Shown piece after piece: positions 1-64,000 of a DNA stretch of 64,000 nt. Within the stretch, counting starts at the first letter, position 1, and each line of letters begins with the position of its first letter. Where the stretch lies: NCBI GenBank assembly GCA_963826785.1, contig CAWGYD010000008.1, positions 128,001-192,000 of the forward strand, in the 5' to 3' direction. The stretch is from an uncultured delta proteobacterium. GTDB lineage: Bacteria; Desulfobacterota; Desulfobacteria; Desulfobacterales; Desulfosalsimonadaceae. The notes beneath the pieces are model-generated. The model searched no databases. It had not been told where the DNA came from and was given only the letters and a program-made list of their open reading frames with translations. The translations under genes were made by a program, and so were the position numbers.

Positions 1-2
1 GG

Positions 3-365
3 CAGACCCTCACCGACGATCCCGGCCCATTCCCCCAGGATTACCAGAAGATCATCCTCTGTTACCTGAATTACTACCTGGATGATCCCGGGAGCCTCAA
101 AGATTTCGAAATTACCAAGCCGCCGGAAATCGTCACCGTCGACACGTTTTACCCCTTCATCCCGTTAAGCGAGGGACAAAAGGTGTGGGAAGCCTTTATC
201 GTATTCAACGCCCGGAATGAAAGCGGAGAATACACCGGCCGGGATCTTCATGTCGTCTGGATCCGGCATCATAAAATCGTCGCCTTTGACTACAAGGACA
301 TCGATTACGGATACAGCGTCAAACAGCGGCTGGGGGATCCGTGCGCGTCCGGTGAGCGGGGCTGA
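3..365 (+). CDS. Hypothetical protein, 5' end outside the window (probably exported)
   Basis: Frame is open from base 3 (QTLTDDPGPFPQDYQKIILCYL...FNARNESGEYTG...) to TGA at 363-365; extends the 183..365 ORF upstream. Confidence 0.6.
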   Translation, partial: QTLTDDPGPFPQDYQKIILCYLNYYLDDPGSLKDFEITKPPEIVTVDTFYPFIPLSEGQKVWEAFIVFNARNESGEYTGRDLHVVWIRHHKIVAFDYKDIDYGYSVKQRLGDPCASGERG

Positions 366-474
366 GAATCCGAAAATTTCCTCCCGGCCGCCGGCGTATC
401 GTCAAAAAAACGCTTTCATCACTCGATTTTAAATAAGATAAGCGAAATGAACAGGATTGGCAAAAAGATGCGGG

Positions 475-1323
475 CTATTTCAGGAGATCGCCGTAGGCAT
501 GCTCCAGTGATACGAATTCCGAAACATCCAGTGTTTCCGCCCGCCGGGAGGGATCGATGCCGGCGGCCAGCAGCACCGCTTCCACCATCTGCTCGGACAT
601 GGGCAGTTCTCCGCTTTTCAAGGCATTTTTCAGCGTCTTTCGCCGCTTGCCGAATGCCGCCTTGACGATCTGGGAAAAAACAGCCTCGTCATAGACCGGA
701 TCGTCGATGGTTTCTTTAAACCGGATTTCGATCACCTCGGAAGCCACCTTGGGCCGGGGGTAGAAAAGATGGGGGGCGACGGTGGCGATGCTTTTCAGAT
801 CCGCGCAGTATTGAAGCATCACCGACAGCCGGCCGTATTCCTTGGTCCCGGGGACAGCCTTCAGGCGCTGAACCACCTCCTTCTGAAACATCAACACCGC
901 CCGGTCTATCAGCCGGCGAAGATGGATCAGCCTGATCAACACCTGGGAAGAAATGTTGTAGGGAAGATTTCCAAGAACCACCAGTTTCTCCCCTTCCCCT
1001 ACAGCCAATGCGGAAATGTCCACATCAAAAATGTCTTGATTGATCAGCACCACGTTTTCCCGGTGCAAATTTTCAAGCTCATTTCTCAGCACGGCGGCCA
1101 TCCGGTCATCTTTTTCCACGGCGTACACCCGTGAAACGATTTCGGAGGCCGGCAGGGTCAGGGCGCCGAGCCCGGCCCCGATCTCCAGGACGACATCATC
1201 GGAATAAAGTCCGGAGCGCCGCAGCAGCATCAGTGCGGTGGACGGATCTGCCAGGAAATTCTGGCCCAGCTGTTTTCGGGGCCTCAATTGAAATGATTGC
1301 AGCAGGGTTTTGGGTGAAGTCAT
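475..1323 (-). CDS. rsmA: 16S rRNA m6,2A1518/1519 dimethyltransferase
   Basis: KQLGQNFL, VLEIGAGLG, GNLPYNISS, MFQKEV and YGRLSV motifs; start chosen at MTSPK (alternative 1338). Confidence 0.95.
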   Translation of the reverse strand: MTSPKTLLQSFQLRPRKQLGQNFLADPSTALMLLRRSGLYSDDVVLEIGAGLGALTLPASEIVSRVYAVEKDDRMAAVLRNELENLHRENVVLINQDIFDVDISALAVGEGEKLVVLGNLPYNISSQVLIRLIHLRRLIDRAVLMFQKEVVQRLKAVPGTKEYGRLSVMLQYCADLKSIATVAPHLFYPRPKVASEVIEIRFKETIDDPVYDEAVFSQIVKAAFGKRRKTLKNALKSGELPMSEQMVEAVLLAAGIDPSRRAETLDVSEFVSLEHAYGDLLK

Positions 1324-1384
1324 TTGCCATCCCGTCATAGAAGTTCCCTTTTCATTTTACCGGCAGCCTATACCATGTTGAGAC

Positions 1385-1531
1385 TACAAGCCATCTCAAA
1401 AAAACATCTAACCTCCATTAGCTGCGTTATGGACCTTTTCAAAATACTCACATATATGAGATATGCTCCGTTTTTTCATCGGCCCATGCCTTTGCTCTTG
1501 GGGGCGATCTGCTTTTTTGAGATGGCTTGTA
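1385..1531. mobile_element. MITE-like / REP-like 147-bp element with terminal inverted repeats
   Basis: TACAAGCCATCTCAAAAAA (1385-1403) is the exact reverse complement of TTTTTTGAGATGGCTTGTA (1513-1531); both ends carry TA; no coding capacity; lies between divergent genes. Confidence 0.65.
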
Positions 1532-1711
1532 AAGCGCATATTCTTTTTTAATTTTCAATAGTCATTGCCAAGTCCGCCGATAATAAAATTAGCCATTCCG
1601 CGATTTATCTGGTATGGGTCCCCAGGATCGTTCGCGCCATTTGCGATTTTATTCCGCATCCTTACCTTATTGGAGAGTTTAATTTCACATAGAAAGGACC
1701 CGCATACGGTT

Positions 1712-4696
1712 ATGGAAAAGATGACTGACCAAAACAATCCCGGCCTTGCCCCCAAAAGCCGCATCTCCGACTACCAGGTTCACAAACGGATCGAACTTTC
1801 CGAAATCAACGCCATTTATTACGAACTCGAGCATCTGCCCACCGGTGCCCGGCACATCCACATCAGCAACGCAGATTCGGAAAACAGTTTCGGGGTGATC
1901 TTCAAGACCGTGCCCACCGATTCCACCGGAGTCGCCCATATCCTCGAGCACACGGTACTCTGCGGATCGAAACGCTATCCGGTGCGGGATCCGTTTTTTT
2001 CCATGATGAAGCGCAGCCTGAGCACCTTCATGAATGCGCTGACCGCTTCGGACTGGACCATGTACCCCTTTTCCACCCAGAATCGGAAGGACTTCTACAA
2101 CCTGATGTCGGTCTACCTGGATGCGGCCTTCTATCCCCGGCTGGACCGGCTCAGCTTCAAGCAGGAAGGGCACCGCCTGGAATTTGAATCCGGGGAAGAC
2201 GACAAAACCGCCCAACTGGTCTACAAGGGGGTGGTATACAATGAAATGAAAGGGGCCATGTCCTCTCCGGATCAGCTGATGGCCCGCTCCCTCTTGAACG
2301 CGCTTTATCCGGACACCACCTACAGCAACAATTCCGGCGGCGACCCGGCACAGATCCCTCTGCTGACCCACCAGCAGCTCATCGACTTTCACCGGCACCA
2401 CTACCATCCCAGCAACGCCTATTTTTATACCTACGGGAACCTGCCCCTGGCCGATCACCTGGCCTTCATCGAGGACAAGGTGTTAAATCATTTCACCCGG
2501 ATCGACCCGAACACCGATGTTCCCTCCCAGCCCCGCTGGGACCGGCCCCGGCAGGCCGAGTACGTCTACCCGGTCGATGCCGGCGAGGACCTGTCCAAAA
2601 AATGCCAGGTGAGCGTGGCCTGGCTGACCGCGGATATCCGGCAACCCTTGGAAATGCTGGCGCTCACCATTCTGGAGCAGGTGCTCATCGGAAATTCCGG
2701 CTCGCCGCTCCGGAAGGCGCTGATCGATTCGGAACTCGGCAGCACCCTTGCCGACGGCACCGGATTCGACAGTGAAAACAAAGACACCATGTTCGCCTGC
2801 GGCCTCAAGGATGTGGCAGAGGAATCCGCCGACCAGGTCGAGGCCATCATGTTTGACACCTTATCGGACCTGCACCGCAATGGAATCGATAAGGCCCTGG
2901 TGGATTCGGCCATTCACCAGATCGAGTTTCATCAAAAGGAGATCACCAATTCCCCTTATCCCTATGGACTCAAACTGCTGCTCCGGTTTTGCGGGGACTG
3001 GCTCCACCACGGGGACCCGGCCCTGATACTCAAATTCGACCAGCTGATGGACCAGCTGCGCCGGGAAATGGCCGCAGGCCCCTTTCTGGAGGAAAAGATC
3101 AAGACCTGGTTTCTGGACAATCCCCACCGGGTCCGCCTGCTCCTGCGGCCCGATATCCAGAAGGCGGCGCAGGACCAGCGCATGGAAGCAGAACAGCTCG
3201 CAACCGTTCGCAAGAAACTTACCGAATCAGATATCCAGGCCATCACCGAGGACACCCAAAGGCTTTTAGCGCTGCAGGATGAGGAAGAAGACCTGTCGAG
3301 CCTGCCCACCCTGGAAAAAGACGATATCCCGCCCGAGGTGGAGCGGGTTGCGGTGTCTGCCGGATATGACGAAGCCATCGCCGATTTTTATGAACAGCCC
3401 ACTTCCGGCATCTTCTATTTTACCGCCGCCCTGGGTTTAAACGGATTATCCGATGTGCATATTCCCATGCTGCCGCTGTTCTGCCATGCCATATCCCGAT
3501 GCGGAACCGCCCGGCACAGCGACTCGGAAATGGCACAGATCAAGGATCTGGTCACCGGCGGCATCGGATGGCGCATCAATGCCGCCACCAGTTTTAAAAG
3601 GCCTGACAACGATGTCTGCCTGCCCCTGGTAACGATCAATGCCAAATGCCTGTCCAAAAATGTGGAAAAAATGTTTGACCTGATGGGCGAAATCATGGGG
3701 GAGATGGATTTTAGGGACTTGAACCTGCTCAAGCACCTGGTTTTGGAATACCGCTCCGATCTGGATTCCGCCATCGTCTCCGGCGGCCACCGGTATGCCG
3801 TTTCCCTGGCTTCACGCAATTTTACCCCGGCCGCCCGGCTAAACGAGCGGTGGCATGGCATCCACCAGCTCCGTCACCTGAAAGACATCAGCGGCGAGTT
3901 GGATGATGAAAAACTCAAGGCCATCTCCGACGATCTCATCCATATCGCCTCGGTGATTTTCAACCGCAAAAACATGAAAGCGGGACTTATCGGAGAAGCC
4001 TCCGACCTGAAGCAGGCCGAAACCTGTTTCCGCCGGCTGCGGGATCAACTGGATGGCACGGCCGCCTCGGGGTTGGCGGCACCGGCGGATAATTTTCAAG
4101 CGGAGCGGGTTCGTGAAGGCTGGAGCACCGCTACGGCCGTTTCCTTTGTGGCCAGTGTCATGGAAACCAGGCGGCTGCAGCATGAGGACGCACCGGCCCT
4201 GGCGGTGATCAGCAAAATTCTGCGATCCATGTTCCTGCACCGGGAAATCCGGGAGAAAGGCGGGGCCTACGGCGGATTTGCCGGATACCAGACGGAAAGC
4301 GGCCTGTTTTACTTCGCCTCCTACCGCGATCCCCATATCGTCAATACCTTGAAGGTTTTTCAGGAAGCGGCCCGGTTCATCACCACGGAAGCGTTGACTG
4401 AAGAAAATATCAAGGAGGCCATCCTGCAGGTCTGCGCGGATATCGATCGCCCGGACACCCCGGCCGCCATGGCCATCAAGGCATTTTACCGTAAACTGGT
4501 GTCGCTTGACGATGAGATGCGCCAGACGTTTAAAAAACGGCTTCTTCAGCTGGATGGAAAACGGGTGCGGGAAGTGGCGCTGACCTGGTTCGACAAACCC
4601 GAACTCCCCACTGCAGTAGCGGTGATCTCCAATGAACAGGCCTTAAAGGATGCCAACAGTCGGCTTGAGCCCAAGCTTCGGTTGAACCGGATTTAA
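1712..4696 (+). CDS. M16 (insulinase) metallopeptidase, presequence-protease/M16C type
   Basis: Inverted zinc motif HILEH (GVAHILEHTVLCGS), RDPFF, MNALT, GVVYNEMKG, IREKGGAYG, SYRDP; AGAAAGGA upstream of ATG 1712. Confidence 0.93.
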   Translation: MEKMTDQNNPGLAPKSRISDYQVHKRIELSEINAIYYELEHLPTGARHIHISNADSENSFGVIFKTVPTDSTGVAHILEHTVLCGSKRYPVRDPFFSMMKRSLSTFMNALTASDWTMYPFSTQNRKDFYNLMSVYLDAAFYPRLDRLSFKQEGHRLEFESGEDDKTAQLVYKGVVYNEMKGAMSSPDQLMARSLLNALYPDTTYSNNSGGDPAQIPLLTHQQLIDFHRHHYHPSNAYFYTYGNLPLADHLAFIEDKVLNHFTRIDPNTDVPSQPRWDRPRQAEYVYPVDAGEDLSKKCQVSVAWLTADIRQPLEMLALTILEQVLIGNSGSPLRKALIDSELGSTLADGTGFDSENKDTMFACGLKDVAEESADQVEAIMFDTLSDLHRNGIDKALVDSAIHQIEFHQKEITNSPYPYGLKLLLRFCGDWLHHGDPALILKFDQLMDQLRREMAAGPFLEEKIKTWFLDNPHRVRLLLRPDIQKAAQDQRMEAEQLATVRKKLTESDIQAITEDTQRLLALQDEEEDLSSLPTLEKDDIPPEVERVAVSAGYDEAIADFYEQPTSGIFYFTAALGLNGLSDVHIPMLPLFCHAISRCGTARHSDSEMAQIKDLVTGGIGWRINAATSFKRPDNDVCLPLVTINAKCLSKNVEKMFDLMGEIMGEMDFRDLNLLKHLVLEYRSDLDSAIVSGGHRYAVSLASRNFTPAARLNERWHGIHQLRHLKDISGELDDEKLKAISDDLIHIASVIFNRKNMKAGLIGEASDLKQAETCFRRLRDQLDGTAASGLAAPADNFQAERVREGWSTATAVSFVASVMETRRLQHEDAPALAVISKILRSMFLHREIREKGGAYGGFAGYQTESGLFYFASYRDPHIVNTLKVFQEAARFITTEALTEENIKEAILQVCADIDRPDTPAAMAIKAFYRKLVSLDDEMRQTFKKRLLQLDGKRVREVALTWFDKPELPTAVAVISNEQALKDANSRLEPKLRLNRI

Positions 4697-4700
4697 AACT

Positions 4701-5567
4701 TTAAGCCAGAATCTTTCTTAATTTCTCCGCCTCGTTCCGGGAAAGGGCCCCTTTGGCCAGGGCGATATCGATGGTGGCGGCCCCCAGTACTTTGTACAGG
4801 GCCGCTTCCGCCGGCAGTTCAGACATGGCCCGCAGATGGTCCTCCACGGTGGCCGCATCCCCCCGGGCAATTGGCCCGGTGAGGGCATCGGGGATTCCCA
4901 CGGAGTCGATATTATTCAAGGTCCCCCGGATCAGGGGCTGCAGGATGGAAAACAGCTGATCCTTGGAAACACCGGCTGCGGACAGCAGTTTGAAAGAAAA
5001 ATCCAGCAGCGTCACCAGGTAGTTGGAGGCCACCACCGCCGAGGCATGATACAGGGTTTTTCCTTCTGTGCGGATCATAAAGGGGGTCGCGCCCAGATCG
5101 GCGGCGATCGCTTCAGCCGCCCTCACCGCCTGATCATCCCCTTCGAGCGCCATCATGATCCCATGAAAGGGATTGATGTTCAGATTGGCAGCGATGCTTT
5201 GCAGCGGATGGAGTGATCCGATAAAAGCGCCGCCCGATTTTGCCGGAGAAAGGATGGTGGAAGGAAGCGAGCCGCTGCAGTGAAAAACGCTGCTGCCGCC
5301 CTTAAATCCCCGGGCGTCTGCAATCTGACGGCAGACATCGGCGATGGCCTGATCGGGCGTGGTGATAAATACCAGATCCGCATTGCGCGCCGCTCGGGTG
5401 ATGTCAGCCACCGTCTTTTTCGCACCACCGGCCGCTTCCGCGGTCTTTTGAGCCGACGACAGGTGCCTGCTGGCAAACCCGGCAGGGAGGTAACCGGCGT
5501 TGAACAGTTCCCGCGCCAGCGCGGTACCCACCTTCCCGCACCCGATAATGGCAAATGTTGGCTTCAT
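4701..5567 (-). CDS. Rossmann-like + DUF2520 oxidoreductase (PanG-like ketopantoate reductase family)
   Basis: IIGCGKVG, HCSG, SLHPLQS, LYHASAVVASN, LTGPIARGD motifs. Confidence 0.85.
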   Translation of the reverse strand: MKPTFAIIGCGKVGTALARELFNAGYLPAGFASRHLSSAQKTAEAAGGAKKTVADITRAARNADLVFITTPDQAIADVCRQIADARGFKGGSSVFHCSGSLPSTILSPAKSGGAFIGSLHPLQSIAANLNINPFHGIMMALEGDDQAVRAAEAIAADLGATPFMIRTEGKTLYHASAVVASNYLVTLLDFSFKLLSAAGVSKDQLFSILQPLIRGTLNNIDSVGIPDALTGPIARGDAATVEDHLRAMSELPAEAALYKVLGAATIDIALAKGALSRNEAEKLRKILA

Positions 5568-5729
5568 CCGGCAGTCCCTCCGCTTCTATGATTCATTCGG
5601 CCCATGATGTTCATTAAAAAAAACTTCTTAACATTCCGGCAAGACGATCTTTTACATCTAATAGCAAATATATCAAATTCCTTCAATCGCGATACCGCAC
5701 AAAAAACGAGCAATCGTTCGATATTTGAA

Positions 5730-5759
5730 TTGACAGGGAAGAAAATGATATGCCATATT
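5730..5759 (+). promoter_or_regulatory. Putative sigma70 promoter for the ETF alpha gene
   Basis: TTGACA (5730-5735), 18-nt spacer, TGn-CATATT (5754-5759); ATG at 5766. Confidence 0.45.
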
Positions 5760-5765
5760 CATGGC

Positions 5766-6743
5766 ATGGAGCGTCATATTCTCATCATTGCCGAGCATGC
5801 CGGCAGCGCCTTGTCTCCGCTTACCGCTGAACTGATCACCTGCGCGCGCCGTCTATCGGGCTTTTTGTCACCAGCCAGGGAAATCAAGCTGATCCTGTCA
5901 ACTGATGACCACCAGGAGGCAGCGGCGGCCGCCCGCGATTTCAGTGTGGATGTCATTGACCTTCAAAGCGGTGGGCACACCCAAAGACCGCAGATGGTCT
6001 ACAAGCACCTTCCCCGAGACCTTTTGCTGGAATTCGATCCCGAAATCATCCTGCTGGCCCATACCGCCTCCGGCCTGGAAGCCGCGCCCGCAATTGCCGC
6101 CCGGCTGAACGCCGCCTGCATGACCGGTGTCGAAAACATCACCGTCCATGAGAACCGCCTTCATTTCGACCGGTTGATCGCGGGCGGTAAAATCATGACC
6201 CGGCTGACCTCAAATGCCCCGGTCACCGTGTGTACCATTCAGCCCGGCCTTTATGAAGCCGACGGGATGACAGGCCCGGCTTCACCCGGACGCATCATTG
6301 AAAAAATCCTCCCTGAAACGGAACCTTTCTATGTCTCCAAAGGGATGAATCGAGGCTGCGCCGATGTGTCAAACCTCAAGGGAGCCGACGTGATTGTCGC
6401 TGCCGGGAACGGAGTACGGGAAAAAGAACAGCTCGGATTGATCCGTAAGCTTTCGGAATTGTTCCCCAAGTCGGCACTGGCCGGGTCCCGCCCGATATGC
6501 GACCGGAAATGGCTGGAATACCACCAGCAGGTGGGGATCACCGGCGCCGTGGTCAAGCCGAAGCTCTACCTGGCCTGCGGCATATCCGGCGCCAGCCAGC
6601 ATATCGCCGGCATGAAGCAGTCCCAGTTTATCGTATCGATCAATACGGATCCCCGGGCAGCCATCTGCAATTTCTCCGATATCTGCGTGGTTGAGGATCT
6701 GGCCACGTTTATCCCCGCTTTCATAGATATCATCCAATCATAA
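5766..6743 (+). CDS. etfA: Electron transfer flavoprotein alpha subunit (FixB family)
   Basis: ILIIAEH N-terminus; ADVIVAAGNG, AGSRP, QVGITG, PKLYLACGISGASQHIAGM, INTD motifs. Confidence 0.9.
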   Translation: MERHILIIAEHAGSALSPLTAELITCARRLSGFLSPAREIKLILSTDDHQEAAAAARDFSVDVIDLQSGGHTQRPQMVYKHLPRDLLLEFDPEIILLAHTASGLEAAPAIAARLNAACMTGVENITVHENRLHFDRLIAGGKIMTRLTSNAPVTVCTIQPGLYEADGMTGPASPGRIIEKILPETEPFYVSKGMNRGCADVSNLKGADVIVAAGNGVREKEQLGLIRKLSELFPKSALAGSRPICDRKWLEYHQQVGITGAVVKPKLYLACGISGASQHIAGMKQSQFIVSINTDPRAAICNFSDICVVEDLATFIPAFIDIIQS

Positions 6744-6848
6744 ATACAGCCGGCCCCATGATCGGTATTGTCCCCCCCTTTAAAATGTGATATCCAGTTC
6801 TTTCCGTGATATACCGATATTCGCCTCAATGGATCAGAGGATTCCCCC

Positions 6849-8859
6849 ATGACTCAAGACGCATCCGCACATGATCTGAAAAAGCGCTTCGCCGCACTGG
6901 AAGCCGAACTCGCCGCATGCCGGGACCGGGTTGCGGAACTGGAAACCAGCGAGCGCCAGTACCGCATGCTCATCGAAAACATCCCCGAAATGATCTGGAT
7001 CATGACGGCGGACAAGTTCAAGCTGACTTATCTGAATCCGTACGCCGAAAAAATGCTCGGCTATACGGTGGACGAGATTCTCAACAAATCGTTCCAGGAG
7101 ATCCTGACGCCGGCATCATTTAATTTCGCCGCTCGCTATTTCGTACAGGAACGGCAGAAATACATCGATGACATTCACCGGAAACCCCGGCCGCATATTT
7201 TCGAAATCGAATATATCCGCAAGGACGGATCCACCTTCTGGGTTGAAGTCAACGGGTGCCCCATTTTTGATGAACATCACCGGCTGATACGAATCATCGG
7301 GGTTTCACGGGATATTTCAGATCGGGTGGAAGCGCGGAAGGCGTTGAAAAAAAGCGAGGAAAAGTACCGGACCCTCTTTGAAGATTCAAGAGACACCATT
7401 TATATCACCACCCGGGACGGTCTTTTTGTCGACATCAATCCGGCGGGCCTCGATCTCTTCGGCTACACCCGGAAGGAGATCATCGGCACGGATGTCCGAA
7501 ACATCTACCTGGACGCCGCAGAGCGGAATACCTTCACGGCGGCCATCGAAGAAGCCGGTTTCGTGCGCGATTATGAAATCCAGTTCAAGAAAAAGGACGG
7601 GGTCCCCATCGATTGTCTGCTCACGTCCACACTCTGGCTCGGAGATGACGGCGCCATCCTGGGATATCAAGGGGTGATGCGGGATATCACCTCCCAGAAG
7701 CGGATCATCCGTCAGCTTCAGCAGATCCAGAAAATGGAGGCCATCGGCACCCTTGCCGGCGGCATTGCTCACAACTTCAACAATATCTTGATGACCATCC
7801 AGGGAAATACCTCCCTGATGTTGATGAAAACCGATCCCGATCACCCCCATTACCCGAAACTCAAAATTATCGAGCAGCATATCCAGTTCGGTGCGGATTT
7901 GAGCCGGCAGCTGCTCGGTTTCGCCCGGGGAGAGCAGTCGGAATCCAAGAAGATCCGGCTGAACCTGCTGATCCAGATCAGCGCCAAGATGTTTGCCAGC
8001 ACCAAAAAAGGAAATATCGGTCCACACCCGCTTCGAAAAAGAACTCTGGCCGGTAATTGCCGATCCGGGCCAGATGGAACAGGTATTTCTCAACCTGCTG
8101 GTCAATGCCTGGCAGGCCATGCCGGACGGGGGCGAGGTCCATATCGAGACAGAAAACCTGACCTTAAACCCGCACCAGATTTCCATGTACCGGCTGCCGC
8201 CGGGGCGCTATGTCAAAATCGCGTTCACCGATACCGGAATCGGGATGGATGAACGGACCCGGGAAAAAATTTTCGAACCCTTTTTCACCACCAAGGAACA
8301 GGGCCACGGCACCGGTCTCGGGCTGACCACCGTATACGGGATCATTCAGAGCCATGGGGGCTATATCGCCGTCTACAGCGAACCGGCCAAGGGAAGCACA
8401 TTCTCTATTTACCTGCCGGCTGCCGAAGATTTGGTGAAAGTGGAAAAGCCCGCACCTCCCATTCTCATCAAAGGAAATGAATCCGTTTTGATAATCGATG
8501 ATGAAACCATGATCATCGATACCGCACAGACCATGCTGGCCGAGTTGGGATACACCGTTTACACCGCGGACAGCGGGAAAAAAGGCATAGAGGCCTTTCT
8601 CAATCTTGCGGAGCAGGTCGACCTGGTGATCTTAGATATGATCATGCCCCACATGAGCGGCAATGAGACCTTTGAACGCTTGAAAACCATCGACCCGGAA
8701 GTGAAGGTGCTGCTGTCCAGCGGATATGGTTTGAACGGGCAGGCATCGGTCCTGATGGAAAAAGGATGCCGGGGGTTTATTCAAAAGCCCTTTACGATCC
8801 GGGAACTCTCCAGAAAAGTAAGAGAGGTGCTGGAGAGCGCCCCGGTGGAAATGTCATAA
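6849..8859 (+). pseudogene. PAS-PAS hybrid sensor histidine kinase-receiver, split by a +1 frameshift (or a sequencing error)
   Basis: ORF 6849 has two PAS domains and the H-box (GTLAGGIAHNFNN). ORF 7993..8859 continues with KEISVH, QVFLNLLVNA, DTGIGM, FFTTK, GTGLGL and a receiver (LDMIMP). The frames join at ACC AAA AAA G GAA (8001-8013). Confidence 0.85.
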
Positions 8860-8863
8860 AGGT

Positions 8864-10087
8864 TCAATCCCTGCTTTTTCGGTAGGCATTGTAGGCAGCG
8901 TCGGCCTGGCGCAGGATGAACTCGGGACTGCGCAGACTGTCCATCTCGTGCTGGCAGCCGCACCCCAGGCATTCCTTGCGGGCGCGGACCGGAAAATGCT
9001 TGCAGGGCAAAAGCCGGGCCTCGTCGTCCCGCCGCCGGCCGAACACCTCTTCGTTGGGCAGCAGGGAGGCATTCGATCCGCCGAAATAATACCAGTTGGT
9101 CAGGGTGCACCCGCCCCCGTTTTCGGGCGTGGGGCAGGAACAGATGGTATAAGGCGTGTCAAACAGCTTCATGGACGAAAACAGGGTCCCCCGGGCCAGA
9201 TAGAAGATGGTGGCCAGTTCGAACACCAGTTCCTTGTGGATCAGGTGGGCCTTGCGGTTGCGGTGCAGGGACCGGACCCAGGCGGGTGTGTATTTTTCGT
9301 GCACCGGCAGGATCTCCCAGTGGGGATAGGTCCGTTCAAAAAGGGTTTCCAGCTGGTAGCCGGCATCATCCGACGCTTTCAGCCGCAGCAGATCCTCGCA
9401 GAGATCCGTAAACACGGCATCCGTATCCGGCAGGGTCCCGAACTTTTCCTTGAGTTCTTTGTAGCGGCCGACAAACCGGTCCAGCAGCTGCCTGCCCGTT
9501 TCTTCCGATACCCGGTTGTAAATTTTTCCATCCTGGCGCAGGTCGTCCACGATGCCTGCGCTTCGGCACGCACAGTGCCCCAGGTAGACCGGATCCGCGC
9601 TCAGGATGTCTGACCAGACCGTCTGCAGCGGCACCACCCGGCCGTTTAAGACATAATTGAGCCCGATGTCCCGGATGCGGGGAACCACGTCCCCGGGCAG
9701 ATGGCTGATCCACCAGGGAAGCAGCACCACCAGCTCATGGATCACCGGCACCGAGGTTTCCCGACGCCACAGGAGGTATTCCCCCATTTTATTTGCCATT
9801 CGCCGGGCCACGGAGCGCTTCAGTTCCGGCTGTTCATCGGTCAGTATCGCTTTTAAGATGGATTCGGAAAGCCGCTTTTTCTCGACATCTACCAGCTTTT
9901 GGTGAAGAAGCTCCGGATTGCCCCGGCTGATATCGCGGACTCGCCGGGCCAGGGCGGCCAGTTCCCGCAGGGCGATGGGCCAGCGCCGGTCCAGTTCCTT
10001 CTGCTCGTCACTGCAAAACACATCTTCTGCGCTATCGCCGTTACCGCTGTCATCGACCCGCTTGTTCATCGCCATTTTTCCATGCAT
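8864..10087 (-). CDS. Hypothetical Cys-rich protein, possible Fe-S or metal binding
   Basis: 407-aa ORF with host-like GC; motifs HCACRS, ICSCP...GCT, CKHFP...CLGCGCQH. Confidence 0.7.
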   Translation of the reverse strand: MHGKMAMNKRVDDSGNGDSAEDVFCSDEQKELDRRWPIALRELAALARRVRDISRGNPELLHQKLVDVEKKRLSESILKAILTDEQPELKRSVARRMANKMGEYLLWRRETSVPVIHELVVLLPWWISHLPGDVVPRIRDIGLNYVLNGRVVPLQTVWSDILSADPVYLGHCACRSAGIVDDLRQDGKIYNRVSEETGRQLLDRFVGRYKELKEKFGTLPDTDAVFTDLCEDLLRLKASDDAGYQLETLFERTYPHWEILPVHEKYTPAWVRSLHRNRKAHLIHKELVFELATIFYLARGTLFSSMKLFDTPYTICSCPTPENGGGCTLTNWYYFGGSNASLLPNEEVFGRRRDDEARLLPCKHFPVRARKECLGCGCQHEMDSLRSPEFILRQADAAYNAYRKSRD

Positions 10088-10197
10088 TTGGTGGGTTTCT
10101 TCAGAGCCTGCTTATAACCGGAAGCGTACACTTTATCAAGCAGGAATGGTTGGCGGGGAAGAACCATGAAAAATCAAGAATACCTCAAATTCTGTAG

Positions 10198-10579
10198 CTA
10201 TCGCAGCTGATTGAGCACGCTTTGTTGATGCATCACAGATCAGGTAATTTCCCTGATCGGATTTATGTGACCCTGCTTACCCCCAAATATTTTAAAGACA
10301 AACAGGGGCTGTTTGCTGAACGGAATTACTGGGGGAAATTTGAAAAGTATTTCTGATTTGGCAGAACTCAAAGCTGATTTAGAACTCTATCCCCTTCCCT
10401 TTCTTAACCACAGCATAGAAACCCTCTTGGGACGAGTAAATTCGCTAATTTTGCGATGGGTAACTTTTGAAGAACTGCTCAGTCTGCCTAACCGGGTAAG
10501 CCACAACGTCCCTGGAAAATACATTCGAAATTGGTACCAGATCTTTAATGAAATAGGTATGGGATTTTATTATGAATGA
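10198..10579 (+). pseudogene. 5'-truncated, frameshifted gene remnant at the island's left edge
   Basis: One frame reads LSQLIEHALLMHHRSGNFPDRIYVTLLTPKYFK...NYWGKFEKY (10198-10350) after an in-frame TAG. It continues in the next frame as SDLAELKADLEL...LILRWVTFEEL... to TGA 10579. No convincing start codon. Confidence 0.5.
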
Positions 10580-10682
10580 ATATTAAGTTAATGATTTTAT
10601 AAATTTTAGCTAAATTGCTTTACTTCAAATAAACGCTGATTTTTTTGTCGGTAATTTATCTTCTGATCAAAATGGATAGAAA

Positions 10683-11597
10683 TCAAAAATTGCTGAAAGA
10701 GGATTTATTCACGATTTCCCAAGCCGGCTGTTCAATTCTAACGCTAATTTTTTTTAAATCAAAAACAGGGACGGCAAAAATCTTTGCAAATTTTGGATGA
10801 TAATAAACATAGGATGCAAGATAGCTATGCATTCGTGAATCCAAATCATCCTTCATGTTATGGTTGCTTAACATTAATTTGAATGCTCCTTTGTGCTTAT
10901 CTGGAATATTCACATCTACAAACCAATAGTATAACTCACGATCCAACAATTCTCGTTGCCCCATTGCTATTACTATATATTTCTTACCCTTTTTCACTAT
11001 AAAAGAGAAATTACCATCAGCATCAGACTTGGCGGTTTGTTCTGATAGGGAAAGGATGCCCGAAATAATGGAGGACATTATTGAATCATGGTACTTTTCA
11101 AGTGAATCGATTTTAGCCAAGCAAGCCTCATATCTTGGTTTCAGCTCAATTCCTTTTTCGACAAGTATAGATTCAACAATTTGAAAATCTTCAAGTGCAC
11201 ATTTAAACTCTGCATCACCATGCGATGTTTTATAAATTTTCTTTAAGTTTTCATCAATAGTGGCATACTTTTCTAAAACTTGTTTCTTGTCTTTTAAAAC
11301 ATGTTCTGCAGCCAAGTAATCCGGCCAAAACTCATAATACGATTTATTCAGGTCATCAAATTCCTTTAATGTTTTTTCGCATTCCTTTTGATAAGTAATC
11401 GAATCTTTACATAGCTTCGTATCAAAATATGAATTTAATTTTTCTACCGATATAAGATGAACAGGTACAAGACCGAGTTTTATGTTTTGCCCCCCACCGG
11501 TCACGATAAACACGTTGCCTTTCAAAGTAATTTCATTATTACCGCATCCAATTAGAAAGACAACCACTGCCCAAATAGTTATAAAACGAAAAAACAT
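10683..11597 (-). CDS. Hypothetical lipoprotein (beta-sandwich interrupted by a coiled coil)
   Basis: Signal peptide with lipobox LIG-C; GNVFIVTGGGQNIKLG, then a long helical stretch, then AKSDADGNFSF...YIVIA (carboxypeptidase-regulatory-like strands). Confidence 0.75.
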   Translation of the reverse strand: MFFRFITIWAVVVFLIGCGNNEITLKGNVFIVTGGGQNIKLGLVPVHLISVEKLNSYFDTKLCKDSITYQKECEKTLKEFDDLNKSYYEFWPDYLAAEHVLKDKKQVLEKYATIDENLKKIYKTSHGDAEFKCALEDFQIVESILVEKGIELKPRYEACLAKIDSLEKYHDSIMSSIISGILSLSEQTAKSDADGNFSFIVKKGKKYIVIAMGQRELLDRELYYWFVDVNIPDKHKGAFKLMLSNHNMKDDLDSRMHSYLASYVYYHPKFAKIFAVPVFDLKKISVRIEQPAWEIVNKSSFSNF

Positions 11598-11699
11598 ATT
11601 GCATTCCTCACAATCCGGTTGTTATTTTCGATTCATAATAAAAAATCTAATGATTATTCGCAATAGGATATTATTTATAACAATGCCCGGCGATATCAA

Positions 11700-12746
11700 A
11701 TGAATAAAATTATTAAATTAACGGCCATCATATTAATGGTTCTTGCAAGTAGCTCTTATGCTTTTCAAATAGAAACACGAGAACAAATCGTGGAAGATGC
11801 TGTTAAATTTTGTCCTCCGGACTTAAGAACTTTCTTAATGCCGAATATTTCAATTTTGAAAGGCAAAATGTCTTTTGCATCGCATATGCAGCGGCCTATT
11901 GATTCACTTTTACTAAAAGAAATATCGACATCATTAATAGAGGAAATAAAAAGCGGGACTGATTATAACTATAATACGATAAGCAAATTTGGATTGGTTG
12001 CCTTGTTCATTACCGAAGCCATAAATCCATATTTTTCGGCAAATAGCATATCTCTTTCAAATAATAGAGCCAGACAGGTTTCGTATAAGGGTATCATCGT
12101 TATCTATGACGGTTACCAACCTGTCCCAGACCCTGAATTTAAATTCAAATCCCTTACAGATAAATACCAGGACAGTTTGGGTTATATAAAACCTTCTTTA
12201 TTAGATTCAGCTTACAATGATGCAGTTAATGAAGTTTCAGATTTCTTCATTTCTATATGGCAAATGGCCGGGAAGCCTGTAAATGATTTAGTCTCAACCG
12301 GCTTCACGATTGATCACCGCTCGGGACGATTATTACAGGCCAATATTTCAAATCAAAAGAGAACTGAACCTACAGACGTTCAAGTCGATAAGGACGTATC
12401 TAATCCCAAGGGTACTTACTGGCAAGTATACCAAAATGCAGTTGATGCTTCAAGTAACCATGATTGGAATGGATGGGAAGCTCAAATGAGAATGATTAAT
12501 AGAGAAACTGATTTCGCGTTGCCAGAGGATTTCTGGCAAAATTATCATAGAGCAATAAAATCAATAAATAAAGGAGATTGGCTTTCTTTCAAAGAATACA
12601 TGGAAAAGATGGATCAGGAAATCGGACTGGATTCATCCAGTGCATTTTACAACGCATACGATAAAAGTCTCAAAGCTTTATCAAATCGGGATTGGCGGGA
12701 GTACGAATCACAATTCAGCCAAATGGAAGGGCTATTGGGGAATTAA
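11700..12746 (+). CDS. Secreted protein: degenerate S1/P1 nuclease / Zn-phospholipase C-like domain plus three 38-aa repeats
   Basis: Signal peptide ending SYA-F; FQIETREQIVEDAVKFCPPDLRTFL, FGLVALFITEAINPY and AVNEVSDFFISIWQMAGKP match the S1/P1-PLC pattern without its His ligands. Confidence 0.6.
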   Translation: MNKIIKLTAIILMVLASSSYAFQIETREQIVEDAVKFCPPDLRTFLMPNISILKGKMSFASHMQRPIDSLLLKEISTSLIEEIKSGTDYNYNTISKFGLVALFITEAINPYFSANSISLSNNRARQVSYKGIIVIYDGYQPVPDPEFKFKSLTDKYQDSLGYIKPSLLDSAYNDAVNEVSDFFISIWQMAGKPVNDLVSTGFTIDHRSGRLLQANISNQKRTEPTDVQVDKDVSNPKGTYWQVYQNAVDASSNHDWNGWEAQMRMINRETDFALPEDFWQNYHRAIKSINKGDWLSFKEYMEKMDQEIGLDSSSAFYNAYDKSLKALSNRDWREYESQFSQMEGLLGN

Positions 12747-12751
12747 TTTAG

Positions 12752-13411
12752 ATGATGTATCACTTTAAACCACCAATTACTTGGAATCCCGTTAGAATTG
12801 CCTTTTTATTTGGTTTATTTTTTATATTTACAGAATCCATCGTATCGGCGATTAATAGTGATGAGATTTTGATTAAAGGATTTATAAATAGATATGGGAA
12901 ATACCCTATTATACAAGTTATTTTAGCATATAATGATAATGATATCACCCTCGATGTCAGGGGTAAACGGATAATTTACAGTGGGAATCCTGATGAAAGT
13001 TATGTCAATGTCCATACGATACTTTGTGATTTGAAAACGATTCATCTTACACCTAAGAAGCTAGAAAAATTAATTAATGACCGAATTAAACCCAATACTT
13101 TGGTTTTATTTAAACAGATGTCTCGTAATCTAAAAAGTGAAGCATTAGAGAGCCGAAAAGATAGAGAAAAAGGGCTTATCGATTCCTTTAAAAGAGAAGA
13201 CAATATAAGTATGATGATAGAAGAGGAGAAGAAACGACTGCTAAATAAAAAAGAGAAGCTGGAAGAAGAAATTAAAAAGGAGGCATTACTCATTAAACAG
13301 GAAGATCAACTCCGAAAAGAAAAAATCAGGCTCATAGAAAGGAAGCAGGTCATCGAAGAAGAAATCAAAACTGAAGCAGCAAGAATAAGAAGAGAAAATT
13401 CATTTAATTGA
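12752..13411 (+). CDS. Hypothetical membrane-anchored or exported coiled-coil protein
   Basis: Hydrophobic N-terminus (IAFLFGLFFIFT); charged C-terminal coiled coil; starts 5 nt after the upstream stop. Confidence 0.7.
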   Translation: MMYHFKPPITWNPVRIAFLFGLFFIFTESIVSAINSDEILIKGFINRYGKYPIIQVILAYNDNDITLDVRGKRIIYSGNPDESYVNVHTILCDLKTIHLTPKKLEKLINDRIKPNTLVLFKQMSRNLKSEALESRKDREKGLIDSFKREDNISMMIEEEKKRLLNKKEKLEEEIKKEALLIKQEDQLRKEKIRLIERKQVIEEEIKTEAARIRRENSFN

Positions 13412-13603
13412 TGTGATGCCCTTCGCAGGGCCGTATTGCGCTGATAAAATTCCGTCCTAATCTTCCTGAATATTTCTATCTTCTCAGAAAAGCCGAAATT
13501 CCCCTCATTAAATTTTCTTGATGAACTTTTTTTATTACCATATGTTAATGCATTATCATTATTTGATTTTTGAAATTTTTTCACGCGAACAGGGGTCAAA
13601 GAT

Positions 13604-15502
13604 ATGGCTGAAAAATTCTGGCAATTAATTCCTGTGAATAGTGAACTTCAACCATTCATAATTAATTCATCTCCCGCTATATTAGGAAGATCTGCTTCCA
13701 AATGTGATATTTTAATCGATGATGCGTCAATCGCAGATTCACACATTCAATTTGTTCTGAATAAAACTGGTTTACAAATATATGATTTAAATAGCGAAAA
13801 CGGAATAGCCATTCAAGGGGAAAAGGTAAAAAATAGAATCGAAATCAAAGCCAGAAGTGCAAAGCAAGGATTATCGCTTGTCGCCGGAAAAATAGAATTT
13901 ATTTTAAAATATGGTGAAATATCCACTGATACTTACACTTCTCCCCTGAAAAGGGAAGATGAATGGTTTTATAATCATAAAGGGAAAAAGTACGGACCAT
14001 TGAAAAAGGAGGAATTGTTCAAAGCCGCTCAAAATCATCTGTTATTTCCGACTGATGATGTATGGAATTCGAGCTTTGATTATCAATTAAAAGCTTTCGA
14101 AATTAAAGGGCTATTAGAAAAGGGTTATTCTCCAATTATAGATGATGACAAGGAAATTATATGTCCATATTGCTGGAATTCATTTAACCTTGAAGATATT
14201 CGTTTTGTATCTTGCCATCCAGAGTTGTCTGGAGATTCTGTCTTAGGTGAAAGTGAATTCCAAAGATTTATCCCTTTTCATTTCAGACCGAAAGGAAAGG
14301 CATTAGATTCTAAGGGAATGCTTTGCCATGAAAAAGCATGCCCGATTTGCCACATTGCCATCCCGTCTGATCTGCTTATTAAAACCCCTCCCATTTTTAT
14401 TTCATTGGTTGGAGTCCCGGCAAGCGGAAAATCATATTGTTTGGCCGCTACCACATGGAATCTGAGAACCATCTTTAACCAGCATTTCAATATGGATTTC
14501 GTTGATGTCGATCCCCTAATAAATCATTGGATTACTGAATATGAATCATTGCTTTTCAAAAATGAAAAAATTTTGAAAACACCATTGGAGGCATCTCATG
14601 TCTATCGGCAGGCAAAAATAAATGGCGTAACGGCGATCCTTCCGCAACCATGCATGTTCTTTCTTAAATCTTATGAAGATATCCAGGCCGCCAATAATGT
14701 TAACCGGGTGCTTGTATTGTACGATAATGCAGGTGAGCATTTTCAGCCGGGATACGATTCTGCAATTACTCCCGTCACCAGGCATTTAAGCCGTGCCGGC
14801 GGGATCATTTTTCTTTTCGATCCATCAGCCGATCCGCGAATCGCAAAGTTTATACCGGAAAACGCAGATATCCCAAAAGGAACTGACATTCAAAAACAAA
14901 CAGTGCTGTTAAATGAGATGATCGTTCGGCTTAAAAATCATTTGGGCCTTACTGCAGAGGAACGCTACCAAAAACCGATTGTTTTCGCGATTTCAAAATC
15001 GGATTTACTTCATCAATTCAGCGAACTCCATGATAATGATGAGCCATTAACCATTAAATCCAATACGAATATCAATGCCCTGAATCTATCTAAGATTGCG
15101 AGGATTTCATACTGTACAAGAGACTTTTTGAAAAAATATGTCCCTGAAATCGTCAACCTGATTGAATCGTTTGCCGAAATGATAATTTATCTACCCATAA
15201 GTGCTCTTGGTCATGAGCCAAAAGATTTGGGACATGAGAATAAAAATATAAAGCCCTCTTTCATTGAAATCCCCATTTTATATATTTTATCCAAGCTCGG
15301 ATTCATTCCTTCTGCAAAAACATTAGATGAAATCCTTCCAGTTAATCAATTTGAGGTCAACAACCGGTATTTTGAATTGAAAGACCCGGTTTCAGGTAAA
15401 ATTCTGCAAGTACCGCTTATATATGCCGGACATACCCTCTATTATCCTGGAACCAGAACCAAAATTCGGATACCCGAACTTCCGCATGTCAAATGTTTAT
15501 AG
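13604..15502 (+). CDS. FHA-GYF-Zn ribbon-TRAFAC GTPase (double-GTPase-2-like)
   Basis: FHA (LGRS..CDILIDD.SIADSH...DLNSENG); GYF_2 (WFYNHKGKKYGPL...DDVW); CPYC...CPIC; G1 GVPASGKS, G3 YDNAGEHF, G4 SKSD, G5 ISALG. Confidence 0.8.
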   Translation: MAEKFWQLIPVNSELQPFIINSSPAILGRSASKCDILIDDASIADSHIQFVLNKTGLQIYDLNSENGIAIQGEKVKNRIEIKARSAKQGLSLVAGKIEFILKYGEISTDTYTSPLKREDEWFYNHKGKKYGPLKKEELFKAAQNHLLFPTDDVWNSSFDYQLKAFEIKGLLEKGYSPIIDDDKEIICPYCWNSFNLEDIRFVSCHPELSGDSVLGESEFQRFIPFHFRPKGKALDSKGMLCHEKACPICHIAIPSDLLIKTPPIFISLVGVPASGKSYCLAATTWNLRTIFNQHFNMDFVDVDPLINHWITEYESLLFKNEKILKTPLEASHVYRQAKINGVTAILPQPCMFFLKSYEDIQAANNVNRVLVLYDNAGEHFQPGYDSAITPVTRHLSRAGGIIFLFDPSADPRIAKFIPENADIPKGTDIQKQTVLLNEMIVRLKNHLGLTAEERYQKPIVFAISKSDLLHQFSELHDNDEPLTIKSNTNINALNLSKIARISYCTRDFLKKYVPEIVNLIESFAEMIIYLPISALGHEPKDLGHENKNIKPSFIEIPILYILSKLGFIPSAKTLDEILPVNQFEVNNRYFELKDPVSGKILQVPLIYAGHTLYYPGTRTKIRIPELPHVKCL

Positions 15503-15554
15503 ATAATATTTTAACTTTAGAAATTGCGCTGCTCTAAAATGGCAAGGGGAAGAA

Positions 15555-17573
15555 ATGATTTTTGAGTTAATTTATACTTCCGTCCCGAAAGGCTTAAAAC
15601 CTGGTTCAAGCGGATACACGACAGTCGCCTGTACCGAGGGAATGCCGGCAAAGTATGTCAGCCTTTGTGAATCCCTTAGCGGGTATATTCATTTATATGC
15701 AGACCTGAACGATCCGAATTACCGATTAAATCCTGTCGCATACAGCCATTATAAATTTTCGGTAAACAATGAAAAAATATCCGTCCTCTCCCGGGTTTCT
15801 TCTTCAGGGGCTGATTATAGCGGCAGGGCCAATAAAATTGCCCATCATATTGTTGTCCTTCAGGACGAACAACATTTGATTGGACCCGCCGCACTCATGA
15901 ATCAGCCCGGATTATTTGTAGATGAATGGAATCGAGAACCTCAGATATTGCCCAAAGGCCGCATTGCTTTTCCAGAAAACGAAATAAAATCCTATTTTGC
16001 AGAGGAATGGGAAAATGTTTTGGGGGATGCGGGTGCTGCCGGAGTGCTTGCACAGAAAATCTTAGATAATGATAAAACCCCGGCATTCATTCTGTTCGAA
16101 CCTGGAACGAACCTGCTGCAACTGATCATCGAAGCAATGGATCTTCTTCCTCTGGAGCAACAATGGGCGACGACCTTCAACACGTATTTTGATCCCACCA
16201 TAAAACCTATTGATTCTGAATGTATCGTGCGATGCTGTGTCCGGAATTCAAAGCACTTGAATTCATTTCCAGATGCATTGGTAATGGATTTACCGCAAAA
16301 AAAGATGATAGGGAAAATACCGAAAGATGCAGAAATTTACGAGTGTGCGCGAACTGGAAATCCGCCCTCCTGGCTGCGGCCCAAGAAAGACACCGATACA
16401 GAGACGTTTATCGAAGGACTGTGGGAGTCTGATCAAAGGTCACCATCTCCTCGCAGGGCTTCGCCAATAAGTCAGAAACATCCAACTTCAATTATAGAAC
16501 CCCCCACAAAGAAGAAATCTGACTTTGAATTTTATTTGTGGTCAGCTGTAATCATTCTTTTATTTTTGATTTTTATCTACTTTCCAATCAAAAATTGGTT
16601 AGCTCCGGAATCGAACAAGAATCAACCTAACGAAAACGGGCAAATTGATTCTACGCAAAATGAAGAGAAACCAGTTAATAGTGGTGAAAATGAGACATTA
16701 ATGCAGTATGCTCCTCCCCCAATGAACACCGGACAAGTAAATACGGCTCCTCAAAGGAATGAAATGAAAGTTACCATTCTTTACGCAGAAAAAAAAAATG
16801 ATAATGACGAAAATATAAAGAGTAATGAAGTCATAATTGATAGACGAATTGAATTCACACAGGTAAAACAAGTTTTTCTTTATGATAATGAAAGGATTAT
16901 TGCAGCGAATATAGAGGAAAGGCCATCCGGCGGAGGAAACCAACACCTCATATCTACAGGGGAGTCTAAAAGCAGTAAGAGCAGAATTTGGGTAATAAAT
17001 GGGAAAACACATATCTCATTAATGGACCCCTTTTTCGCAATTTTTATCAAAATATCAGATGATGGTCCTTTTCTAATATGGATTAAGCCTATTAAAATTA
17101 AGTTTGAAAATTCAACTATCGAAGAAATTACGACTGTGAAAAAATTTATCAAAGTTTTGCATGATCATAAGATTCTTAAAGCTGAAGCTTATAACGAAAA
17201 TTCAGAATTGGAAAAGCAAGATTTAGGCAATCAAACATGGGATCAATTATATGAAAACTTGAAAAAAATATATGATTCGGTAACCTGTGAAATAATACAA
17301 GAGTTAAATCAAGAGATAAATGGTTATTGTAGGAATCGGGAACCTGAGAATAAGGAATTATGCCAATACGTAAACGGTATAGAGGAAATTAAATCTGAAG
17401 ATAAGAATAAAGATTTATCCAAGACTATTCAAAAGATAAAGTACTTAAAGATTGATAATGATGATATCAAAAGTTTGATAAATAAATTTGAAAATAGGAG
17501 AATTTATTGCGAACTATTTCCAAGACATGAACAAAGAGAGATATCTATGCAATTAACTGAGATTATAAAATGA
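15555..17573 (+). CDS. GTPase-associated protein 1-like (GAP1-N2/GAP1-M) single-pass membrane protein
   Basis: ELIYTSVPKGLKPGSSGYTTVA, DYSGRANKIAHH, GDAGAAGVLA, LIIEAMDLLPLEQQWATTFNTY; TM FYLWSAVIILLFLIFIYFPI (~16530-16589); divergent C-terminus. Confidence 0.7.
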   Translation: MIFELIYTSVPKGLKPGSSGYTTVACTEGMPAKYVSLCESLSGYIHLYADLNDPNYRLNPVAYSHYKFSVNNEKISVLSRVSSSGADYSGRANKIAHHIVVLQDEQHLIGPAALMNQPGLFVDEWNREPQILPKGRIAFPENEIKSYFAEEWENVLGDAGAAGVLAQKILDNDKTPAFILFEPGTNLLQLIIEAMDLLPLEQQWATTFNTYFDPTIKPIDSECIVRCCVRNSKHLNSFPDALVMDLPQKKMIGKIPKDAEIYECARTGNPPSWLRPKKDTDTETFIEGLWESDQRSPSPRRASPISQKHPTSIIEPPTKKKSDFEFYLWSAVIILLFLIFIYFPIKNWLAPESNKNQPNENGQIDSTQNEEKPVNSGENETLMQYAPPPMNTGQVNTAPQRNEMKVTILYAEKKNDNDENIKSNEVIIDRRIEFTQVKQVFLYDNERIIAANIEERPSGGGNQHLISTGESKSSKSRIWVINGKTHISLMDPFFAIFIKISDDGPFLIWIKPIKIKFENSTIEEITTVKKFIKVLHDHKILKAEAYNENSELEKQDLGNQTWDQLYENLKKIYDSVTCEIIQELNQEINGYCRNREPENKELCQYVNGIEEIKSEDKNKDLSKTIQKIKYLKIDNDDIKSLINKFENRRIYCELFPRHEQREISMQLTEIIK

Positions 17574-17584
17574 ACAGGTGAAAA

Positions 17585-20479
17585 ATGTTCCCCCCTCCTG
17601 ACCTGATAAGGCAAATTCAAAAAATTTTGGATTCGGAAGACCTCTCTATCCCTGAATACAAGGAGGTCGCCCGGCAATTTCAGGAACAATATAATCTTGC
17701 CAAAGCGAGGATACTGAAATGTAAGTCTCTTATTTCAGAACGAAGGCGTGAAGATGCAGTAGCGGAAGCACTGAAGGACCCTGATTTAAGAGAGATAAGC
17801 AGCAACTTGCATTTCAAAGAACTATTAAAATGGAAAAATATTTGCCAGGAACAGAACTGGCCCATACCGGAATTGTATGAATCTCAATTTAATGCGGCCT
17901 TACAGGATGTTTTTTCTTCAGACAATAAAATTTTTCCGTTGCTCACGAAATATAGGCGGGCTGCCCTTAAAAATGACTTCAGACGCTCTGTTCAGATTTT
18001 AAGACAAATAAAAAAGACAGACTGGTCCAACAAAAAATGGGATGAGGATCTCAAAGAATTTGAAAAAAGCCGAATGGCGGAGATTCGCAATCATTTCGTT
18101 TCGGCAGTTCGCAATCGTGATCATGACTATATCGCCTATTTGCTAATGGAATTAGAAGAAGAATGGTCAATTCCACGGGACGATCTTTTGTATAAAGAAA
18201 TAAAGGAGCATGTTTTAAATCACAAGAAAAAGGAGGTGATGCGGAACGGAAAAGAAATCTGCGCCAGAATGGTAAAAGCCTATAGGGCCAAGGATTTCTC
18301 TGCTGTCGAAAAAACAATCGAAGAGTATGAAAGTTTAAGAAAAGATCCGCTTTTTGATAATCAAGAAATGGATCGAGCATATATCAAAATTTCTTTTTGG
18401 ATTGAAACGGTAAAGAAAGAAAATGAATTAAAGGAGGCGGCTGCAAGGGAAAATGAAAGCTGGAGCGAGGCGATTTTTATACTTGAGCAAAATTTGAAAA
18501 TGAAAAATGTCAAAAATGTAATGAATTGCCTGAAAGAATTAGAGCAGTACTCTGGTAAAATAATACCGCCGGAGCTTGGAGCCGAAGCTGATGCACTGAT
18601 TAAGAAATGGAAATTTAAACGGAAGGTCACCTTCAGTCTGGTTATTTTAGTGTTCATTTTGTGTGCCGGCTTAGCGTTGGCGGTGACGAGATATCATCAA
18701 ATTCAGGACTCAACCCTGGCTGATTTGGAATCGGCATACAAAGCGGAAGACCTTCCACATTTTTTAGAAATATTAAAGAATTCGGAGAATACGCATCGAT
18801 TTACCTACAATTCAAATGAAATACAAAAATGGGCTTCCAAGATACCGGATCTCACGGCCATAGTTGCAAAAAAGCGAGCTATTTTTGAAGAGACGATTAC
18901 ACGAGTTAAGCAAATGCAAGATAATGATTTTTATGGCGATGAAGAAAAGGTTGAGCAGTTGCTTCATGCCGCAGAAATAAATGCTGTGGATAATGCGGAT
19001 AAAGGAATAATAGCGTCTATAAAAGAAGCGTGGGAAATTCACAAAGATCTGATTATCAATCAAAATGACAGGAATCTCAATAAGATTCTAAATGCAGTTT
19101 CTATCGAAATCGAGAAAGCAGAGACCTCCCTGGACCATATTCATTATATTGAGGCAAACGGGTACCTTTTTGAAACTGAGAAATTATTGATCCAAGCAGC
19201 TGAGATTGAGAATGTTTCGCCAAAGCTTACAGATGACATGAAAAAAATTCGGAACAAATATGAAAATCTAAGGTCTGACCTGCATCCGAAAATCAAGCAG
19301 CTTGAAATTATTTCAGGGGCACCAACTTTATCTGAATATTTAACTGAACTTAAAGCATATGTAACCGCCCTACCCGACGATCCGCTAAGCAGGTTAATGA
19401 ATTCGATAATTTCAGATGAAAAAAATTATTATGACCTTATTTCCATGCAATCTTATAATCCTGCAAACCCTTTCTGGTATCCAGTTGCTGAAATTTTCTC
19501 CGAGATCAAAGATAATATTTCTACGGTCAAAAAGGATATCACGAATCTTCAAGCCGATAAATGGTATACGGATTTATGGGAATACCCTTTGATTCCCGCC
19601 TTTAATAAAGGCAATAAGAAGGTATTCTCCGAGGGCAACCTTGTTAAAAAAAACAACGATGATGGCGTTGGGTGTTTTACAGGGTTTATGTATGTTTCGT
19701 CTTCCAGTGATTCGGAACCGGAATTCGTTCAAGGAGAACTCATCACAGCATATTTTGATACAACTAAGAAGGTTGAAAAATTAAGTCATTGCAAAATTTT
19801 ATATAATGATTTCGAAAAAATTTTGGAAGCCCCTCCAGATCTGTTTGCCGAAACAATGTTAACCCAAATGCAAAACCTCCTTAATGAAGATCTGCATCCT
19901 CTCTTAAAAGTTTCGGTCATGAAAAACTTGGTTCGCTCATTTACGGATTTAATGGAAGATAATGCGATGGAGGATTGGGAAGATGTATTGTCAGATTTAA
20001 ATGGTTTCGAATCTCCTGTCCATTGGCTCTGTTTTCTAAATCCAGCTCTTGAAAGTGGTAATAAGCGCGCCAAACGCATTCTGGATAAACATTTTGAGAA
20101 AACAAACATTATCTCGACACAAAAAGCTAAACTTGAGCTGATCCGAAAATGCTTGAAACGCTCGATTAAATGGGTTGGCAGCGCCTCATTTGAAGGGAAT
20201 CAAGAAATTTTATGGAAACAATCCAATATCCCCAGCGAAACATGGGTAGTTCGGGCATCCAGTAAGCCCAGTATTTATCTTGCACAGGAAATTAAAAATG
20301 AAAAATTAGTCTTTGATTATGTGAGTTATCTTCCTGGTGAACCGGTTTTTGCCCCGGATGATATGAAGACTTCCCGTGAAATTCTGAAAGAGGTTTTTTC
20401 GAAAAATGAATTATCTTTCGAAAATCATCTATCCGTTCCATCAATATGGCCTATTAATCTAAAGGCCAATGATTTGTAA
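17585..20479 (+). CDS. Large alpha-helical single-pass membrane protein, unknown function
   Basis: 964-aa ORF; charged helical N-terminal ~345 aa; basic stretch KKWKFKRK followed by TM VTFSLVILVFILCAGLALAV; ~600-aa predicted periplasmic part. Confidence 0.8.
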   Translation: MFPPPDLIRQIQKILDSEDLSIPEYKEVARQFQEQYNLAKARILKCKSLISERRREDAVAEALKDPDLREISSNLHFKELLKWKNICQEQNWPIPELYESQFNAALQDVFSSDNKIFPLLTKYRRAALKNDFRRSVQILRQIKKTDWSNKKWDEDLKEFEKSRMAEIRNHFVSAVRNRDHDYIAYLLMELEEEWSIPRDDLLYKEIKEHVLNHKKKEVMRNGKEICARMVKAYRAKDFSAVEKTIEEYESLRKDPLFDNQEMDRAYIKISFWIETVKKENELKEAAARENESWSEAIFILEQNLKMKNVKNVMNCLKELEQYSGKIIPPELGAEADALIKKWKFKRKVTFSLVILVFILCAGLALAVTRYHQIQDSTLADLESAYKAEDLPHFLEILKNSENTHRFTYNSNEIQKWASKIPDLTAIVAKKRAIFEETITRVKQMQDNDFYGDEEKVEQLLHAAEINAVDNADKGIIASIKEAWEIHKDLIINQNDRNLNKILNAVSIEIEKAETSLDHIHYIEANGYLFETEKLLIQAAEIENVSPKLTDDMKKIRNKYENLRSDLHPKIKQLEIISGAPTLSEYLTELKAYVTALPDDPLSRLMNSIISDEKNYYDLISMQSYNPANPFWYPVAEIFSEIKDNISTVKKDITNLQADKWYTDLWEYPLIPAFNKGNKKVFSEGNLVKKNNDDGVGCFTGFMYVSSSSDSEPEFVQGELITAYFDTTKKVEKLSHCKILYNDFEKILEAPPDLFAETMLTQMQNLLNEDLHPLLKVSVMKNLVRSFTDLMEDNAMEDWEDVLSDLNGFESPVHWLCFLNPALESGNKRAKRILDKHFEKTNIISTQKAKLELIRKCLKRSIKWVGSASFEGNQEILWKQSNIPSETWVVRASSKPSIYLAQEIKNEKLVFDYVSYLPGEPVFAPDDMKTSREILKEVFSKNELSFENHLSVPSIWPINLKANDL

Positions 20480-20517
20480 TTACTTTAAGATCACCCATAA
20501 TTACAAAAGAGAAAAAA

Positions 20518-21378
20518 ATGACTGATATCCATAGAAAGCAATTGGTGAAAATTCTCGAATGGCAGAGAATGGACATCGAAGGCCGTTTGAAGTTTAAAGG
20601 TGGAAAATACACAGACGTTAATTTTTCTTTATCACTTCTATTCGGGCTGATCTTGTTTTCTATTTTCTATGGGACGGTGATGGCGACTAAATATCCTCCC
20701 ATATATGATTTTTTCTTAAACAGAAGTATAACACAGCCATTCACAATGTTCTTTTCCTGTTGGGCGATATCAATTCTCTTTTTTAAATGGCAAAAGCTCC
20801 TTTTCCAAGAAAAAGCACTGGGCTTGATGATTGTTCCCCACTCACATGATTTCGAGCTTAATGCAGCATCGGCAAAGGATATTCTTGAAAGAATGCATGG
20901 AATTGTTGACAAAGTCGAACACTTTACCCTTTTAAATCGGATTGAAAGGGCATTATCCAATTTGCACAATATCGGCATGATCACCGATGTGTCAGAAGTA
21001 TTGAGATCTCAGGCCGAAAATGATGAAGACCATATGGAATCCAGTTATGCCTTGGTGAGGGGTTTTATATGGGCCATCCCTGTACTTGGGTTTGTCGGCA
21101 CAGTTTTGGGATTGTCAAAAGCTATCGGCAATTTTGGTGAAGTTCTTGGCTCTGCAGGAAATTTTGAAAACTTGAAAATCTCACTCCAAAGTGTCACTTC
21201 AGGATTGTCAGTTGCATTTGATACGACATTATTTGCACTGCTTGCAGCTTTAACAATTCAATTGATTTTAATCACCTTGAAAAAAAGGGAAGAGGATTTT
21301 TTGGATGCATGCAAAGAATATTGCCATGCAAATATTATAAGTAAATTGAGGCTTTCTAATTCCTCTGTCATAAACTAA
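20518..21378 (+). CDS. MotA/TolQ/ExbB proton-channel family protein
   Basis: Signature WAIPVLGFVGTVLGL and GLSVAFDTTLFAL; two further N-terminal hydrophobic helices. Confidence 0.9.
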   Translation: MTDIHRKQLVKILEWQRMDIEGRLKFKGGKYTDVNFSLSLLFGLILFSIFYGTVMATKYPPIYDFFLNRSITQPFTMFFSCWAISILFFKWQKLLFQEKALGLMIVPHSHDFELNAASAKDILERMHGIVDKVEHFTLLNRIERALSNLHNIGMITDVSEVLRSQAENDEDHMESSYALVRGFIWAIPVLGFVGTVLGLSKAIGNFGEVLGSAGNFENLKISLQSVTSGLSVAFDTTLFALLAALTIQLILITLKKREEDFLDACKEYCHANIISKLRLSNSSVIN

Positions 21379-21388
21379 TGCCAGATAA

Positions 21389-22072
21389 ATGAGAAAGAGA
21401 CGAGCGCATAAAAAAGATTTACCAATAAGTTTTTTTTCATTTCAGGATATTATAACTTGCCTTGTGGGCATTTTAATAATTCTGACGTTGATCATGGGAA
21501 TTGAAATCCCCAATTCAGTATCGCTTTCGTGCGAAAGCATGCAAACTGATATTTCTCAAACCTCGGATAAGGAACAGGATAACAATGCGAATATATTCAA
21601 TGAGGCCAGAAAAAAGATCAGAATTGATAATTTGAAATCAAAATTAAATCAGATTGAATTGGATTACACCCGCGAAAAAGTTGTTTGGGAATTGTTAAAT
21701 AAGGAATTATTTGAACTGAAGGATAAATATCAAGATATATTGACCGACAGAAGAATTTTCCTCATCCCAGGTGAGACTAACGATAAAATACCTCTGATCG
21801 TGGTATGCTCGTTATCCAGCATAGCCGTAAGTCATTTAAACAATGCAACTGCATTAGCTACTTTCACAACCGATCGAGAAGGAATCAATAACTTTTTCGC
21901 ATATGTATTAAATAGGGAAAAGGATAATGAATTCTTTGTAATTATGATTAAACCTTCAGGAACCGATTACGCCATGGATCTCGTTTATTTTATACAAAAT
22001 GCGGGTTTTGAGGTTGGTTATGATGCTCTTGAAGAGGACTATTCCCTGGCTCTAAAGAATGACCATGAGTAA
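21389..22072 (+). CDS. ExbD/TolR-like subunit 1
   Basis: Basic N-terminus, TM with Asp (ISFFSFQDIITCLVGILIILTL), coiled coil, C-terminal alpha/beta domain (FFVIMIKPSG...GFEVGYDAL); directly follows the MotA/ExbB gene. Confidence 0.7.
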   Translation: MRKRRAHKKDLPISFFSFQDIITCLVGILIILTLIMGIEIPNSVSLSCESMQTDISQTSDKEQDNNANIFNEARKKIRIDNLKSKLNQIELDYTREKVVWELLNKELFELKDKYQDILTDRRIFLIPGETNDKIPLIVVCSLSSIAVSHLNNATALATFTTDREGINNFFAYVLNREKDNEFFVIMIKPSGTDYAMDLVYFIQNAGFEVGYDALEEDYSLALKNDHE

Positions 22073-22796
22073 AAGAGGTGAAGAGCATCCCAACAGTTTT
22101 GATCTGCTTCTTGATACGATTTGCAATGCCTTTGGAGGAATCATCCTCGTCTCCCTATTGATGTCCATCTTAATTTGCGCAGGAAGTAAGGAGGCGGATG
22201 AGAAGGCAACCGAATTGAGTCCTTCCCTACACTCAACCCCAAATAATGATCCGAAAAAGTTATCGTGCGAAATTGAAGATTTTAAAAAGAAAAGCGATGA
22301 TATTCTTTTATCAATCAATGCTCTCAAAAATCAAATCACGACACTAAATGAAGAAATCGCAATAAAAAAAGCGTCCAGATTAAGGCGCCTCCGCCTACCT
22401 CGCCTGCGGGAAGTGACAGGCAAAAGAACCATCGTCACAGCGATTTATAATGGTAAGTTTTATATATTCCACGATTTACAAGATAAAATTCACGAACATG
22501 ACAACTCTGATGCCCGTGTAATCGAAGATAAGGATAAGATAACAATTCGGCCGTTTAAAAACAGAGGGCAACCAATAATGGAAAATGCCGAAAATTCAGG
22601 AAAATTGAATGCGGCCCTCAAAAATCTTAATCCGTCCCATGAGTATATACTTTTTTGTGTTTATAAAGATTCATTTGCCGAATTCAACCATGTAAAAAAA
22701 CTTTTTGTAGATAAAGGATTTGATTACAATTGGATAATTTGCTCTGCCGATGAAGATATTAAACTCATGAAGGCGCAGCATGTGAATGTACAATAA
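22059..22796 (+). CDS. ExbD/TolR-like subunit 2
   Basis: TM with Asp (SFDLLLDTICNAFGGIILVSLL), coiled coil, C-terminal YILFCVYKDSFAEF...GFDYNW; overlaps the upstream gene (alternative start 22065). Confidence 0.7.
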   Translation: MTMSKRGEEHPNSFDLLLDTICNAFGGIILVSLLMSILICAGSKEADEKATELSPSLHSTPNNDPKKLSCEIEDFKKKSDDILLSINALKNQITTLNEEIAIKKASRLRRLRLPRLREVTGKRTIVTAIYNGKFYIFHDLQDKIHEHDNSDARVIEDKDKITIRPFKNRGQPIMENAENSGKLNAALKNLNPSHEYILFCVYKDSFAEFNHVKKLFVDKGFDYNWIICSADEDIKLMKAQHVNVQ

Positions 22797-23060
22797 AATT
22801 TGGCATTATCTAAAACCTGAAGACGCGGTTAATCAAAGTGAAGGCCAACCCCCGATTTTTAAAAATGGATTTAGGCAAGGCAATGACGTCTTGCCTCATC
22901 ATCATCGATGCAACGTCAGCCGATAAAAAGCAATTCATAGGAGCTCTTATCAGATAAGGACCATTCATCGACACCCCCACTTTTTACTGGCAACTCAACT
23001 GGCCCCATATGCCAAACGCGTCTTATGGCAATTCCTTGCATCGAGAGAAATGATGAAGTG

Positions 23061-23651
23061 TCATTTTAACGTTTCGTCTATCTTCCAACACACCGGAACA
23101 GGATTTGCCGCAATGGAAAATATGTGCTTGTCATGAAAGAAATGACGCACGATCCATTCCCGATGGTCATAGGAGACCCCCAGGCGCGATTCATCGATGA
23201 TCCGGTGCACCCGGCAGGCGGATAGCCCCGTCAACCCGATCCCGCAGGCTTTGAGGACCGCTTCCTTGGCCGTAAAATAGCGGTAGAAAGCCAGATCCGT
23301 AACCGAATCCCACAATGCCCATTCGGATTCATCCGCGATTTTTTTAAACATCCCGGCGCGCACCGGCAGCAAGGCTTCCAGATCGATGCCCACCCGATGG
23401 GAGGATACCACGCCGGCCACATATTGCGGCTTGTGGCTCACAGACCAGAAGTATCCGTTTTCAGGAAGGGGCGCCCCTGAAGCATCAGCTTCGAGGCGAT
23501 CCAGGGTGATGCCGGTCCGGGCCGCGGAGGCCTTCACCGCCTGTCGGGCCAGTCGGCTCAAGTTCGCGGCATTTTGGCGGCCGGTGAAACCCGCACACGA
23601 TTCCGGCACCCTGTGGATTACCGGATAAATCGGATCATCATGCCCTGGCAT
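23061..23651 (-). CDS. 4'-phosphopantetheinyl transferase (Sfp-type)
   Basis: WSVSHK, VGIDLE, FTAKEAVLKACGIGL motifs. Confidence 0.88.
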   Translation of the reverse strand: MPGHDDPIYPVIHRVPESCAGFTGRQNAANLSRLARQAVKASAARTGITLDRLEADASGAPLPENGYFWSVSHKPQYVAGVVSSHRVGIDLEALLPVRAGMFKKIADESEWALWDSVTDLAFYRYFTAKEAVLKACGIGLTGLSACRVHRIIDESRLGVSYDHREWIVRHFFHDKHIFSIAANPVPVCWKIDETLK

Positions 23652-23682
23652 GGCCTTTGCCCCGGATCCATCTTCATTTGAT

Positions 23683-25800
23683 TCACGGATGCTCAAACGT
23701 AATGATGATGTCGGCCACTGTGGCGCCTTTCCCTTCCTCATGGACAAACAGGGGGTTGATGTCGAGTTCCTTGATATTGGGATGTTCGGTCACCAGATGG
23801 GACAGCCCCACCAGCAGCTGCTCCAGTTTTTCGATATCCGCATGGGGTTTTCCCCGGTAGCCGGTGAGCATCTCGTATCCCTTGATGCTCCGGATCATAC
23901 GCCGGGCGTTGTTTCTGCCGATGGGCGCCAGTTTGAAGGTCACGTTTTTAAACAGTTCCACGTAGATGCCGCCGAAACCGAACATGATCAAATGGCCGAA
24001 GTTTTCGTACTTGGTCACCCCCAGGATCACCTCCAGGCCCGGGGGGGCCATCTTCTGGATCAAAACGCCATCGATGCGCGCATCCGGTTTGAAGGCGTGT
24101 GCATTTTTAATGATGGCATCAAAACTCTCTTTGACTTCATCCGCGGTTTTCAGGTTGACCCGCACACACCCGGCATCCGATTTATGCAGAATATCGGGCG
24201 AGGCGATCTTGAGCGCCACCGGCGAGCCGATTTCACCGGCGATGCGCCCGGCTTCATCGGCGGTTTGGGCCACCTTCATGGGCAGCATGTCAAAGCCGTA
24301 GCACTGCAGCAATTCCTGGCCGTCATATTCGCCTAAAACGGTTTTGCCTTCCGCAAGCGTCTTATCCACGATCTGCCGGGCCCGGGCGCTGTCGATTTTA
24401 ATATCGAATTCCGGCAGGATCTTCCGGTGAAGCCAGCGGTTGGCTTCATGAAGTTTTCCCATGGACCGGGCTGCGTTTTCCGGAAACTGGAACACCGGGA
24501 CATGATGGGCCTGCAGGTATTCGACCCCGGCCGAGACGTCCACCACCCCCATGAAACTGCAGATAATCGGCTTATTGCTTTTTTCATAAATTTTGACGAT
24601 GGCCTCGGCCGTGCCGATGGCGTCGGTCATGGACTGGGGGGTGAGAATCATCAGGACCCCGTCTACGCCTTCATCGCTGATCACTGCTTCCAGGGCATGT
24701 TCATAGCGGTCGCTGGGCGCATCCCCGATGACATCCACCGGATTGTGAAAATTGGCGGTGGGGGGCAGATACTGGCGCAGCAGCGCATCGGTTTGTTCGC
24801 TGAACCGGGCCAGCCGAAGACCTGAAATCTCGGTCATGTCCGTGGCGATGATACCGGGGCCGCCCGCATTGGTGATAATGGCCACCCGATTGCCGGCCGG
24901 AATCTTTTCGGCGGAAAACGCTTCGGCAAAATCAAACAGGTCATCCACCGTATCGACCCGTATGATCCCGGCCTGGTCGAAAATGGCATTATAAACCGCT
25001 TCCGTGCCCGCCAGCGAGCCGGTATGGGAGGCGGCGGCGGCGGCACCGGCCGTGGTTTTCCCGGACTTGATCACCAGGATGGGGGTGGGCCGGTCACCGG
25101 AGGTGATGTGTTTGACCTCCTGGATGAAGGTGGGGCGGTACCGGAGTTCCTCCATGTAGATCATGATGACTTTGGTTTTCGGGTCCTTGTGATAATAGCG
25201 CAGCAAATCCAGTTCATCCACGTCGGCCTTGTTGCCGATGGAGACGAATTTGGAAAACCCGAATCCCCGATCCGCGGCAAAATCGAGCACCGCCGTGCAC
25301 AAGGCCCCGCTCTGGGAAATAAAAGAGATGTTTCCCACCCGGGGCATGCGGGTGGAGAAACTGGCATTGAGCCGGACATCGGCATGGGGATTGATCACCC
25401 CCAGGCAGTTGGGGCCCACCAGGCGGATGCCGGCTGCACGGCATTTTTCGGCGATCGCCTCCTCGATGGCGGCCCCCTCGCCGCCGACTTCCCTGAAGCC
25501 CGCCGATACGATGACAATCCCCTTGACCGGTTTTTCAATACACTGGTCAACGGCTTTTAACGCCAGTTTCGGCGGCAGGATGATCATGGCCAGATCCACC
25601 GGGTCCGGAATGTCCAGGATGGTGGGATAACACCGGACGCTCAGGATGGAGCGGGCGGTGGGATTGACCGGGTAGAGGGTCCCCTGGTATCCGCCCTTGA
25701 GCACATTGGCGAAAATATCATGGCCGACCTTGCCGGGGGTGGAGGATGCCCCGATGACGGCAACCGATTCGGGTGAAAAAATGGCGTCCAGCTTATCCAT
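23683..25800 (-). CDS. Acetate/acyl-CoA ligase (ADP-forming), fused alpha-beta
   Basis: SVAVIGAS, VGPNCLG, SQSGAL, SHTGSLAG (phospho-His), TNAGG, NPVD, HKSDAG, ELDINP. Confidence 0.92.
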   Translation of the reverse strand: MDKLDAIFSPESVAVIGASSTPGKVGHDIFANVLKGGYQGTLYPVNPTARSILSVRCYPTILDIPDPVDLAMIILPPKLALKAVDQCIEKPVKGIVIVSAGFREVGGEGAAIEEAIAEKCRAAGIRLVGPNCLGVINPHADVRLNASFSTRMPRVGNISFISQSGALCTAVLDFAADRGFGFSKFVSIGNKADVDELDLLRYYHKDPKTKVIMIYMEELRYRPTFIQEVKHITSGDRPTPILVIKSGKTTAGAAAAASHTGSLAGTEAVYNAIFDQAGIIRVDTVDDLFDFAEAFSAEKIPAGNRVAIITNAGGPGIIATDMTEISGLRLARFSEQTDALLRQYLPPTANFHNPVDVIGDAPSDRYEHALEAVISDEGVDGVLMILTPQSMTDAIGTAEAIVKIYEKSNKPIICSFMGVVDVSAGVEYLQAHHVPVFQFPENAARSMGKLHEANRWLHRKILPEFDIKIDSARARQIVDKTLAEGKTVLGEYDGQELLQCYGFDMLPMKVAQTADEAGRIAGEIGSPVALKIASPDILHKSDAGCVRVNLKTADEVKESFDAIIKNAHAFKPDARIDGVLIQKMAPPGLEVILGVTKYENFGHLIMFGFGGIYVELFKNVTFKLAPIGRNNARRMIRSIKGYEMLTGYRGKPHADIEKLEQLLVGLSHLVTEHPNIKELDINPLFVHEEGKGATVADIIITFEHP

Positions 25801-25884
25801 GCAGGTTCTCCTTTTGACGTGATTGATTCGCCCCCGGAAAAAGGGATCGGTCGTTTTTATTCGGCAATAAAGATAATCGGATAG

Positions 25885-26778
25885 TTACGTATTCGTCAAG
25901 TCCGACTTGACCTGAAGGATCATTTCATAGATCCGGTTTTTACCCATCCCGGTTTCCCTGGAAAGCTTCCGGGCCAGAGCGGATGCGCTTTCGGAGGACT
26001 TCAGCACAGCTTCCCGGACCCTTTCGGCCAGATCATCCGGCTCCGCCTCAACGGATTTCCGGGGGCATCCGGCCACCAGCAGGGTGATTTCCCCTTTAAT
26101 GGTGTCGCGCTCGGAAAGGCTGTCAAAAATTTCTGAAATCGGGCCGCGGATGAATTCCTCGAAGGTCTTGGTCATCTCCCGGGCAAGCACTGCCGGACGG
26201 TCTCCCAGGATGTCGGCCATCGCTTTGAGCACGGACATGATGCGCCGGGGGGATTCATAAAAGATCAGGGTGGCGCTCTCATCGGCCAGGGCCTGCAGTC
26301 GAAGGGTCCGTTTGGCGGATCTGGGGGGAAGAAATCCGACGAATACGAAAGCGTCCGTGGGCAGGCCCGATGCGCTCAGCGCGGTGACGGCGGCGCTTAC
26401 CCCGGGGATGGGGACGACCCGGATGCCCGCCGCAATGGCCGTCTGCAGGATGCGGTACCCCGGATCCGACATGGTGGGGGTTCCGGCATTGGATACCAGG
26501 GCCACCGATGCCCCGTCCTTAAGTCTCTGGATGATTGCCGGCGCCTGTTCGGCCTCGTTGTGCTCGTGGCAGGCGATCAGCCTGGCCTGGATGTCGAAAT
26601 GGGTGAGCAGTTTGCGGGTGTGGCGGGTGTCTTCGGCAGCGATGAGATCGACGGACTTCAACGTATCCAGGGCACGCAAGGTGATATCCCCCAGGTTTCC
26701 GATGGGGGTCGCCACCATATAGAGGATCCCCGGCGTGGCACCCGGCTGTTTTATTTCAGCTGACAAATTCAAAGGCAT
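25885..26778 (-). CDS. rsmI: 16S rRNA C1402 2'-O-methyltransferase
   Basis: LYMVATPIGNLGDIT, AAEDTR, AGTPTMSDPG, FYESPRR, REMTK..EE. Confidence 0.93.
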   Translation of the reverse strand: MPLNLSAEIKQPGATPGILYMVATPIGNLGDITLRALDTLKSVDLIAAEDTRHTRKLLTHFDIQARLIACHEHNEAEQAPAIIQRLKDGASVALVSNAGTPTMSDPGYRILQTAIAAGIRVVPIPGVSAAVTALSASGLPTDAFVFVGFLPPRSAKRTLRLQALADESATLIFYESPRRIMSVLKAMADILGDRPAVLAREMTKTFEEFIRGPISEIFDSLSERDTIKGEITLLVAGCPRKSVEAEPDDLAERVREAVLKSSESASALARKLSRETGMGKNRIYEMILQVKSDLTNT

Positions 26779-27124
26779 TTTTGATGATCTCGACGCGGGT
26801 ATTTTCACTGTCGGCATTGATGGCAACCACGTCGAAGCGGGCCCGGACATTCATCTGACGGGTTGATTTCAGGTAAAAAAGCGCATTTTTTGCAATTTTG
26901 CGCTGCTTGGCCGGCGTGACGGCCGCCTTGGCACTGCCGTAGACAGACGATTTCCGGGTTTTGACTTCCACGAACACCAGGGTGTCTCCATCTTTGGCGA
27001 TAATATCGATTTCTCCCACGGGTGTGCGGTAGTTGGTATGCAAGACCCTGTACCCCTGAGCCTTTAGCGCCTTGCCCGCAAGCGCTTCTCCAAATTGTCC
27101 AAACCGCAGCCGCTGGAGCGTCAT
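26756..27124 (-). CDS. yraN: YraN family endonuclease-like protein
   Basis: G..GE, GEIDII, LVFVEVKTR, RFDVV; usual position after rnhB. Confidence 0.9.
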   Translation of the reverse strand: MTLQRLRFGQFGEALAGKALKAQGYRVLHTNYRTPVGEIDIIAKDGDTLVFVEVKTRKSSVYGSAKAAVTPAKQRKIAKNALFYLKSTRQMNVRARFDVVAINADSENTRVEIIKNAFEFVS

Positions 27125-27723
27125 GACTCAAAAACGCCTTTAAACGTTTTCCGATGGATAAAACAACATCCGAATTTCCGGATGGCCTCCCGGTGCAGGC
27201 GGGTGGCATACCCTTTATGGCGGCAGAATTCAAACTCCGGGTAATCGAGATGGTATCCTTCCATGAGCCGGTCACGGGTGACTTTGGCCACGATGGAGGC
27301 CGCAGATATGGAAATGCTCAGTTGATCGCCGTTGATTACCGGCTGCTGGGGAAAATCGATTTTGAGGCTGTAGGGCCCGTCGATCAGAAGAAAGTCGGGG
27401 ACAGGCCTTAGATTCCGGACCGCAATGGCCATGGAAACCAGTGAAGCCTGCAGAATATTGATCCGGTCAATCTCGTGGGCGTCCACGATCCCGATGCCCA
27501 CGGCAATGGCAAGATCGTAGATGGAGTCATAGAGCGCATCGCGCTTTTCGGGGGAGAGCAGTTTCGAATCGGTGATACCGTTTTGGGGAACAACGGTAGG
27601 CAGGATGACCGCAGCGGAGACAACCGGGCCGGCCAGCGGCCCGCGGCCGGCCTCGTCGATCCCGGCCACATGAACATGGCCGTTTCGCCGGGCCGCTTTC
27701 TCAAACGCCCAGATATCATCCAT
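27121..27723 (-). CDS. rnhB: Ribonuclease HII
   Basis: AGIDEAGRGPLAGPV, DSK, SAASIVAKVTRD, HKGY. Confidence 0.95.
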   Translation of the reverse strand: MDDIWAFEKAARRNGHVHVAGIDEAGRGPLAGPVVSAAVILPTVVPQNGITDSKLLSPEKRDALYDSIYDLAIAVGIGIVDAHEIDRINILQASLVSMAIAVRNLRPVPDFLLIDGPYSLKIDFPQQPVINGDQLSISISAASIVAKVTRDRLMEGYHLDYPEFEFCRHKGYATRLHREAIRKFGCCFIHRKTFKGVFES

Positions 27724-27885
27724 GCGGTTGCGTCAATCACCCTAAACGATGGACGTGAACATACACGCCATGTCGGCATGTTTTCCAGACTGCCCAGATA
27801 TAAGCCCGCCCCCGGAATAGAAATGCAGGGACGCATTTTCGCCCCTGCGAACCCGAAACAGACGATTTTGCATCATCTTAAACGC

Positions 27886-27909
27886 AAAATGGAATTAGAA
27901 GAATTCCGT
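27886..27909 (-). terminator. Possible intrinsic terminator after rplS
   Basis: Minus strand reads GGAATT-CTTCT-AATTCC followed by ATTTT, a few nt after the rplS stop. Confidence 0.35.
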
Positions 27910-27915
27910 TTCCGA

Positions 27916-28263
27916 TTAGCTCGGCCGGCGTTCTTTAAGCCGTGCCGCCTTGCCGCGCAGCTTGCGCAAGTAGTAAATCTTGGCACGGCGGACCCGGCCC
28001 AGGGTGACGACCTCGATCTTGTCGATGGAGGGCGAATTCAGGGGAAAAACACGCTCCACCCCTACCCCGTAGGACACCTTGCGAACGGTAAACGCAGCAC
28101 CGGACAATCCGTTCCGTCTGCTGATCACCACACCCTGGAAAACCTGGATCCGCTCCTTTTCCCCCTCGCGGATGCGCACATGAACCTTGACGGTATCGCC
28201 GGGCGCGAAAGCCGGATAATCCAGCCTTAACTGCTCTCTTTCAATCTGCCTGATCTTTTCCAT
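27916..28263 (-). CDS. rplS: 50S ribosomal protein L19
   Basis: [42 protein letters not shown]. Confidence 0.97.
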
Positions 28264-28307
28264 GTTTCTGCCTCTGTATTCTATGAATTAGCGTTAAAGA
28301 ATATCTA

Positions 28308-28895
28308 TCATATCGATGGTCTGCAGCCCAGCACCCGGTCCAGGACGATAGCGGCTGCGGACCGGACCGACAGGTGATTGTAATCGGCGCGGCCCCGGAT
28401 GGGTTCCAGCACAAAATCGACGCTGTCCATGAATTCGTCCGTCAGTCCCCACGCGGTTCCCAGAACGATCAAAAACGTATCTTCTGAGGTGTTGACCAGA
28501 CCCCGCAGGGTTTCAAAACCAAGCGTCCGGTCTTTTCCGGCCGCGCAGGTGGCCACAATTTTTATGTTTTCCGGGCCATCGGCCCGGATGTCCTCGATCA
28601 CCTGATCCAGATCTTGTGCCAGCCGGATGCCGTTAAGGGCCTGTTTGCGTTTCGGGTTATATATGCCCCCCGACCCGTTTGTCCAGTGAGAAATTATTTT
28701 TTTCACCAGCGACTGCTGATCGGTCAGGGGCGTGACCACATAAAACGCGCGGATCCCGTATGTGGCGGCCGCCCTTGCGATATCGTGCAAGTCCAGATTC
28801 GTTACCGCCGAAACAATCGTTTCCCCGTTTTTGTTTTTGACGGGATGATGCAGCAGCGCCAGATACACTTTGGGAAGCAAATTGCAATCAGGCAT
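28308..28895 (-). CDS. SPOUT-type SAM-dependent RNA methyltransferase (TrmD-associated)
   Basis: ALLHHPV, AVTNLDLHDIAR, LGTAWGL, YNHLSVRSAAAIVLDR; follows trmD. Confidence 0.88.
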   Translation of the reverse strand: MPDCNLLPKVYLALLHHPVKNKNGETIVSAVTNLDLHDIARAAATYGIRAFYVVTPLTDQQSLVKKIISHWTNGSGGIYNPKRKQALNGIRLAQDLDQVIEDIRADGPENIKIVATCAAGKDRTLGFETLRGLVNTSEDTFLIVLGTAWGLTDEFMDSVDFVLEPIRGRADYNHLSVRSAAAIVLDRVLGCRPSI

Positions 28896-29634
28896 CGACA
28901 AGTCGTTCAACCTGGTCACACCATTTTTTCAGAATCTGCTTCTCCCGGTCATCGAGTTTCCTGTCTTTTAGCAGATCCGGGCGTTTCAGCAGCGTCCGGA
29001 CCAGAGACGATTCCATCCGCCAATCCGCGATGGCGGCATGGTTGCCGGAGGTCAGGACTTCCGGAACGTATTGATTCTCGAATACCGGGGGCCGGGTGTA
29101 ATGGGCATGTTCCAGCAGGTTGTCCGCAAACGAATCTTTTTCGGCCGATTCACCGCACCCCAGAACGCCCGGTATCAAACGGGTCAGCGCATCCACCAGA
29201 ACCATGGCGGCGACTTCTCCGCCGGTGAGGATATAGTCGCCGATGGAAATTTCCGCATCCACATGGTCATATACCCGCTCGTCCATCCCTTCATACCGAC
29301 CGCAGACCAGTATCAGCCCTTCTTCTCTGGAAAGCGTTCCGGCCAGCGGCTGATCGAACGGTCTGCCCTGGGGCCCCAGCAGGATGGTTTTCGCGTAAGG
29401 CGCCCGCGATTTGGCGTCCGTAATCGCTTTGACCAAGGGTTCCGGCTTCATGACCATGCCGGCGCCGCCCCCATAGGGCCGGTCATCCGTGACCCGGTGC
29501 CGCCCCTGGGCGTGCTCCCGGATATCCATCGGGGTCGCCGTGATAATTCCCTTTTCAATGGCCAGGCGGATCATTCCGCAGGCGAAAAAAGAATCGAAGA
29601 TCTCCGGAAATATGGTTAAAATAAAAAAATCCAT
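28888..29634 (-). CDS. trmD: tRNA (guanine37-N1)-methyltransferase
   Basis: LTIFPE, DDRPYGGGAGMVM, CGRYEGMDER, SIGDYILTGGE, HYTRP; start at MDFFIL. Confidence 0.96.
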   Translation of the reverse strand: MDFFILTIFPEIFDSFFACGMIRLAIEKGIITATPMDIREHAQGRHRVTDDRPYGGGAGMVMKPEPLVKAITDAKSRAPYAKTILLGPQGRPFDQPLAGTLSREEGLILVCGRYEGMDERVYDHVDAEISIGDYILTGGEVAAMVLVDALTRLIPGVLGCGESAEKDSFADNLLEHAHYTRPPVFENQYVPEVLTSGNHAAIADWRMESSLVRTLLKRPDLLKDRKLDDREKQILKKWCDQVERLVDA

Positions 29635-29647
29635 CGCAGCGAAATCT

Positions 29648-30178
29648 TCAAAGTCCCTCGGGCAGATCAACCGTGATCTGTCCGCTTTTCGGATCAATGC
29701 ACCGCACGATGGATGCCGCGGCCGGAATAAGCGTTTCTTCGTCGTCCCGCTTGACCACGAACACATCATTTCCCCCCGCGGAGAAAATATGTTCGAGCCG
29801 GCCGATATACGCATTTTTGATATCGTAGACTTCAAGTCCGATCAGATCGGACCAGTACCAGCTGTCCGGCTCCTCGATTTCAGGAAGCTGATGGCGGTTT
29901 ACGAAGATTTCAGCGCCCTGCAGCCCTTCCGCAGCCGTTCGGTCGGCCACGCCTGACAGTGCAATACGCAGGATGTTCCTGTAGGGCTTGCAGTCTCTGA
30001 TCGTATAGGGTTCCCGCCTGCCGCCGGGATGCATCAATTCAATCTGATTTTGGGGATCATACAGGGCGTTTGTTTCTGTATAGGAACAAACATTGACATA
30101 CCCCTTGATCCCGTGCGCCCCCATAATCTTTCCGATTTTCAGGGGACTGTTTTCGCCCGTCCGGGCCGTTTTGCTCAA
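29648..30178 (-). CDS. rimM: Ribosome maturation factor RimM
   Basis: [28 protein letters not shown]; operon position. Confidence 0.92.
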
Positions 30179-30408
30179 TCTTCTACGATTTCCAGCACTG
30201 TCCGTTTTTTTACCTTGGCCGACGCCGCGCCCAACAGGGTCCGCATTGCCCTTGCCGTCCTTCCCTGCTTGCCGATCACCTTGCCGAGGTCTTCTTTCGC
30301 GACCTTCAGTTCCAGCACCGACGTCTGGTCTCCCTCGATCTCGGTAACCTTTACCTCTTCAGGATTGTCAACGAGCGCTTTTGCAATGTAAGTGATCAGA
30401 TCTTTCAT
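30175..30408 (-). CDS. khpA: KH domain RNA-binding protein KhpA
   Basis: [26 protein letters not shown]. Confidence 0.93.
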
Positions 30409-30477
30409 GGTCCGTCTCCTTTACTGCTGCGGGGGAATAAGGAATAAGAGGTAAAAAAAACTTAAGCAGGCATTTCC

Positions 30478-30717
30478 CTAAAGTCCATTTTTTTCCAGAA
30501 GACTGTTCACCGTATCCGTCGGTTTGGCGCCTTGTGAGAGCCAGTACTGAACCCGCTCCGCTTTCAGGTTGACTTCTTTGGGCTCCACCATGGGGTTGTA
30601 GGTCCCGACTGTCTCGATAAATCTCCCATCCCGCGGGTATCGGCCATCGGCCACGACAATCCGGTAGAATGGTCTTTTCTTTGCACCAAATCTGGCTAAT
30701 CTGATTTTTACTGCCAT
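30478..30717 (-). CDS. rpsP: 30S ribosomal protein S16
   Basis: [37 protein letters not shown]. Confidence 0.97.
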
Positions 30718-30733
30718 ATCCGTCCTAACTCCT

Positions 30734-32068
30734 TCAAAAAGGCATCATTGTGCGGCCAATTCCGCGCATTAAACCGCCCTTGTTCAATTTCTTGATCATT
30801 TTCAAAACTTGGGCATAATTTTTCAGTAACTTATTGACTTCCTGTACACTGGTTCCGCTGCCGTTTGCAATCCTTTTCCGGCGGCTTCCGTTGATCATCT
30901 GGTATTTACGGCGTTCCTGGGGCGTCATGGAATTGATGATCGCCTCGATGCGGATCAGTTCCCGGTCATCGATGTCCATCTGGTCGATCTTCTTGATCTT
31001 GCTGACTCCGGGGATCATCTTGATCAGGTCGGTCAACGACCCCATTTTCCGCACCTGGGCCATCTGGTCCCGGAAATCTTCCAGCGAAAACTCGTTCTTC
31101 CGCAGTTTCTTTTCTAAATCCGCTGCTTTTTTCTCATCGACGACGCTCTGGGCTTTTTCGATGAAGGAAAGCATGTCCCCCATGCCCAGAATCCGCGAGG
31201 ACATGCGGTCCGGATGAAACGGCTCCAACTCGTTTAACTTTTCACCCACCCCGATGAACTTGATCGGTTTTCCGGTGATCGCCTTTATGGACAGGGCGGC
31301 GCCGCCCCGGGCATCTCCATCCATTTTGGTCAGCACCACGCCGCCGATATCGAGCTCCTGCTCAAACGACTGGGCGATGTTCACCGCATCCTGACCGGTC
31401 ATGGCATCGGCCACCAGAAGGATCTCCGACGGCTGCAGGGTGGCCTTGATATTTACGAGTTCGGCCATCAATGCTTCATCGATATGCAGTCGGCCTGCGG
31501 TATCGATGATCAGGGTATCGCACCCTTCGGCTGCCGCCGCCGCTTTGGCCCTTCGGCAGATTTCCACCGGGTCCATATCCGTGGTGGAGGCAAACGCCGG
31601 CAGGGACAGCTGAGTCGCCAGCTTCTGGAGCTGATCGATGGCCGCCGGCCGGTACACGTCCGCAGGCACCAGGTACGGCTTTTTCCCCTGCTTGCGCAGA
31701 TGAATCGCCAGTTTGCCCGCAGTCGTGGTCTTACCGGAGCCCTGGAGCCCCACCAGCATAATGGCGGCCGGCGCCGGTCCTGAAAGGTTCAGACCTTCGT
31801 TCTTGCTGCCCATCAAGGCGGTCAGCTCGTCATTGACGATCTTGATCACCTGCTGGGCGGGCGTCAGGCTGGAGAGGACTTCCTGCCCGACGGCGCGGGT
31901 CTTGATATCGGCGATCAACTGCTTGACCACCTTGTAATGGGCATCGGCTTCCAGAAGGGCCATCCGGACTTCCCGCAAGCCCTCCTCGATGTTCTTCTCG
32001 CTTAGCTTGCCGTGCCCCTTGAGTTTCTTGAAAACACTATTGAGTCGGTCACTTAAATTGTCAAACAT
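30734..32068 (-). CDS. ffh: Signal recognition particle protein
   Basis: [34 protein letters not shown] domain [11 protein letters not shown]. Confidence 0.97.
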
Positions 32069-32217
32069 GCGCTATCACAATCCTGAAACTAAATTCTTGA
32101 TTTTAAAATTTAAAGAATGGTATGTCAATAAAAAAACAGACACAGGCCGGGCACGGGCCCCCATCTCTTTTGGGCGGCCCCCCTCCCTTTTTCCGGATCC
32201 GCACTTATATTTCGCCT

Positions 32218-33288
32218 ATGCTACGTTCTCATACCCAAAAAAACAACATCCTGGACATGGACCGGGAGCATATCGCAAAATGGTGCGAAACCAGCGGCAT
32301 CAAACCCTACCGGACCGCGCAGATCCTGCGCTGGCTCTATGCCCGGGGTGCTGTTTGCTTTGACAACATGACCGATTTGTCCAAACAGATCCGGCACCAG
32401 CTTTCAGAGCAGTTTGCACTGTCCTTTCCGAAAAAGATTAAAGAAGAAGTCTCGGTGGACGGCTCCCGCAAATTCCTGTTTGGCCTCTCTGACGAAAACC
32501 ATATCGAAACCGTGCTGATCCCGGAAAAGGATCATTACACGCTGTGCATCTCCACCCAGGTGGGATGCGCCATGGGATGCCGCTTCTGCCTTACCGCTAA
32601 AAACGGGCTGGTCCGCAACCTGACCCCGGGGGAGATCACCGGCCAGGTTTTGCAGGCGCAAAGAGAAATCACCGCGACTGACGGAGATAAAAGCCGGCTC
32701 ACCAATATCGTTCTCATGGGCATGGGCGAACCGCTGGCCAATTACGATTCGGTCATTTCAGCCATCCGCATCATCACCGATCATGCAGACGGCATGGGTT
32801 TTTCCACCCGGCGGGTCACTCTTTCCACATCGGGCCTGGTGCCCAGATTTTCCCAACTGGGGAAAGACACCCGCATCAGGCTGGCCATTTCATTGAATGC
32901 CACCCAAAACACCACCCGGGACATGCTGATGCCCGTCAACAAGACCTGGCCCCTCGAAGCGCTCATCGATGCCTGCGCCGCCTATCCCCTGGCCCCCCGG
33001 GACAAGATCACCTTTGAATACATCCTGATTGCCGGGGTCAACGATTCGCCCGAAGACGCCCGCCGACTGGCAAAGCTCCTGGCGCCGGTCAAGGCCAAGA
33101 TCAACCTGATCCCCTTCAACGAACATCGTGCATCCGGGTTTAAGCGGCCGGACGAATCGGCCATTTTCTCCTTCCAGAAAATCCTGCACCAGAAAAACTA
33201 CACCGCCATCATCCGCCGCAGCAAGGGGCAGGACATATCGGCGGCCTGCGGCCAGCTCTCGGCAGGGCAAACAGTAACAAGTTCCTGA
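32218..33288 (+). CDS. rlmN: Dual-specificity RNA methyltransferase RlmN
   Basis: CISTQVGCAMGCRFC, MGMGEP, SLNA, EYILI.GVND, NLIPFN, DISAACGQL; start uncertain. Confidence 0.95.
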   Translation: MLRSHTQKNNILDMDREHIAKWCETSGIKPYRTAQILRWLYARGAVCFDNMTDLSKQIRHQLSEQFALSFPKKIKEEVSVDGSRKFLFGLSDENHIETVLIPEKDHYTLCISTQVGCAMGCRFCLTAKNGLVRNLTPGEITGQVLQAQREITATDGDKSRLTNIVLMGMGEPLANYDSVISAIRIITDHADGMGFSTRRVTLSTSGLVPRFSQLGKDTRIRLAISLNATQNTTRDMLMPVNKTWPLEALIDACAAYPLAPRDKITFEYILIAGVNDSPEDARRLAKLLAPVKAKINLIPFNEHRASGFKRPDESAIFSFQKILHQKNYTAIIRRSKGQDISAACGQLSAGQTVTSS

Positions 33289-33327
33289 TCTAATACGAAA
33301 ATAATCCCGGATACGAACCGGGGCGAT

Positions 33328-34332
33328 TCAAACGAACAGGTCCCGGATCATCGTGTGCGCAACCGGCATTACGGAGAGGACCGATTTTCCCTCCGGCTGA
33401 AACAGGAGGACCTCCACCGGCCGGCCGGCCGGCGCCTTGCTGTAGCCGGCGCAGATGGAGGCCGCCTGGCGGGTATCCTCGGCATCGGCATTGCCCGGCA
33501 CCAGTCCCGCGGGACCGGGTACATCCTTCATCCGGATCAATAGATCCATTTTCGGACGGTGGCAGGAAAAGATCTGCTCATTATCGTTCTTGTTGCGGCC
33601 CACCACCAGTTTGGCCCCATGGTCCAGCCGGAGATGCCGGCCGAACCCGAGCATGTTCAATTCCGCCACCGACCACTGTTCCTGATGGGTGAAATAGTCC
33701 TTAAGCCGCCTGGAATATTGAGGGTCCGTCAACAGGCACCCCCCGGCCGGGGCGGGGTATTCCCGGATCCCATAATGCCGGGCCATTTCCATCTGGGGTT
33801 TCCGGGACCTGCCCGAAAGATCACCCAGCCTATGGCGATCCACCAACCCGCTTTCTTCCATGGGCGTCATGGGAAGTTTTTTGGCGCTCAGCGGACGCAG
33901 AATATGCCCGTCAAAACCCGAATGCTTTTCCACATAGCGAAGCGACTGCCTGGTCTGGGACATGGGGCGCTGGCCCATGACCTCACCGGAAAACAAAAAA
34001 TCGCAGCCCAGTTCGGCCATCATTTCCCCGGCAGCCTTAAACATCAGGGCATGGCAGTCCATGCAGGGGTTCATATGCCTGCCATATCCGCAGGGCGGCC
34101 GGCGCAGCATGGGCAGGTATCGCTCCGTGAGGTCCACCACCTTCAGCGGGATTTCCGTCTGCAGCGAGGCTTTTTGCGCCTTGTCCGCAGAAAAAAACGG
34201 CGTCTCAAAGGCAATCCAGCAGACTTCGATTCCCTGATCTCTCAAAACGCATGCGGCCAGTATGCTGTCGAGTCCGCCCGAACACAACCCCAGGCCTTTT
34301 ACTTTTTTTCCGTCTGATTTCATGTTATGCAT
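33328..34332 (-). CDS. ThiI/MnmA-like PP-loop tRNA thiolation protein
   Basis: SGGLDS, NPCMDCH, GEVMGQRPMSQ, LRPLSAK, PAGGCLLT, VGRN. Confidence 0.82.
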   Translation of the reverse strand: MHNMKSDGKKVKGLGLCSGGLDSILAACVLRDQGIEVCWIAFETPFFSADKAQKASLQTEIPLKVVDLTERYLPMLRRPPCGYGRHMNPCMDCHALMFKAAGEMMAELGCDFLFSGEVMGQRPMSQTRQSLRYVEKHSGFDGHILRPLSAKKLPMTPMEESGLVDRHRLGDLSGRSRKPQMEMARHYGIREYPAPAGGCLLTDPQYSRRLKDYFTHQEQWSVAELNMLGFGRHLRLDHGAKLVVGRNKNDNEQIFSCHRPKMDLLIRMKDVPGPAGLVPGNADAEDTRQAASICAGYSKAPAGRPVEVLLFQPEGKSVLSVMPVAHTMIRDLFV

Positions 34333-34399
34333 GATGTCCGATTATATGAAGGCTTTGTCGCTTTTCAGTTTCAAGTTAAAACGCAATCCAGGTTCCTCA

Positions 34400-35044
34400 A
34401 TGAATGAATCGAAAAGAATTCAAAAAATCCGCCAGATACTAAAGACCGAGTACCCGGATGTCAAGACCCAGCTGAATTACCAATCCCCGTTTCAGCTGCT
34501 GGTGGCCACCATCCTGTCGGCCCAGTGCACGGACCGGCAGGTCAATGCCGTCACACCGGGGCTGTTTGAAAGCCTTGCCGGACCCGCAGATTTTGCCGAA
34601 GCGTCCATCGAGCAAATTGAAAATCTCATCCGCTCCACCGGATTTTTCCACAACAAGGCCAAAAACATTCAAAACTGCGCCAGGGCAATCGTGGCGCAGT
34701 ATGGCGGTACGGTGCCGGACACACTGGAGGAACTGGTCAAGCTGCCCGGGGTGGGCCGCAAAACCGCCAACGTGGTGCTGGGGGCCGCCTTTGGAAAACC
34801 GGGCATTGTGGTGGACACCCATGTGGCAAGAATTTCAGGGAGGCTGGCGCTGACATCGAACAAGGATCCGGTCAAAATCGAATTTGATCTCATGGAAATC
34901 ATCCCCCGACCCGAGCGCGATGATTTTTCCCTGCGATTGATCTATTTCGGCCGGGAAATCTGCACCGCCCGCAAACCCAAATGCCCGAAATGCTTTTTGA
35001 TTCAGCTGTGCCCGTATCCGGATAAAACAGGGGATGTCAAATGA
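34400..35044 (+). CDS. nth: Endonuclease III
   Basis: ILSAQCTD, LPGVGRKTANVV, VDTHV, C-X6-C-X2-C-X5-C. Confidence 0.95.
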   Translation: MNESKRIQKIRQILKTEYPDVKTQLNYQSPFQLLVATILSAQCTDRQVNAVTPGLFESLAGPADFAEASIEQIENLIRSTGFFHNKAKNIQNCARAIVAQYGGTVPDTLEELVKLPGVGRKTANVVLGAAFGKPGIVVDTHVARISGRLALTSNKDPVKIEFDLMEIIPRPERDDFSLRLIYFGREICTARKPKCPKCFLIQLCPYPDKTGDVK

Positions 35045-35907
35045 AGGCTTCCCGCCCGCTTCTGGGCGCACACCTGTCCATCGCCGGCGGCCTGCACCGG
35101 GCAATCGGGTCGGCATCGGCCCTTGGGTGCAATGTCCTGCAGATATTTACCAAAAATGCCAGCACCTGGCGTGAAAAGCAGCTGGCCGAAAATGAAATCG
35201 AAACCTTTCAAAAGGCCCGGAAGGAGGCGGGTATTTCCTGTGTTGCGTCACACACCTCCTACCTGATCAACATCGCCGGACCGGATGAGAAAAAATCTGC
35301 CATGTCCTTTGCGGCACTCAAGCAGGAACTGATCCGGTGCAGCCAGCTGGGGCTCGACCATGCCATCCTGCATCCCGGGTCCCACATGGGCGCGGGTGAA
35401 GATGAGGGAATCCAGCATGCGGCCGATATGCTCAACCGGCTATTTGAACAAACCAGTGGAATCGCCACCCGGCTGCTGCTGGAAACCACCGCCGGCCAGG
35501 GAGATTGCGTGGGGCATGCCTTGGGTCAGCTGGCGGATATCGTAAACCGGGTGGCGGATCAGAATCGGGTGGGCATCTGCCTGGACACCTGCCACATCTT
35601 TGCCGCAGGATACGATATCTCAACAGAAGAAGGTTATGACCGGACCATGGCGGAATTTGAGCGGCTTATCGGGTTTGACCGGCTTTTTGCCATCCATGTC
35701 AATGATTCCAAGCGAGAATGCGGATCACGGGTGGACCGGCATGAACACATCGGCAAGGGCCGCATCGGTCTGCCGGGGTTTAAACTGATCATGAACGATG
35801 CCCGGCTGCGCCCCATTCCCAAAATTCTCGAGACCCCGAAACGCGAGGCCGGCCGGGACGCTGACCCGGTTAACCTCAATAGGCTCAGAGCACTTTTAAC
35901 TGCCTGA
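35041..35907 (+). CDS. nfo: Endonuclease IV
   Basis: GAHLSIAGG, HTSYLIN, HPG, ETTAGQG, DTCH, HVNDS, DRHEHIG, ETP; ATGA overlap with nth. Confidence 0.95.
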   Translation: MKASRPLLGAHLSIAGGLHRAIGSASALGCNVLQIFTKNASTWREKQLAENEIETFQKARKEAGISCVASHTSYLINIAGPDEKKSAMSFAALKQELIRCSQLGLDHAILHPGSHMGAGEDEGIQHAADMLNRLFEQTSGIATRLLLETTAGQGDCVGHALGQLADIVNRVADQNRVGICLDTCHIFAAGYDISTEEGYDRTMAEFERLIGFDRLFAIHVNDSKRECGSRVDRHEHIGKGRIGLPGFKLIMNDARLRPIPKILETPKREAGRDADPVNLNRLRALLTA

Positions 35908-35925
35908 TGTGCTTTGTGTCAGAAA

Positions 35926-36414
35926 CTAATTTTCCCTCCGGCCGGCCAGCGTCTCATAGGCTAACTGGATTTCCACGAATTTCTTTTTGGCCAGCTGCTG
36001 GAAATCCTCCCCCAGGTGGGTGACCTTATCGGGGTGGTATTTCTGAACCGCCTTGCGGTAAGCGGCATGAATTTCCTTTTCCGATGCCCCGGGCCGGACC
36101 CCCAGTATCGCATAGGGGTCTTTGGGGGGCGCGTTCCGGTATGCGGAGGCATTTTCAGCGCCATTTTCAGGCCCATTGGATTGCCGTTCCCGCTGCTGAC
36201 GGTTGTCCGCAGGCCGGGAATTGAACAGATAGTTTTTCAGCAGGGTGACAAACCGGGGCAGCCGCCGGTATTTCAAATAATAAATCAGCAGCGCCATCAG
36301 CAGCGTATCATCGAGCCATCCGGTGATGGGGATCACATCCGGCAGGAGGTCAATGGGGCTGATCACGTAGATCAATACAAAAATAACAGCCGCAATTATC
36401 CACAAAATATTCAT
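35926..36414 (-). CDS. DUF1232 + DnaJ domain protein
   Basis: YVISPIDLLPDVIPITGWLDD; DPYAILG...YHPDK. Confidence 0.88.
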   Translation of the reverse strand: MNILWIIAAVIFVLIYVISPIDLLPDVIPITGWLDDTLLMALLIYYLKYRRLPRFVTLLKNYLFNSRPADNRQQRERQSNGPENGAENASAYRNAPPKDPYAILGVRPGASEKEIHAAYRKAVQKYHPDKVTHLGEDFQQLAKKKFVEIQLAYETLAGRREN

Positions 36415-36425
36415 GTTTTACCCGT

Positions 36426-36893
36426 TCATGTACGCAGGGTGGCGGTCAGCCGGAGCGGATGGATCAGCAGGGACAACGCATCGATAATGGAGGTGCAGAC
36501 TACATCAGCCGAAAGCAGGGTTTCCATTGAAGCCCCCTCCCCCAGAATGACCCCGATTCCCAGTGCCGATTCCTTGAGCATCAGGGAGTCGTTTCGGCCG
36601 TTGCCGATGCTGACCGTCCGGTCTGCGCCGATCTGTCGGATATAAGCCAGTTTTCCCGCCTGCTGGTCCGCCTGGGGCAGGATGGTCAGTTCACAGTCGA
36701 TCCCCGAAAGCCCCGCTTTTGCCTTGCCGAATGTATCGGCGGTAACCACGTGAAGCCTGATCTGATCCGAAAGTAATATCAGCATTTCCCTCACATCCGA
36801 AATCAGGGTGCCGTCAATGGCCAGGGTGCCGTTATAATCCATCACCAGATGGTCAAGCACCAGTTCCCCCCGGCCCGGAATTGAAATATTCAT
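36426..36893 (-). CDS. HAD-family hydrolase (soluble P-type ATPase-like)
   Basis: DYNGTLA, TADTFG, IGNGRND motifs. Confidence 0.88.
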   Translation of the reverse strand: MNISIPGRGELVLDHLVMDYNGTLAIDGTLISDVREMLILLSDQIRLHVVTADTFGKAKAGLSGIDCELTILPQADQQAGKLAYIRQIGADRTVSIGNGRNDSLMLKESALGIGVILGEGASMETLLSADVVCTSIIDALSLLIHPLRLTATLRT

Positions 36894-37257
36894 CGCAAAC
36901 TCCCGTTTTGCAACTTCATCGCCCAATCAATAGAATCACTTGCCGCCTGGCCCGGAAAATCCGGTAGCCCCTGTTTTTCCGCGCGTCATTAAATCCAATC
37001 CGGCGCATTTTCATCCGGGCATTACCTTAATTTTTACCATTTTACCGTATTTTCGCCAACTCAGATGTATAAAACAACTTCGGTAAAGATCAAGTTGAAT
37101 CGCAATATTTACCTTGAGGAAGCAGAAATGCTCGACAAAAATCGCCTCAAGATCGGATCGCCCGAATCAAATTGAAAAGCATCAGCTGTATTGCTATACT
37201 TTGAATTTTCAGATTTTGTCCTGACAAAAAACCTCTGACCTGAGGGATTGCAACTGC

Positions 37258-39231
37258 ATGATCGGCGTGGACACCGGCGGGACGTTTACCGATTTTATCT
37301 ACCGGGAAGGTGGTGGAAAATGGCGGGTGGAAAAGATTCTTTCCACTCCCCATAACCCGGCATCGGCGGTCATCGAGGGGATTTCAAGGATTGCGGGGGG
37401 AAAACAGCCCCTGCGCGTCATCCACGGGTCCACGGTGGCCACCAACGCCATCCTCGAGAAAAAGGGGGCGAAAACGGCCCTGCTGACCAACCGGGGATTC
37501 GAAGATATCCTGGTCATCGGCCGCCAGAACAGAACCCGGCTCTATGATCTTTTTTACCAAAAGAGCCCGCCGCTGGTTAAAGACCGATACAGAATCGGCA
37601 TTCCCGGCCGCATGGACTGCACCGGAACTGAAATCACCCCTCTTGATCCATCCGCCCTGGCCGAGGCGATCCGGTTTCTGGCCGGTGAAGGAGTCCAATC
37701 CGTGGCGGTCTGCTTTCTCTTTTCGTTTTTAAATCCTTTGCACGAGCAGGGCGTCAAGCAGGCCCTCTCCACCCTTGGCATTCCCATATCGCTGTCCTGT
37801 GAGATCCTGCCGGAATTCAGGGAATTCGAACGGACGTCCACCACCGTCATCAACGCCTATGTCGCGCCGAAAATGTCGGGCTACATCCGTGAAATGAAAA
37901 AGCGGATCGCCGGTGGAAGCCTTCGCATCATGCAGTCCAACGGCGGAAGCATTTCCGCTGAAACCGCAGCGAACCAGCCGGTCCGCACCATCCTCTCCGG
38001 CCCGGCCGGCGGGGTGGTGGGCGCCCGCGCAGTTGCGCGATTTGCCGGGTATGACCGCATCATCACCTTTGACATGGGCGGCACCTCCACAGATGTCGCA
38101 TTGATCGACAAAGCGCTGCCGATTACCACGGAATCGATGATTGGAGATTATCCGGTAAAAGTCCCCATGATCGACATCCACACGGTGGGGGCGGGTGGCG
38201 GCTCCATTGCCGGAATCGATGCGGGCGGTGCGCTCCGGGTGGGGCCGGAGAGTGCGGGCGCGGATCCGGGGCCGGCCTGCTATGGAAAAGGCGACCGGAT
38301 CACGGTGACCGATGCCCACTTGTTTCTCGGAAGGCTCTTGCCCGATCATTTCCTGGGAGGCCGCCTCCGGCTGGCCAAGGACCGCGTCGAACCGCTCCTG
38401 CACCGGATGGCGCAAAAAGCGCACATGCCGGCGATGCAACTCGCAGAGGGTATCGTGACGGTGGCCAACACGGCCATGGAACGCGCGCTTCGGGTCATTT
38501 CCGTGGAGAAAGGGTACGATCCGTCCGAGTTTGCCCTTTTCTCATTCGGGGGGGCAGGCGGCCTGCATGCCGCCGACCTGGCCCGCCAGCTTCATATTCC
38601 GGAAGTGATTGTTCCGAATAACCCGGGAATCCTTTCCGCCATGGGCATGCTGATGGCCGATATCATCCGGGATTATTCCAAAACGATTGCCGAACAGGAC
38701 CGCATGGCCGGCCCGGGCAGCCTGGCGGACCTGTTTGGCCCCATGGAAAAGCAGGCTGAAGCGGATATGGCCGAAGAAGGGTTTGCCCCAAAAGGGGTGC
38801 GGCTGGAGAAATACGTGGATATTCGCTACCGGGGGCAGTCGTACGAACTCATGGTGCCCTTCGACCCAACCGTCATGGACCGGTTTCATCGCCGCCACGA
38901 GCAGATCTACGGGTTTTCAAGCCCGGAAAAGCCGGTGGAGGTGATTAGTCTGAGGCTTCGGGCCATCGGAACACCCGAGAAAATCGAAATTACAAAAAGC
39001 CAGATGAAAAGGACAGGGTTTCCGGAAGCGGCGGTAATCGCGCAACAGGAGATCATCTTCGACGGAAAACCGGCCACCACCCCCGTCCTGGACAGACAGC
39101 GGATGATCAGCGGTCAGCACTTTAGCGGCCCGGCCGTTATCGTGGAATATTCCGCCACCCTATGGGTGCCCCCCTTCTGCGATGGCCGGGTGGATGAATA
39201 TGGAAACATCATACTGGCCGTCACCCGATGA
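37258..39231 (+). CDS. Hydantoinase/oxoprolinase subunit A
   Basis: GVDTGGTFTD, HGSTVATNA, EFERTSTT, SGPAGG, DMGGTSTD, GAGGGS, SAGADPGP. Confidence 0.93.
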   Translation: MIGVDTGGTFTDFIYREGGGKWRVEKILSTPHNPASAVIEGISRIAGGKQPLRVIHGSTVATNAILEKKGAKTALLTNRGFEDILVIGRQNRTRLYDLFYQKSPPLVKDRYRIGIPGRMDCTGTEITPLDPSALAEAIRFLAGEGVQSVAVCFLFSFLNPLHEQGVKQALSTLGIPISLSCEILPEFREFERTSTTVINAYVAPKMSGYIREMKKRIAGGSLRIMQSNGGSISAETAANQPVRTILSGPAGGVVGARAVARFAGYDRIITFDMGGTSTDVALIDKALPITTESMIGDYPVKVPMIDIHTVGAGGGSIAGIDAGGALRVGPESAGADPGPACYGKGDRITVTDAHLFLGRLLPDHFLGGRLRLAKDRVEPLLHRMAQKAHMPAMQLAEGIVTVANTAMERALRVISVEKGYDPSEFALFSFGGAGGLHAADLARQLHIPEVIVPNNPGILSAMGMLMADIIRDYSKTIAEQDRMAGPGSLADLFGPMEKQAEADMAEEGFAPKGVRLEKYVDIRYRGQSYELMVPFDPTVMDRFHRRHEQIYGFSSPEKPVEVISLRLRAIGTPEKIEITKSQMKRTGFPEAAVIAQQEIIFDGKPATTPVLDRQRMISGQHFSGPAVIVEYSATLWVPPFCDGRVDEYGNIILAVTR

Positions 39232-39332
39232 GGGACACCGGACGGATTTAGTCCGTTACATCCGAGATGATGCATAGCGGCAAAGGGTGGACGACCTCAC
39301 GGCCGAAGCGCCTGGGAATGCGAATGGCGGAA

Positions 39333-39623
39333 TCAGAACCCGCCCAGCGGCCTGAGAAACGTGTACCGGGCCGGTTCCACCATAAAACGGTGGTAGGCTT
39401 CGGGCACATTGTCCCCCAGTATCGAAAACGGCAGGGACACGACAAAGGATGCAGTCCCGATGGCCAGCGAGGCAATGCCCAGGGGCCTTACGATGGTAAA
39501 ATCATAGATCATGGCGCCGGCATTGTGCTCCGGACCATAAACCTGCGCAGATGCGGTGCTAAACGGGACCAGAACAAATGATACGGCGATGAAAAATAAC
39601 ATCCATTTCCTGAACCTGATCAT
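39333..39623 (-). CDS. Small exported/membrane hypothetical protein
   Basis: Signal peptide ending ASA-Q; AGAMIYDFTIVRPLG...VVSLPF...PARYTFLRPLG; AGGAGG-like SD upstream. Confidence 0.75.
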   Translation of the reverse strand: MIRFRKWMLFFIAVSFVLVPFSTASAQVYGPEHNAGAMIYDFTIVRPLGIASLAIGTASFVVSLPFSILGDNVPEAYHRFMVEPARYTFLRPLGGF

Positions 39624-39751
39624 ACCTGCCTCCTTCTCCCGAATGTTCTTGTGGTTAACCGACATTGCTGAATTCTGTCTTAAAATATGTTTAAAATGCC
39701 CGTATGTCAACGATCAATCGCATATTTGCCATCATCTCCTGATAAACATGT

Positions 39752-40159
39752 ATGCGGAGAAAATTTGAAGAAAAGAGGACGACCTTGATCAACTGCCGCC
39801 GCCTCGTACGGATCTCCGCGCGTATCGGATTTCCGGTTCTGCTTTGCCTCTCTTTCTACCTGAGTGTTTCCATGCCCGATGAGCAGTCGCTTATCGCTTC
39901 CCTGTGGGATAAATTCAGCCACGCGGCCGGTTATTTCACGCTGGTCCTGATGCTGGACTTCGCCTATCGGCCAGCATTGCACATAGGGGCCAAATCATCT
40001 GCCATCCTGGCCTACAGCATCGGGATCGAGTGCATTCAATTTTTTATCCCCTACCGCGAGTTCAGCCTGCTGGACATCCTGGCCAACGCCACCGGCATCG
40101 GAATCTTTTTAATTCTGCGAATCCTGGCGAAGTACACAATACCGTCTTTTCCTGAATAG
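39752..40159 (+). CDS. VanZ-like membrane protein
   Basis: DKFSHAAGY, IECIQFFIPYREFSLLDILANATG. Confidence 0.8.
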   Translation: MRRKFEEKRTTLINCRRLVRISARIGFPVLLCLSFYLSVSMPDEQSLIASLWDKFSHAAGYFTLVLMLDFAYRPALHIGAKSSAILAYSIGIECIQFFIPYREFSLLDILANATGIGIFLILRILAKYTIPSFPE

Positions 40160-40167
40160 AAGCGGCA

Positions 40168-41814
40168 TCACAGCCCCTCATCAAACCCGGGGGGAAGCCC
40201 GTCCTCAGGATTTTTCACATCACCGGGAGTTTCGAATTCCCCTCCTGTCCCCGGCGTTTCTTTGGGGCGCAACCGAAGCTGGTATCCCCGAAGGGCACCC
40301 TCGGCTTCGTAGGATTCCCCTTTGTCCAGCCGCAGGGCGTTCATGGGGGTGACCACGATGGCCGCCTCGTGTATGACCGGGCAGAAATGCTCACAGTACC
40401 CGCAGCCCGCACACCGGTCTTCATTCACATGGGGGACGGGATAGGGAAGCTCAGGGCGTTTTTCGAACTCCACCGCATCATAGGGGCAGACCTCGTCGCA
40501 TACCATGCAGCCCTTTTTGTGCTCCCAGGCCAGGCATTTCTGCCGGGCAATCACCGCGGTGCCGGTCCGGGCCCAGACGCGTTCCAGGGCGCCAAGCGGG
40601 TTGATGGCGCCGGTGGGGCAGACCGAGCCGCATACCGTGCACCGGGGATCGCAGTACTTGCGCCGGGGAGTGACGGCCGGGCTGAACATGCCCAGAAATC
40701 CGGCCGTAAACCATACCGGCTGCAAGGTGTTGGTGGGGCACGCGGACATGCATTCCCCGCAGCGCACGCACCGGTCCAGAAAACCGGGTTCGGGAAGCGC
40801 CCCGGGGGGTCGGATCAGGCGGGCGGCGCGGACGTTTCCTTCGGCGTTTTCGTCGGCCACCGCCGTCAAACCGGTCATGCCAACCGCTGCGGTCCCGGCA
40901 CCGGCAAGTGCCGCCAGGAGGACGCGCCGGCGCTCCGCAGATACCGGTGCCCGCCTGCATGCGTCCTGTCCCCGGGCAAAAGAAATCGCCTGCTTGGGGC
41001 ACTTCTTTTCGCATTGGCGGCAGACGATGCATTCGCCGTGCCGGGTGGTCTCCGGCCCTTCCGGATCAATGGCTCCCATGGGGCAGATGCGGCTGCACAG
41101 CCCGCACTGGTTGCATTTTTCATCGACCTGCCGCCGGAATACCGGCTTTTTAGACAACAGGGAGAGCATGGCGCCGGAAGGGCATACATAGCGGCACCAG
41201 AAGCGGGGGGAAAGCCGAACGGCCGCAAATACCATCACAAATACGCCCAGGATGAAAAACTGGGTGGCAAACCGGTGCGGTTCGATTTCCAAAAACATCA
41301 GCGGCCGGAAATCGAGCCAGTCGGCTGCCGGCCGGACCAGGCCGACGGCCCTGTCGGAAAAAAGCCGAACCACCGGATAGACCACCATCCCGTAAAAACG
41401 GGTGATCAGTGACAGGGGGGCAAGCCAGAAGACCATGCCCACGCCCATCAGCGCAGCACCCGCAAAACCGGCCAGCAAATAGATTTTCAGGGTGGGAGAA
41501 ACCCCATGAGCGGCGCGCGACCCGGATTTGCGCGCAAGCTTCGCGTCGGACAGGTCGATGGTGGTGCCCATGGGGCAGATATACCCGCAGAAGATCCGCC
41601 CAAACAAAGGGGTGACAGCCAAAACGAACAGGGCGGCGATAAAAATCCACTCAAATGTCCGGGCGGCCAGAAAGGTCAGACCGACTAAAGCCGGGTCCAT
41701 GGCCAGGAACAGTTCCGGCAATTTCATGCGGGCGGCGGCGGCCAGAAGAACGAGGAAGATAAACAGGCAAATCAACTGCGCCCAGCGGCGAAAAGAAATC
41801 CGAAAAAAAATCAT
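40168..41814 (-). CDS. Membrane 4Fe-4S protein (NapH/MauN domain fused to a NapG/MauM-like ferredoxin)
   Basis: GRIFCGYICPMG, RFWCRYVCPSG, multiple CxxCxxCxxxCP, IRPPGA..E..F...CVRCGECM. Confidence 0.88.
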   Translation of the reverse strand: MIFFRISFRRWAQLICLFIFLVLLAAAARMKLPELFLAMDPALVGLTFLAARTFEWIFIAALFVLAVTPLFGRIFCGYICPMGTTIDLSDAKLARKSGSRAAHGVSPTLKIYLLAGFAGAALMGVGMVFWLAPLSLITRFYGMVVYPVVRLFSDRAVGLVRPAADWLDFRPLMFLEIEPHRFATQFFILGVFVMVFAAVRLSPRFWCRYVCPSGAMLSLLSKKPVFRRQVDEKCNQCGLCSRICPMGAIDPEGPETTRHGECIVCRQCEKKCPKQAISFARGQDACRRAPVSAERRRVLLAALAGAGTAAVGMTGLTAVADENAEGNVRAARLIRPPGALPEPGFLDRCVRCGECMSACPTNTLQPVWFTAGFLGMFSPAVTPRRKYCDPRCTVCGSVCPTGAINPLGALERVWARTGTAVIARQKCLAWEHKKGCMVCDEVCPYDAVEFEKRPELPYPVPHVNEDRCAGCGYCEHFCPVIHEAAIVVTPMNALRLDKGESYEAEGALRGYQLRLRPKETPGTGGEFETPGDVKNPEDGLPPGFDEGL

Positions 41815-42731
41815 AGGGTGACGCGTTTGACCTTTAGATTTTCGATGTCCATCCGCCCCAGGCCCCGCTGATGGGCGTACCGGATATGCTTGATCTGGTC
41901 GGGCCGGTATTTCTTGCCATACCATTCAAATGCGGATACCGCATAGGCGTCTGCCGCCACCATGTCCGTGGAAGCGATCACCGTGTCCGGTTTGAGCACT
42001 GTGCCCGGCCCGCCCGGTCCGCCCGTCGACAAAACCCGGGTGGCGTCGATCACCACCAGGTCGGGTTTGAGAAGCGAGGCCAGGTCCACGATGGATTCAC
42101 TGAGGTCCAGACGGTGCAGGGTCCGCCGATCGGAGATCAGGCCCATCATCCCTTTCATGGAAAGGCTCACCCCGGCAGAGGAATGGGATTTGGCCACCGG
42201 AGCGGCAATCAGAACATCTGCGGACAGCACGTCCTTCATCACGTCCGTCTTTTTGAGCTTACGGGCACCCGGGATTTCTTTTTCGGCAAACATGGCCGGG
42301 GTGGTGATCATGTGCACCATGCCGTCGTCCACGGAACGGCAGGCGGTTTCGATGCCCGACATTTCCAGGCATCGCTCGGCCGGCGCCAGGGGGTTGTCCA
42401 GCACCAGCACCCGGGATGCTCCCGCTTCCCGGCACATGGCCGCCAGGGTCTGGACCACCAGGGGATGGGTGTTGGACGCGCGCTCCGGCCCCACCGGAAA
42501 GCTCATGTTGGGTTTAATCACCACGCGGCTGCCTTTTTTGACGAATTTTTCCATTCCGCCCATCAGCGATACGGCCGCGCGAACCGCCCCCGCGGGATCG
42601 CCCTTGACCACGGCCAGATCGGGGGTCCCTTCAGCCAGCGTCAAAGAAGGCAGAAAAAGGGAGGCCCCGGCCACCCAGGCCATGGACTTTACCTGGAGCT
42701 TCAAAAATTCTCTTCTATCCAATGCTTTCAT
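41811..42731 (-). CDS. DUF362 protein with Tat signal
   Basis: DRREFLK twin-arginine motif; VVIKPN, THP, KSH, SMKGMMG, DMVAAD; ATGA-coupled to the Fe-S gene. Confidence 0.88.
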   Translation of the reverse strand: MKALDRREFLKLQVKSMAWVAGASLFLPSLTLAEGTPDLAVVKGDPAGAVRAAVSLMGGMEKFVKKGSRVVIKPNMSFPVGPERASNTHPLVVQTLAAMCREAGASRVLVLDNPLAPAERCLEMSGIETACRSVDDGMVHMITTPAMFAEKEIPGARKLKKTDVMKDVLSADVLIAAPVAKSHSSAGVSLSMKGMMGLISDRRTLHRLDLSESIVDLASLLKPDLVVIDATRVLSTGGPGGPGTVLKPDTVIASTDMVAADAYAVSAFEWYGKKYRPDQIKHIRYAHQRGLGRMDIENLKVKRVTL

Positions 42732-42937
42732 GCGCTCATCCTTCCATCCTCTCATGGTGAAAAGGGGACAATCAGTTTACATCATTTAACATGTAATTGG
42801 CATTTGAAAAAGTCCGGATTGATCTTCGCAAGTTAACCACGGCGATTTCGAATTTCAATGCCGGCACTTCAGCCTTGACGCGCTGCAATCCGCATAGGCA
42901 TAATAGATTTGTCAAGCAGGCTTCACGGCGTTTTCAG

Positions 42938-44512
42938 ATGGGAAAACTGATGAAATTTGACCCCATACTTCTTGAAATCTATAAACATCTCTATTCCTCC
43001 GTTGCCGAGGAAATGGGAGTGGTGCTCCGACGAACCAGCTACTCCACCAATATCAAGGAGCGGCGGGATTTTTCCTGCGCCCTTTTCGGCCCGGACGGGG
43101 CCATGGTGGCCCAGGCGGCCCATATTCCGGTGCACCTGGGGTCCATGCCCCTGTCCGTCCGTTCGGCCATCGACGCGCAGTCGTTGAACGACGGCGACAT
43201 GGTCATGCTCAACGACCCCTTTTCCGGGGGCACCCATCTGCCGGATATCACCCTGGTGGCCCCGGTTTTCTCAAACGGCGAAGGCCCCCTGTTCTACACG
43301 GCATGCAGGGCTCACCACGCGGATATCGGCGGGATGAGTTCGGGCTCCATGCCGCTTTCCACCTCCATCTTCCAGGAGGGGCTGATCATACCGCCGGTCA
43401 AGATCGTGGAGAATCACCGCATTTTACCCCAGGTGCTCAGCCTGATCCTCGCCAATGTGCGGACGCCCATGGAACGGGAAGGCGATCTCACCGCACAATT
43501 GATGGCCAATCGCACCGGCATCCGCCGCCTCAATGAAATCATCACCGGCCGCGGCCTTAAACAGGTGCATGCCTATGCCGACCACCTGATCCGGTATTCG
43601 GAAACCCTCATGCGCCGGCGGATCGGGGCCATCCCCGACGGCGTCTATGAATTCGAGGATATGCTGGAGGACGACGGATGCGGTACGGCCGGCATCTTTA
43701 TCCGCGTGCGCCTGACCATACGAGAAGATACCGCCCAGGTGGATTTTTCCGAATCCGATGACCAGGTCAGGGGAAACATCAATGCCGTGCGGGCCGTTAC
43801 CCTGTCTGCGGTGCTTTACGTCTTCCGGTCTTTGATTTCGGATTCGATTCCCACCAACTCGGGGTGCCTGGCCCCCATCGGGCTGAAAACCCGGCCGGGG
43901 TCCATCGTGGACGCGCAGTTTCCGGCCGCCGTGGCCGCGGGGAACGTGGAAACCGCCCAGCGGATCGTGGATGTGCTGCTGGGCGCCCTGTCTTCAGCCA
44001 TCCCCGGGGAGATTCCGGCCGCGAGCCAGGGCACCATGAACAACATCACCATCGGCGGCATCCACCCGCAAACCCATACCCCTTATACCTATTATGAAAC
44101 CATCGGCGGCGGCATGGGCGCTTCCCGCAGGGGGGACGGGGAATCGGCCGTTCACTCCCATATGACCAACACACTAAATACGCCGGTGGAAGCCCTGGAA
44201 TTTGCCTATCCCTTTCAGATCACCCGGTATGCCGTCCGTAAAGATTCCGGGGGTGCCGGACACCACGCGGGCGGCGACGGGATCATCCGGGATATCCGAC
44301 TTACAGGGGAAGCGGACGTCACGGTCCTGTCGGAGCGGCGAAGCGCGTCCCCTTACGGGCTGTGCGGTGGGGAATCGGGCCTTCCGGGAGAAAACCGCAT
44401 TCTGCGCAACGGCAAAATGATCATAAAACCCGGCAAATTCAGCCAGGCCTGCCGAAGCGGGGACGAAATCCGGATCAATACCCCCGGCGGCGGCGGATAC
44501 GGCAGAAAATGA
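42938..44512 (+). CDS. Hydantoinase B/oxoprolinase subunit B
   Basis: NIKERRDFSCA, HIPVHLGSM, NDPFSGGTHLPD, HHADIGG, TPGGGGYG. Confidence 0.93.
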   Translation: MGKLMKFDPILLEIYKHLYSSVAEEMGVVLRRTSYSTNIKERRDFSCALFGPDGAMVAQAAHIPVHLGSMPLSVRSAIDAQSLNDGDMVMLNDPFSGGTHLPDITLVAPVFSNGEGPLFYTACRAHHADIGGMSSGSMPLSTSIFQEGLIIPPVKIVENHRILPQVLSLILANVRTPMEREGDLTAQLMANRTGIRRLNEIITGRGLKQVHAYADHLIRYSETLMRRRIGAIPDGVYEFEDMLEDDGCGTAGIFIRVRLTIREDTAQVDFSESDDQVRGNINAVRAVTLSAVLYVFRSLISDSIPTNSGCLAPIGLKTRPGSIVDAQFPAAVAAGNVETAQRIVDVLLGALSSAIPGEIPAASQGTMNNITIGGIHPQTHTPYTYYETIGGGMGASRRGDGESAVHSHMTNTLNTPVEALEFAYPFQITRYAVRKDSGGAGHHAGGDGIIRDIRLTGEADVTVLSERRSASPYGLCGGESGLPGENRILRNGKMIIKPGKFSQACRSGDEIRINTPGGGGYGRK

Positions 44513-45606
44513 GCACGCCCATTGCCATCGTGGGCGGCAATATCGCCGGCCTGTCATCGGCCTACCACCTGGCCCGACGCGGATGTCCGGTCAGGATATT
44601 TGAACCGCGGGTCTGGGACAAACCCTGCGGAGGGGCGGTTTCCATCGAATTTGCCCGGTATCTCATGCAAGAGCTCGGTTTGTGCCTGAATGCCGCCGCT
44701 TTTCCGCCGCTGCCGGTCAGGCTTTCCTTTAACAGCGGCCGGCATGTGGACAGCCGGGGGTTTTTCGTTATCATCGACCGCCATGATCTTCAGAAACAGC
44801 TCATGGAAAAGTTGTCCCAGCAGCCCGGAATCGAGATTATTGCGCAAAGGGCGCCGCTTTCCGCACCCGGCCTGTTTTCCGCCCAGAACATCCTGGCCGC
44901 CGGGTACGGCGGATTTACCCGCAGGGTTCTGGGGGACCAGTGGCATCACCGTGAGTATTCCCATGTGGTCAAATACGGCGGTCCCATCCATGAACCCCTG
45001 CCCCGCCGGCATTTGATCGTCTTTGACAGCCGCATCAAGGGGTACGGATGGGTCTTCATCGAACCGGGAAACCGTTTCAATGCCGGCATGGGCGGGATGG
45101 TGGACCGCAAGGTCCTGGATGAAAAATTTAAGCGGTTTCTTTGCTTCATCAACGTCCGTTTCGGTTATAAAATCGAGCTTTCCGATCAGCCGCCCATGCG
45201 TTGGAAGGTTCCCATGTCCGTCAGGGTCTGGGACCGCCCCGTCGCGTTTACCCATAATGATAAAACGTTTATCGGGACGGGCGATGCGCTGGGGCTGGCC
45301 CACCCGGTCATCGCCGCCGGCATCGAACCGGCCTGGCTGTCGGGATGGCTCGCGGGGGAAAGCCTCGACCCAAAAACTACGCGGATCGACATTTCCCGAT
45401 ATTGCATGCTGCTGGAGCAGAGCCTGCGGAGGACCTGCCGGAAAAAAAGCGACCTGCTCATGGCGGCCATCGTCCGGACCCCCTGGTTTCCCCTGCAGGA
45501 GGAAATGGCCTATCTGCTGCTGAAACTTTCCTGGAAGCGCGTCCTTAAAAACCTTTCGGTCCGCCCCTGGTTTAAGCCGGCTGACATCGATTTAAATTCA
45601 TGTTAG
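44509..45606 (+). CDS. FAD-dependent oxidoreductase, geranylgeranyl-reductase-like
   Basis: IAIVGGNIAGLS, KPCGGAV, GYGWVF, GDALG...GI..A; ATGA overlap with the upstream gene. Confidence 0.78.
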   Translation: MSTPIAIVGGNIAGLSSAYHLARRGCPVRIFEPRVWDKPCGGAVSIEFARYLMQELGLCLNAAAFPPLPVRLSFNSGRHVDSRGFFVIIDRHDLQKQLMEKLSQQPGIEIIAQRAPLSAPGLFSAQNILAAGYGGFTRRVLGDQWHHREYSHVVKYGGPIHEPLPRRHLIVFDSRIKGYGWVFIEPGNRFNAGMGGMVDRKVLDEKFKRFLCFINVRFGYKIELSDQPPMRWKVPMSVRVWDRPVAFTHNDKTFIGTGDALGLAHPVIAAGIEPAWLSGWLAGESLDPKTTRIDISRYCMLLEQSLRRTCRKKSDLLMAAIVRTPWFPLQEEMAYLLLKLSWKRVLKNLSVRPWFKPADIDLNSC

Positions 45607-45630
45607 ATCAGACAAAGGATAAACTTTTAG

Positions 45631-47382
45631 ATGAAAACCCCGATTGCCCGACAACTGATGCAGGTGGCCCTGGGACGGGAGGTAGCCGACCTGGTCATCA
45701 CCGGCGGCCGGCTCTTAAACGTGTTTACCGGCGAACTGCTGGACGATATGGCGGTGGCCGTCAAGGGCGAGCGGATTGCCTGGGTGGGCAAAAACTACCC
45801 GGAGGCACTCTGCGGCGCTGCCCGGATCATTGATGCGAAAGGCCGGGTGCTGGTTCCCGGTTTTATCGACGGCCACACCCACATCGCCTGGATGGCCGCT
45901 CCCGAGGCCTTCCTGAAGGTCGCCATGACCGGCGGCACCACCACCATCATCACCGAAGTGTTCGAACCCTACCCGGTCTGCGGTCTTGCGGGCATCATCG
46001 ACCTGCTCGATGCCCTGGCGGACCAGCCGGTGAAATGCTATGCCACCGCACCGGCCATGGTCTCCATCAGTCCGCGCACCAAGGGAATGGCCGCAGCCGA
46101 CCTGGATGTCCTGCTGGCCCGGGACGATATCGTGGGCATGGGGGAAGCTTACTGGCAGGGCGTGCTGCAGGATGTGGACATCTACCTGCCGGCTTTTGAG
46201 CGCACCCGGGCCGCCGGCAAAACCCTGGAAGGGCATACGGCCGGGGCAAACGAAAAAAACCTCAACGCCTATGCGGCCCTGGGCGTTTCCTCCTGCCATG
46301 AACCCATCCAGGCCGGCGAGGTCATCGACCGCCTGCGCCTGGGCTTTCACGTGATGATCCGGGAAGGAAGCGTTCGCCGGGAACTGGAAGCGGTTTCTAA
46401 AATTTGCGGCACCGGGATCGATTTCAGGCGCATGATCCTGGTGTCCGACGGCCTGTCTCCCGACGCACTGCTCTCCTGCGGATATATGGAATACATCGTT
46501 CAAAAGGCCATCGACCTGGGGTTTCCCCCCGCCGAAGCCATCCGCATGGCCACGCTCAACGTGGCAGAGCATTTCCGCCTGGACGACCGCATCGGCGCCA
46601 TCGCCCCGGGCCGGTATGCGGATATCCTTATCATACCTGACCTTACAACCATTTCCCCCGAGATGGTGATCAGCAGCGGCCGGGTCATCGCCCAACAGGG
46701 CAAACGCCTGATCGATCCCCGGCCCCACGCGTTCAGCGATCAAAGCCGGTCCAGCATCCGTTTGCCCGGATACAGCAAAGCAGCCGATTTTTCCATCAAA
46801 ATCGATAGCGGGAAGGCACGGCAGAGGGTCCGGGTGATGGAGTTGGCCACACCCCTGGTGACCCGGGAACGCCAGGTGGAACTGCCGGTGGATTGCGGCG
46901 AAATCAAAGCGGATCGCTCCCTCGATCTCCTGAAGATTGCCGCCATCGACCGGGCCATTGGCCCCGGAGACCAGTTTGTGGGACTGATCACCGGTTTTGG
47001 CCTTGCATCAGGGGCCGTGGCCTACAGCGCCACCTGGGATTCCGCCGACATCATCGTCATCGGTGCAGATGATGCAGACATGGCCCTTGCCGTAAACCGC
47101 CTGGCGGATCTCCAGGGAGGAGCGGTGGTGGCTGAGCGCGGCGAAATCATCGCCGAACTTCCCCTGCCCGTTTTCGGGGTCGTTTCCAATGCGCCGGTGG
47201 AGGCGATCCTTCGCCAGGCAAATGCCGTCGGCCGGGCCCTTTCAGAAAGGGGAGTACCGCTTCCCGATCCCCTGCTGACCATGGGAACGCTCACCAGCGC
47301 GGCCATCCCGTTTTTCCGGATCTGCGAGGAGGGGCTGGTGAATTTAAAAGACGGCAGGGTGGTGGGTCTGTTCGTGGATTAA
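45631..47382 (+). CDS. ade: Adenine deaminase family amidohydrolase
   Basis: PGFIDGHTH, GGTTT, EGH, SCHE, IREGS, SDG, IAPGRYAD, C-terminal adenine deaminase domain. Confidence 0.82.
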   Translation: MKTPIARQLMQVALGREVADLVITGGRLLNVFTGELLDDMAVAVKGERIAWVGKNYPEALCGAARIIDAKGRVLVPGFIDGHTHIAWMAAPEAFLKVAMTGGTTTIITEVFEPYPVCGLAGIIDLLDALADQPVKCYATAPAMVSISPRTKGMAAADLDVLLARDDIVGMGEAYWQGVLQDVDIYLPAFERTRAAGKTLEGHTAGANEKNLNAYAALGVSSCHEPIQAGEVIDRLRLGFHVMIREGSVRRELEAVSKICGTGIDFRRMILVSDGLSPDALLSCGYMEYIVQKAIDLGFPPAEAIRMATLNVAEHFRLDDRIGAIAPGRYADILIIPDLTTISPEMVISSGRVIAQQGKRLIDPRPHAFSDQSRSSIRLPGYSKAADFSIKIDSGKARQRVRVMELATPLVTRERQVELPVDCGEIKADRSLDLLKIAAIDRAIGPGDQFVGLITGFGLASGAVAYSATWDSADIIVIGADDADMALAVNRLADLQGGAVVAERGEIIAELPLPVFGVVSNAPVEAILRQANAVGRALSERGVPLPDPLLTMGTLTSAAIPFFRICEEGLVNLKDGRVVGLFVD

Positions 47383-47446
47383 ACCCATCGCATGGACCGT
47401 CTGCATTCCTCACCTGCACGTGCACGGATTTTTTTCGAATTGCCGG

Positions 47447-48214
47447 CTAAGCGAACTCCAGATCCGCCAGATAGGGGAAGTGGTCCGACGGGTAGCGGCC
47501 GTTGAAACAGTCGCGGATGATCTTGGCATTTTTAATTTCAAACCGCCAGTCCGCCAGGATCCAATCCATCCGGGACAGCCGGGGGATCCCTTCAAACCCG
47601 TGGTGGGTGAATCCCTGGCCGCCCTCCTGCCCGCCGAGCGACTGCCAGGTGTCGCACAGCCGGGTCTGTGAGTTATTGAGCACCGCGTGCACTTCTGATT
47701 CCGGGGAATCATTGAAGTCTCCCATGAGGATGACCGGGGATTCCTGACGGCCCACCCATGCGGCGATGATTTTCGCCTGCTCGTACCGGGCTTTGCGGCC
47801 CAGGTGATCCAGGTGGGTGACCGCGGCGATCATTTTCCGATAACTGCCCGCCACCCGCAGTACGGCATAACTCAGCATGCGCGGAAATGCGCTGTCCCAG
47901 TCCTTGCTCATGTGCACGTCCGGCGTTTTGGACAGCCAGAAATCCCGGCCCCCCTGAACATCGTACCCGCTCTTCCGGAAAAACAGGGTGGGGCACTGAA
48001 TCACGGGGTCCGGCAATCTTCCCGGCATTACCGGTTCGTATGCCGGCAGGGCATCGCGCAGGTAGGTCAGCTGGGGCCATTTGCCTTCCTGGGTGCCCAG
48101 TATGTCCGGCGCATAGGTGTTGATGACCCGGACCACCATCTCGCGGCGGTGGATCCAGGCATTGTCTCCGTCGGTATCATTTTCAAACCGGAGATTAAAC
48201 GTCATCATCCGCAT
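47447..48214 (-). CDS. Endonuclease/exonuclease/phosphatase family protein
   Basis: MTFNLR, GTQE, THLDH, MGDFN, MDWI, PSDHFP. Confidence 0.9.
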   Translation of the reverse strand: MRMMTFNLRFENDTDGDNAWIHRREMVVRVINTYAPDILGTQEGKWPQLTYLRDALPAYEPVMPGRLPDPVIQCPTLFFRKSGYDVQGGRDFWLSKTPDVHMSKDWDSAFPRMLSYAVLRVAGSYRKMIAAVTHLDHLGRKARYEQAKIIAAWVGRQESPVILMGDFNDSPESEVHAVLNNSQTRLCDTWQSLGGQEGGQGFTHHGFEGIPRLSRMDWILADWRFEIKNAKIIRDCFNGRYPSDHFPYLADLEFA

Positions 48215-48448
48215 GATTTGACCTGCCTTGAGTTTTTTTTTTGATGTCTTTACAAACGAAAAAAAATGTGCCGTGCTGCCTAAACTCGCAAATTTGAAGC
48301 CGATTGACAAGGCCCTTTGTCCAAAAAAGAATTGCGGGCGGGTCAATCGTCGTATACATTTGTTCAAAGCGCCATTTCTAAAAAAGACAACGCGTTCTCA
48401 CATCAATAAAGCTTAAATGCCGGAAAAAAACCGTTTTCAAATAAACCC

Positions 48449-49273
48449 ATGCCGATCCCATCGCCAGCAACGCGGTTTATTCGCAGAATGTCGATTCGGT
48501 TTATCAACACCGACGCCGGAAGGGCTTTTCTTCCGTTCCTGACCCGGTGTCTCATCCTCTTTTATCAAGCCCGGGAAGCAAGAGCCCGATTGGCTGACGA
48601 AATTATTTACCGGCTTCCGCCCCTCAAACGCTTCTTCTCCACCCGAAACCCCGCCGTCCGATACTTGAATCTTCTTTTAAACACAATTTTAGAAGCGCTC
48701 CTGCTCATCGCCGCAACCGCGCTTCTGTCCATTGCCCTGCTGCACCTGGCCAAGATGATGTGGCTGCTGTACATGCAAACCCCAATGGGCAGGCAATTCC
48801 TGATTTCATTTCACGAGAAGGCCAACACCTTCAATGAAATTCTGCTGGGCATGGACCTGTGGGTCTTCGGGGCGGATCTGACCTTTTCCGCTTTTATGAT
48901 TTGCCTGTTCTTCTGCTCGATCAGTTACTTTCTGCACCTGTATCGATATTTTTTCTACTCCCTGGGATTTTTCAAGCAGCTGCTGTTCTGGGGTATGCCC
49001 CTGTCCGCGGCAGTGGCGTTCTATATTTCTTGGCAATACGGGATTTCACCCTGGACGGACCTGATGGTCCTCACCGCGATTCCCACCTGCTGTGTCTTGT
49101 TCGCCTGTTTCCGCTATGCCCGGCGCCTGCTCATGGAAGCCGGAGAATTGTTGGAATGGGTGATCGGCCTCATTGAAAATGCCGCCCGCAGGCTGATGGG
49201 AGTCACCCGGAATCCCCCCCGGAACATCCGGTTGATGATGGACCAAATGATCCGTTTACTCAAAAAAATGTGA
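48449..49273 (+). CDS. Hypothetical multi-pass membrane protein
   Basis: 274-aa ORF with about four hydrophobic segments; start uncertain. Confidence 0.65.
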   Translation: MPIPSPATRFIRRMSIRFINTDAGRAFLPFLTRCLILFYQAREARARLADEIIYRLPPLKRFFSTRNPAVRYLNLLLNTILEALLLIAATALLSIALLHLAKMMWLLYMQTPMGRQFLISFHEKANTFNEILLGMDLWVFGADLTFSAFMICLFFCSISYFLHLYRYFFYSLGFFKQLLFWGMPLSAAVAFYISWQYGISPWTDLMVLTAIPTCCVLFACFRYARRLLMEAGELLEWVIGLIENAARRLMGVTRNPPRNIRLMMDQMIRLLKKM

Positions 49274-49428
49274 TGCGGCTCCTTTTGCCCGACTCTGTTT
49301 CTTTTTCCCTGTCCCTTGTAATCGGAAATGATTTTCGGTATGGCTGTGGGAATCTGCGCGTCACCCCTTTTTGAATCGGAGGCACAATGGAATGTAAAAC
49401 AAATTTATAACCGAACCGGGAAAACAAA

Positions 49429-50220
49429 ATGTCAGAATTTGTAAAAGTGGTTTGCCACGATGAAATCACAGAGGTTTCCTTCAACTGCCCGGAAACGTTT
49501 AATGCCTTTGATCTGGACATGATCACCGCCATGGCCGACCACCTCACCCGGCTTTCCGTCGACCCTGCGGTTCGAGGCGTCATGATTGCCGGTCTTCCCC
49601 GGGCCTTCTGCACCGGCGGGAACCTGAAATGGGTGAAGGGCTATTCTCCCGGGGACCCGGGCGCTTCCTTTCACACCCTGGCGGCCCAGTTGCACCGGGC
49701 GGTGGTGGAGATCCGGCGCATGGAAAAGCCGGTGGCCGCAGCGCTGACCGGAATCTCAGCCGGTGCCGGGTTTTCCCTGGCCCTGGCCTGCGACTTCCGG
49801 GTGATGGAAAAATCCGCCGTGCTGAGACAGGCATATACCTCAAATGGACTTTGCATCGATGGCGGCGGCACCTTCATGCTGCCCCGACTGGTGGGGCTGG
49901 CAAGATCCCTTGAAATTTCCACGTTCGATGAGCCCATTAGCGCAGAAAAAGCGCTCGAGTGGGGACTTGCCACAAAACTGGCCGAAGACGGAAAAGGAAA
50001 GGAAGCCGCCATCGACCTTCTCCGGAAGGCGGCGGGAGGGTCTTTAAACGCTTTTGCCGAAGCCAAGCGGCTGTTTAACGATTCTTTTTCAAACAGTCTC
50101 GAATTCCAGCTGGAACTGGAAAGAAAAGGTTTGTCCGCCTGCGGCCGGCACCCGGACGGCCGGGAAGGGATCAGCGCCTTCATGGAAAAAAGAAAACCCG
50201 ATTTTAAGAAATCAACGTAA
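49429..50220 (+). CDS. Enoyl-CoA hydratase/isomerase (PaaG-like)
   Basis: AFCTGGNL, KPV.AA, AGAGFSLALACD, DGGGTFMLPRLVG, EGISAFMEKRKP. Confidence 0.9.
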   Translation: MSEFVKVVCHDEITEVSFNCPETFNAFDLDMITAMADHLTRLSVDPAVRGVMIAGLPRAFCTGGNLKWVKGYSPGDPGASFHTLAAQLHRAVVEIRRMEKPVAAALTGISAGAGFSLALACDFRVMEKSAVLRQAYTSNGLCIDGGGTFMLPRLVGLARSLEISTFDEPISAEKALEWGLATKLAEDGKGKEAAIDLLRKAAGGSLNAFAEAKRLFNDSFSNSLEFQLELERKGLSACGRHPDGREGISAFMEKRKPDFKKST

Positions 50221-50228
50221 AGGATGAC

Positions 50229-51209
50229 ATGACAAACACCACCATTGCAGAAATTACCCAAAAAATCATCGACAACCCTGATTCCCCGCTTACCATGGAG
50301 GAGGCCGGCTCCCTGGTCGCCCTCGCCTCCAGCCATTTCACGGACCTGCTGAACGGCGCCCACCGGATTACCCGGGCGAACAAGGGCCGGGATGTCTTTA
50401 CCTGCACCATTTTAAACGCCAAATCGGGCCAGTGCTCCCAGAACTGCGCTTTCTGCGCCCAGTCCGCGCATCATCACACCCATGTGCGGACCTATCCACT
50501 GATGACATCTGAAGAGATGCTCGACAGCGCCCTTCGGATGGACGAGATCGGCGCCACCCAGTTTTCCATGGTGACCAGCGGATACCGGCTGGCGGATGCG
50601 GAAATCGATACCATCTGCGAAACCACCGCCAAAATTAAAAACCGGACCGGACTCTCCGTCTGCTGCTCCCTGGGGATGCTCTTGCCGGAGCAGGCCCGGC
50701 GGCTGGCCCAAAGCGGCATCACCTGCTACCACCACAACCTGGAAAGCGCCCAAAGCCATTATCCGGCCATCTGCACCACCCATGACTACAAAGAGCATTT
50801 CGAGACCATCGCCACCGCAAGGGAAGCGGGCCTGCGGGTCTGCGCCGGGTGCATCCTGGGGCTGGGAGAAACCTGGGAGCAGCGCATCGAACTGGCATTC
50901 TGCCTCAAAAAGCTAAAGATCGACCGGGTGCCGATTAATTTTTTAAACCCGATTGCCGGCACCAAAATGGAGCACCGCCCGCTTCTTCCCCCCCTGGAAG
51001 CCCTGGCCTGCATCGCCCTGTTCCGGTTTGTCCTGCCCGCAGCCGACATCACCATCTGCGGCGGACGGGAAAAAACCCTGGGTGATTTTCAATCCTTTTT
51101 GTTCATGGCCGGCGCCAACGGACTGATGATCGGAAATTACCTGACCACCGCCGGAAGAGACCTGCAGATGGATTTGGATATGATTCAAAACTGGCAGTCG
51201 ATCGGCTGA
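50229..51209 (+). CDS. bioB: Biotin synthase
   Basis: NAKSGQCSQNCAFCAQS, YHHNLE, VPINFL, GGRE, GNYLTT. Confidence 0.93.
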   Translation: MTNTTIAEITQKIIDNPDSPLTMEEAGSLVALASSHFTDLLNGAHRITRANKGRDVFTCTILNAKSGQCSQNCAFCAQSAHHHTHVRTYPLMTSEEMLDSALRMDEIGATQFSMVTSGYRLADAEIDTICETTAKIKNRTGLSVCCSLGMLLPEQARRLAQSGITCYHHNLESAQSHYPAICTTHDYKEHFETIATAREAGLRVCAGCILGLGETWEQRIELAFCLKKLKIDRVPINFLNPIAGTKMEHRPLLPPLEALACIALFRFVLPAADITICGGREKTLGDFQSFLFMAGANGLMIGNYLTTAGRDLQMDLDMIQNWQSIG

Positions 51210-51427
51210 TCCTTAAAACGCCTCGCCCCGTTACGCGGTGTTTTTTTAAACATCTGGCGAGTGAATTTCCTTACAAGCCGATCCGGACGGGCTTTCCCCC
51301 GGGGTTTTTTCCTTTAAAAAAATCCGCCCCCATCCGGATTGCGAAATGACTTCCGGTGAATATACTGTTTTTTTATCCTGTTCAGGATTTGAGATCTTCA
51401 TTTTAACTCACCGGGGGATAAAAACAG

Positions 51428-53206
51428 ATGCCCAAATACAAGCATATTCTGCTGGTTTATCCGGAGGTGCCCAACAACACCTACTGGAGCTTCACCTATG
51501 CCTTGAAATTCATCCGCAAAAAAAGTTCCATGCCGCCGCTGGGCCTGATCACGGTGGCCGCCCTGATCCCCGCCGGTTACGATCTGAAACTGGTGGACAT
51601 GAATATCGAACCGCTCCAGGACCCAGATATAAAATGGGCGGACGCGGTCTTTATTTCAGCCATGATGATTCAGCAGCCGAGCATGGCATCGGTCATTTCC
51701 AGATGCAGGGAGATGGGCAAAAAGGTGGTGGCCGGCGGACCCATCGCCAATTCCAGCCATGACGAGATCACCGGCGTGGACCATTTCGTGCGAGGAGAAG
51801 TCGAACATTTTCTGCCCGGGGTGCTGGATGACCTGGAAAACGAAGCCGCCCCCCATCTTTATCCCCCGCCGCCCCGTCCGGACATCACCCATAGCGCGCC
51901 CCCCCGCTTCGATCTGCTGAACATGGACGCGTATGCCTCCATGTCGGTCCAGTATTCCCGGGGCTGCCCCTTTCACTGCGAGTTCTGCGACATCTGGCCC
52001 GTGTACGGCAACCGGCCCCGGCTCAAATCCGCCGGCACGCTCATCGCCGAACTGGACACACTTTACCGGCTCGGCTGGCGGGGTCCGGTATTCATCGTGG
52101 ACGACAACTTTATCGGCAACAAGAAAGCGGTGAAAGATCAGCTTCTGCCCGCGCTGAAACAATGGCAGCAGGATCACGGGCATCCGTTCAAGTTTTTCAC
52201 CGAGGCGAGCATCAATATGGCCGATGATGAAGACCTGTTGACGGCCATGCGGGAATCGGGCTTCAACGAGGTGTTCATCGGCATTGAAACCCCGGATGAG
52301 GACGGGCTGAAAGAAACCGGAAAAACGCAGAATCTGAAAAGCGACCTGGGCCGCTCCATCCGCACCATTCAGCAGCACGGCATTGAAGTGATGGCCGGAT
52401 TCATCATCGGGTTCGACAATGACAAGGAAGATATTTTCGCGCGGCAGATCGCCTTTATTCAGAACAACGGCATCCCCAAAGCCATGATCGGCCTGTTAAA
52501 CGCCCTGCCCGGCACGCGCCTGTATCAGCGGCTGCAAAAAGAAAACCGCATCTTAACCGCTTCTGCGGGAAACAACACCCACAATCTGTCCACCAATTTC
52601 ATCACCCGCATGGATGACCGAAAACTGCGCGACGGTTACAAAACGATTCTGGCCCACATCTACGACTTTCGGTTGAAAAACTATTTTGAACGGTGCAACC
52701 GCATGCTTGACAGCATCGAGCACCGGGATTTTTTCCAGCGACAGATCCGCTTTCCCGAAATATCGGCTTTTCTGACATCCCTTCTTCGTCAGCCCTTTAC
52801 CCCCTACGGGGCTCAATACCTGAAATTTTTATGCCGGAACCTGTTCAAACACCGGGATGTGTTCGCTGAAGTGGTCACGCTGGGCATTGTGGGGCATCAT
52901 TTCCATACCATCACCCACGAGACCCTCAAAGTGGAGAAAATTTCCACCGTGCTGGATGAAAAATACCGCTATTTTAATGAACTGACCGCCCGGTATTCCC
53001 AGGCGATTATGGACAATTCCATGGACAATATCGCATCGGTGGCCAAACTCTGGGCGAAGCGGGGCCGGCTGTTGAAACAGATGCGGCACAAAATTGAAAA
53101 AATAGATATCGATTTCAGGCAGGACCTGGTGCACAAGTATCTTACCCTGTCGGCCCAGATGCGGGAGGCGCTGAATCGTTTCGAGCAGAAGGCGTTAAGA
53201 TGCTGA
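51428..53206 (+). CDS. B12-binding radical SAM protein (DUF4070-type)
   Basis: MPPLGLITVAA, GGP, SRGCPFHCEFC, VDDNFIGN, TEAS, FIGIETP, GFIIGFD. Confidence 0.88.
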   Translation: MPKYKHILLVYPEVPNNTYWSFTYALKFIRKKSSMPPLGLITVAALIPAGYDLKLVDMNIEPLQDPDIKWADAVFISAMMIQQPSMASVISRCREMGKKVVAGGPIANSSHDEITGVDHFVRGEVEHFLPGVLDDLENEAAPHLYPPPPRPDITHSAPPRFDLLNMDAYASMSVQYSRGCPFHCEFCDIWPVYGNRPRLKSAGTLIAELDTLYRLGWRGPVFIVDDNFIGNKKAVKDQLLPALKQWQQDHGHPFKFFTEASINMADDEDLLTAMRESGFNEVFIGIETPDEDGLKETGKTQNLKSDLGRSIRTIQQHGIEVMAGFIIGFDNDKEDIFARQIAFIQNNGIPKAMIGLLNALPGTRLYQRLQKENRILTASAGNNTHNLSTNFITRMDDRKLRDGYKTILAHIYDFRLKNYFERCNRMLDSIEHRDFFQRQIRFPEISAFLTSLLRQPFTPYGAQYLKFLCRNLFKHRDVFAEVVTLGIVGHHFHTITHETLKVEKISTVLDEKYRYFNELTARYSQAIMDNSMDNIASVAKLWAKRGRLLKQMRHKIEKIDIDFRQDLVHKYLTLSAQMREALNRFEQKALRC

Positions 53207-53482
53207 GGGATTTTTTTCCGCTGCGGACTGTTTCTCTGCCTGCAGCCGCTGGAGAAACTGTTTTTCGAGATCGTCGATGATCATCGCCATGATATCGCGC
53301 TCCCGCACCGGGCCCGAGTCGTTCCACCCGTTTTTAAATGCCATCTGTTTTTTATCCCTGAACTCCCACAGGGTGGCGGCCAGATCCCTGGCGGCAAACA
53401 TTTTCTGCAGGATATGCCGCTCATGGGGGGTCAAATCCGTCTCCGTATCGACCCTCCGGCTGTTTGAAAGCGAAATGATCAT
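53195..53482 (-). CDS. Small hypothetical protein
   Basis: 95-aa ORF with ATGA coupling to the upstream YwbE-like gene. Confidence 0.7.
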   Translation of the reverse strand: MIISLSNSRRVDTETDLTPHERHILQKMFAARDLAATLWEFRDKKQMAFKNGWNDSGPVRERDIMAMIIDDLEKQFLQRLQAEKQSAAEKNPSAS

Positions 53483-53697
53483 TTCAAGATCTCCTTGACC
53501 CGGCCGACCCGGCCGTCTTCCAGGCGGACTTTGATGCCATGGGGATGGGAAGGAGACCGGGTGAGGATATCCTTTACCGTTCCTTCGGTAAGCGCGCCTG
53601 AGCGCTGGTCCTGCTTCTGCACAATCTTTACCCGCAGGCCGGTCTGTATTTCATTACGATTGGCGCCCCCCGGACGCCAATGGCCGCTTTCTTCCAT
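53479..53697 (-). CDS. YwbE (DUF2196) family protein
   Basis: VQKQDQRSG.LTEG.V.DILT.S..HPHGIKVRL.DG.VGRV. Confidence 0.88.
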   Translation of the reverse strand: MEESGHWRPGGANRNEIQTGLRVKIVQKQDQRSGALTEGTVKDILTRSPSHPHGIKVRLEDGRVGRVKEILK

Positions 53698-53854
53698 TGG
53701 ATCTCCCGTAAAAATACGTTGGCTGTTCGCCTGATGCCACCTGAGTGCGTATAGTGTTTATCCAAGACATCTCCGTTTGTCAAAAAATAATCGGCCACGC
53801 AAATGCAGGACGGCGGGTAAACCCGTTTTAGATGCCCGGAAGGAAAACTTGAAA

Positions 53855-55279
53855 ATGGTTAACGTACGGCTCACAACGATTGCCGCAATCCTGATGGGTA
53901 TTGCTGCCGTCGCCATGGCGCAGCCGTCTGCCCAATGGGTGGCCCGATACAACGGGGCGGAAAACAGCGAGGACTTCGCAGGCGCCATGACCATGGACGG
54001 CGCCGGAAATATCTATGTGACGGGAGACAGCTACAGCGAAGGATCATTTTCCGATTACGCCACTGCAAAATATGACAGCCAGGGAAATCAACTGTGGTCG
54101 GCCCGGTATAACGGGTCGGACCGCCGGTGGGGCGACCACGCTGCCGCCATTGCGGTGGATGACGAGGGAAATGTCCTTGTCACCGGGTCTTCCATGGGGA
54201 TGGGGACCGGTTTTGATTACGCCACCATCAAGTATGACAAATCCGGAAACGAACTCTGGACGGCACGATACAACTCCCCGGTCAATGAATGGGACCGGGC
54301 CGAAGCCATCGCCGTTGATGCTTCCGGAAATGTCTATGTGACCGGATACAGCCCTCGCCTGAAAACCGGATACGATTACGCCACCATTAAATATGATGCA
54401 AACGGACGGATGGCCTGGGTGACCCGCTACGACCACGGCGGATTTGACCAGGCCAAGGCACTGGCCCTGGATGCGGCCGGGGATATCTGCGTCACCGGAA
54501 CCAGCCGGGATGCCGATACCGGCCTCGATTTCGCAACGGTAAAATATGATACGGACGGACGGCAGCTCTGGTCGGCACGCTACAATTCCGCTTACGGCGC
54601 AGACGACCAGGCAAATGCCATGATCATCGACGCCGGCGGCCATATCTATGTGACCGGTTACAGCCGGGGCGCGCATTCGGGAGACGATTATCTCACTCTC
54701 AAATACGATGCTTCGGGAAGTCTGCTGTGGGCCGCCCGATACAACGGACCGTCCAATGCCGAAGACCACGCCGAAGCCCTGGCGGTGGATATGGATGGCC
54801 GGCTCTGTGTCACCGGCTACAGCCGGGGAAAAGACGGGACCATCTGCTATACCACAGTGAAATACGATTCAGACGGGAGCCAGCTCTGGGTCAACACCTA
54901 TGATGCGCCCATCAACCTGTGGGATCATGCCGAAGCCCTGGCCGTCGATCCTGCCGGAAACGCCTACGTGGCCGTGGTCGGCAGGGGGGCGGACTCCAGT
55001 TATGATTACGTCACCCTGGGATACGACAGCGACGGCATTGAAATGTGGAGGGCCCGATACAATGGGCCGGACCGGTTTTTCGCCGACCATGCCCGGGCCA
55101 TCCGGGTCGATGATGATGGTAATATTTACGTCCTGGGGCATTCCTGGGGGGTCCGGACTTTAAATGACTACACCCTGGTGAAGTATTCACCCGGAAAAGA
55201 TTCCATGGCCGCCTCGGGGCCGTCCCCGGCAACCCAGGCAAGTGGGCCTTTCCCGAAGGTATCGGCTTCTGTTCCATGA
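53855..55279 (+). CDS. Secreted SBBP-type beta-propeller repeat protein
   Basis: Signal peptide ending AMA-Q; eight repeats of W.ARYNG....D.A.A.AVD..GN.YVTG.S...DY.T.KYD..G. Confidence 0.85.
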   Translation: MVNVRLTTIAAILMGIAAVAMAQPSAQWVARYNGAENSEDFAGAMTMDGAGNIYVTGDSYSEGSFSDYATAKYDSQGNQLWSARYNGSDRRWGDHAAAIAVDDEGNVLVTGSSMGMGTGFDYATIKYDKSGNELWTARYNSPVNEWDRAEAIAVDASGNVYVTGYSPRLKTGYDYATIKYDANGRMAWVTRYDHGGFDQAKALALDAAGDICVTGTSRDADTGLDFATVKYDTDGRQLWSARYNSAYGADDQANAMIIDAGGHIYVTGYSRGAHSGDDYLTLKYDASGSLLWAARYNGPSNAEDHAEALAVDMDGRLCVTGYSRGKDGTICYTTVKYDSDGSQLWVNTYDAPINLWDHAEALAVDPAGNAYVAVVGRGADSSYDYVTLGYDSDGIEMWRARYNGPDRFFADHARAIRVDDDGNIYVLGHSWGVRTLNDYTLVKYSPGKDSMAASGPSPATQASGPFPKVSASVP

Positions 55280-55285
55280 TCCCAT

Positions 55286-55307
55286 GATCAGATCAGATCA
55301 GATCAGA
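55286..55307. repeat. (GATCA)4 simple sequence repeat
   Basis: GATCAGATCAGATCAGATCAGA read directly. Confidence 0.85.
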
Positions 55308-55367
55308 CATCCCCGATTGCCCCTCCCCGCCCGGGCCCGCAGGCACATTTCCACCCAAAATTATTGC

Positions 55368-55396
55368 TTGACTTTCGGATAGCACGAGCGTAATTT
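55368..55396 (+). promoter_or_regulatory. Putative sigma70 promoter for the acyl-CoA dehydrogenase pair
   Basis: TTGACT, 17-nt spacer, TAATTT; AGGAGG SD before ATG 55448. Confidence 0.55.
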
Positions 55397-55447
55397 TCCA
55401 TCAATCGTTGGAAGCATCTATTTGATATCATCAGGAGGCGCGTTGAA

Positions 55448-56602
55448 ATGGATTTTACACTCGACAAATCTCAAAAGGAGATCCAAAGAGCCGCCTGGGA
55501 ATTTGCCAGGGGTCTGTTTGACAAGGAAAAGATCATCGACTGGTCCAAAACCCAGGAATTTCCCAAAGCCATACTGAAAAAAGCCGGGGAACTCGGGTTT
55601 ATCGGTATCCACTTCCCCGAAAGCGTGGACGGCGGCGGCATGGGCCTGCTGGAATATGCCCTGGTGGCCGAAACCCTGTGCCGAAGGGATTCCAGCCTGG
55701 GTTCTGCCCTCTTGTTTGCCGCCTATGGGTCCGAGTGCCTCCTGCGATTTGGGAGCGAGGAGATGAAAACCCGGTTTCTTCCCCCCCTGGTGGAGGGTGA
55801 GACCATCTGCACCGGCGCATTCATGGAAGCCGACCAGGGATATGATCTTCGGAAGATGAACACCACCGCCGTAAAGGAAAACAGCGAATGGATCATCTCC
55901 GGTGAAAAGGGGTTTGTCCCCTTTGGTGAAAGTGCGAATTTTTTTGTGGTGCTTTGCACGACAAACCCGAAAGCCGATCCGCCCGCATCCGGCATGTCCC
56001 TTTTCCTGGTGGAATCGGACCGCCCGGGGGTGTCTGCCGTCGATGCCGGGGAAAAACTGGGGGGCCGGCTCATCCCCTTTTCAAACGTGTCCTTTGACTG
56101 CGTCAGGGTCCCGGCGCAGAACCTCATCGGCTCGGAATCGGCGGGCTATGACCAGGTCAAGCGGTTTCTGGCCGAAAACCGCATCCAGATTGCCGCCATG
56201 GCCCTCGGAACGGCCCAGGGGGCCTATGACCGCGCCCTGGACTATGTCAAGCAGCGGGAGCAGTTCGGCAAGAAGCTGGCCCAGTTCCAGATCACCCGCC
56301 ACAAGATTGCGGACATGGCCGCCCGGATCGAAACCGCCCGGCTGCTGACCTATCATGCGGCCTGGAAATTCGACCACCATCAGATCGACGACCAGAGTGC
56401 CTCCATGGCCAAGCTCGTCGCCGCCCAGACCGCCATGGCGGTCACCGACGAAGCCATCCAGCTCATGGGCGGGTATGGATACATGACCGAATACGAAGTG
56501 GAGCACTTCTACCGGGATGCCAAGCAGGCCGAAATTTTTCAGGGCACACCGGCGGTCCAGAAAGATATCATCTCGGATGAAATTTTCGCCAAACTGAAAT
56601 AA
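55448..56602 (+). CDS. Acyl-CoA dehydrogenase
   Basis: KLG, REQFG..LAQFQ, QLMGGYGY, YRDAK..EIFQGT. Confidence 0.92.
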   Translation: MDFTLDKSQKEIQRAAWEFARGLFDKEKIIDWSKTQEFPKAILKKAGELGFIGIHFPESVDGGGMGLLEYALVAETLCRRDSSLGSALLFAAYGSECLLRFGSEEMKTRFLPPLVEGETICTGAFMEADQGYDLRKMNTTAVKENSEWIISGEKGFVPFGESANFFVVLCTTNPKADPPASGMSLFLVESDRPGVSAVDAGEKLGGRLIPFSNVSFDCVRVPAQNLIGSESAGYDQVKRFLAENRIQIAAMALGTAQGAYDRALDYVKQREQFGKKLAQFQITRHKIADMAARIETARLLTYHAAWKFDHHQIDDQSASMAKLVAAQTAMAVTDEAIQLMGGYGYMTEYEVEHFYRDAKQAEIFQGTPAVQKDIISDEIFAKLK

Positions 56603-56653
56603 TACCCGCAGACGGCCGTGATCGCGCCGCGGCATCGAAAACAGGAGATCATC

Positions 56654-57799
56654 ATGAACATACTGCCTTATACCCAGGAACATCATGAATATCGGGAACG
56701 CCTGCGGGCCTTCCTGGCCGCTGAAGTCACCCCCCGGGTGGGCCAGTGGGAAAAAGACCACATCGTTCCCAAGGACATGTGGCGCCGCATGGGCCGGGAA
56801 GGGTTTCTGTGCACCTGGGTGCCGAAGGAATACGGCGGCATGGGCGGCGATTTCCTCTATTCGGTGGTGACCACCGAGGAAATGGCCAGGACCAACCACA
56901 CCGGGCTTGCCGCCATGCTCCACAGCGACGTGGTAGTCCCCTACATCGGGGCCTTCGGGTCCGAGGAGCAGAAAAAAAAGTATCTTCCCGGGTGCGTCTC
57001 CGGGGACATCATCACCGCCATCGCCATGACCGAACCGGATGCGGGCAGCGACCTGGCCGGGATGCAGGCCACCGCCGAAGTCGACGGAGATGAATTTATC
57101 ATCAACGGCTCCAAGACCTTCATCTCCAACGGCATCAACGCCGACCTGGTGATCGTGGCCGCCAAGACCCCCGAGGAATCCAATCCGTACAAGGCCCTTT
57201 CCCTGTTTGTGGTGGAAGACGGCAATCCCGGGCTCAAGCGGGGCCGCCACCTGGACAAGATGGGATTTCACAGCCAGGACACCGCCGAACTGTTCTTCTC
57301 CAACTGCCGCATCCCCCGTGAAAATGTGCTGGGCCAGCAGGGCATGGGATTCATGATGCTCATGGAAAAGCTCCAGCAGGAGCGTCTGATGTGCGCCATC
57401 GGCGCCCAGGCCGCATCCGAACTCATCGTGGAGTGGACCGTCGACTACTGCAAAACACACCATGACGCCCTGGGGAAACCGCTATCCAAGTCCCAGGCCA
57501 CCCATTTCGCCCTGGTGGAGATGCTCACGGAGGTAAAACTCGGTCGGGCGTTTATCGACAAGCTGACCGTGGAGCACGCCGCCGGGGAAAGCATCATCGT
57601 GGAGACCTCCATGGCCAAATACTGGACCACGGACCAGGCCAAGAAACTGGCCAGCCGGTGCCTGGACCTGTTCGGCGACGCGGGCCTGACGGAAAACTGC
57701 CCGCTGGCCCGGGCCCTGCGCGACGTTCGGGTCATGTCCATCTTTGCCGGCACCAACGAGGTGATGAAGGGAATCGCCGCCAAGTTCATGGGGCTGTGA
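56654..57799 (+). CDS. Acyl-CoA dehydrogenase (long-chain type)
   Basis: AMTEPDAGSD, NGSKTFISNG, KMG..SQDTAELFF, QER, IFAGTNEVMK; AGGAG SD. Confidence 0.92.
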   Translation: MNILPYTQEHHEYRERLRAFLAAEVTPRVGQWEKDHIVPKDMWRRMGREGFLCTWVPKEYGGMGGDFLYSVVTTEEMARTNHTGLAAMLHSDVVVPYIGAFGSEEQKKKYLPGCVSGDIITAIAMTEPDAGSDLAGMQATAEVDGDEFIINGSKTFISNGINADLVIVAAKTPEESNPYKALSLFVVEDGNPGLKRGRHLDKMGFHSQDTAELFFSNCRIPRENVLGQQGMGFMMLMEKLQQERLMCAIGAQAASELIVEWTVDYCKTHHDALGKPLSKSQATHFALVEMLTEVKLGRAFIDKLTVEHAAGESIIVETSMAKYWTTDQAKKLASRCLDLFGDAGLTENCPLARALRDVRVMSIFAGTNEVMKGIAAKFMGL

Positions 57800-57830
57800 A
57801 AGGGTCGCCCGGAAATGGCGGCAGGACGCG

Positions 57831-58739
57831 CTACTTGATTTTCGCGTAAACCCTGCGGATGGCATCGGCAATGGCCGCGGGTTCCTCTTCCTGGATAAAA
57901 TGCCCCGCTTCAGTTTCCGTTACGCCGGCCTGCGGCAGCGCCTCTGTCGTGCGCTTCAACAGCCGGCCCAGAACAGGGTCTTTCTTTCCCCACACGATTT
58001 CCACCGGGCCGGAAAACGATTTCACGAAGGCGAAGCATTTTCCAAGGGGTTCAACCGAGGGGTGTGCAAGGGAATCGGGGACCATCCGGGCCAGGGCCAG
58101 GGGCGCGGCATTGTCCCGGATTCTGCGCAGGGGATACCGGTAGGCCCTGGCCGCCGCGCCGGAAATGCTTGACGGGTCCCCCTGGGCTTTGTGAAGCGCG
58201 ATCTGGGGAAAACTAAATCCCCGGAACAAGATGGTGCTGATCACCGGCATCTGGCTGAGCCGGTGAAAAAAGGTGGGTTTAAAGCCCGGCTTCGGCGGGC
58301 CGATGGCCGTATTGAGCACCACCATCCCTTTGGCCATATTGGGCCGGTCGGAGAGCGCGCGCAATCCAATGGGGCCGCCCCAGTCCTGCCCCACAAATAT
58401 CAGGGAATCGATTCCCAGCTGGTCGATGAACGATCTGAGCCAGGCGGCATGATTTTCCAGGGTGTGGATGCGCATGTCGGCCGGCTTGTCCGAAAACCCC
58501 AGCCCGATCAGGTCCGGCGCAATGCACCGGAAGCCTTCTTCAGCCAGGTTCCGCATAACGTGCCGGTACAAAAATCCCCAGGTGGGATTGCCGTGCAGCA
58601 TCAGCACCGGATACCCTTTTCCGGATTCCGTCACGTGCATGAACCGGTCTTCGCCCACCCGGATTCGGTACCGGGCATGCCCCAGGGGCAGCATCTGTGC
58701 AATCCATTCCGGCATGGCCGGCGCCGTGAGCTTGTTCAT
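57831..58739 (-). CDS. Haloalkane dehalogenase-like alpha/beta hydrolase
   Basis: HGNPTW, APDLIGLGFSDKP, QDWGGPIG, GHFIQEE. Confidence 0.85.
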   Translation of the reverse strand: MNKLTAPAMPEWIAQMLPLGHARYRIRVGEDRFMHVTESGKGYPVLMLHGNPTWGFLYRHVMRNLAEEGFRCIAPDLIGLGFSDKPADMRIHTLENHAAWLRSFIDQLGIDSLIFVGQDWGGPIGLRALSDRPNMAKGMVVLNTAIGPPKPGFKPTFFHRLSQMPVISTILFRGFSFPQIALHKAQGDPSSISGAAARAYRYPLRRIRDNAAPLALARMVPDSLAHPSVEPLGKCFAFVKSFSGPVEIVWGKKDPVLGRLLKRTTEALPQAGVTETEAGHFIQEEEPAAIADAIRRVYAKIK

Positions 58740-58944
58740 CCCCTCACCCCCCTGAGATCGTTATCGCGTTTTTTTCGGATATAAATGTAAGCGGCTTTTT
58801 GAAAAATTGCCACCCGCATCTTCCTGCCGGCCGCAATGGTTCTTGATCTTCGGGCCAATAGAAAATACATTTATGAGAAACTCAGTCCCATTGTATGATA
58901 CGGTTTCATTCTTTTAGGTCTTGAATCCATGCGCGTAAACATGA

Positions 58945-60555
58945 ATGAAAATGACTAAACCCGGACCCAGCGCTGAGACGATGGCAAACTGGCGGATCAG
59001 CGATCTGATCGACCTGGAATATTTTCTGCCCGGGGACGAAACCGGGGCGGATGCCGCTTCCGGACCGGATATTTCCCGGGACAGGGAAATTTATCTCTCC
59101 TATGCAAAGGCCCATCAGCCGCCGTTTCCCCGCCGGGACCTGCTCAGGTACTGGCTGGAGGCCAGACGGGGAAAAACGCACGCACCGGGCCGGGAGGCCG
59201 AACTGCCCGGCGCGGCATTTGACGAATCGTGGCGGGTCGCGCGCGTACTGGTCATCATTTCAGCCCTGTTCTTCGGCGCATCCCTCTCCTGGTCCGTGCT
59301 GTCCTACAGCGGCCATGAGCCCATCAACATTTTCACCTGCCTGTGGATCTTCATCGTTCCCCAGATCGCCCTGCTCTCTTTTCTGGCCATAACCGTGCTC
59401 CTGCACCAGGTCGGCATCATCGGGTCCTTCAAGAGCATGTACCCCCTGCTCTCCGCCCTGGTCCGGAGGATGGCCGCCCGCATGCGCAATACCGGACAAG
59501 ACGCCTTGTCCGCATCCCGCCGCAGCCGCATCTCCGGTGTCGCCGGGCTGATCGGCAAACAAAAAACCCTCTATGGATCGGTGTTTCTCTGGCCGGTGTT
59601 CATCCTGGCGCAGCTGTTCGGCCTCTGCTTCAACATCGGCCTTCTGGCGGCCACGCTGTTGAAGCTCACCATCACCGACCTGGCATTCGGGTGGCAGTCC
59701 ACCCTGCAGTTGGCCCCGGAGAGCGTCTACGAACTGGTCCATGCCATATCATTTCCATGGGTGTGGTTTGCCCCGCCCCCCATCGGGCATCCCACGCTTT
59801 CGCAGATCGCCGGGAGCAAGATGGTGCTCAAGGAAGGCATCGTCGGCCTGACCACGGCCAACCTGGTCTCCTGGTGGCCGTTTCTGTGTTTTGCCATCCT
59901 CTTTTACGGTTTTCTGCCGCGCCTGACGCTTTTGCTCATCGGCATGTGGCGCAGAAAAGCCGCCCTGGACCGGATCGATTTTTCCCACAGCGCATGCGAT
60001 CGGCTGATCCAGCACATGCAGACGCCGCGGGTGAATACGTCCAGCCGGATATTCTCGTCTGAGCCCGGGTTCTCCCCTGCGCCTGCTGCCGCACCGAAAC
60101 CGCCTGCCGAGGATTCGGCCGCGGTCCGGGCGGAAGGCGGCACCGCCCTGGTGGTGCTGCCGGAGGATATAGACGATAAATGCGATCCGAACCTGTTGTC
60201 CGAGCGCCTCGGCCAGATCCTGGGCCTGCGGGTGGAGAAAAAGATCCGTTCGGAGATGGATCCCGCGCAGGACCGGCAGGCGATGCAAACTTTAATTTCA
60301 GGGAGCAAAAACGCTGATCTTCGCGTGGTGGTGCTCCAGGAAGCCTGGCAGCCGCCCATCAGGGAAACACTGGAATGGATCAGGGCGCTGCGCGGCGCAG
60401 TCAATGATCATACCGGCATGATCATTGCCCTGATCGGCAAACCCGCCGGACAGGAGATATTTACCACCCCGGACGACACCGACCGGGTCATCTGGAACCA
60501 GGCGGTCAACGGCATGGGCGATCCGTATATCCGGGTGGAAAACCTGGGCGGATAA
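58945..60555 (+). CDS. DUF2868-like membrane protein
   Basis: DLIDLEY, PINIF, DLAFGWQSTL, WWPFL...YG.LPR, EAWQPP; upstream of a DUF3482-type GTPase. Confidence 0.75.
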   Translation: MKMTKPGPSAETMANWRISDLIDLEYFLPGDETGADAASGPDISRDREIYLSYAKAHQPPFPRRDLLRYWLEARRGKTHAPGREAELPGAAFDESWRVARVLVIISALFFGASLSWSVLSYSGHEPINIFTCLWIFIVPQIALLSFLAITVLLHQVGIIGSFKSMYPLLSALVRRMAARMRNTGQDALSASRRSRISGVAGLIGKQKTLYGSVFLWPVFILAQLFGLCFNIGLLAATLLKLTITDLAFGWQSTLQLAPESVYELVHAISFPWVWFAPPPIGHPTLSQIAGSKMVLKEGIVGLTTANLVSWWPFLCFAILFYGFLPRLTLLLIGMWRRKAALDRIDFSHSACDRLIQHMQTPRVNTSSRIFSSEPGFSPAPAAAPKPPAEDSAAVRAEGGTALVVLPEDIDDKCDPNLLSERLGQILGLRVEKKIRSEMDPAQDRQAMQTLISGSKNADLRVVVLQEAWQPPIRETLEWIRALRGAVNDHTGMIIALIGKPAGQEIFTTPDDTDRVIWNQAVNGMGDPYIRVENLGG

Positions 60556-60585
60556 CAAGGTCGTCAATTTGAGATAAGGTTTATC

Positions 60586-62010
60586 ATGGAAACGACATCC
60601 CCCGCATTTGCCATTCTCGGGCATCCCAACGAGGGAAAGTCCTCGGTGGTCTCCACGCTGGCCGAGGATGACCGGGTCCCCATCAGCCCCACGCCGGGGG
60701 AGACCCGGAAATGCCACGAATACCCGGTCACGGTGGACGGCCATGAAATCCTGCGGTTCGTCGACACCCCGGGTTTCCAGCAGCCCCGCCGGACCCATCA
60801 GTGGATGACCGCCTATACCGGGGAAAATTCCCGCATGATCGCCGATTTCATTTCAGCCCATGTAACTGATCCCCAGTTTTCAGACGAGTGCGAACTAATG
60901 ACCCCCCTGGCGGCCGGCGCCGGGATCATTTACGTGGTGGATGGATCACGCCCCCTGCGCCGGACCGACATCATGGAAATGGATATCCTGAGGCTGACCG
61001 GTCTGCCCCGCATGGCGGTCATCAACACCAAGGAACAAAACCGGGTCGATTTTATCGACGCGTGGAAAACCGAAGCCCGCAAGCATTTCAACATCATCCG
61101 GGTCTTTGATGCCCACCGGGCCACCTATGCCGAGCGGATCGACCTGATGGAAAGCCTCAAAATGATCGACCCGGACTGGCAGCCGGCCCTGACCCGGGCC
61201 ATAGAGGCCTTCCAGAAGGACTGGCAGCAGCGCCTCAACGACACCGCCGTCACCATCATCCTGCTGCTCCAACAGGCGCAAAAGGCTTCAGTGTCCAAAA
61301 CCTGCGAAACCCAGGAGGAGATTGAAGAGATAAAAGATCAGCTCCAGGAAAAATACCAGCAGGAAATCCATCAGATCGAAAAAGCCGCGCACAGGCGAAT
61401 CCGCAAGCGGTTCAAGCACAACATCTTCAACTACGACCTGCCCCCCCACTCCATCCTGAAGGAGGACCTGTTTTCAAGGGCCTCCTGGCGGGTGCTGGGA
61501 CTGAAACAGTGGCAACTGGCCGCGGCCGCCGGCGCCGGCGGCGGTGCGCTGGGCGCGCAGATCGACCTGGCCCTGGCCGGGCACACCCTGGGTCTGTTCA
61601 CGGCCATTGGCGGCGCCATCGGGGCGGGTTCCGCTCTGCTGGGCGCCCGGCAGGCAGCGGGTACGAAAATCGTGGGAATGCCGCTGGGCCGGTACAAGGT
61701 CCGGGTGGGCCCCATGCAGAATCAGCAGATGCTGTTCATCCTGCTGGACCGCGCCCTGATCTATGTTTCCCACGTGATCAACTGGGCCCACAGCCGCCGG
61801 GAGCAGTCCGGTCCGCCACAGGCGGCGGAAGGCGCCAAGGCGGGCTACACATCGAAAATGGATGCCTCCCAAAAACAGCTGCTGGCGTCCTTCTTCAAAT
61901 CCCTTCAAAAAGACGATCCCGTTCGGGTCGAATCTCTGCGCTCCCGTGTGGAAGCCCTGCTCACCGACCAGCTCAACCAGATCTCCCGTCAAAAAGCGCC
62001 CGTGGAATAG
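60586..62010 (+). CDS. GTPase with DUF3482-like C-terminus
   Basis: GHPNEGKSS, PGET, DTPGFQ, Gly/Ala-rich hydrophobic hairpin (GAGGGALGAQIDL...GGAIGAG). Confidence 0.82.
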   Translation: METTSPAFAILGHPNEGKSSVVSTLAEDDRVPISPTPGETRKCHEYPVTVDGHEILRFVDTPGFQQPRRTHQWMTAYTGENSRMIADFISAHVTDPQFSDECELMTPLAAGAGIIYVVDGSRPLRRTDIMEMDILRLTGLPRMAVINTKEQNRVDFIDAWKTEARKHFNIIRVFDAHRATYAERIDLMESLKMIDPDWQPALTRAIEAFQKDWQQRLNDTAVTIILLLQQAQKASVSKTCETQEEIEEIKDQLQEKYQQEIHQIEKAAHRRIRKRFKHNIFNYDLPPHSILKEDLFSRASWRVLGLKQWQLAAAAGAGGGALGAQIDLALAGHTLGLFTAIGGAIGAGSALLGARQAAGTKIVGMPLGRYKVRVGPMQNQQMLFILLDRALIYVSHVINWAHSRREQSGPPQAAEGAKAGYTSKMDASQKQLLASFFKSLQKDDPVRVESLRSRVEALLTDQLNQISRQKAPVE

Positions 62011-62085
62011 TTTGTATTTGATTCCAGGCCCAATTTCTTCTAAACAGTAGAAATTGTGCACCGATTCACATTCAGTGGAGGTTTT

Positions 62086-63768
62086 ATGGAAGACGTTTCC
62101 CTGGCCGACCAGTCCCGGCTGGCCATCCGCACCTTCAAGACCATCGCGGATGCGGCCCTGCTGAGGGGATATTACCGCATGGGCGGTCGGACCGGCAGCA
62201 CCCTCGAGTCCGCCCTGCGCATCTTAAGCCCTGAAATATACGGTTCCATGAACGAACCCCGCTCCATCGAGTTAAAGGGGCTGGAATATGTCATCGACCG
62301 GCTTCCTAAAGGAATCGAATCCTGCCACCGCATCGTGATGACCGCCCACGAGGATTACCGGGGGGCCGCCTTTGAAAAGATCATGCCCCTGTCGCGCCGC
62401 CGGGTGTCCTACCGGATCAGCCCCACGGAAATGAGTTTTGCCATCACCCGCGGCCAGAGTGAAATCTATGACATTCTCACCCACATCACCTTCCTGTATA
62501 TCGAGGCCAAAAAGATCCAGAACAAGATGCGTGATGATTACGGCCAGATCACGGTGGAATGGCAGATGTTCGAAAAGAACCTTCCCTGTGTGGAAAACAT
62601 GTGCTCCCAGGAACTGGACCAGACCCTGTGGAACTTAAGCCTGCTTCTGGGACGGACTTTTGACGAAACCAAGGCCACCTTCGCCTACCTGGAAAAAAAC
62701 CGGACTGAAAAGGACAGCAACAACGGGCTGTTTAACATTATCTACAGCCTGGCCAGACTGGTGGATGAGGAAAAGGACAAGGAAAAAGCGGTCACCGTCC
62801 ATTTCACGCCGTCTTTGAGCAACCTGATCTTAAACCGCATCTATGCCCGGCAGTGGGCTGCGGCCATCAAGGAAAAACTCTTTTCACTGGGGCTCCAGGA
62901 CCGCCCCCTGCACATCTTCAGCGCCAACCTGCACAGCACGGTAAACCTGCTCTACGGATATGCGGCGGTGAAAGCCGACAAACCCTCGGCGGATCAGCAG
63001 GACCTTTATGAATTCATCCGCCAGCTGCGGGAAAACAGCCTGGATGTCCTTGAAGTTGCGGAAGAAAACGGGTGCTGCATGATCCATGATGAAAGCGGCT
63101 CCCAGATCGAATGCCAACTCATCGACACCCTGCCCCTGGCAAAAATCCCCCTTCACCCCGCCCTGAATATCGAAAAGGATACGGTGAAAGCCGAAAAGCC
63201 GGTGATCCTGGTGATGGATTACGCCTTCGGCGAGCAGGCGTTTGAACTGATGGACGAACTGCTCTATCCCTGGCCGGTCAACGGCGGCAAGCAGGCGCTG
63301 AATACCCGCTCCATTTCCATCATCGGCAAGGCGGGCATCCTGCCGGGGGAAAAGGGCGACATCATGCTGGCCACCGCCCACGTGCTGGAAGGCACTCCCC
63401 ATAATTACATCATCGACAATGACCTGACCGAGTCGGATTTCGACGACAGCGTGGGGGTGTTCACCGGCCCCCTGATCACCGTTTTGGGAACATCGCTCCA
63501 GAACCGGCACGTTTTGCAGAAATTCCAGCTCTCCACCTGGAAGGCCGTGGGCCTGGAAATGGAAGGGGGCCATTACCAGCGGGCCATCAACGCGGCCATC
63601 ATCCGCGGCCATGTCTCCAAGGATATTAAAATCCGCTACGCCTATTACGCCTCGGACAACCCCTTGAAGAGCGGCCAGACGCTGGCCTCGGGAAGCATGG
63701 GACTCGAGGGGATCAAGCCGACCTATCTGATCAGCAAACTGATCCTGGAAAAAATCTTGCACGCGTGA
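62086..63768 (+). CDS. Conserved hypothetical protein with C-terminal nucleoside-phosphorylase-like fold (DUF6909-like)
   Basis: PEIYGS, ELKGL.YVIDRLP.GIE.C, SANLHS, MDYAFGEQA, GKAGIL, TVLGTSLQN, GLEMEG, YYASDNPL; GGAGG SD. Confidence 0.7.
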   Translation: MEDVSLADQSRLAIRTFKTIADAALLRGYYRMGGRTGSTLESALRILSPEIYGSMNEPRSIELKGLEYVIDRLPKGIESCHRIVMTAHEDYRGAAFEKIMPLSRRRVSYRISPTEMSFAITRGQSEIYDILTHITFLYIEAKKIQNKMRDDYGQITVEWQMFEKNLPCVENMCSQELDQTLWNLSLLLGRTFDETKATFAYLEKNRTEKDSNNGLFNIIYSLARLVDEEKDKEKAVTVHFTPSLSNLILNRIYARQWAAAIKEKLFSLGLQDRPLHIFSANLHSTVNLLYGYAAVKADKPSADQQDLYEFIRQLRENSLDVLEVAEENGCCMIHDESGSQIECQLIDTLPLAKIPLHPALNIEKDTVKAEKPVILVMDYAFGEQAFELMDELLYPWPVNGGKQALNTRSISIIGKAGILPGEKGDIMLATAHVLEGTPHNYIIDNDLTESDFDDSVGVFTGPLITVLGTSLQNRHVLQKFQLSTWKAVGLEMEGGHYQRAINAAIIRGHVSKDIKIRYAYYASDNPLKSGQTLASGSMGLEGIKPTYLISKLILEKILHA

Positions 63769-63914
63769 GTATCAGGACAAGATAGACATGAAAAAATTCA
63801 GTTGATCGGGTGATGATAGGACCAGTTGCCAATTTTGCCATGAATTCAGAAACCTATTTATTCAATTGAAATAGATTGATCCTTTGGCCGCATTCAACGG
63901 CCCCATCCTTTGTC

Positions 63915-63944
63915 TTGACACCCATCCGCATTTCCCCCTATATT
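63915..63944 (+). promoter_or_regulatory. Putative sigma70 promoter for a gene starting at the window end
   Basis: TTGACA, 18-nt spacer, TATATT; AAGGA near 63987 and 'AT' as the last two bases. Confidence 0.5.
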
Positions 63945-64000
63945 CGCACTGCTTTTCAGGTTTGCTTCCCATTCAGTTATGCCAGCAAGGATTTATCCAT

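Follow-up and report, generated by a model that had tools for sequence, protein, structure and literature searches.

Six intact plus-strand genes at positions 13604–22796 (~9.2 kb) of the window, the 64,000-nt stretch of DNA analysed here, join a GTPase–GAP1 pair to the subunits of a MotA/ExbB-family motor. The genes present, their conserved active residues and shared inheritance, the one-way dependence of the motor on the core, the exchange of outputs and the co-varying stalk lengths lead us to interpret the locus as a GTPase-gated, modular trans-envelope platform with an exchangeable force-transmitting output, and we give this reading a probability of about 0.5.

The genes are spaced by 52, 11, 38 and 10 nt, followed by a 14-nt overlap between D1 and D2. 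They lie in an AT-rich island with a GC content of 0.368, compared with 0.551 genome-wide; the first percentile of the genome's 1079 12-kb windows, 0.459, is still above that of the island. Judged from its sequence, the island looks foreign to the host genome. The operon's MotA was not found in 40 sampled relatives. Searches showed no tRNA, no integrase and no convincing attachment or flanking repeat, and promoter and terminator counts lie at chance level. The upstream part of the island holds three extra ORFs (10683–13411); they have no counterpart at related loci and were rejected as system members for that reason.

Table 1 Features of the island and the operon (window coordinates)
Feature	Position	Strand	Description and basis
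AT-rich island	10200..22900 (limits approximate)		Operon and three unrelated upstream ORFs; low GC
FHA-GYF-Zn ribbon (predicted)-DO-GTPase2, 632 aa	13604..15502	+	Pfam and residue conservation in homologues
GAP1, 672 aa	15555..17573	+	GAP1-N2 1-133; GAP1-M 151-235; TM ~327-345; Pfam and hydropathy
BIG, 964 aa	17585..20479	+	TM ~348-366; predicted structure, gene-content comparison
MotA/TolQ/ExbB-family A subunit ('type A' subfamily), 286 aa	20518..21378	+	Pfam MotA_ExbB
B subunit D1, 227 aa	21389..22072	+	TM bearing Asp20, then a coiled coil and a putative TolR-like C-terminal domain (model)
B subunit D2, 245 aa	22059..22796	+	TM with Asp19, coiled coil, alpha/beta head

The GTPase matches the FHA (Pfam E 1e-9) and DO-GTPase2 (29 bits, cut-off 27) families. 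GYF_2 scores 22.7 bits, under the cut-off of 25.8, and a close homologue (L113) passes with 34.2. The G1 motif GxxxxGKS (K276), T326, the G3 motif DNAGE (D374 and E378) and the G4 motif KxD (K465 and D467) are present. In addition, C187, C190, C246 and C249 form two CxxC pairs, kept in 43–44 of 46 homologues, that are predicted to build a zinc ribbon. Together, these motif residues and cysteines are conserved in 43–46 of the 46 homologues, with the Walker B glutamate (E378) found in 45.

The second protein contains a GAP1-N2 domain (81 bits) and a GAP1-M domain (23.4 bits, slightly under the cut-off of 24, which homologues pass); the Pfam scan gives no GAP1-C match at E ≤ 0.1, as far as the scanned set includes that model. 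A Pro/Ser-rich linker connects GAP1-M to the TM, past which lies the periplasmic part (residues 346–672), for which an Atlas search returned no usable match. Hydropathy assigns a single TM to each of GAP1, BIG, D1 and D2.

The N-terminal third of BIG is cytoplasmic, helical and conserved. In the BIG model (pLDDT 86), the periplasmic portion presents a rod formed by a three-helix bundle, along with two small domains that contain beta structure. Fold searches with the whole-BIG model yield generic helical matches only, an Atlas search with BIG gives unnamed Verrucomicrobiota clusters under 0.9, and no Pfam family reaches its cut-off in BIG, D1 or D2. BIG is found at all 46 informative motor-anchored loci and all 22 informative GTPase-anchored loci.

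The A subunit matches MotA_ExbB with 43.5 bits, which, with the matches above, upholds the domain identities proposed in a first-pass annotation, together with its six co-oriented genes, their gaps and the overlap. The pore motif consists of P188, G191, G194 and T195 plus T237, and both threonines are present in 80/80 homologues; in a weak alignment (E 0.21), T237 lines up with the TM3 threonine of TolQ from E. coli. The TM aspartates are conserved in 75/75 homologues of D1 (D20) and 71/72 of D2 (D19), counts used in place of 83/83, which is circular because its rows were chosen by the Asp motif. Among solved structures, sequence searches match D1 and D2 to coiled coils only and MotA to nothing at E ≤ 0.01. 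The D1 model superimposes on TolR 5by4 (Z 7.9, rmsd 3.0, 84 aligned residues) with 20% identity, the highest among the top rows, in a tie with RNase H-like folds. The earlier label 'ExbD-like' for both partners is based on the TM aspartates and the structural match of D1, and has no profile match behind it.

In a profile comparison D1 and D2 match each other at 99.7% (E 4e-25), and on this sequence evidence they are paralogues. Their coiled-coil stalk lengths are correlated across 81 loci (Pearson r=0.92), and both stalks shift in the same direction in 16 of 20 non-overlapping informative locus pairs; in the window each is ~50 residues shorter than in relatives. Such co-variation would be expected for a heterodimer. 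Periplasm width alone is an alternative cause.

The motor-coupled cluster recurs in PVC bacteria and in a small number of genomes from the order to which the host belongs. Rare co-occurrence of GTPase and motor had been named beforehand as speaking against the system; instead, 36/38 genomes with a type-A motor also carry the GTPase (host's order, 6/6; Lentisphaeria, 15/16; Planctomycetia, 14/14; Verrucomicrobiae, 1/2), always within ~10 kb in the Planctomycetia. At the 46 motor-anchored loci, comprising only those with at least 9 kb of upstream sequence, the GTPase is found at 43, GAP1 at 44 and a GYF-TM gene at 44. Among 55 loci, five of the window's genes share one set of three nearest relatives, and the tree distances of these genes correlate at 0.58–0.86, which speaks for shared history and is no proof of interaction. 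That the six genes form a conserved, co-inherited unit is supported by these comparisons.

The reverse association is looser. The motor is present in 14/25 GTPase-bearing genomes of Planctomycetia, 15/46 of Lentisphaeria and 1/5 of Verrucomicrobiae, and missing from the other 11/25, 31/46 and 4/5, respectively; among informative GTPase-anchored loci, 10/22 are motor-less. Dependence is therefore one-way: the type-A motor is rarely seen apart from the core, and many genomes with the core have no motor. A housekeeping machine of all PVC bacteria was rejected, as only 14/121 Planctomycetia, 16/121 Lentisphaeria and 2/101 Verrucomicrobiae genomes sampled have a type-A motor.

In one Lentisphaeria clade, PilM/PilO-like genes stand beside the GTPase–GAP1–BIG core where the motor would be, and the motor is thus an optional, exchangeable output of the core. 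With core loci that have PilM/PilO-like genes or lack a motor, an obligatory six-gene unit was rejected. The TM of GAP1 is kept at 33/36 motor loci, at 0/18 PilM-type loci, which represent a single clade including three duplicate pairs, and at 9/13 loci with neither output. The first-pass proposal of one operon machine coupling a GTPase switch to an ion motor stands as far as the conserved unit is concerned, but not for the motor as a fixed part; that the two bitopic proteins couple switch and motor physically is supported only indirectly. In most relatives GYF-TM is a separate gene, and in the window GYF is fused to the GTPase. Accessory domains also vary among relatives (PrsW, RDD, trypsin, vWA and Ig).

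The frequently motor-less core also fits two linked but physically separate modules, in which a self-standing MotA–D1–D2 cassette is joined to, and co-regulated with, a GTPase–GAP1–BIG–GYF operon. In line with such autonomy, a sister motor subfamily, which carries a Zn ribbon and a helical tail (E 1e-51 to 1e-72), is found in 17 genomes of Planctomycetia and 4 of Lentisphaeria, most of them without the GTPase, and another motor relative (G255) lies amid kinase and FHA genes. We nevertheless consider this arrangement distinctly unlikely, given the company of the core in 36 of 38 type-A genomes and two further observations. In G349 and G370, whose operons are broken up and whose MotA lies among unrelated genes, every system part tested is still present. 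In G182, MotA is naturally fused to the TM and periplasmic portion of BIG, the MotA half being without the second pore-Thr motif. Among the longer proteins searched, no second MotA::BIG fusion was found; P0124 (1094 aa) was ruled out as one.

The GTPase–GAP1 half resembles the GAP1-N2-type DO-GTPase systems, which were predicted computationally as conflict systems (Kaur, Burroughs, Iyer and Aravind 2020; PMC7159879): both have a Zn-ribbon TRAFAC GTPase with the Walker B glutamate and a downstream GAP1-N2 protein with a TM, and a GYF association of those systems is recorded for planctomycetes. Unlike them, the operon has a GTPase that carries FHA and GYF domains in fusion, a motor or PilM-like output, and a 960–1040 aa helical bitopic protein instead of an FNIII-repeat partner. 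Because that partner is missing (no Pfam match to FNIII in the six operon ORFs) and BIG is mostly helical, the operon is a variant rather than a typical system of this class. The main text of PMC7159879 mentions MotA, ExbB or TolQ 0 times, and we found no literature description of GTPase–GAP1 coupled to a motor or to PilM, in agreement with the earlier view of the combination as undescribed. The switch half was already predicted in 2020.

A dedicated anti-phage or anti-invader system, in which GTPase–GAP1 would threshold the response and the motor would sense envelope damage, as ZorAB does, or depolarise the membrane, would suit that prediction of conflict systems, the patchy spread (motor type in 2–13% of sampled PVC genomes), the arrival on an AT-rich island and the variable accessory domains. 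The operon shares with Zorya an A/B-type motor at a patchy, mobile locus. However, its A subunit lacks the long cytoplasmic tail of ZorA and its B subunits lack the OmpA-like domain of ZorB; the ZorA model gives the A subunit 18.7 bits (cut-off 100), and the ZorA/ZorB profile matches are weak (E 2e-4 to 0.1), those of MotA and D1 being limited to shared TM regions. PADLOC finds no ZorC/D/E effector in ten ORFs in or beside the island, and the operon has no nuclease, helicase or other effector. At 37 loci, 7/142 flanking ORFs (five long ORFs excluded; no background rate for comparison), including two generic kinases, match PADLOC models at E ≤ 1e-8. Viral contigs yielded no relatives, and the PilM/PilO-like swap suits an assembly platform better. 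Overall, we regard a defence function as unlikely, and the phage-sensing role suggested earlier finds no positive evidence.

Outside the flagellum, A/B motors mostly serve to energise outer-membrane processes. Together with the periplasm-spanning rod in the BIG model, this would suit a Ton-like energiser of outer-membrane uptake or export, in which BIG or GAP1 would take the place of TonB without being homologous to it. The operon shares the MotA_ExbB domain, pore threonines and TM aspartate with ExbBD-TonB and TolQR-TolA, and may share the TolR-like head. However, it has two paralogous stalked B subunits, and the island is without an SHLS transducer, receptor or TolB. Pfam and PADLOC scans of the island ORFs give no match to TonB, receptor, Pal/OmpA, flagellar, nuclease or ZorC/D/E families, as first annotated, and no receptor-like family recurs among the flanking ORF clusters listed. 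The motor-binding helix S-x3-H occurs in 0/60 GAP1 and 2/70 BIG proteins. The PVC loci with TPR, tolQ, two tolR and vWA genes, in the available part of PMC12204202, differ in that their transducers bear SHLS, whereas 0/16 vWA-gene TMs have the histidine here; that text mentions 'GTPase' 0 times. We therefore judge Ton-like energising very improbable. That the operon is not Ton, Tol or Zorya is supported.

In its way of working, the platform would resemble the myxobacterial Agl-Glt machinery, whose predicted layout, in the available part of PMC11761067, places a heterodimeric TolR-like pair within a pentamer and adds a small GTPase and the domains ZnR, GYF and FHA. As far as the available parts of PMC11761067 and PMC3169522 go, both AglRQS and the operon have one A and two different B subunits, TolR-like in AglRQS and putatively so in the operon, under a control layer that combines a GTPase with ZnR, GYF and FHA domains; the operon differs in its DO-GTPase2, where Agl-Glt has MglA, and in its long-stalked B subunits. 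An island-level domain scan found no GltG/GltJ TonB-C transducer and no outer-membrane Glt genes. We treat the likeness as one of analogy and do not claim homology.

In the platform as we envisage it, the Zn-ribbon GTPase and GAP1 would act as a nucleotide switch on the cytoplasmic side of the membrane, GAP1 and BIG as bitopic scaffolds reaching into the periplasm, and the GYF and FHA domains as adaptors, GYF probably binding Pro-rich linkers, as is known for the family. By the 5:2 stoichiometry usual in the motor family, a MotA-type pentamer would surround a single copy each of D1 and D2, and the coiled coil of the two, running in register, would hold two TolR-like heads in the periplasm. The switch would set when or where the platform assembles; then ion flow (protons or sodium, by family precedent) via the aspartates would drive mechanical work, either on the envelope or at a contact with a surface, like the MglA-gated AglRQS motor. 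This order of signalling presupposes that core and motor touch, and the machine may serve to sense contacts or to remodel the envelope. The analysis identified no outer-membrane partner. We count for the platform the Agl-Glt-like layout, the G182 fusion and the GAP1 TM kept in motor loci, and against it the motor-less cores, the single incomplete fusion, the GAP1 TM at 9/13 output-less loci, the missing S-x3-H helix, the split operons and the tie of the TolR match with RNase H-like folds.

More tentatively, and as a possibility to which we give less than even odds, GTPase–GAP1–BIG may be a docking platform of general use in diderm bacteria, gated by nucleotides. Its outputs would be a heteromeric ion motor with a coiled-coil axle or a PilM/PilO-like alignment complex. 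The platform would have arisen independently as a counterpart of the myxobacterial focal-adhesion machine; PVC bacteria would use it for cell contact, for movement on surfaces or for remodelling the envelope, and it would have been passed on to sulfate reducers. The findings supply a class of GTPase systems that had only been predicted with a concrete output, add to the ion-driven motors a heteromeric, long-stalked member without a TonB/TolA-type transducer, and reveal a natural exchange of a motor for pilus-assembly-like genes. The six-gene version in the window is compact, with adaptors fused to the GTPase, short stalks and a length of 9.2 kb, which makes it handy for cloning, and single-residue changes could tell the switch from the motor.

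ORF calls on the window agree with the first-pass annotation in the length, orientation and spacing of all six genes. The operon makes up most of a ~12.7-kb island with a GC content of 0.368, as compared with 0.551 for the genome. Pfam matches are FHA, GYF_2 (under the cut-off), DO-GTPase2, GAP1-N2, GAP1-M (marginal) and MotA_ExbB; Pfam assigns no family to the 964-aa protein BIG or to the B subunits D1 and D2 (BIG, D1, D2, type A and type B are labels coined here). All GTPase motifs, the four cysteines, the pore threonines and the TM aspartates are kept across homologues and intact in the window. GYF domains bind proline-rich peptides; in the window, GYF and FHA are fused to the GTPase, and a separate GYF-TM gene is absent. 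For the three ORFs upstream on the island, one of them lipoprotein-like, no family exceeds the cut-off, and related loci contain no counterpart. Two overlapping frames of the window together encode a PAS histidine kinase with a receiver domain, which looks frameshifted.

The host genome has one copy of the MotA gene, and none was found in 40 relatives sampled from its family and order. The best named protein matches of MotA are labeled Desulfobacterales and Desulfamplus. Therefore, a sulfate reducer of this group is the probable host. Among 55 complete loci, the same three (L091, L092 and L113) are the nearest relatives of the window for GTPase, GAP1, BIG, MotA and D1, and they are placed among sequences of PVC bacteria. 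Together with base composition and sporadic occurrence, these shared relatives suggest that the operon was transferred as a whole. An anti-phage role would fit the 2020 prediction of GAP1-N2 systems as conflict systems (Kaur et al.), the patchy distribution and the island location, but effectors are absent and the 142 flanking ORFs give seven PADLOC matches, a raw count without background control; we consider this role unlikely.

The motor-coupled cluster is real and conserved. A MotA-alignment scan of species genomes gave at least 583 confirmed among 600 stretches. Of the best 80, which were retained, 74 have titles naming Planctomycetota or Verrucomicrobiota, Lentisphaeria included. The 46 loci with at least 9 kb upstream contain GTPase in 43, GAP1 in 44, BIG in 46 and a GYF-TM gene in 44, and D1 and D2 are present in 60 of 61 loci with 3.5 kb downstream. 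The profiles derive from the same loci, and single-sequence searches with the window proteins give a nearly equal picture. The commonest order is GTPase, GAP1, BIG, GYF-TM, MotA, optional GYF-TM-vWA, D1, D2. In 13 loci, a TM protein of ~210–240 aa without Pfam match adjoins the GTPase on its upstream side.

Whole genomes with a type-A motor (E<1e-90) also have the GTPase in 6/6 cases in the host's order, 15/16 in Lentisphaeria, 14/14 in Planctomycetia and 1/2 in Verrucomicrobiae. Among 401 genomes of the order, all seven with a MotA match (E<=1e-40) fall within the 11 with GAP1-N2, although the seven are not independent since four belong to one genus. One genus of the order has a split or insertion-interrupted operon with open frames intact; in G349 and G370 it is divided between contigs, and GTPase, GAP1 and BIG are all retained. 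A sister motor subfamily, found mainly in genomes that lack the GTPase, has an N-terminal zinc ribbon and a helical tail at the C-terminus, with proteins of up to 1094 aa. In genome G255, a 450-aa sister MotA lies amid FHA-kinase, kinase-FGE, Ig-domain and FHA-sigma54 activator genes, and GAP1-N2 is on a different contig.

The association of GTPase/GAP1 with the motor trio holds from the motor's side: nearly all type-A genomes have the GTPase, but the core (GTPase-GAP1-BIG) is often motorless. Of 80 metagenome GTPase loci, 22 have at least 8.5 kb downstream; GAP1 and BIG are present in all 22, and MotA in 12. The 10 MotA-less loci have a PilM-like gene next (five) or GYF genes only, within range (five). 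A type-A motor is absent from 31 of 46 Lentisphaeria GTPase genomes. In 20 Lentisphaeria regions retrieved, a PilM-like gene is next in 11, with a PilO-like gene too in 10; three of the other nine stop after BIG, two have a GYF-like gene and four are cut by contig ends. The PilM-like proteins lie above the Pfam cut-off (11/11 tested); the following gene has weak, sub-cut-off PilO or T2SS-M matches in 5/7 (0/3 at a stricter threshold), and the third has no Pfam match. In this variant, confined to one clade, an FHA-GTPase, a short soluble GAP1 and BIG precede three genes that stand in the motor's place: a PilM-TM fusion, a gene resembling PilO/GspM and a TM gene without assignment. The motor is missing from 11 of 25 Planctomycetia GTPase genomes; eight motorless regions comprise six with GTPase-GAP1-BIG-GYF alone, one cut and one with other neighbours. 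The core therefore occurs in at least three arrangements: with the motor, with PilM-like genes, or with neither.

In a midpoint-rooted tree of 78 GTPases, excluding loci with neither output, all 18 PilM-type loci group in a single clade (support 1.0) nested in motor-type loci: PilM-like genes took the motor's place in one event. In this clade, GAP1 no longer has the TM or the tail in the periplasm; the TM is kept in 0/18 PilM-type loci, 33/36 motor loci and 9/13 loci with neither output.

Physical core–motor coupling is a candidate on indirect grounds: the motor depends one-way on the core, the GAP1 anchor is lost where the motor was replaced, and a MotA::BIG fusion exists in G182. In this single case, the cytoplasmic end of MotA continues into the TM and the periplasmic portion of BIG, and the second pore motif is degenerate. 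G182 also holds a complete operon. That motor and core are co-regulated yet separate modules seems improbable. Neither GAP1 nor BIG has a TM of conserved sequence, and SHLS is missing from the TMs of both, which speaks against Ton/Tol-type coupling; a Ton-like energiser is very unlikely. For PVC bacteria, motors that combine two tolR-like genes with SHLS-vWA transducers have been described (PMC12204202).

Coordinates of features in the window and in related loci (L), genomes (G) and proteins (P)
Feature	Location	Strand	Remark
PAS histidine kinase	window 6849-8252, 7993-8859		
Upstream island ORF	window 10683-11597	-	AT-rich, hydrophobic N-terminus
Upstream island ORF	window 11700-12746	+	AT-rich, hydrophobic N-terminus
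Upstream island ORF	window 12752-13411	+	AT-rich, hydrophobic N-terminus
MotA::BIG fusion	L094:5033-8437 (G182)		1134 aa; MotA half diverged
Split/interrupted operon	L090:12121-13764 (G349)		
Split/interrupted operon	L093:11890-12768 (G370)		
Split/interrupted operon	L091:12587-16117 (G182)		
Upstream TM protein, examples	L011:1514-2146, L031:1261-1920, L137:9265-9918, L143:963-1673		
PilM variant, examples	L191:1761-11775		also L194, L197, L198, L203 and others
Sister motor subfamily	P0121, P0123-P0126		Planctomycetia matches at E 1e-51 to 1e-72
Sister MotA locus	L096:4246-14473 (G255)		
Extended D1 homologues	L041:10852-12621		also L059, L067, L050, L066

A/B ion motors have 5:2 stoichiometry, and D1 and D2 are paralogues of each other. 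In the D1 model (pLDDT 85), a TM helix is followed by a ~60-residue coiled coil and an alpha/beta head, whose resemblance to E. coli TolR (Z 7.9, 20% identity) ties with RNase H-like folds. The Asp-to-head distances of D1 and D2 track each other (Pearson 0.92, 81 loci; Spearman 0.60, 40 non-overlapping pairs on the MotA tree), and where both stalks change, the sign is the same in 16/20 pairs. Both stalks are ~50 residues shorter in the window than in PVC copies. Such co-variation would be expected of an in-register heterodimer; periplasm width could affect both. Some D1 homologues have long C-terminal extensions, and the only one scanned, at L041, has a trypsin-like domain.

We propose, with a probability of about one half, that the GTPase would gate an envelope platform that drives a heteromeric ion motor, in the manner of the MglA-gated AglRQS machine. 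For that machine, a pentamer enclosing an AglQ-AglS heterodimer has been described, together with ZnR, GYF and FHA control domains (PMC11761067; further literature, PMC3169522 on AglRQS, and PMC12505986). Kaur et al. 2020 describe GAP1-N2 systems, including one from planctomycetes that carries a GYF-pair gene; the main text leaves MotA, ExbB and TolQ unmentioned, and figures or source data may list such neighbours (PMC7159879). Preprints mention DO-GTPases in passing. A literature search, thin on subscription journals, found no publication on the PilM variant or on the GTPase/GAP1–motor combination, which is apparently unpublished. The function of the motor-coupled cluster is a prediction from sequence. 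The motor would provide an output for the predicted GAP1-N2 systems, and its replacement is evidence that this output is exchangeable.
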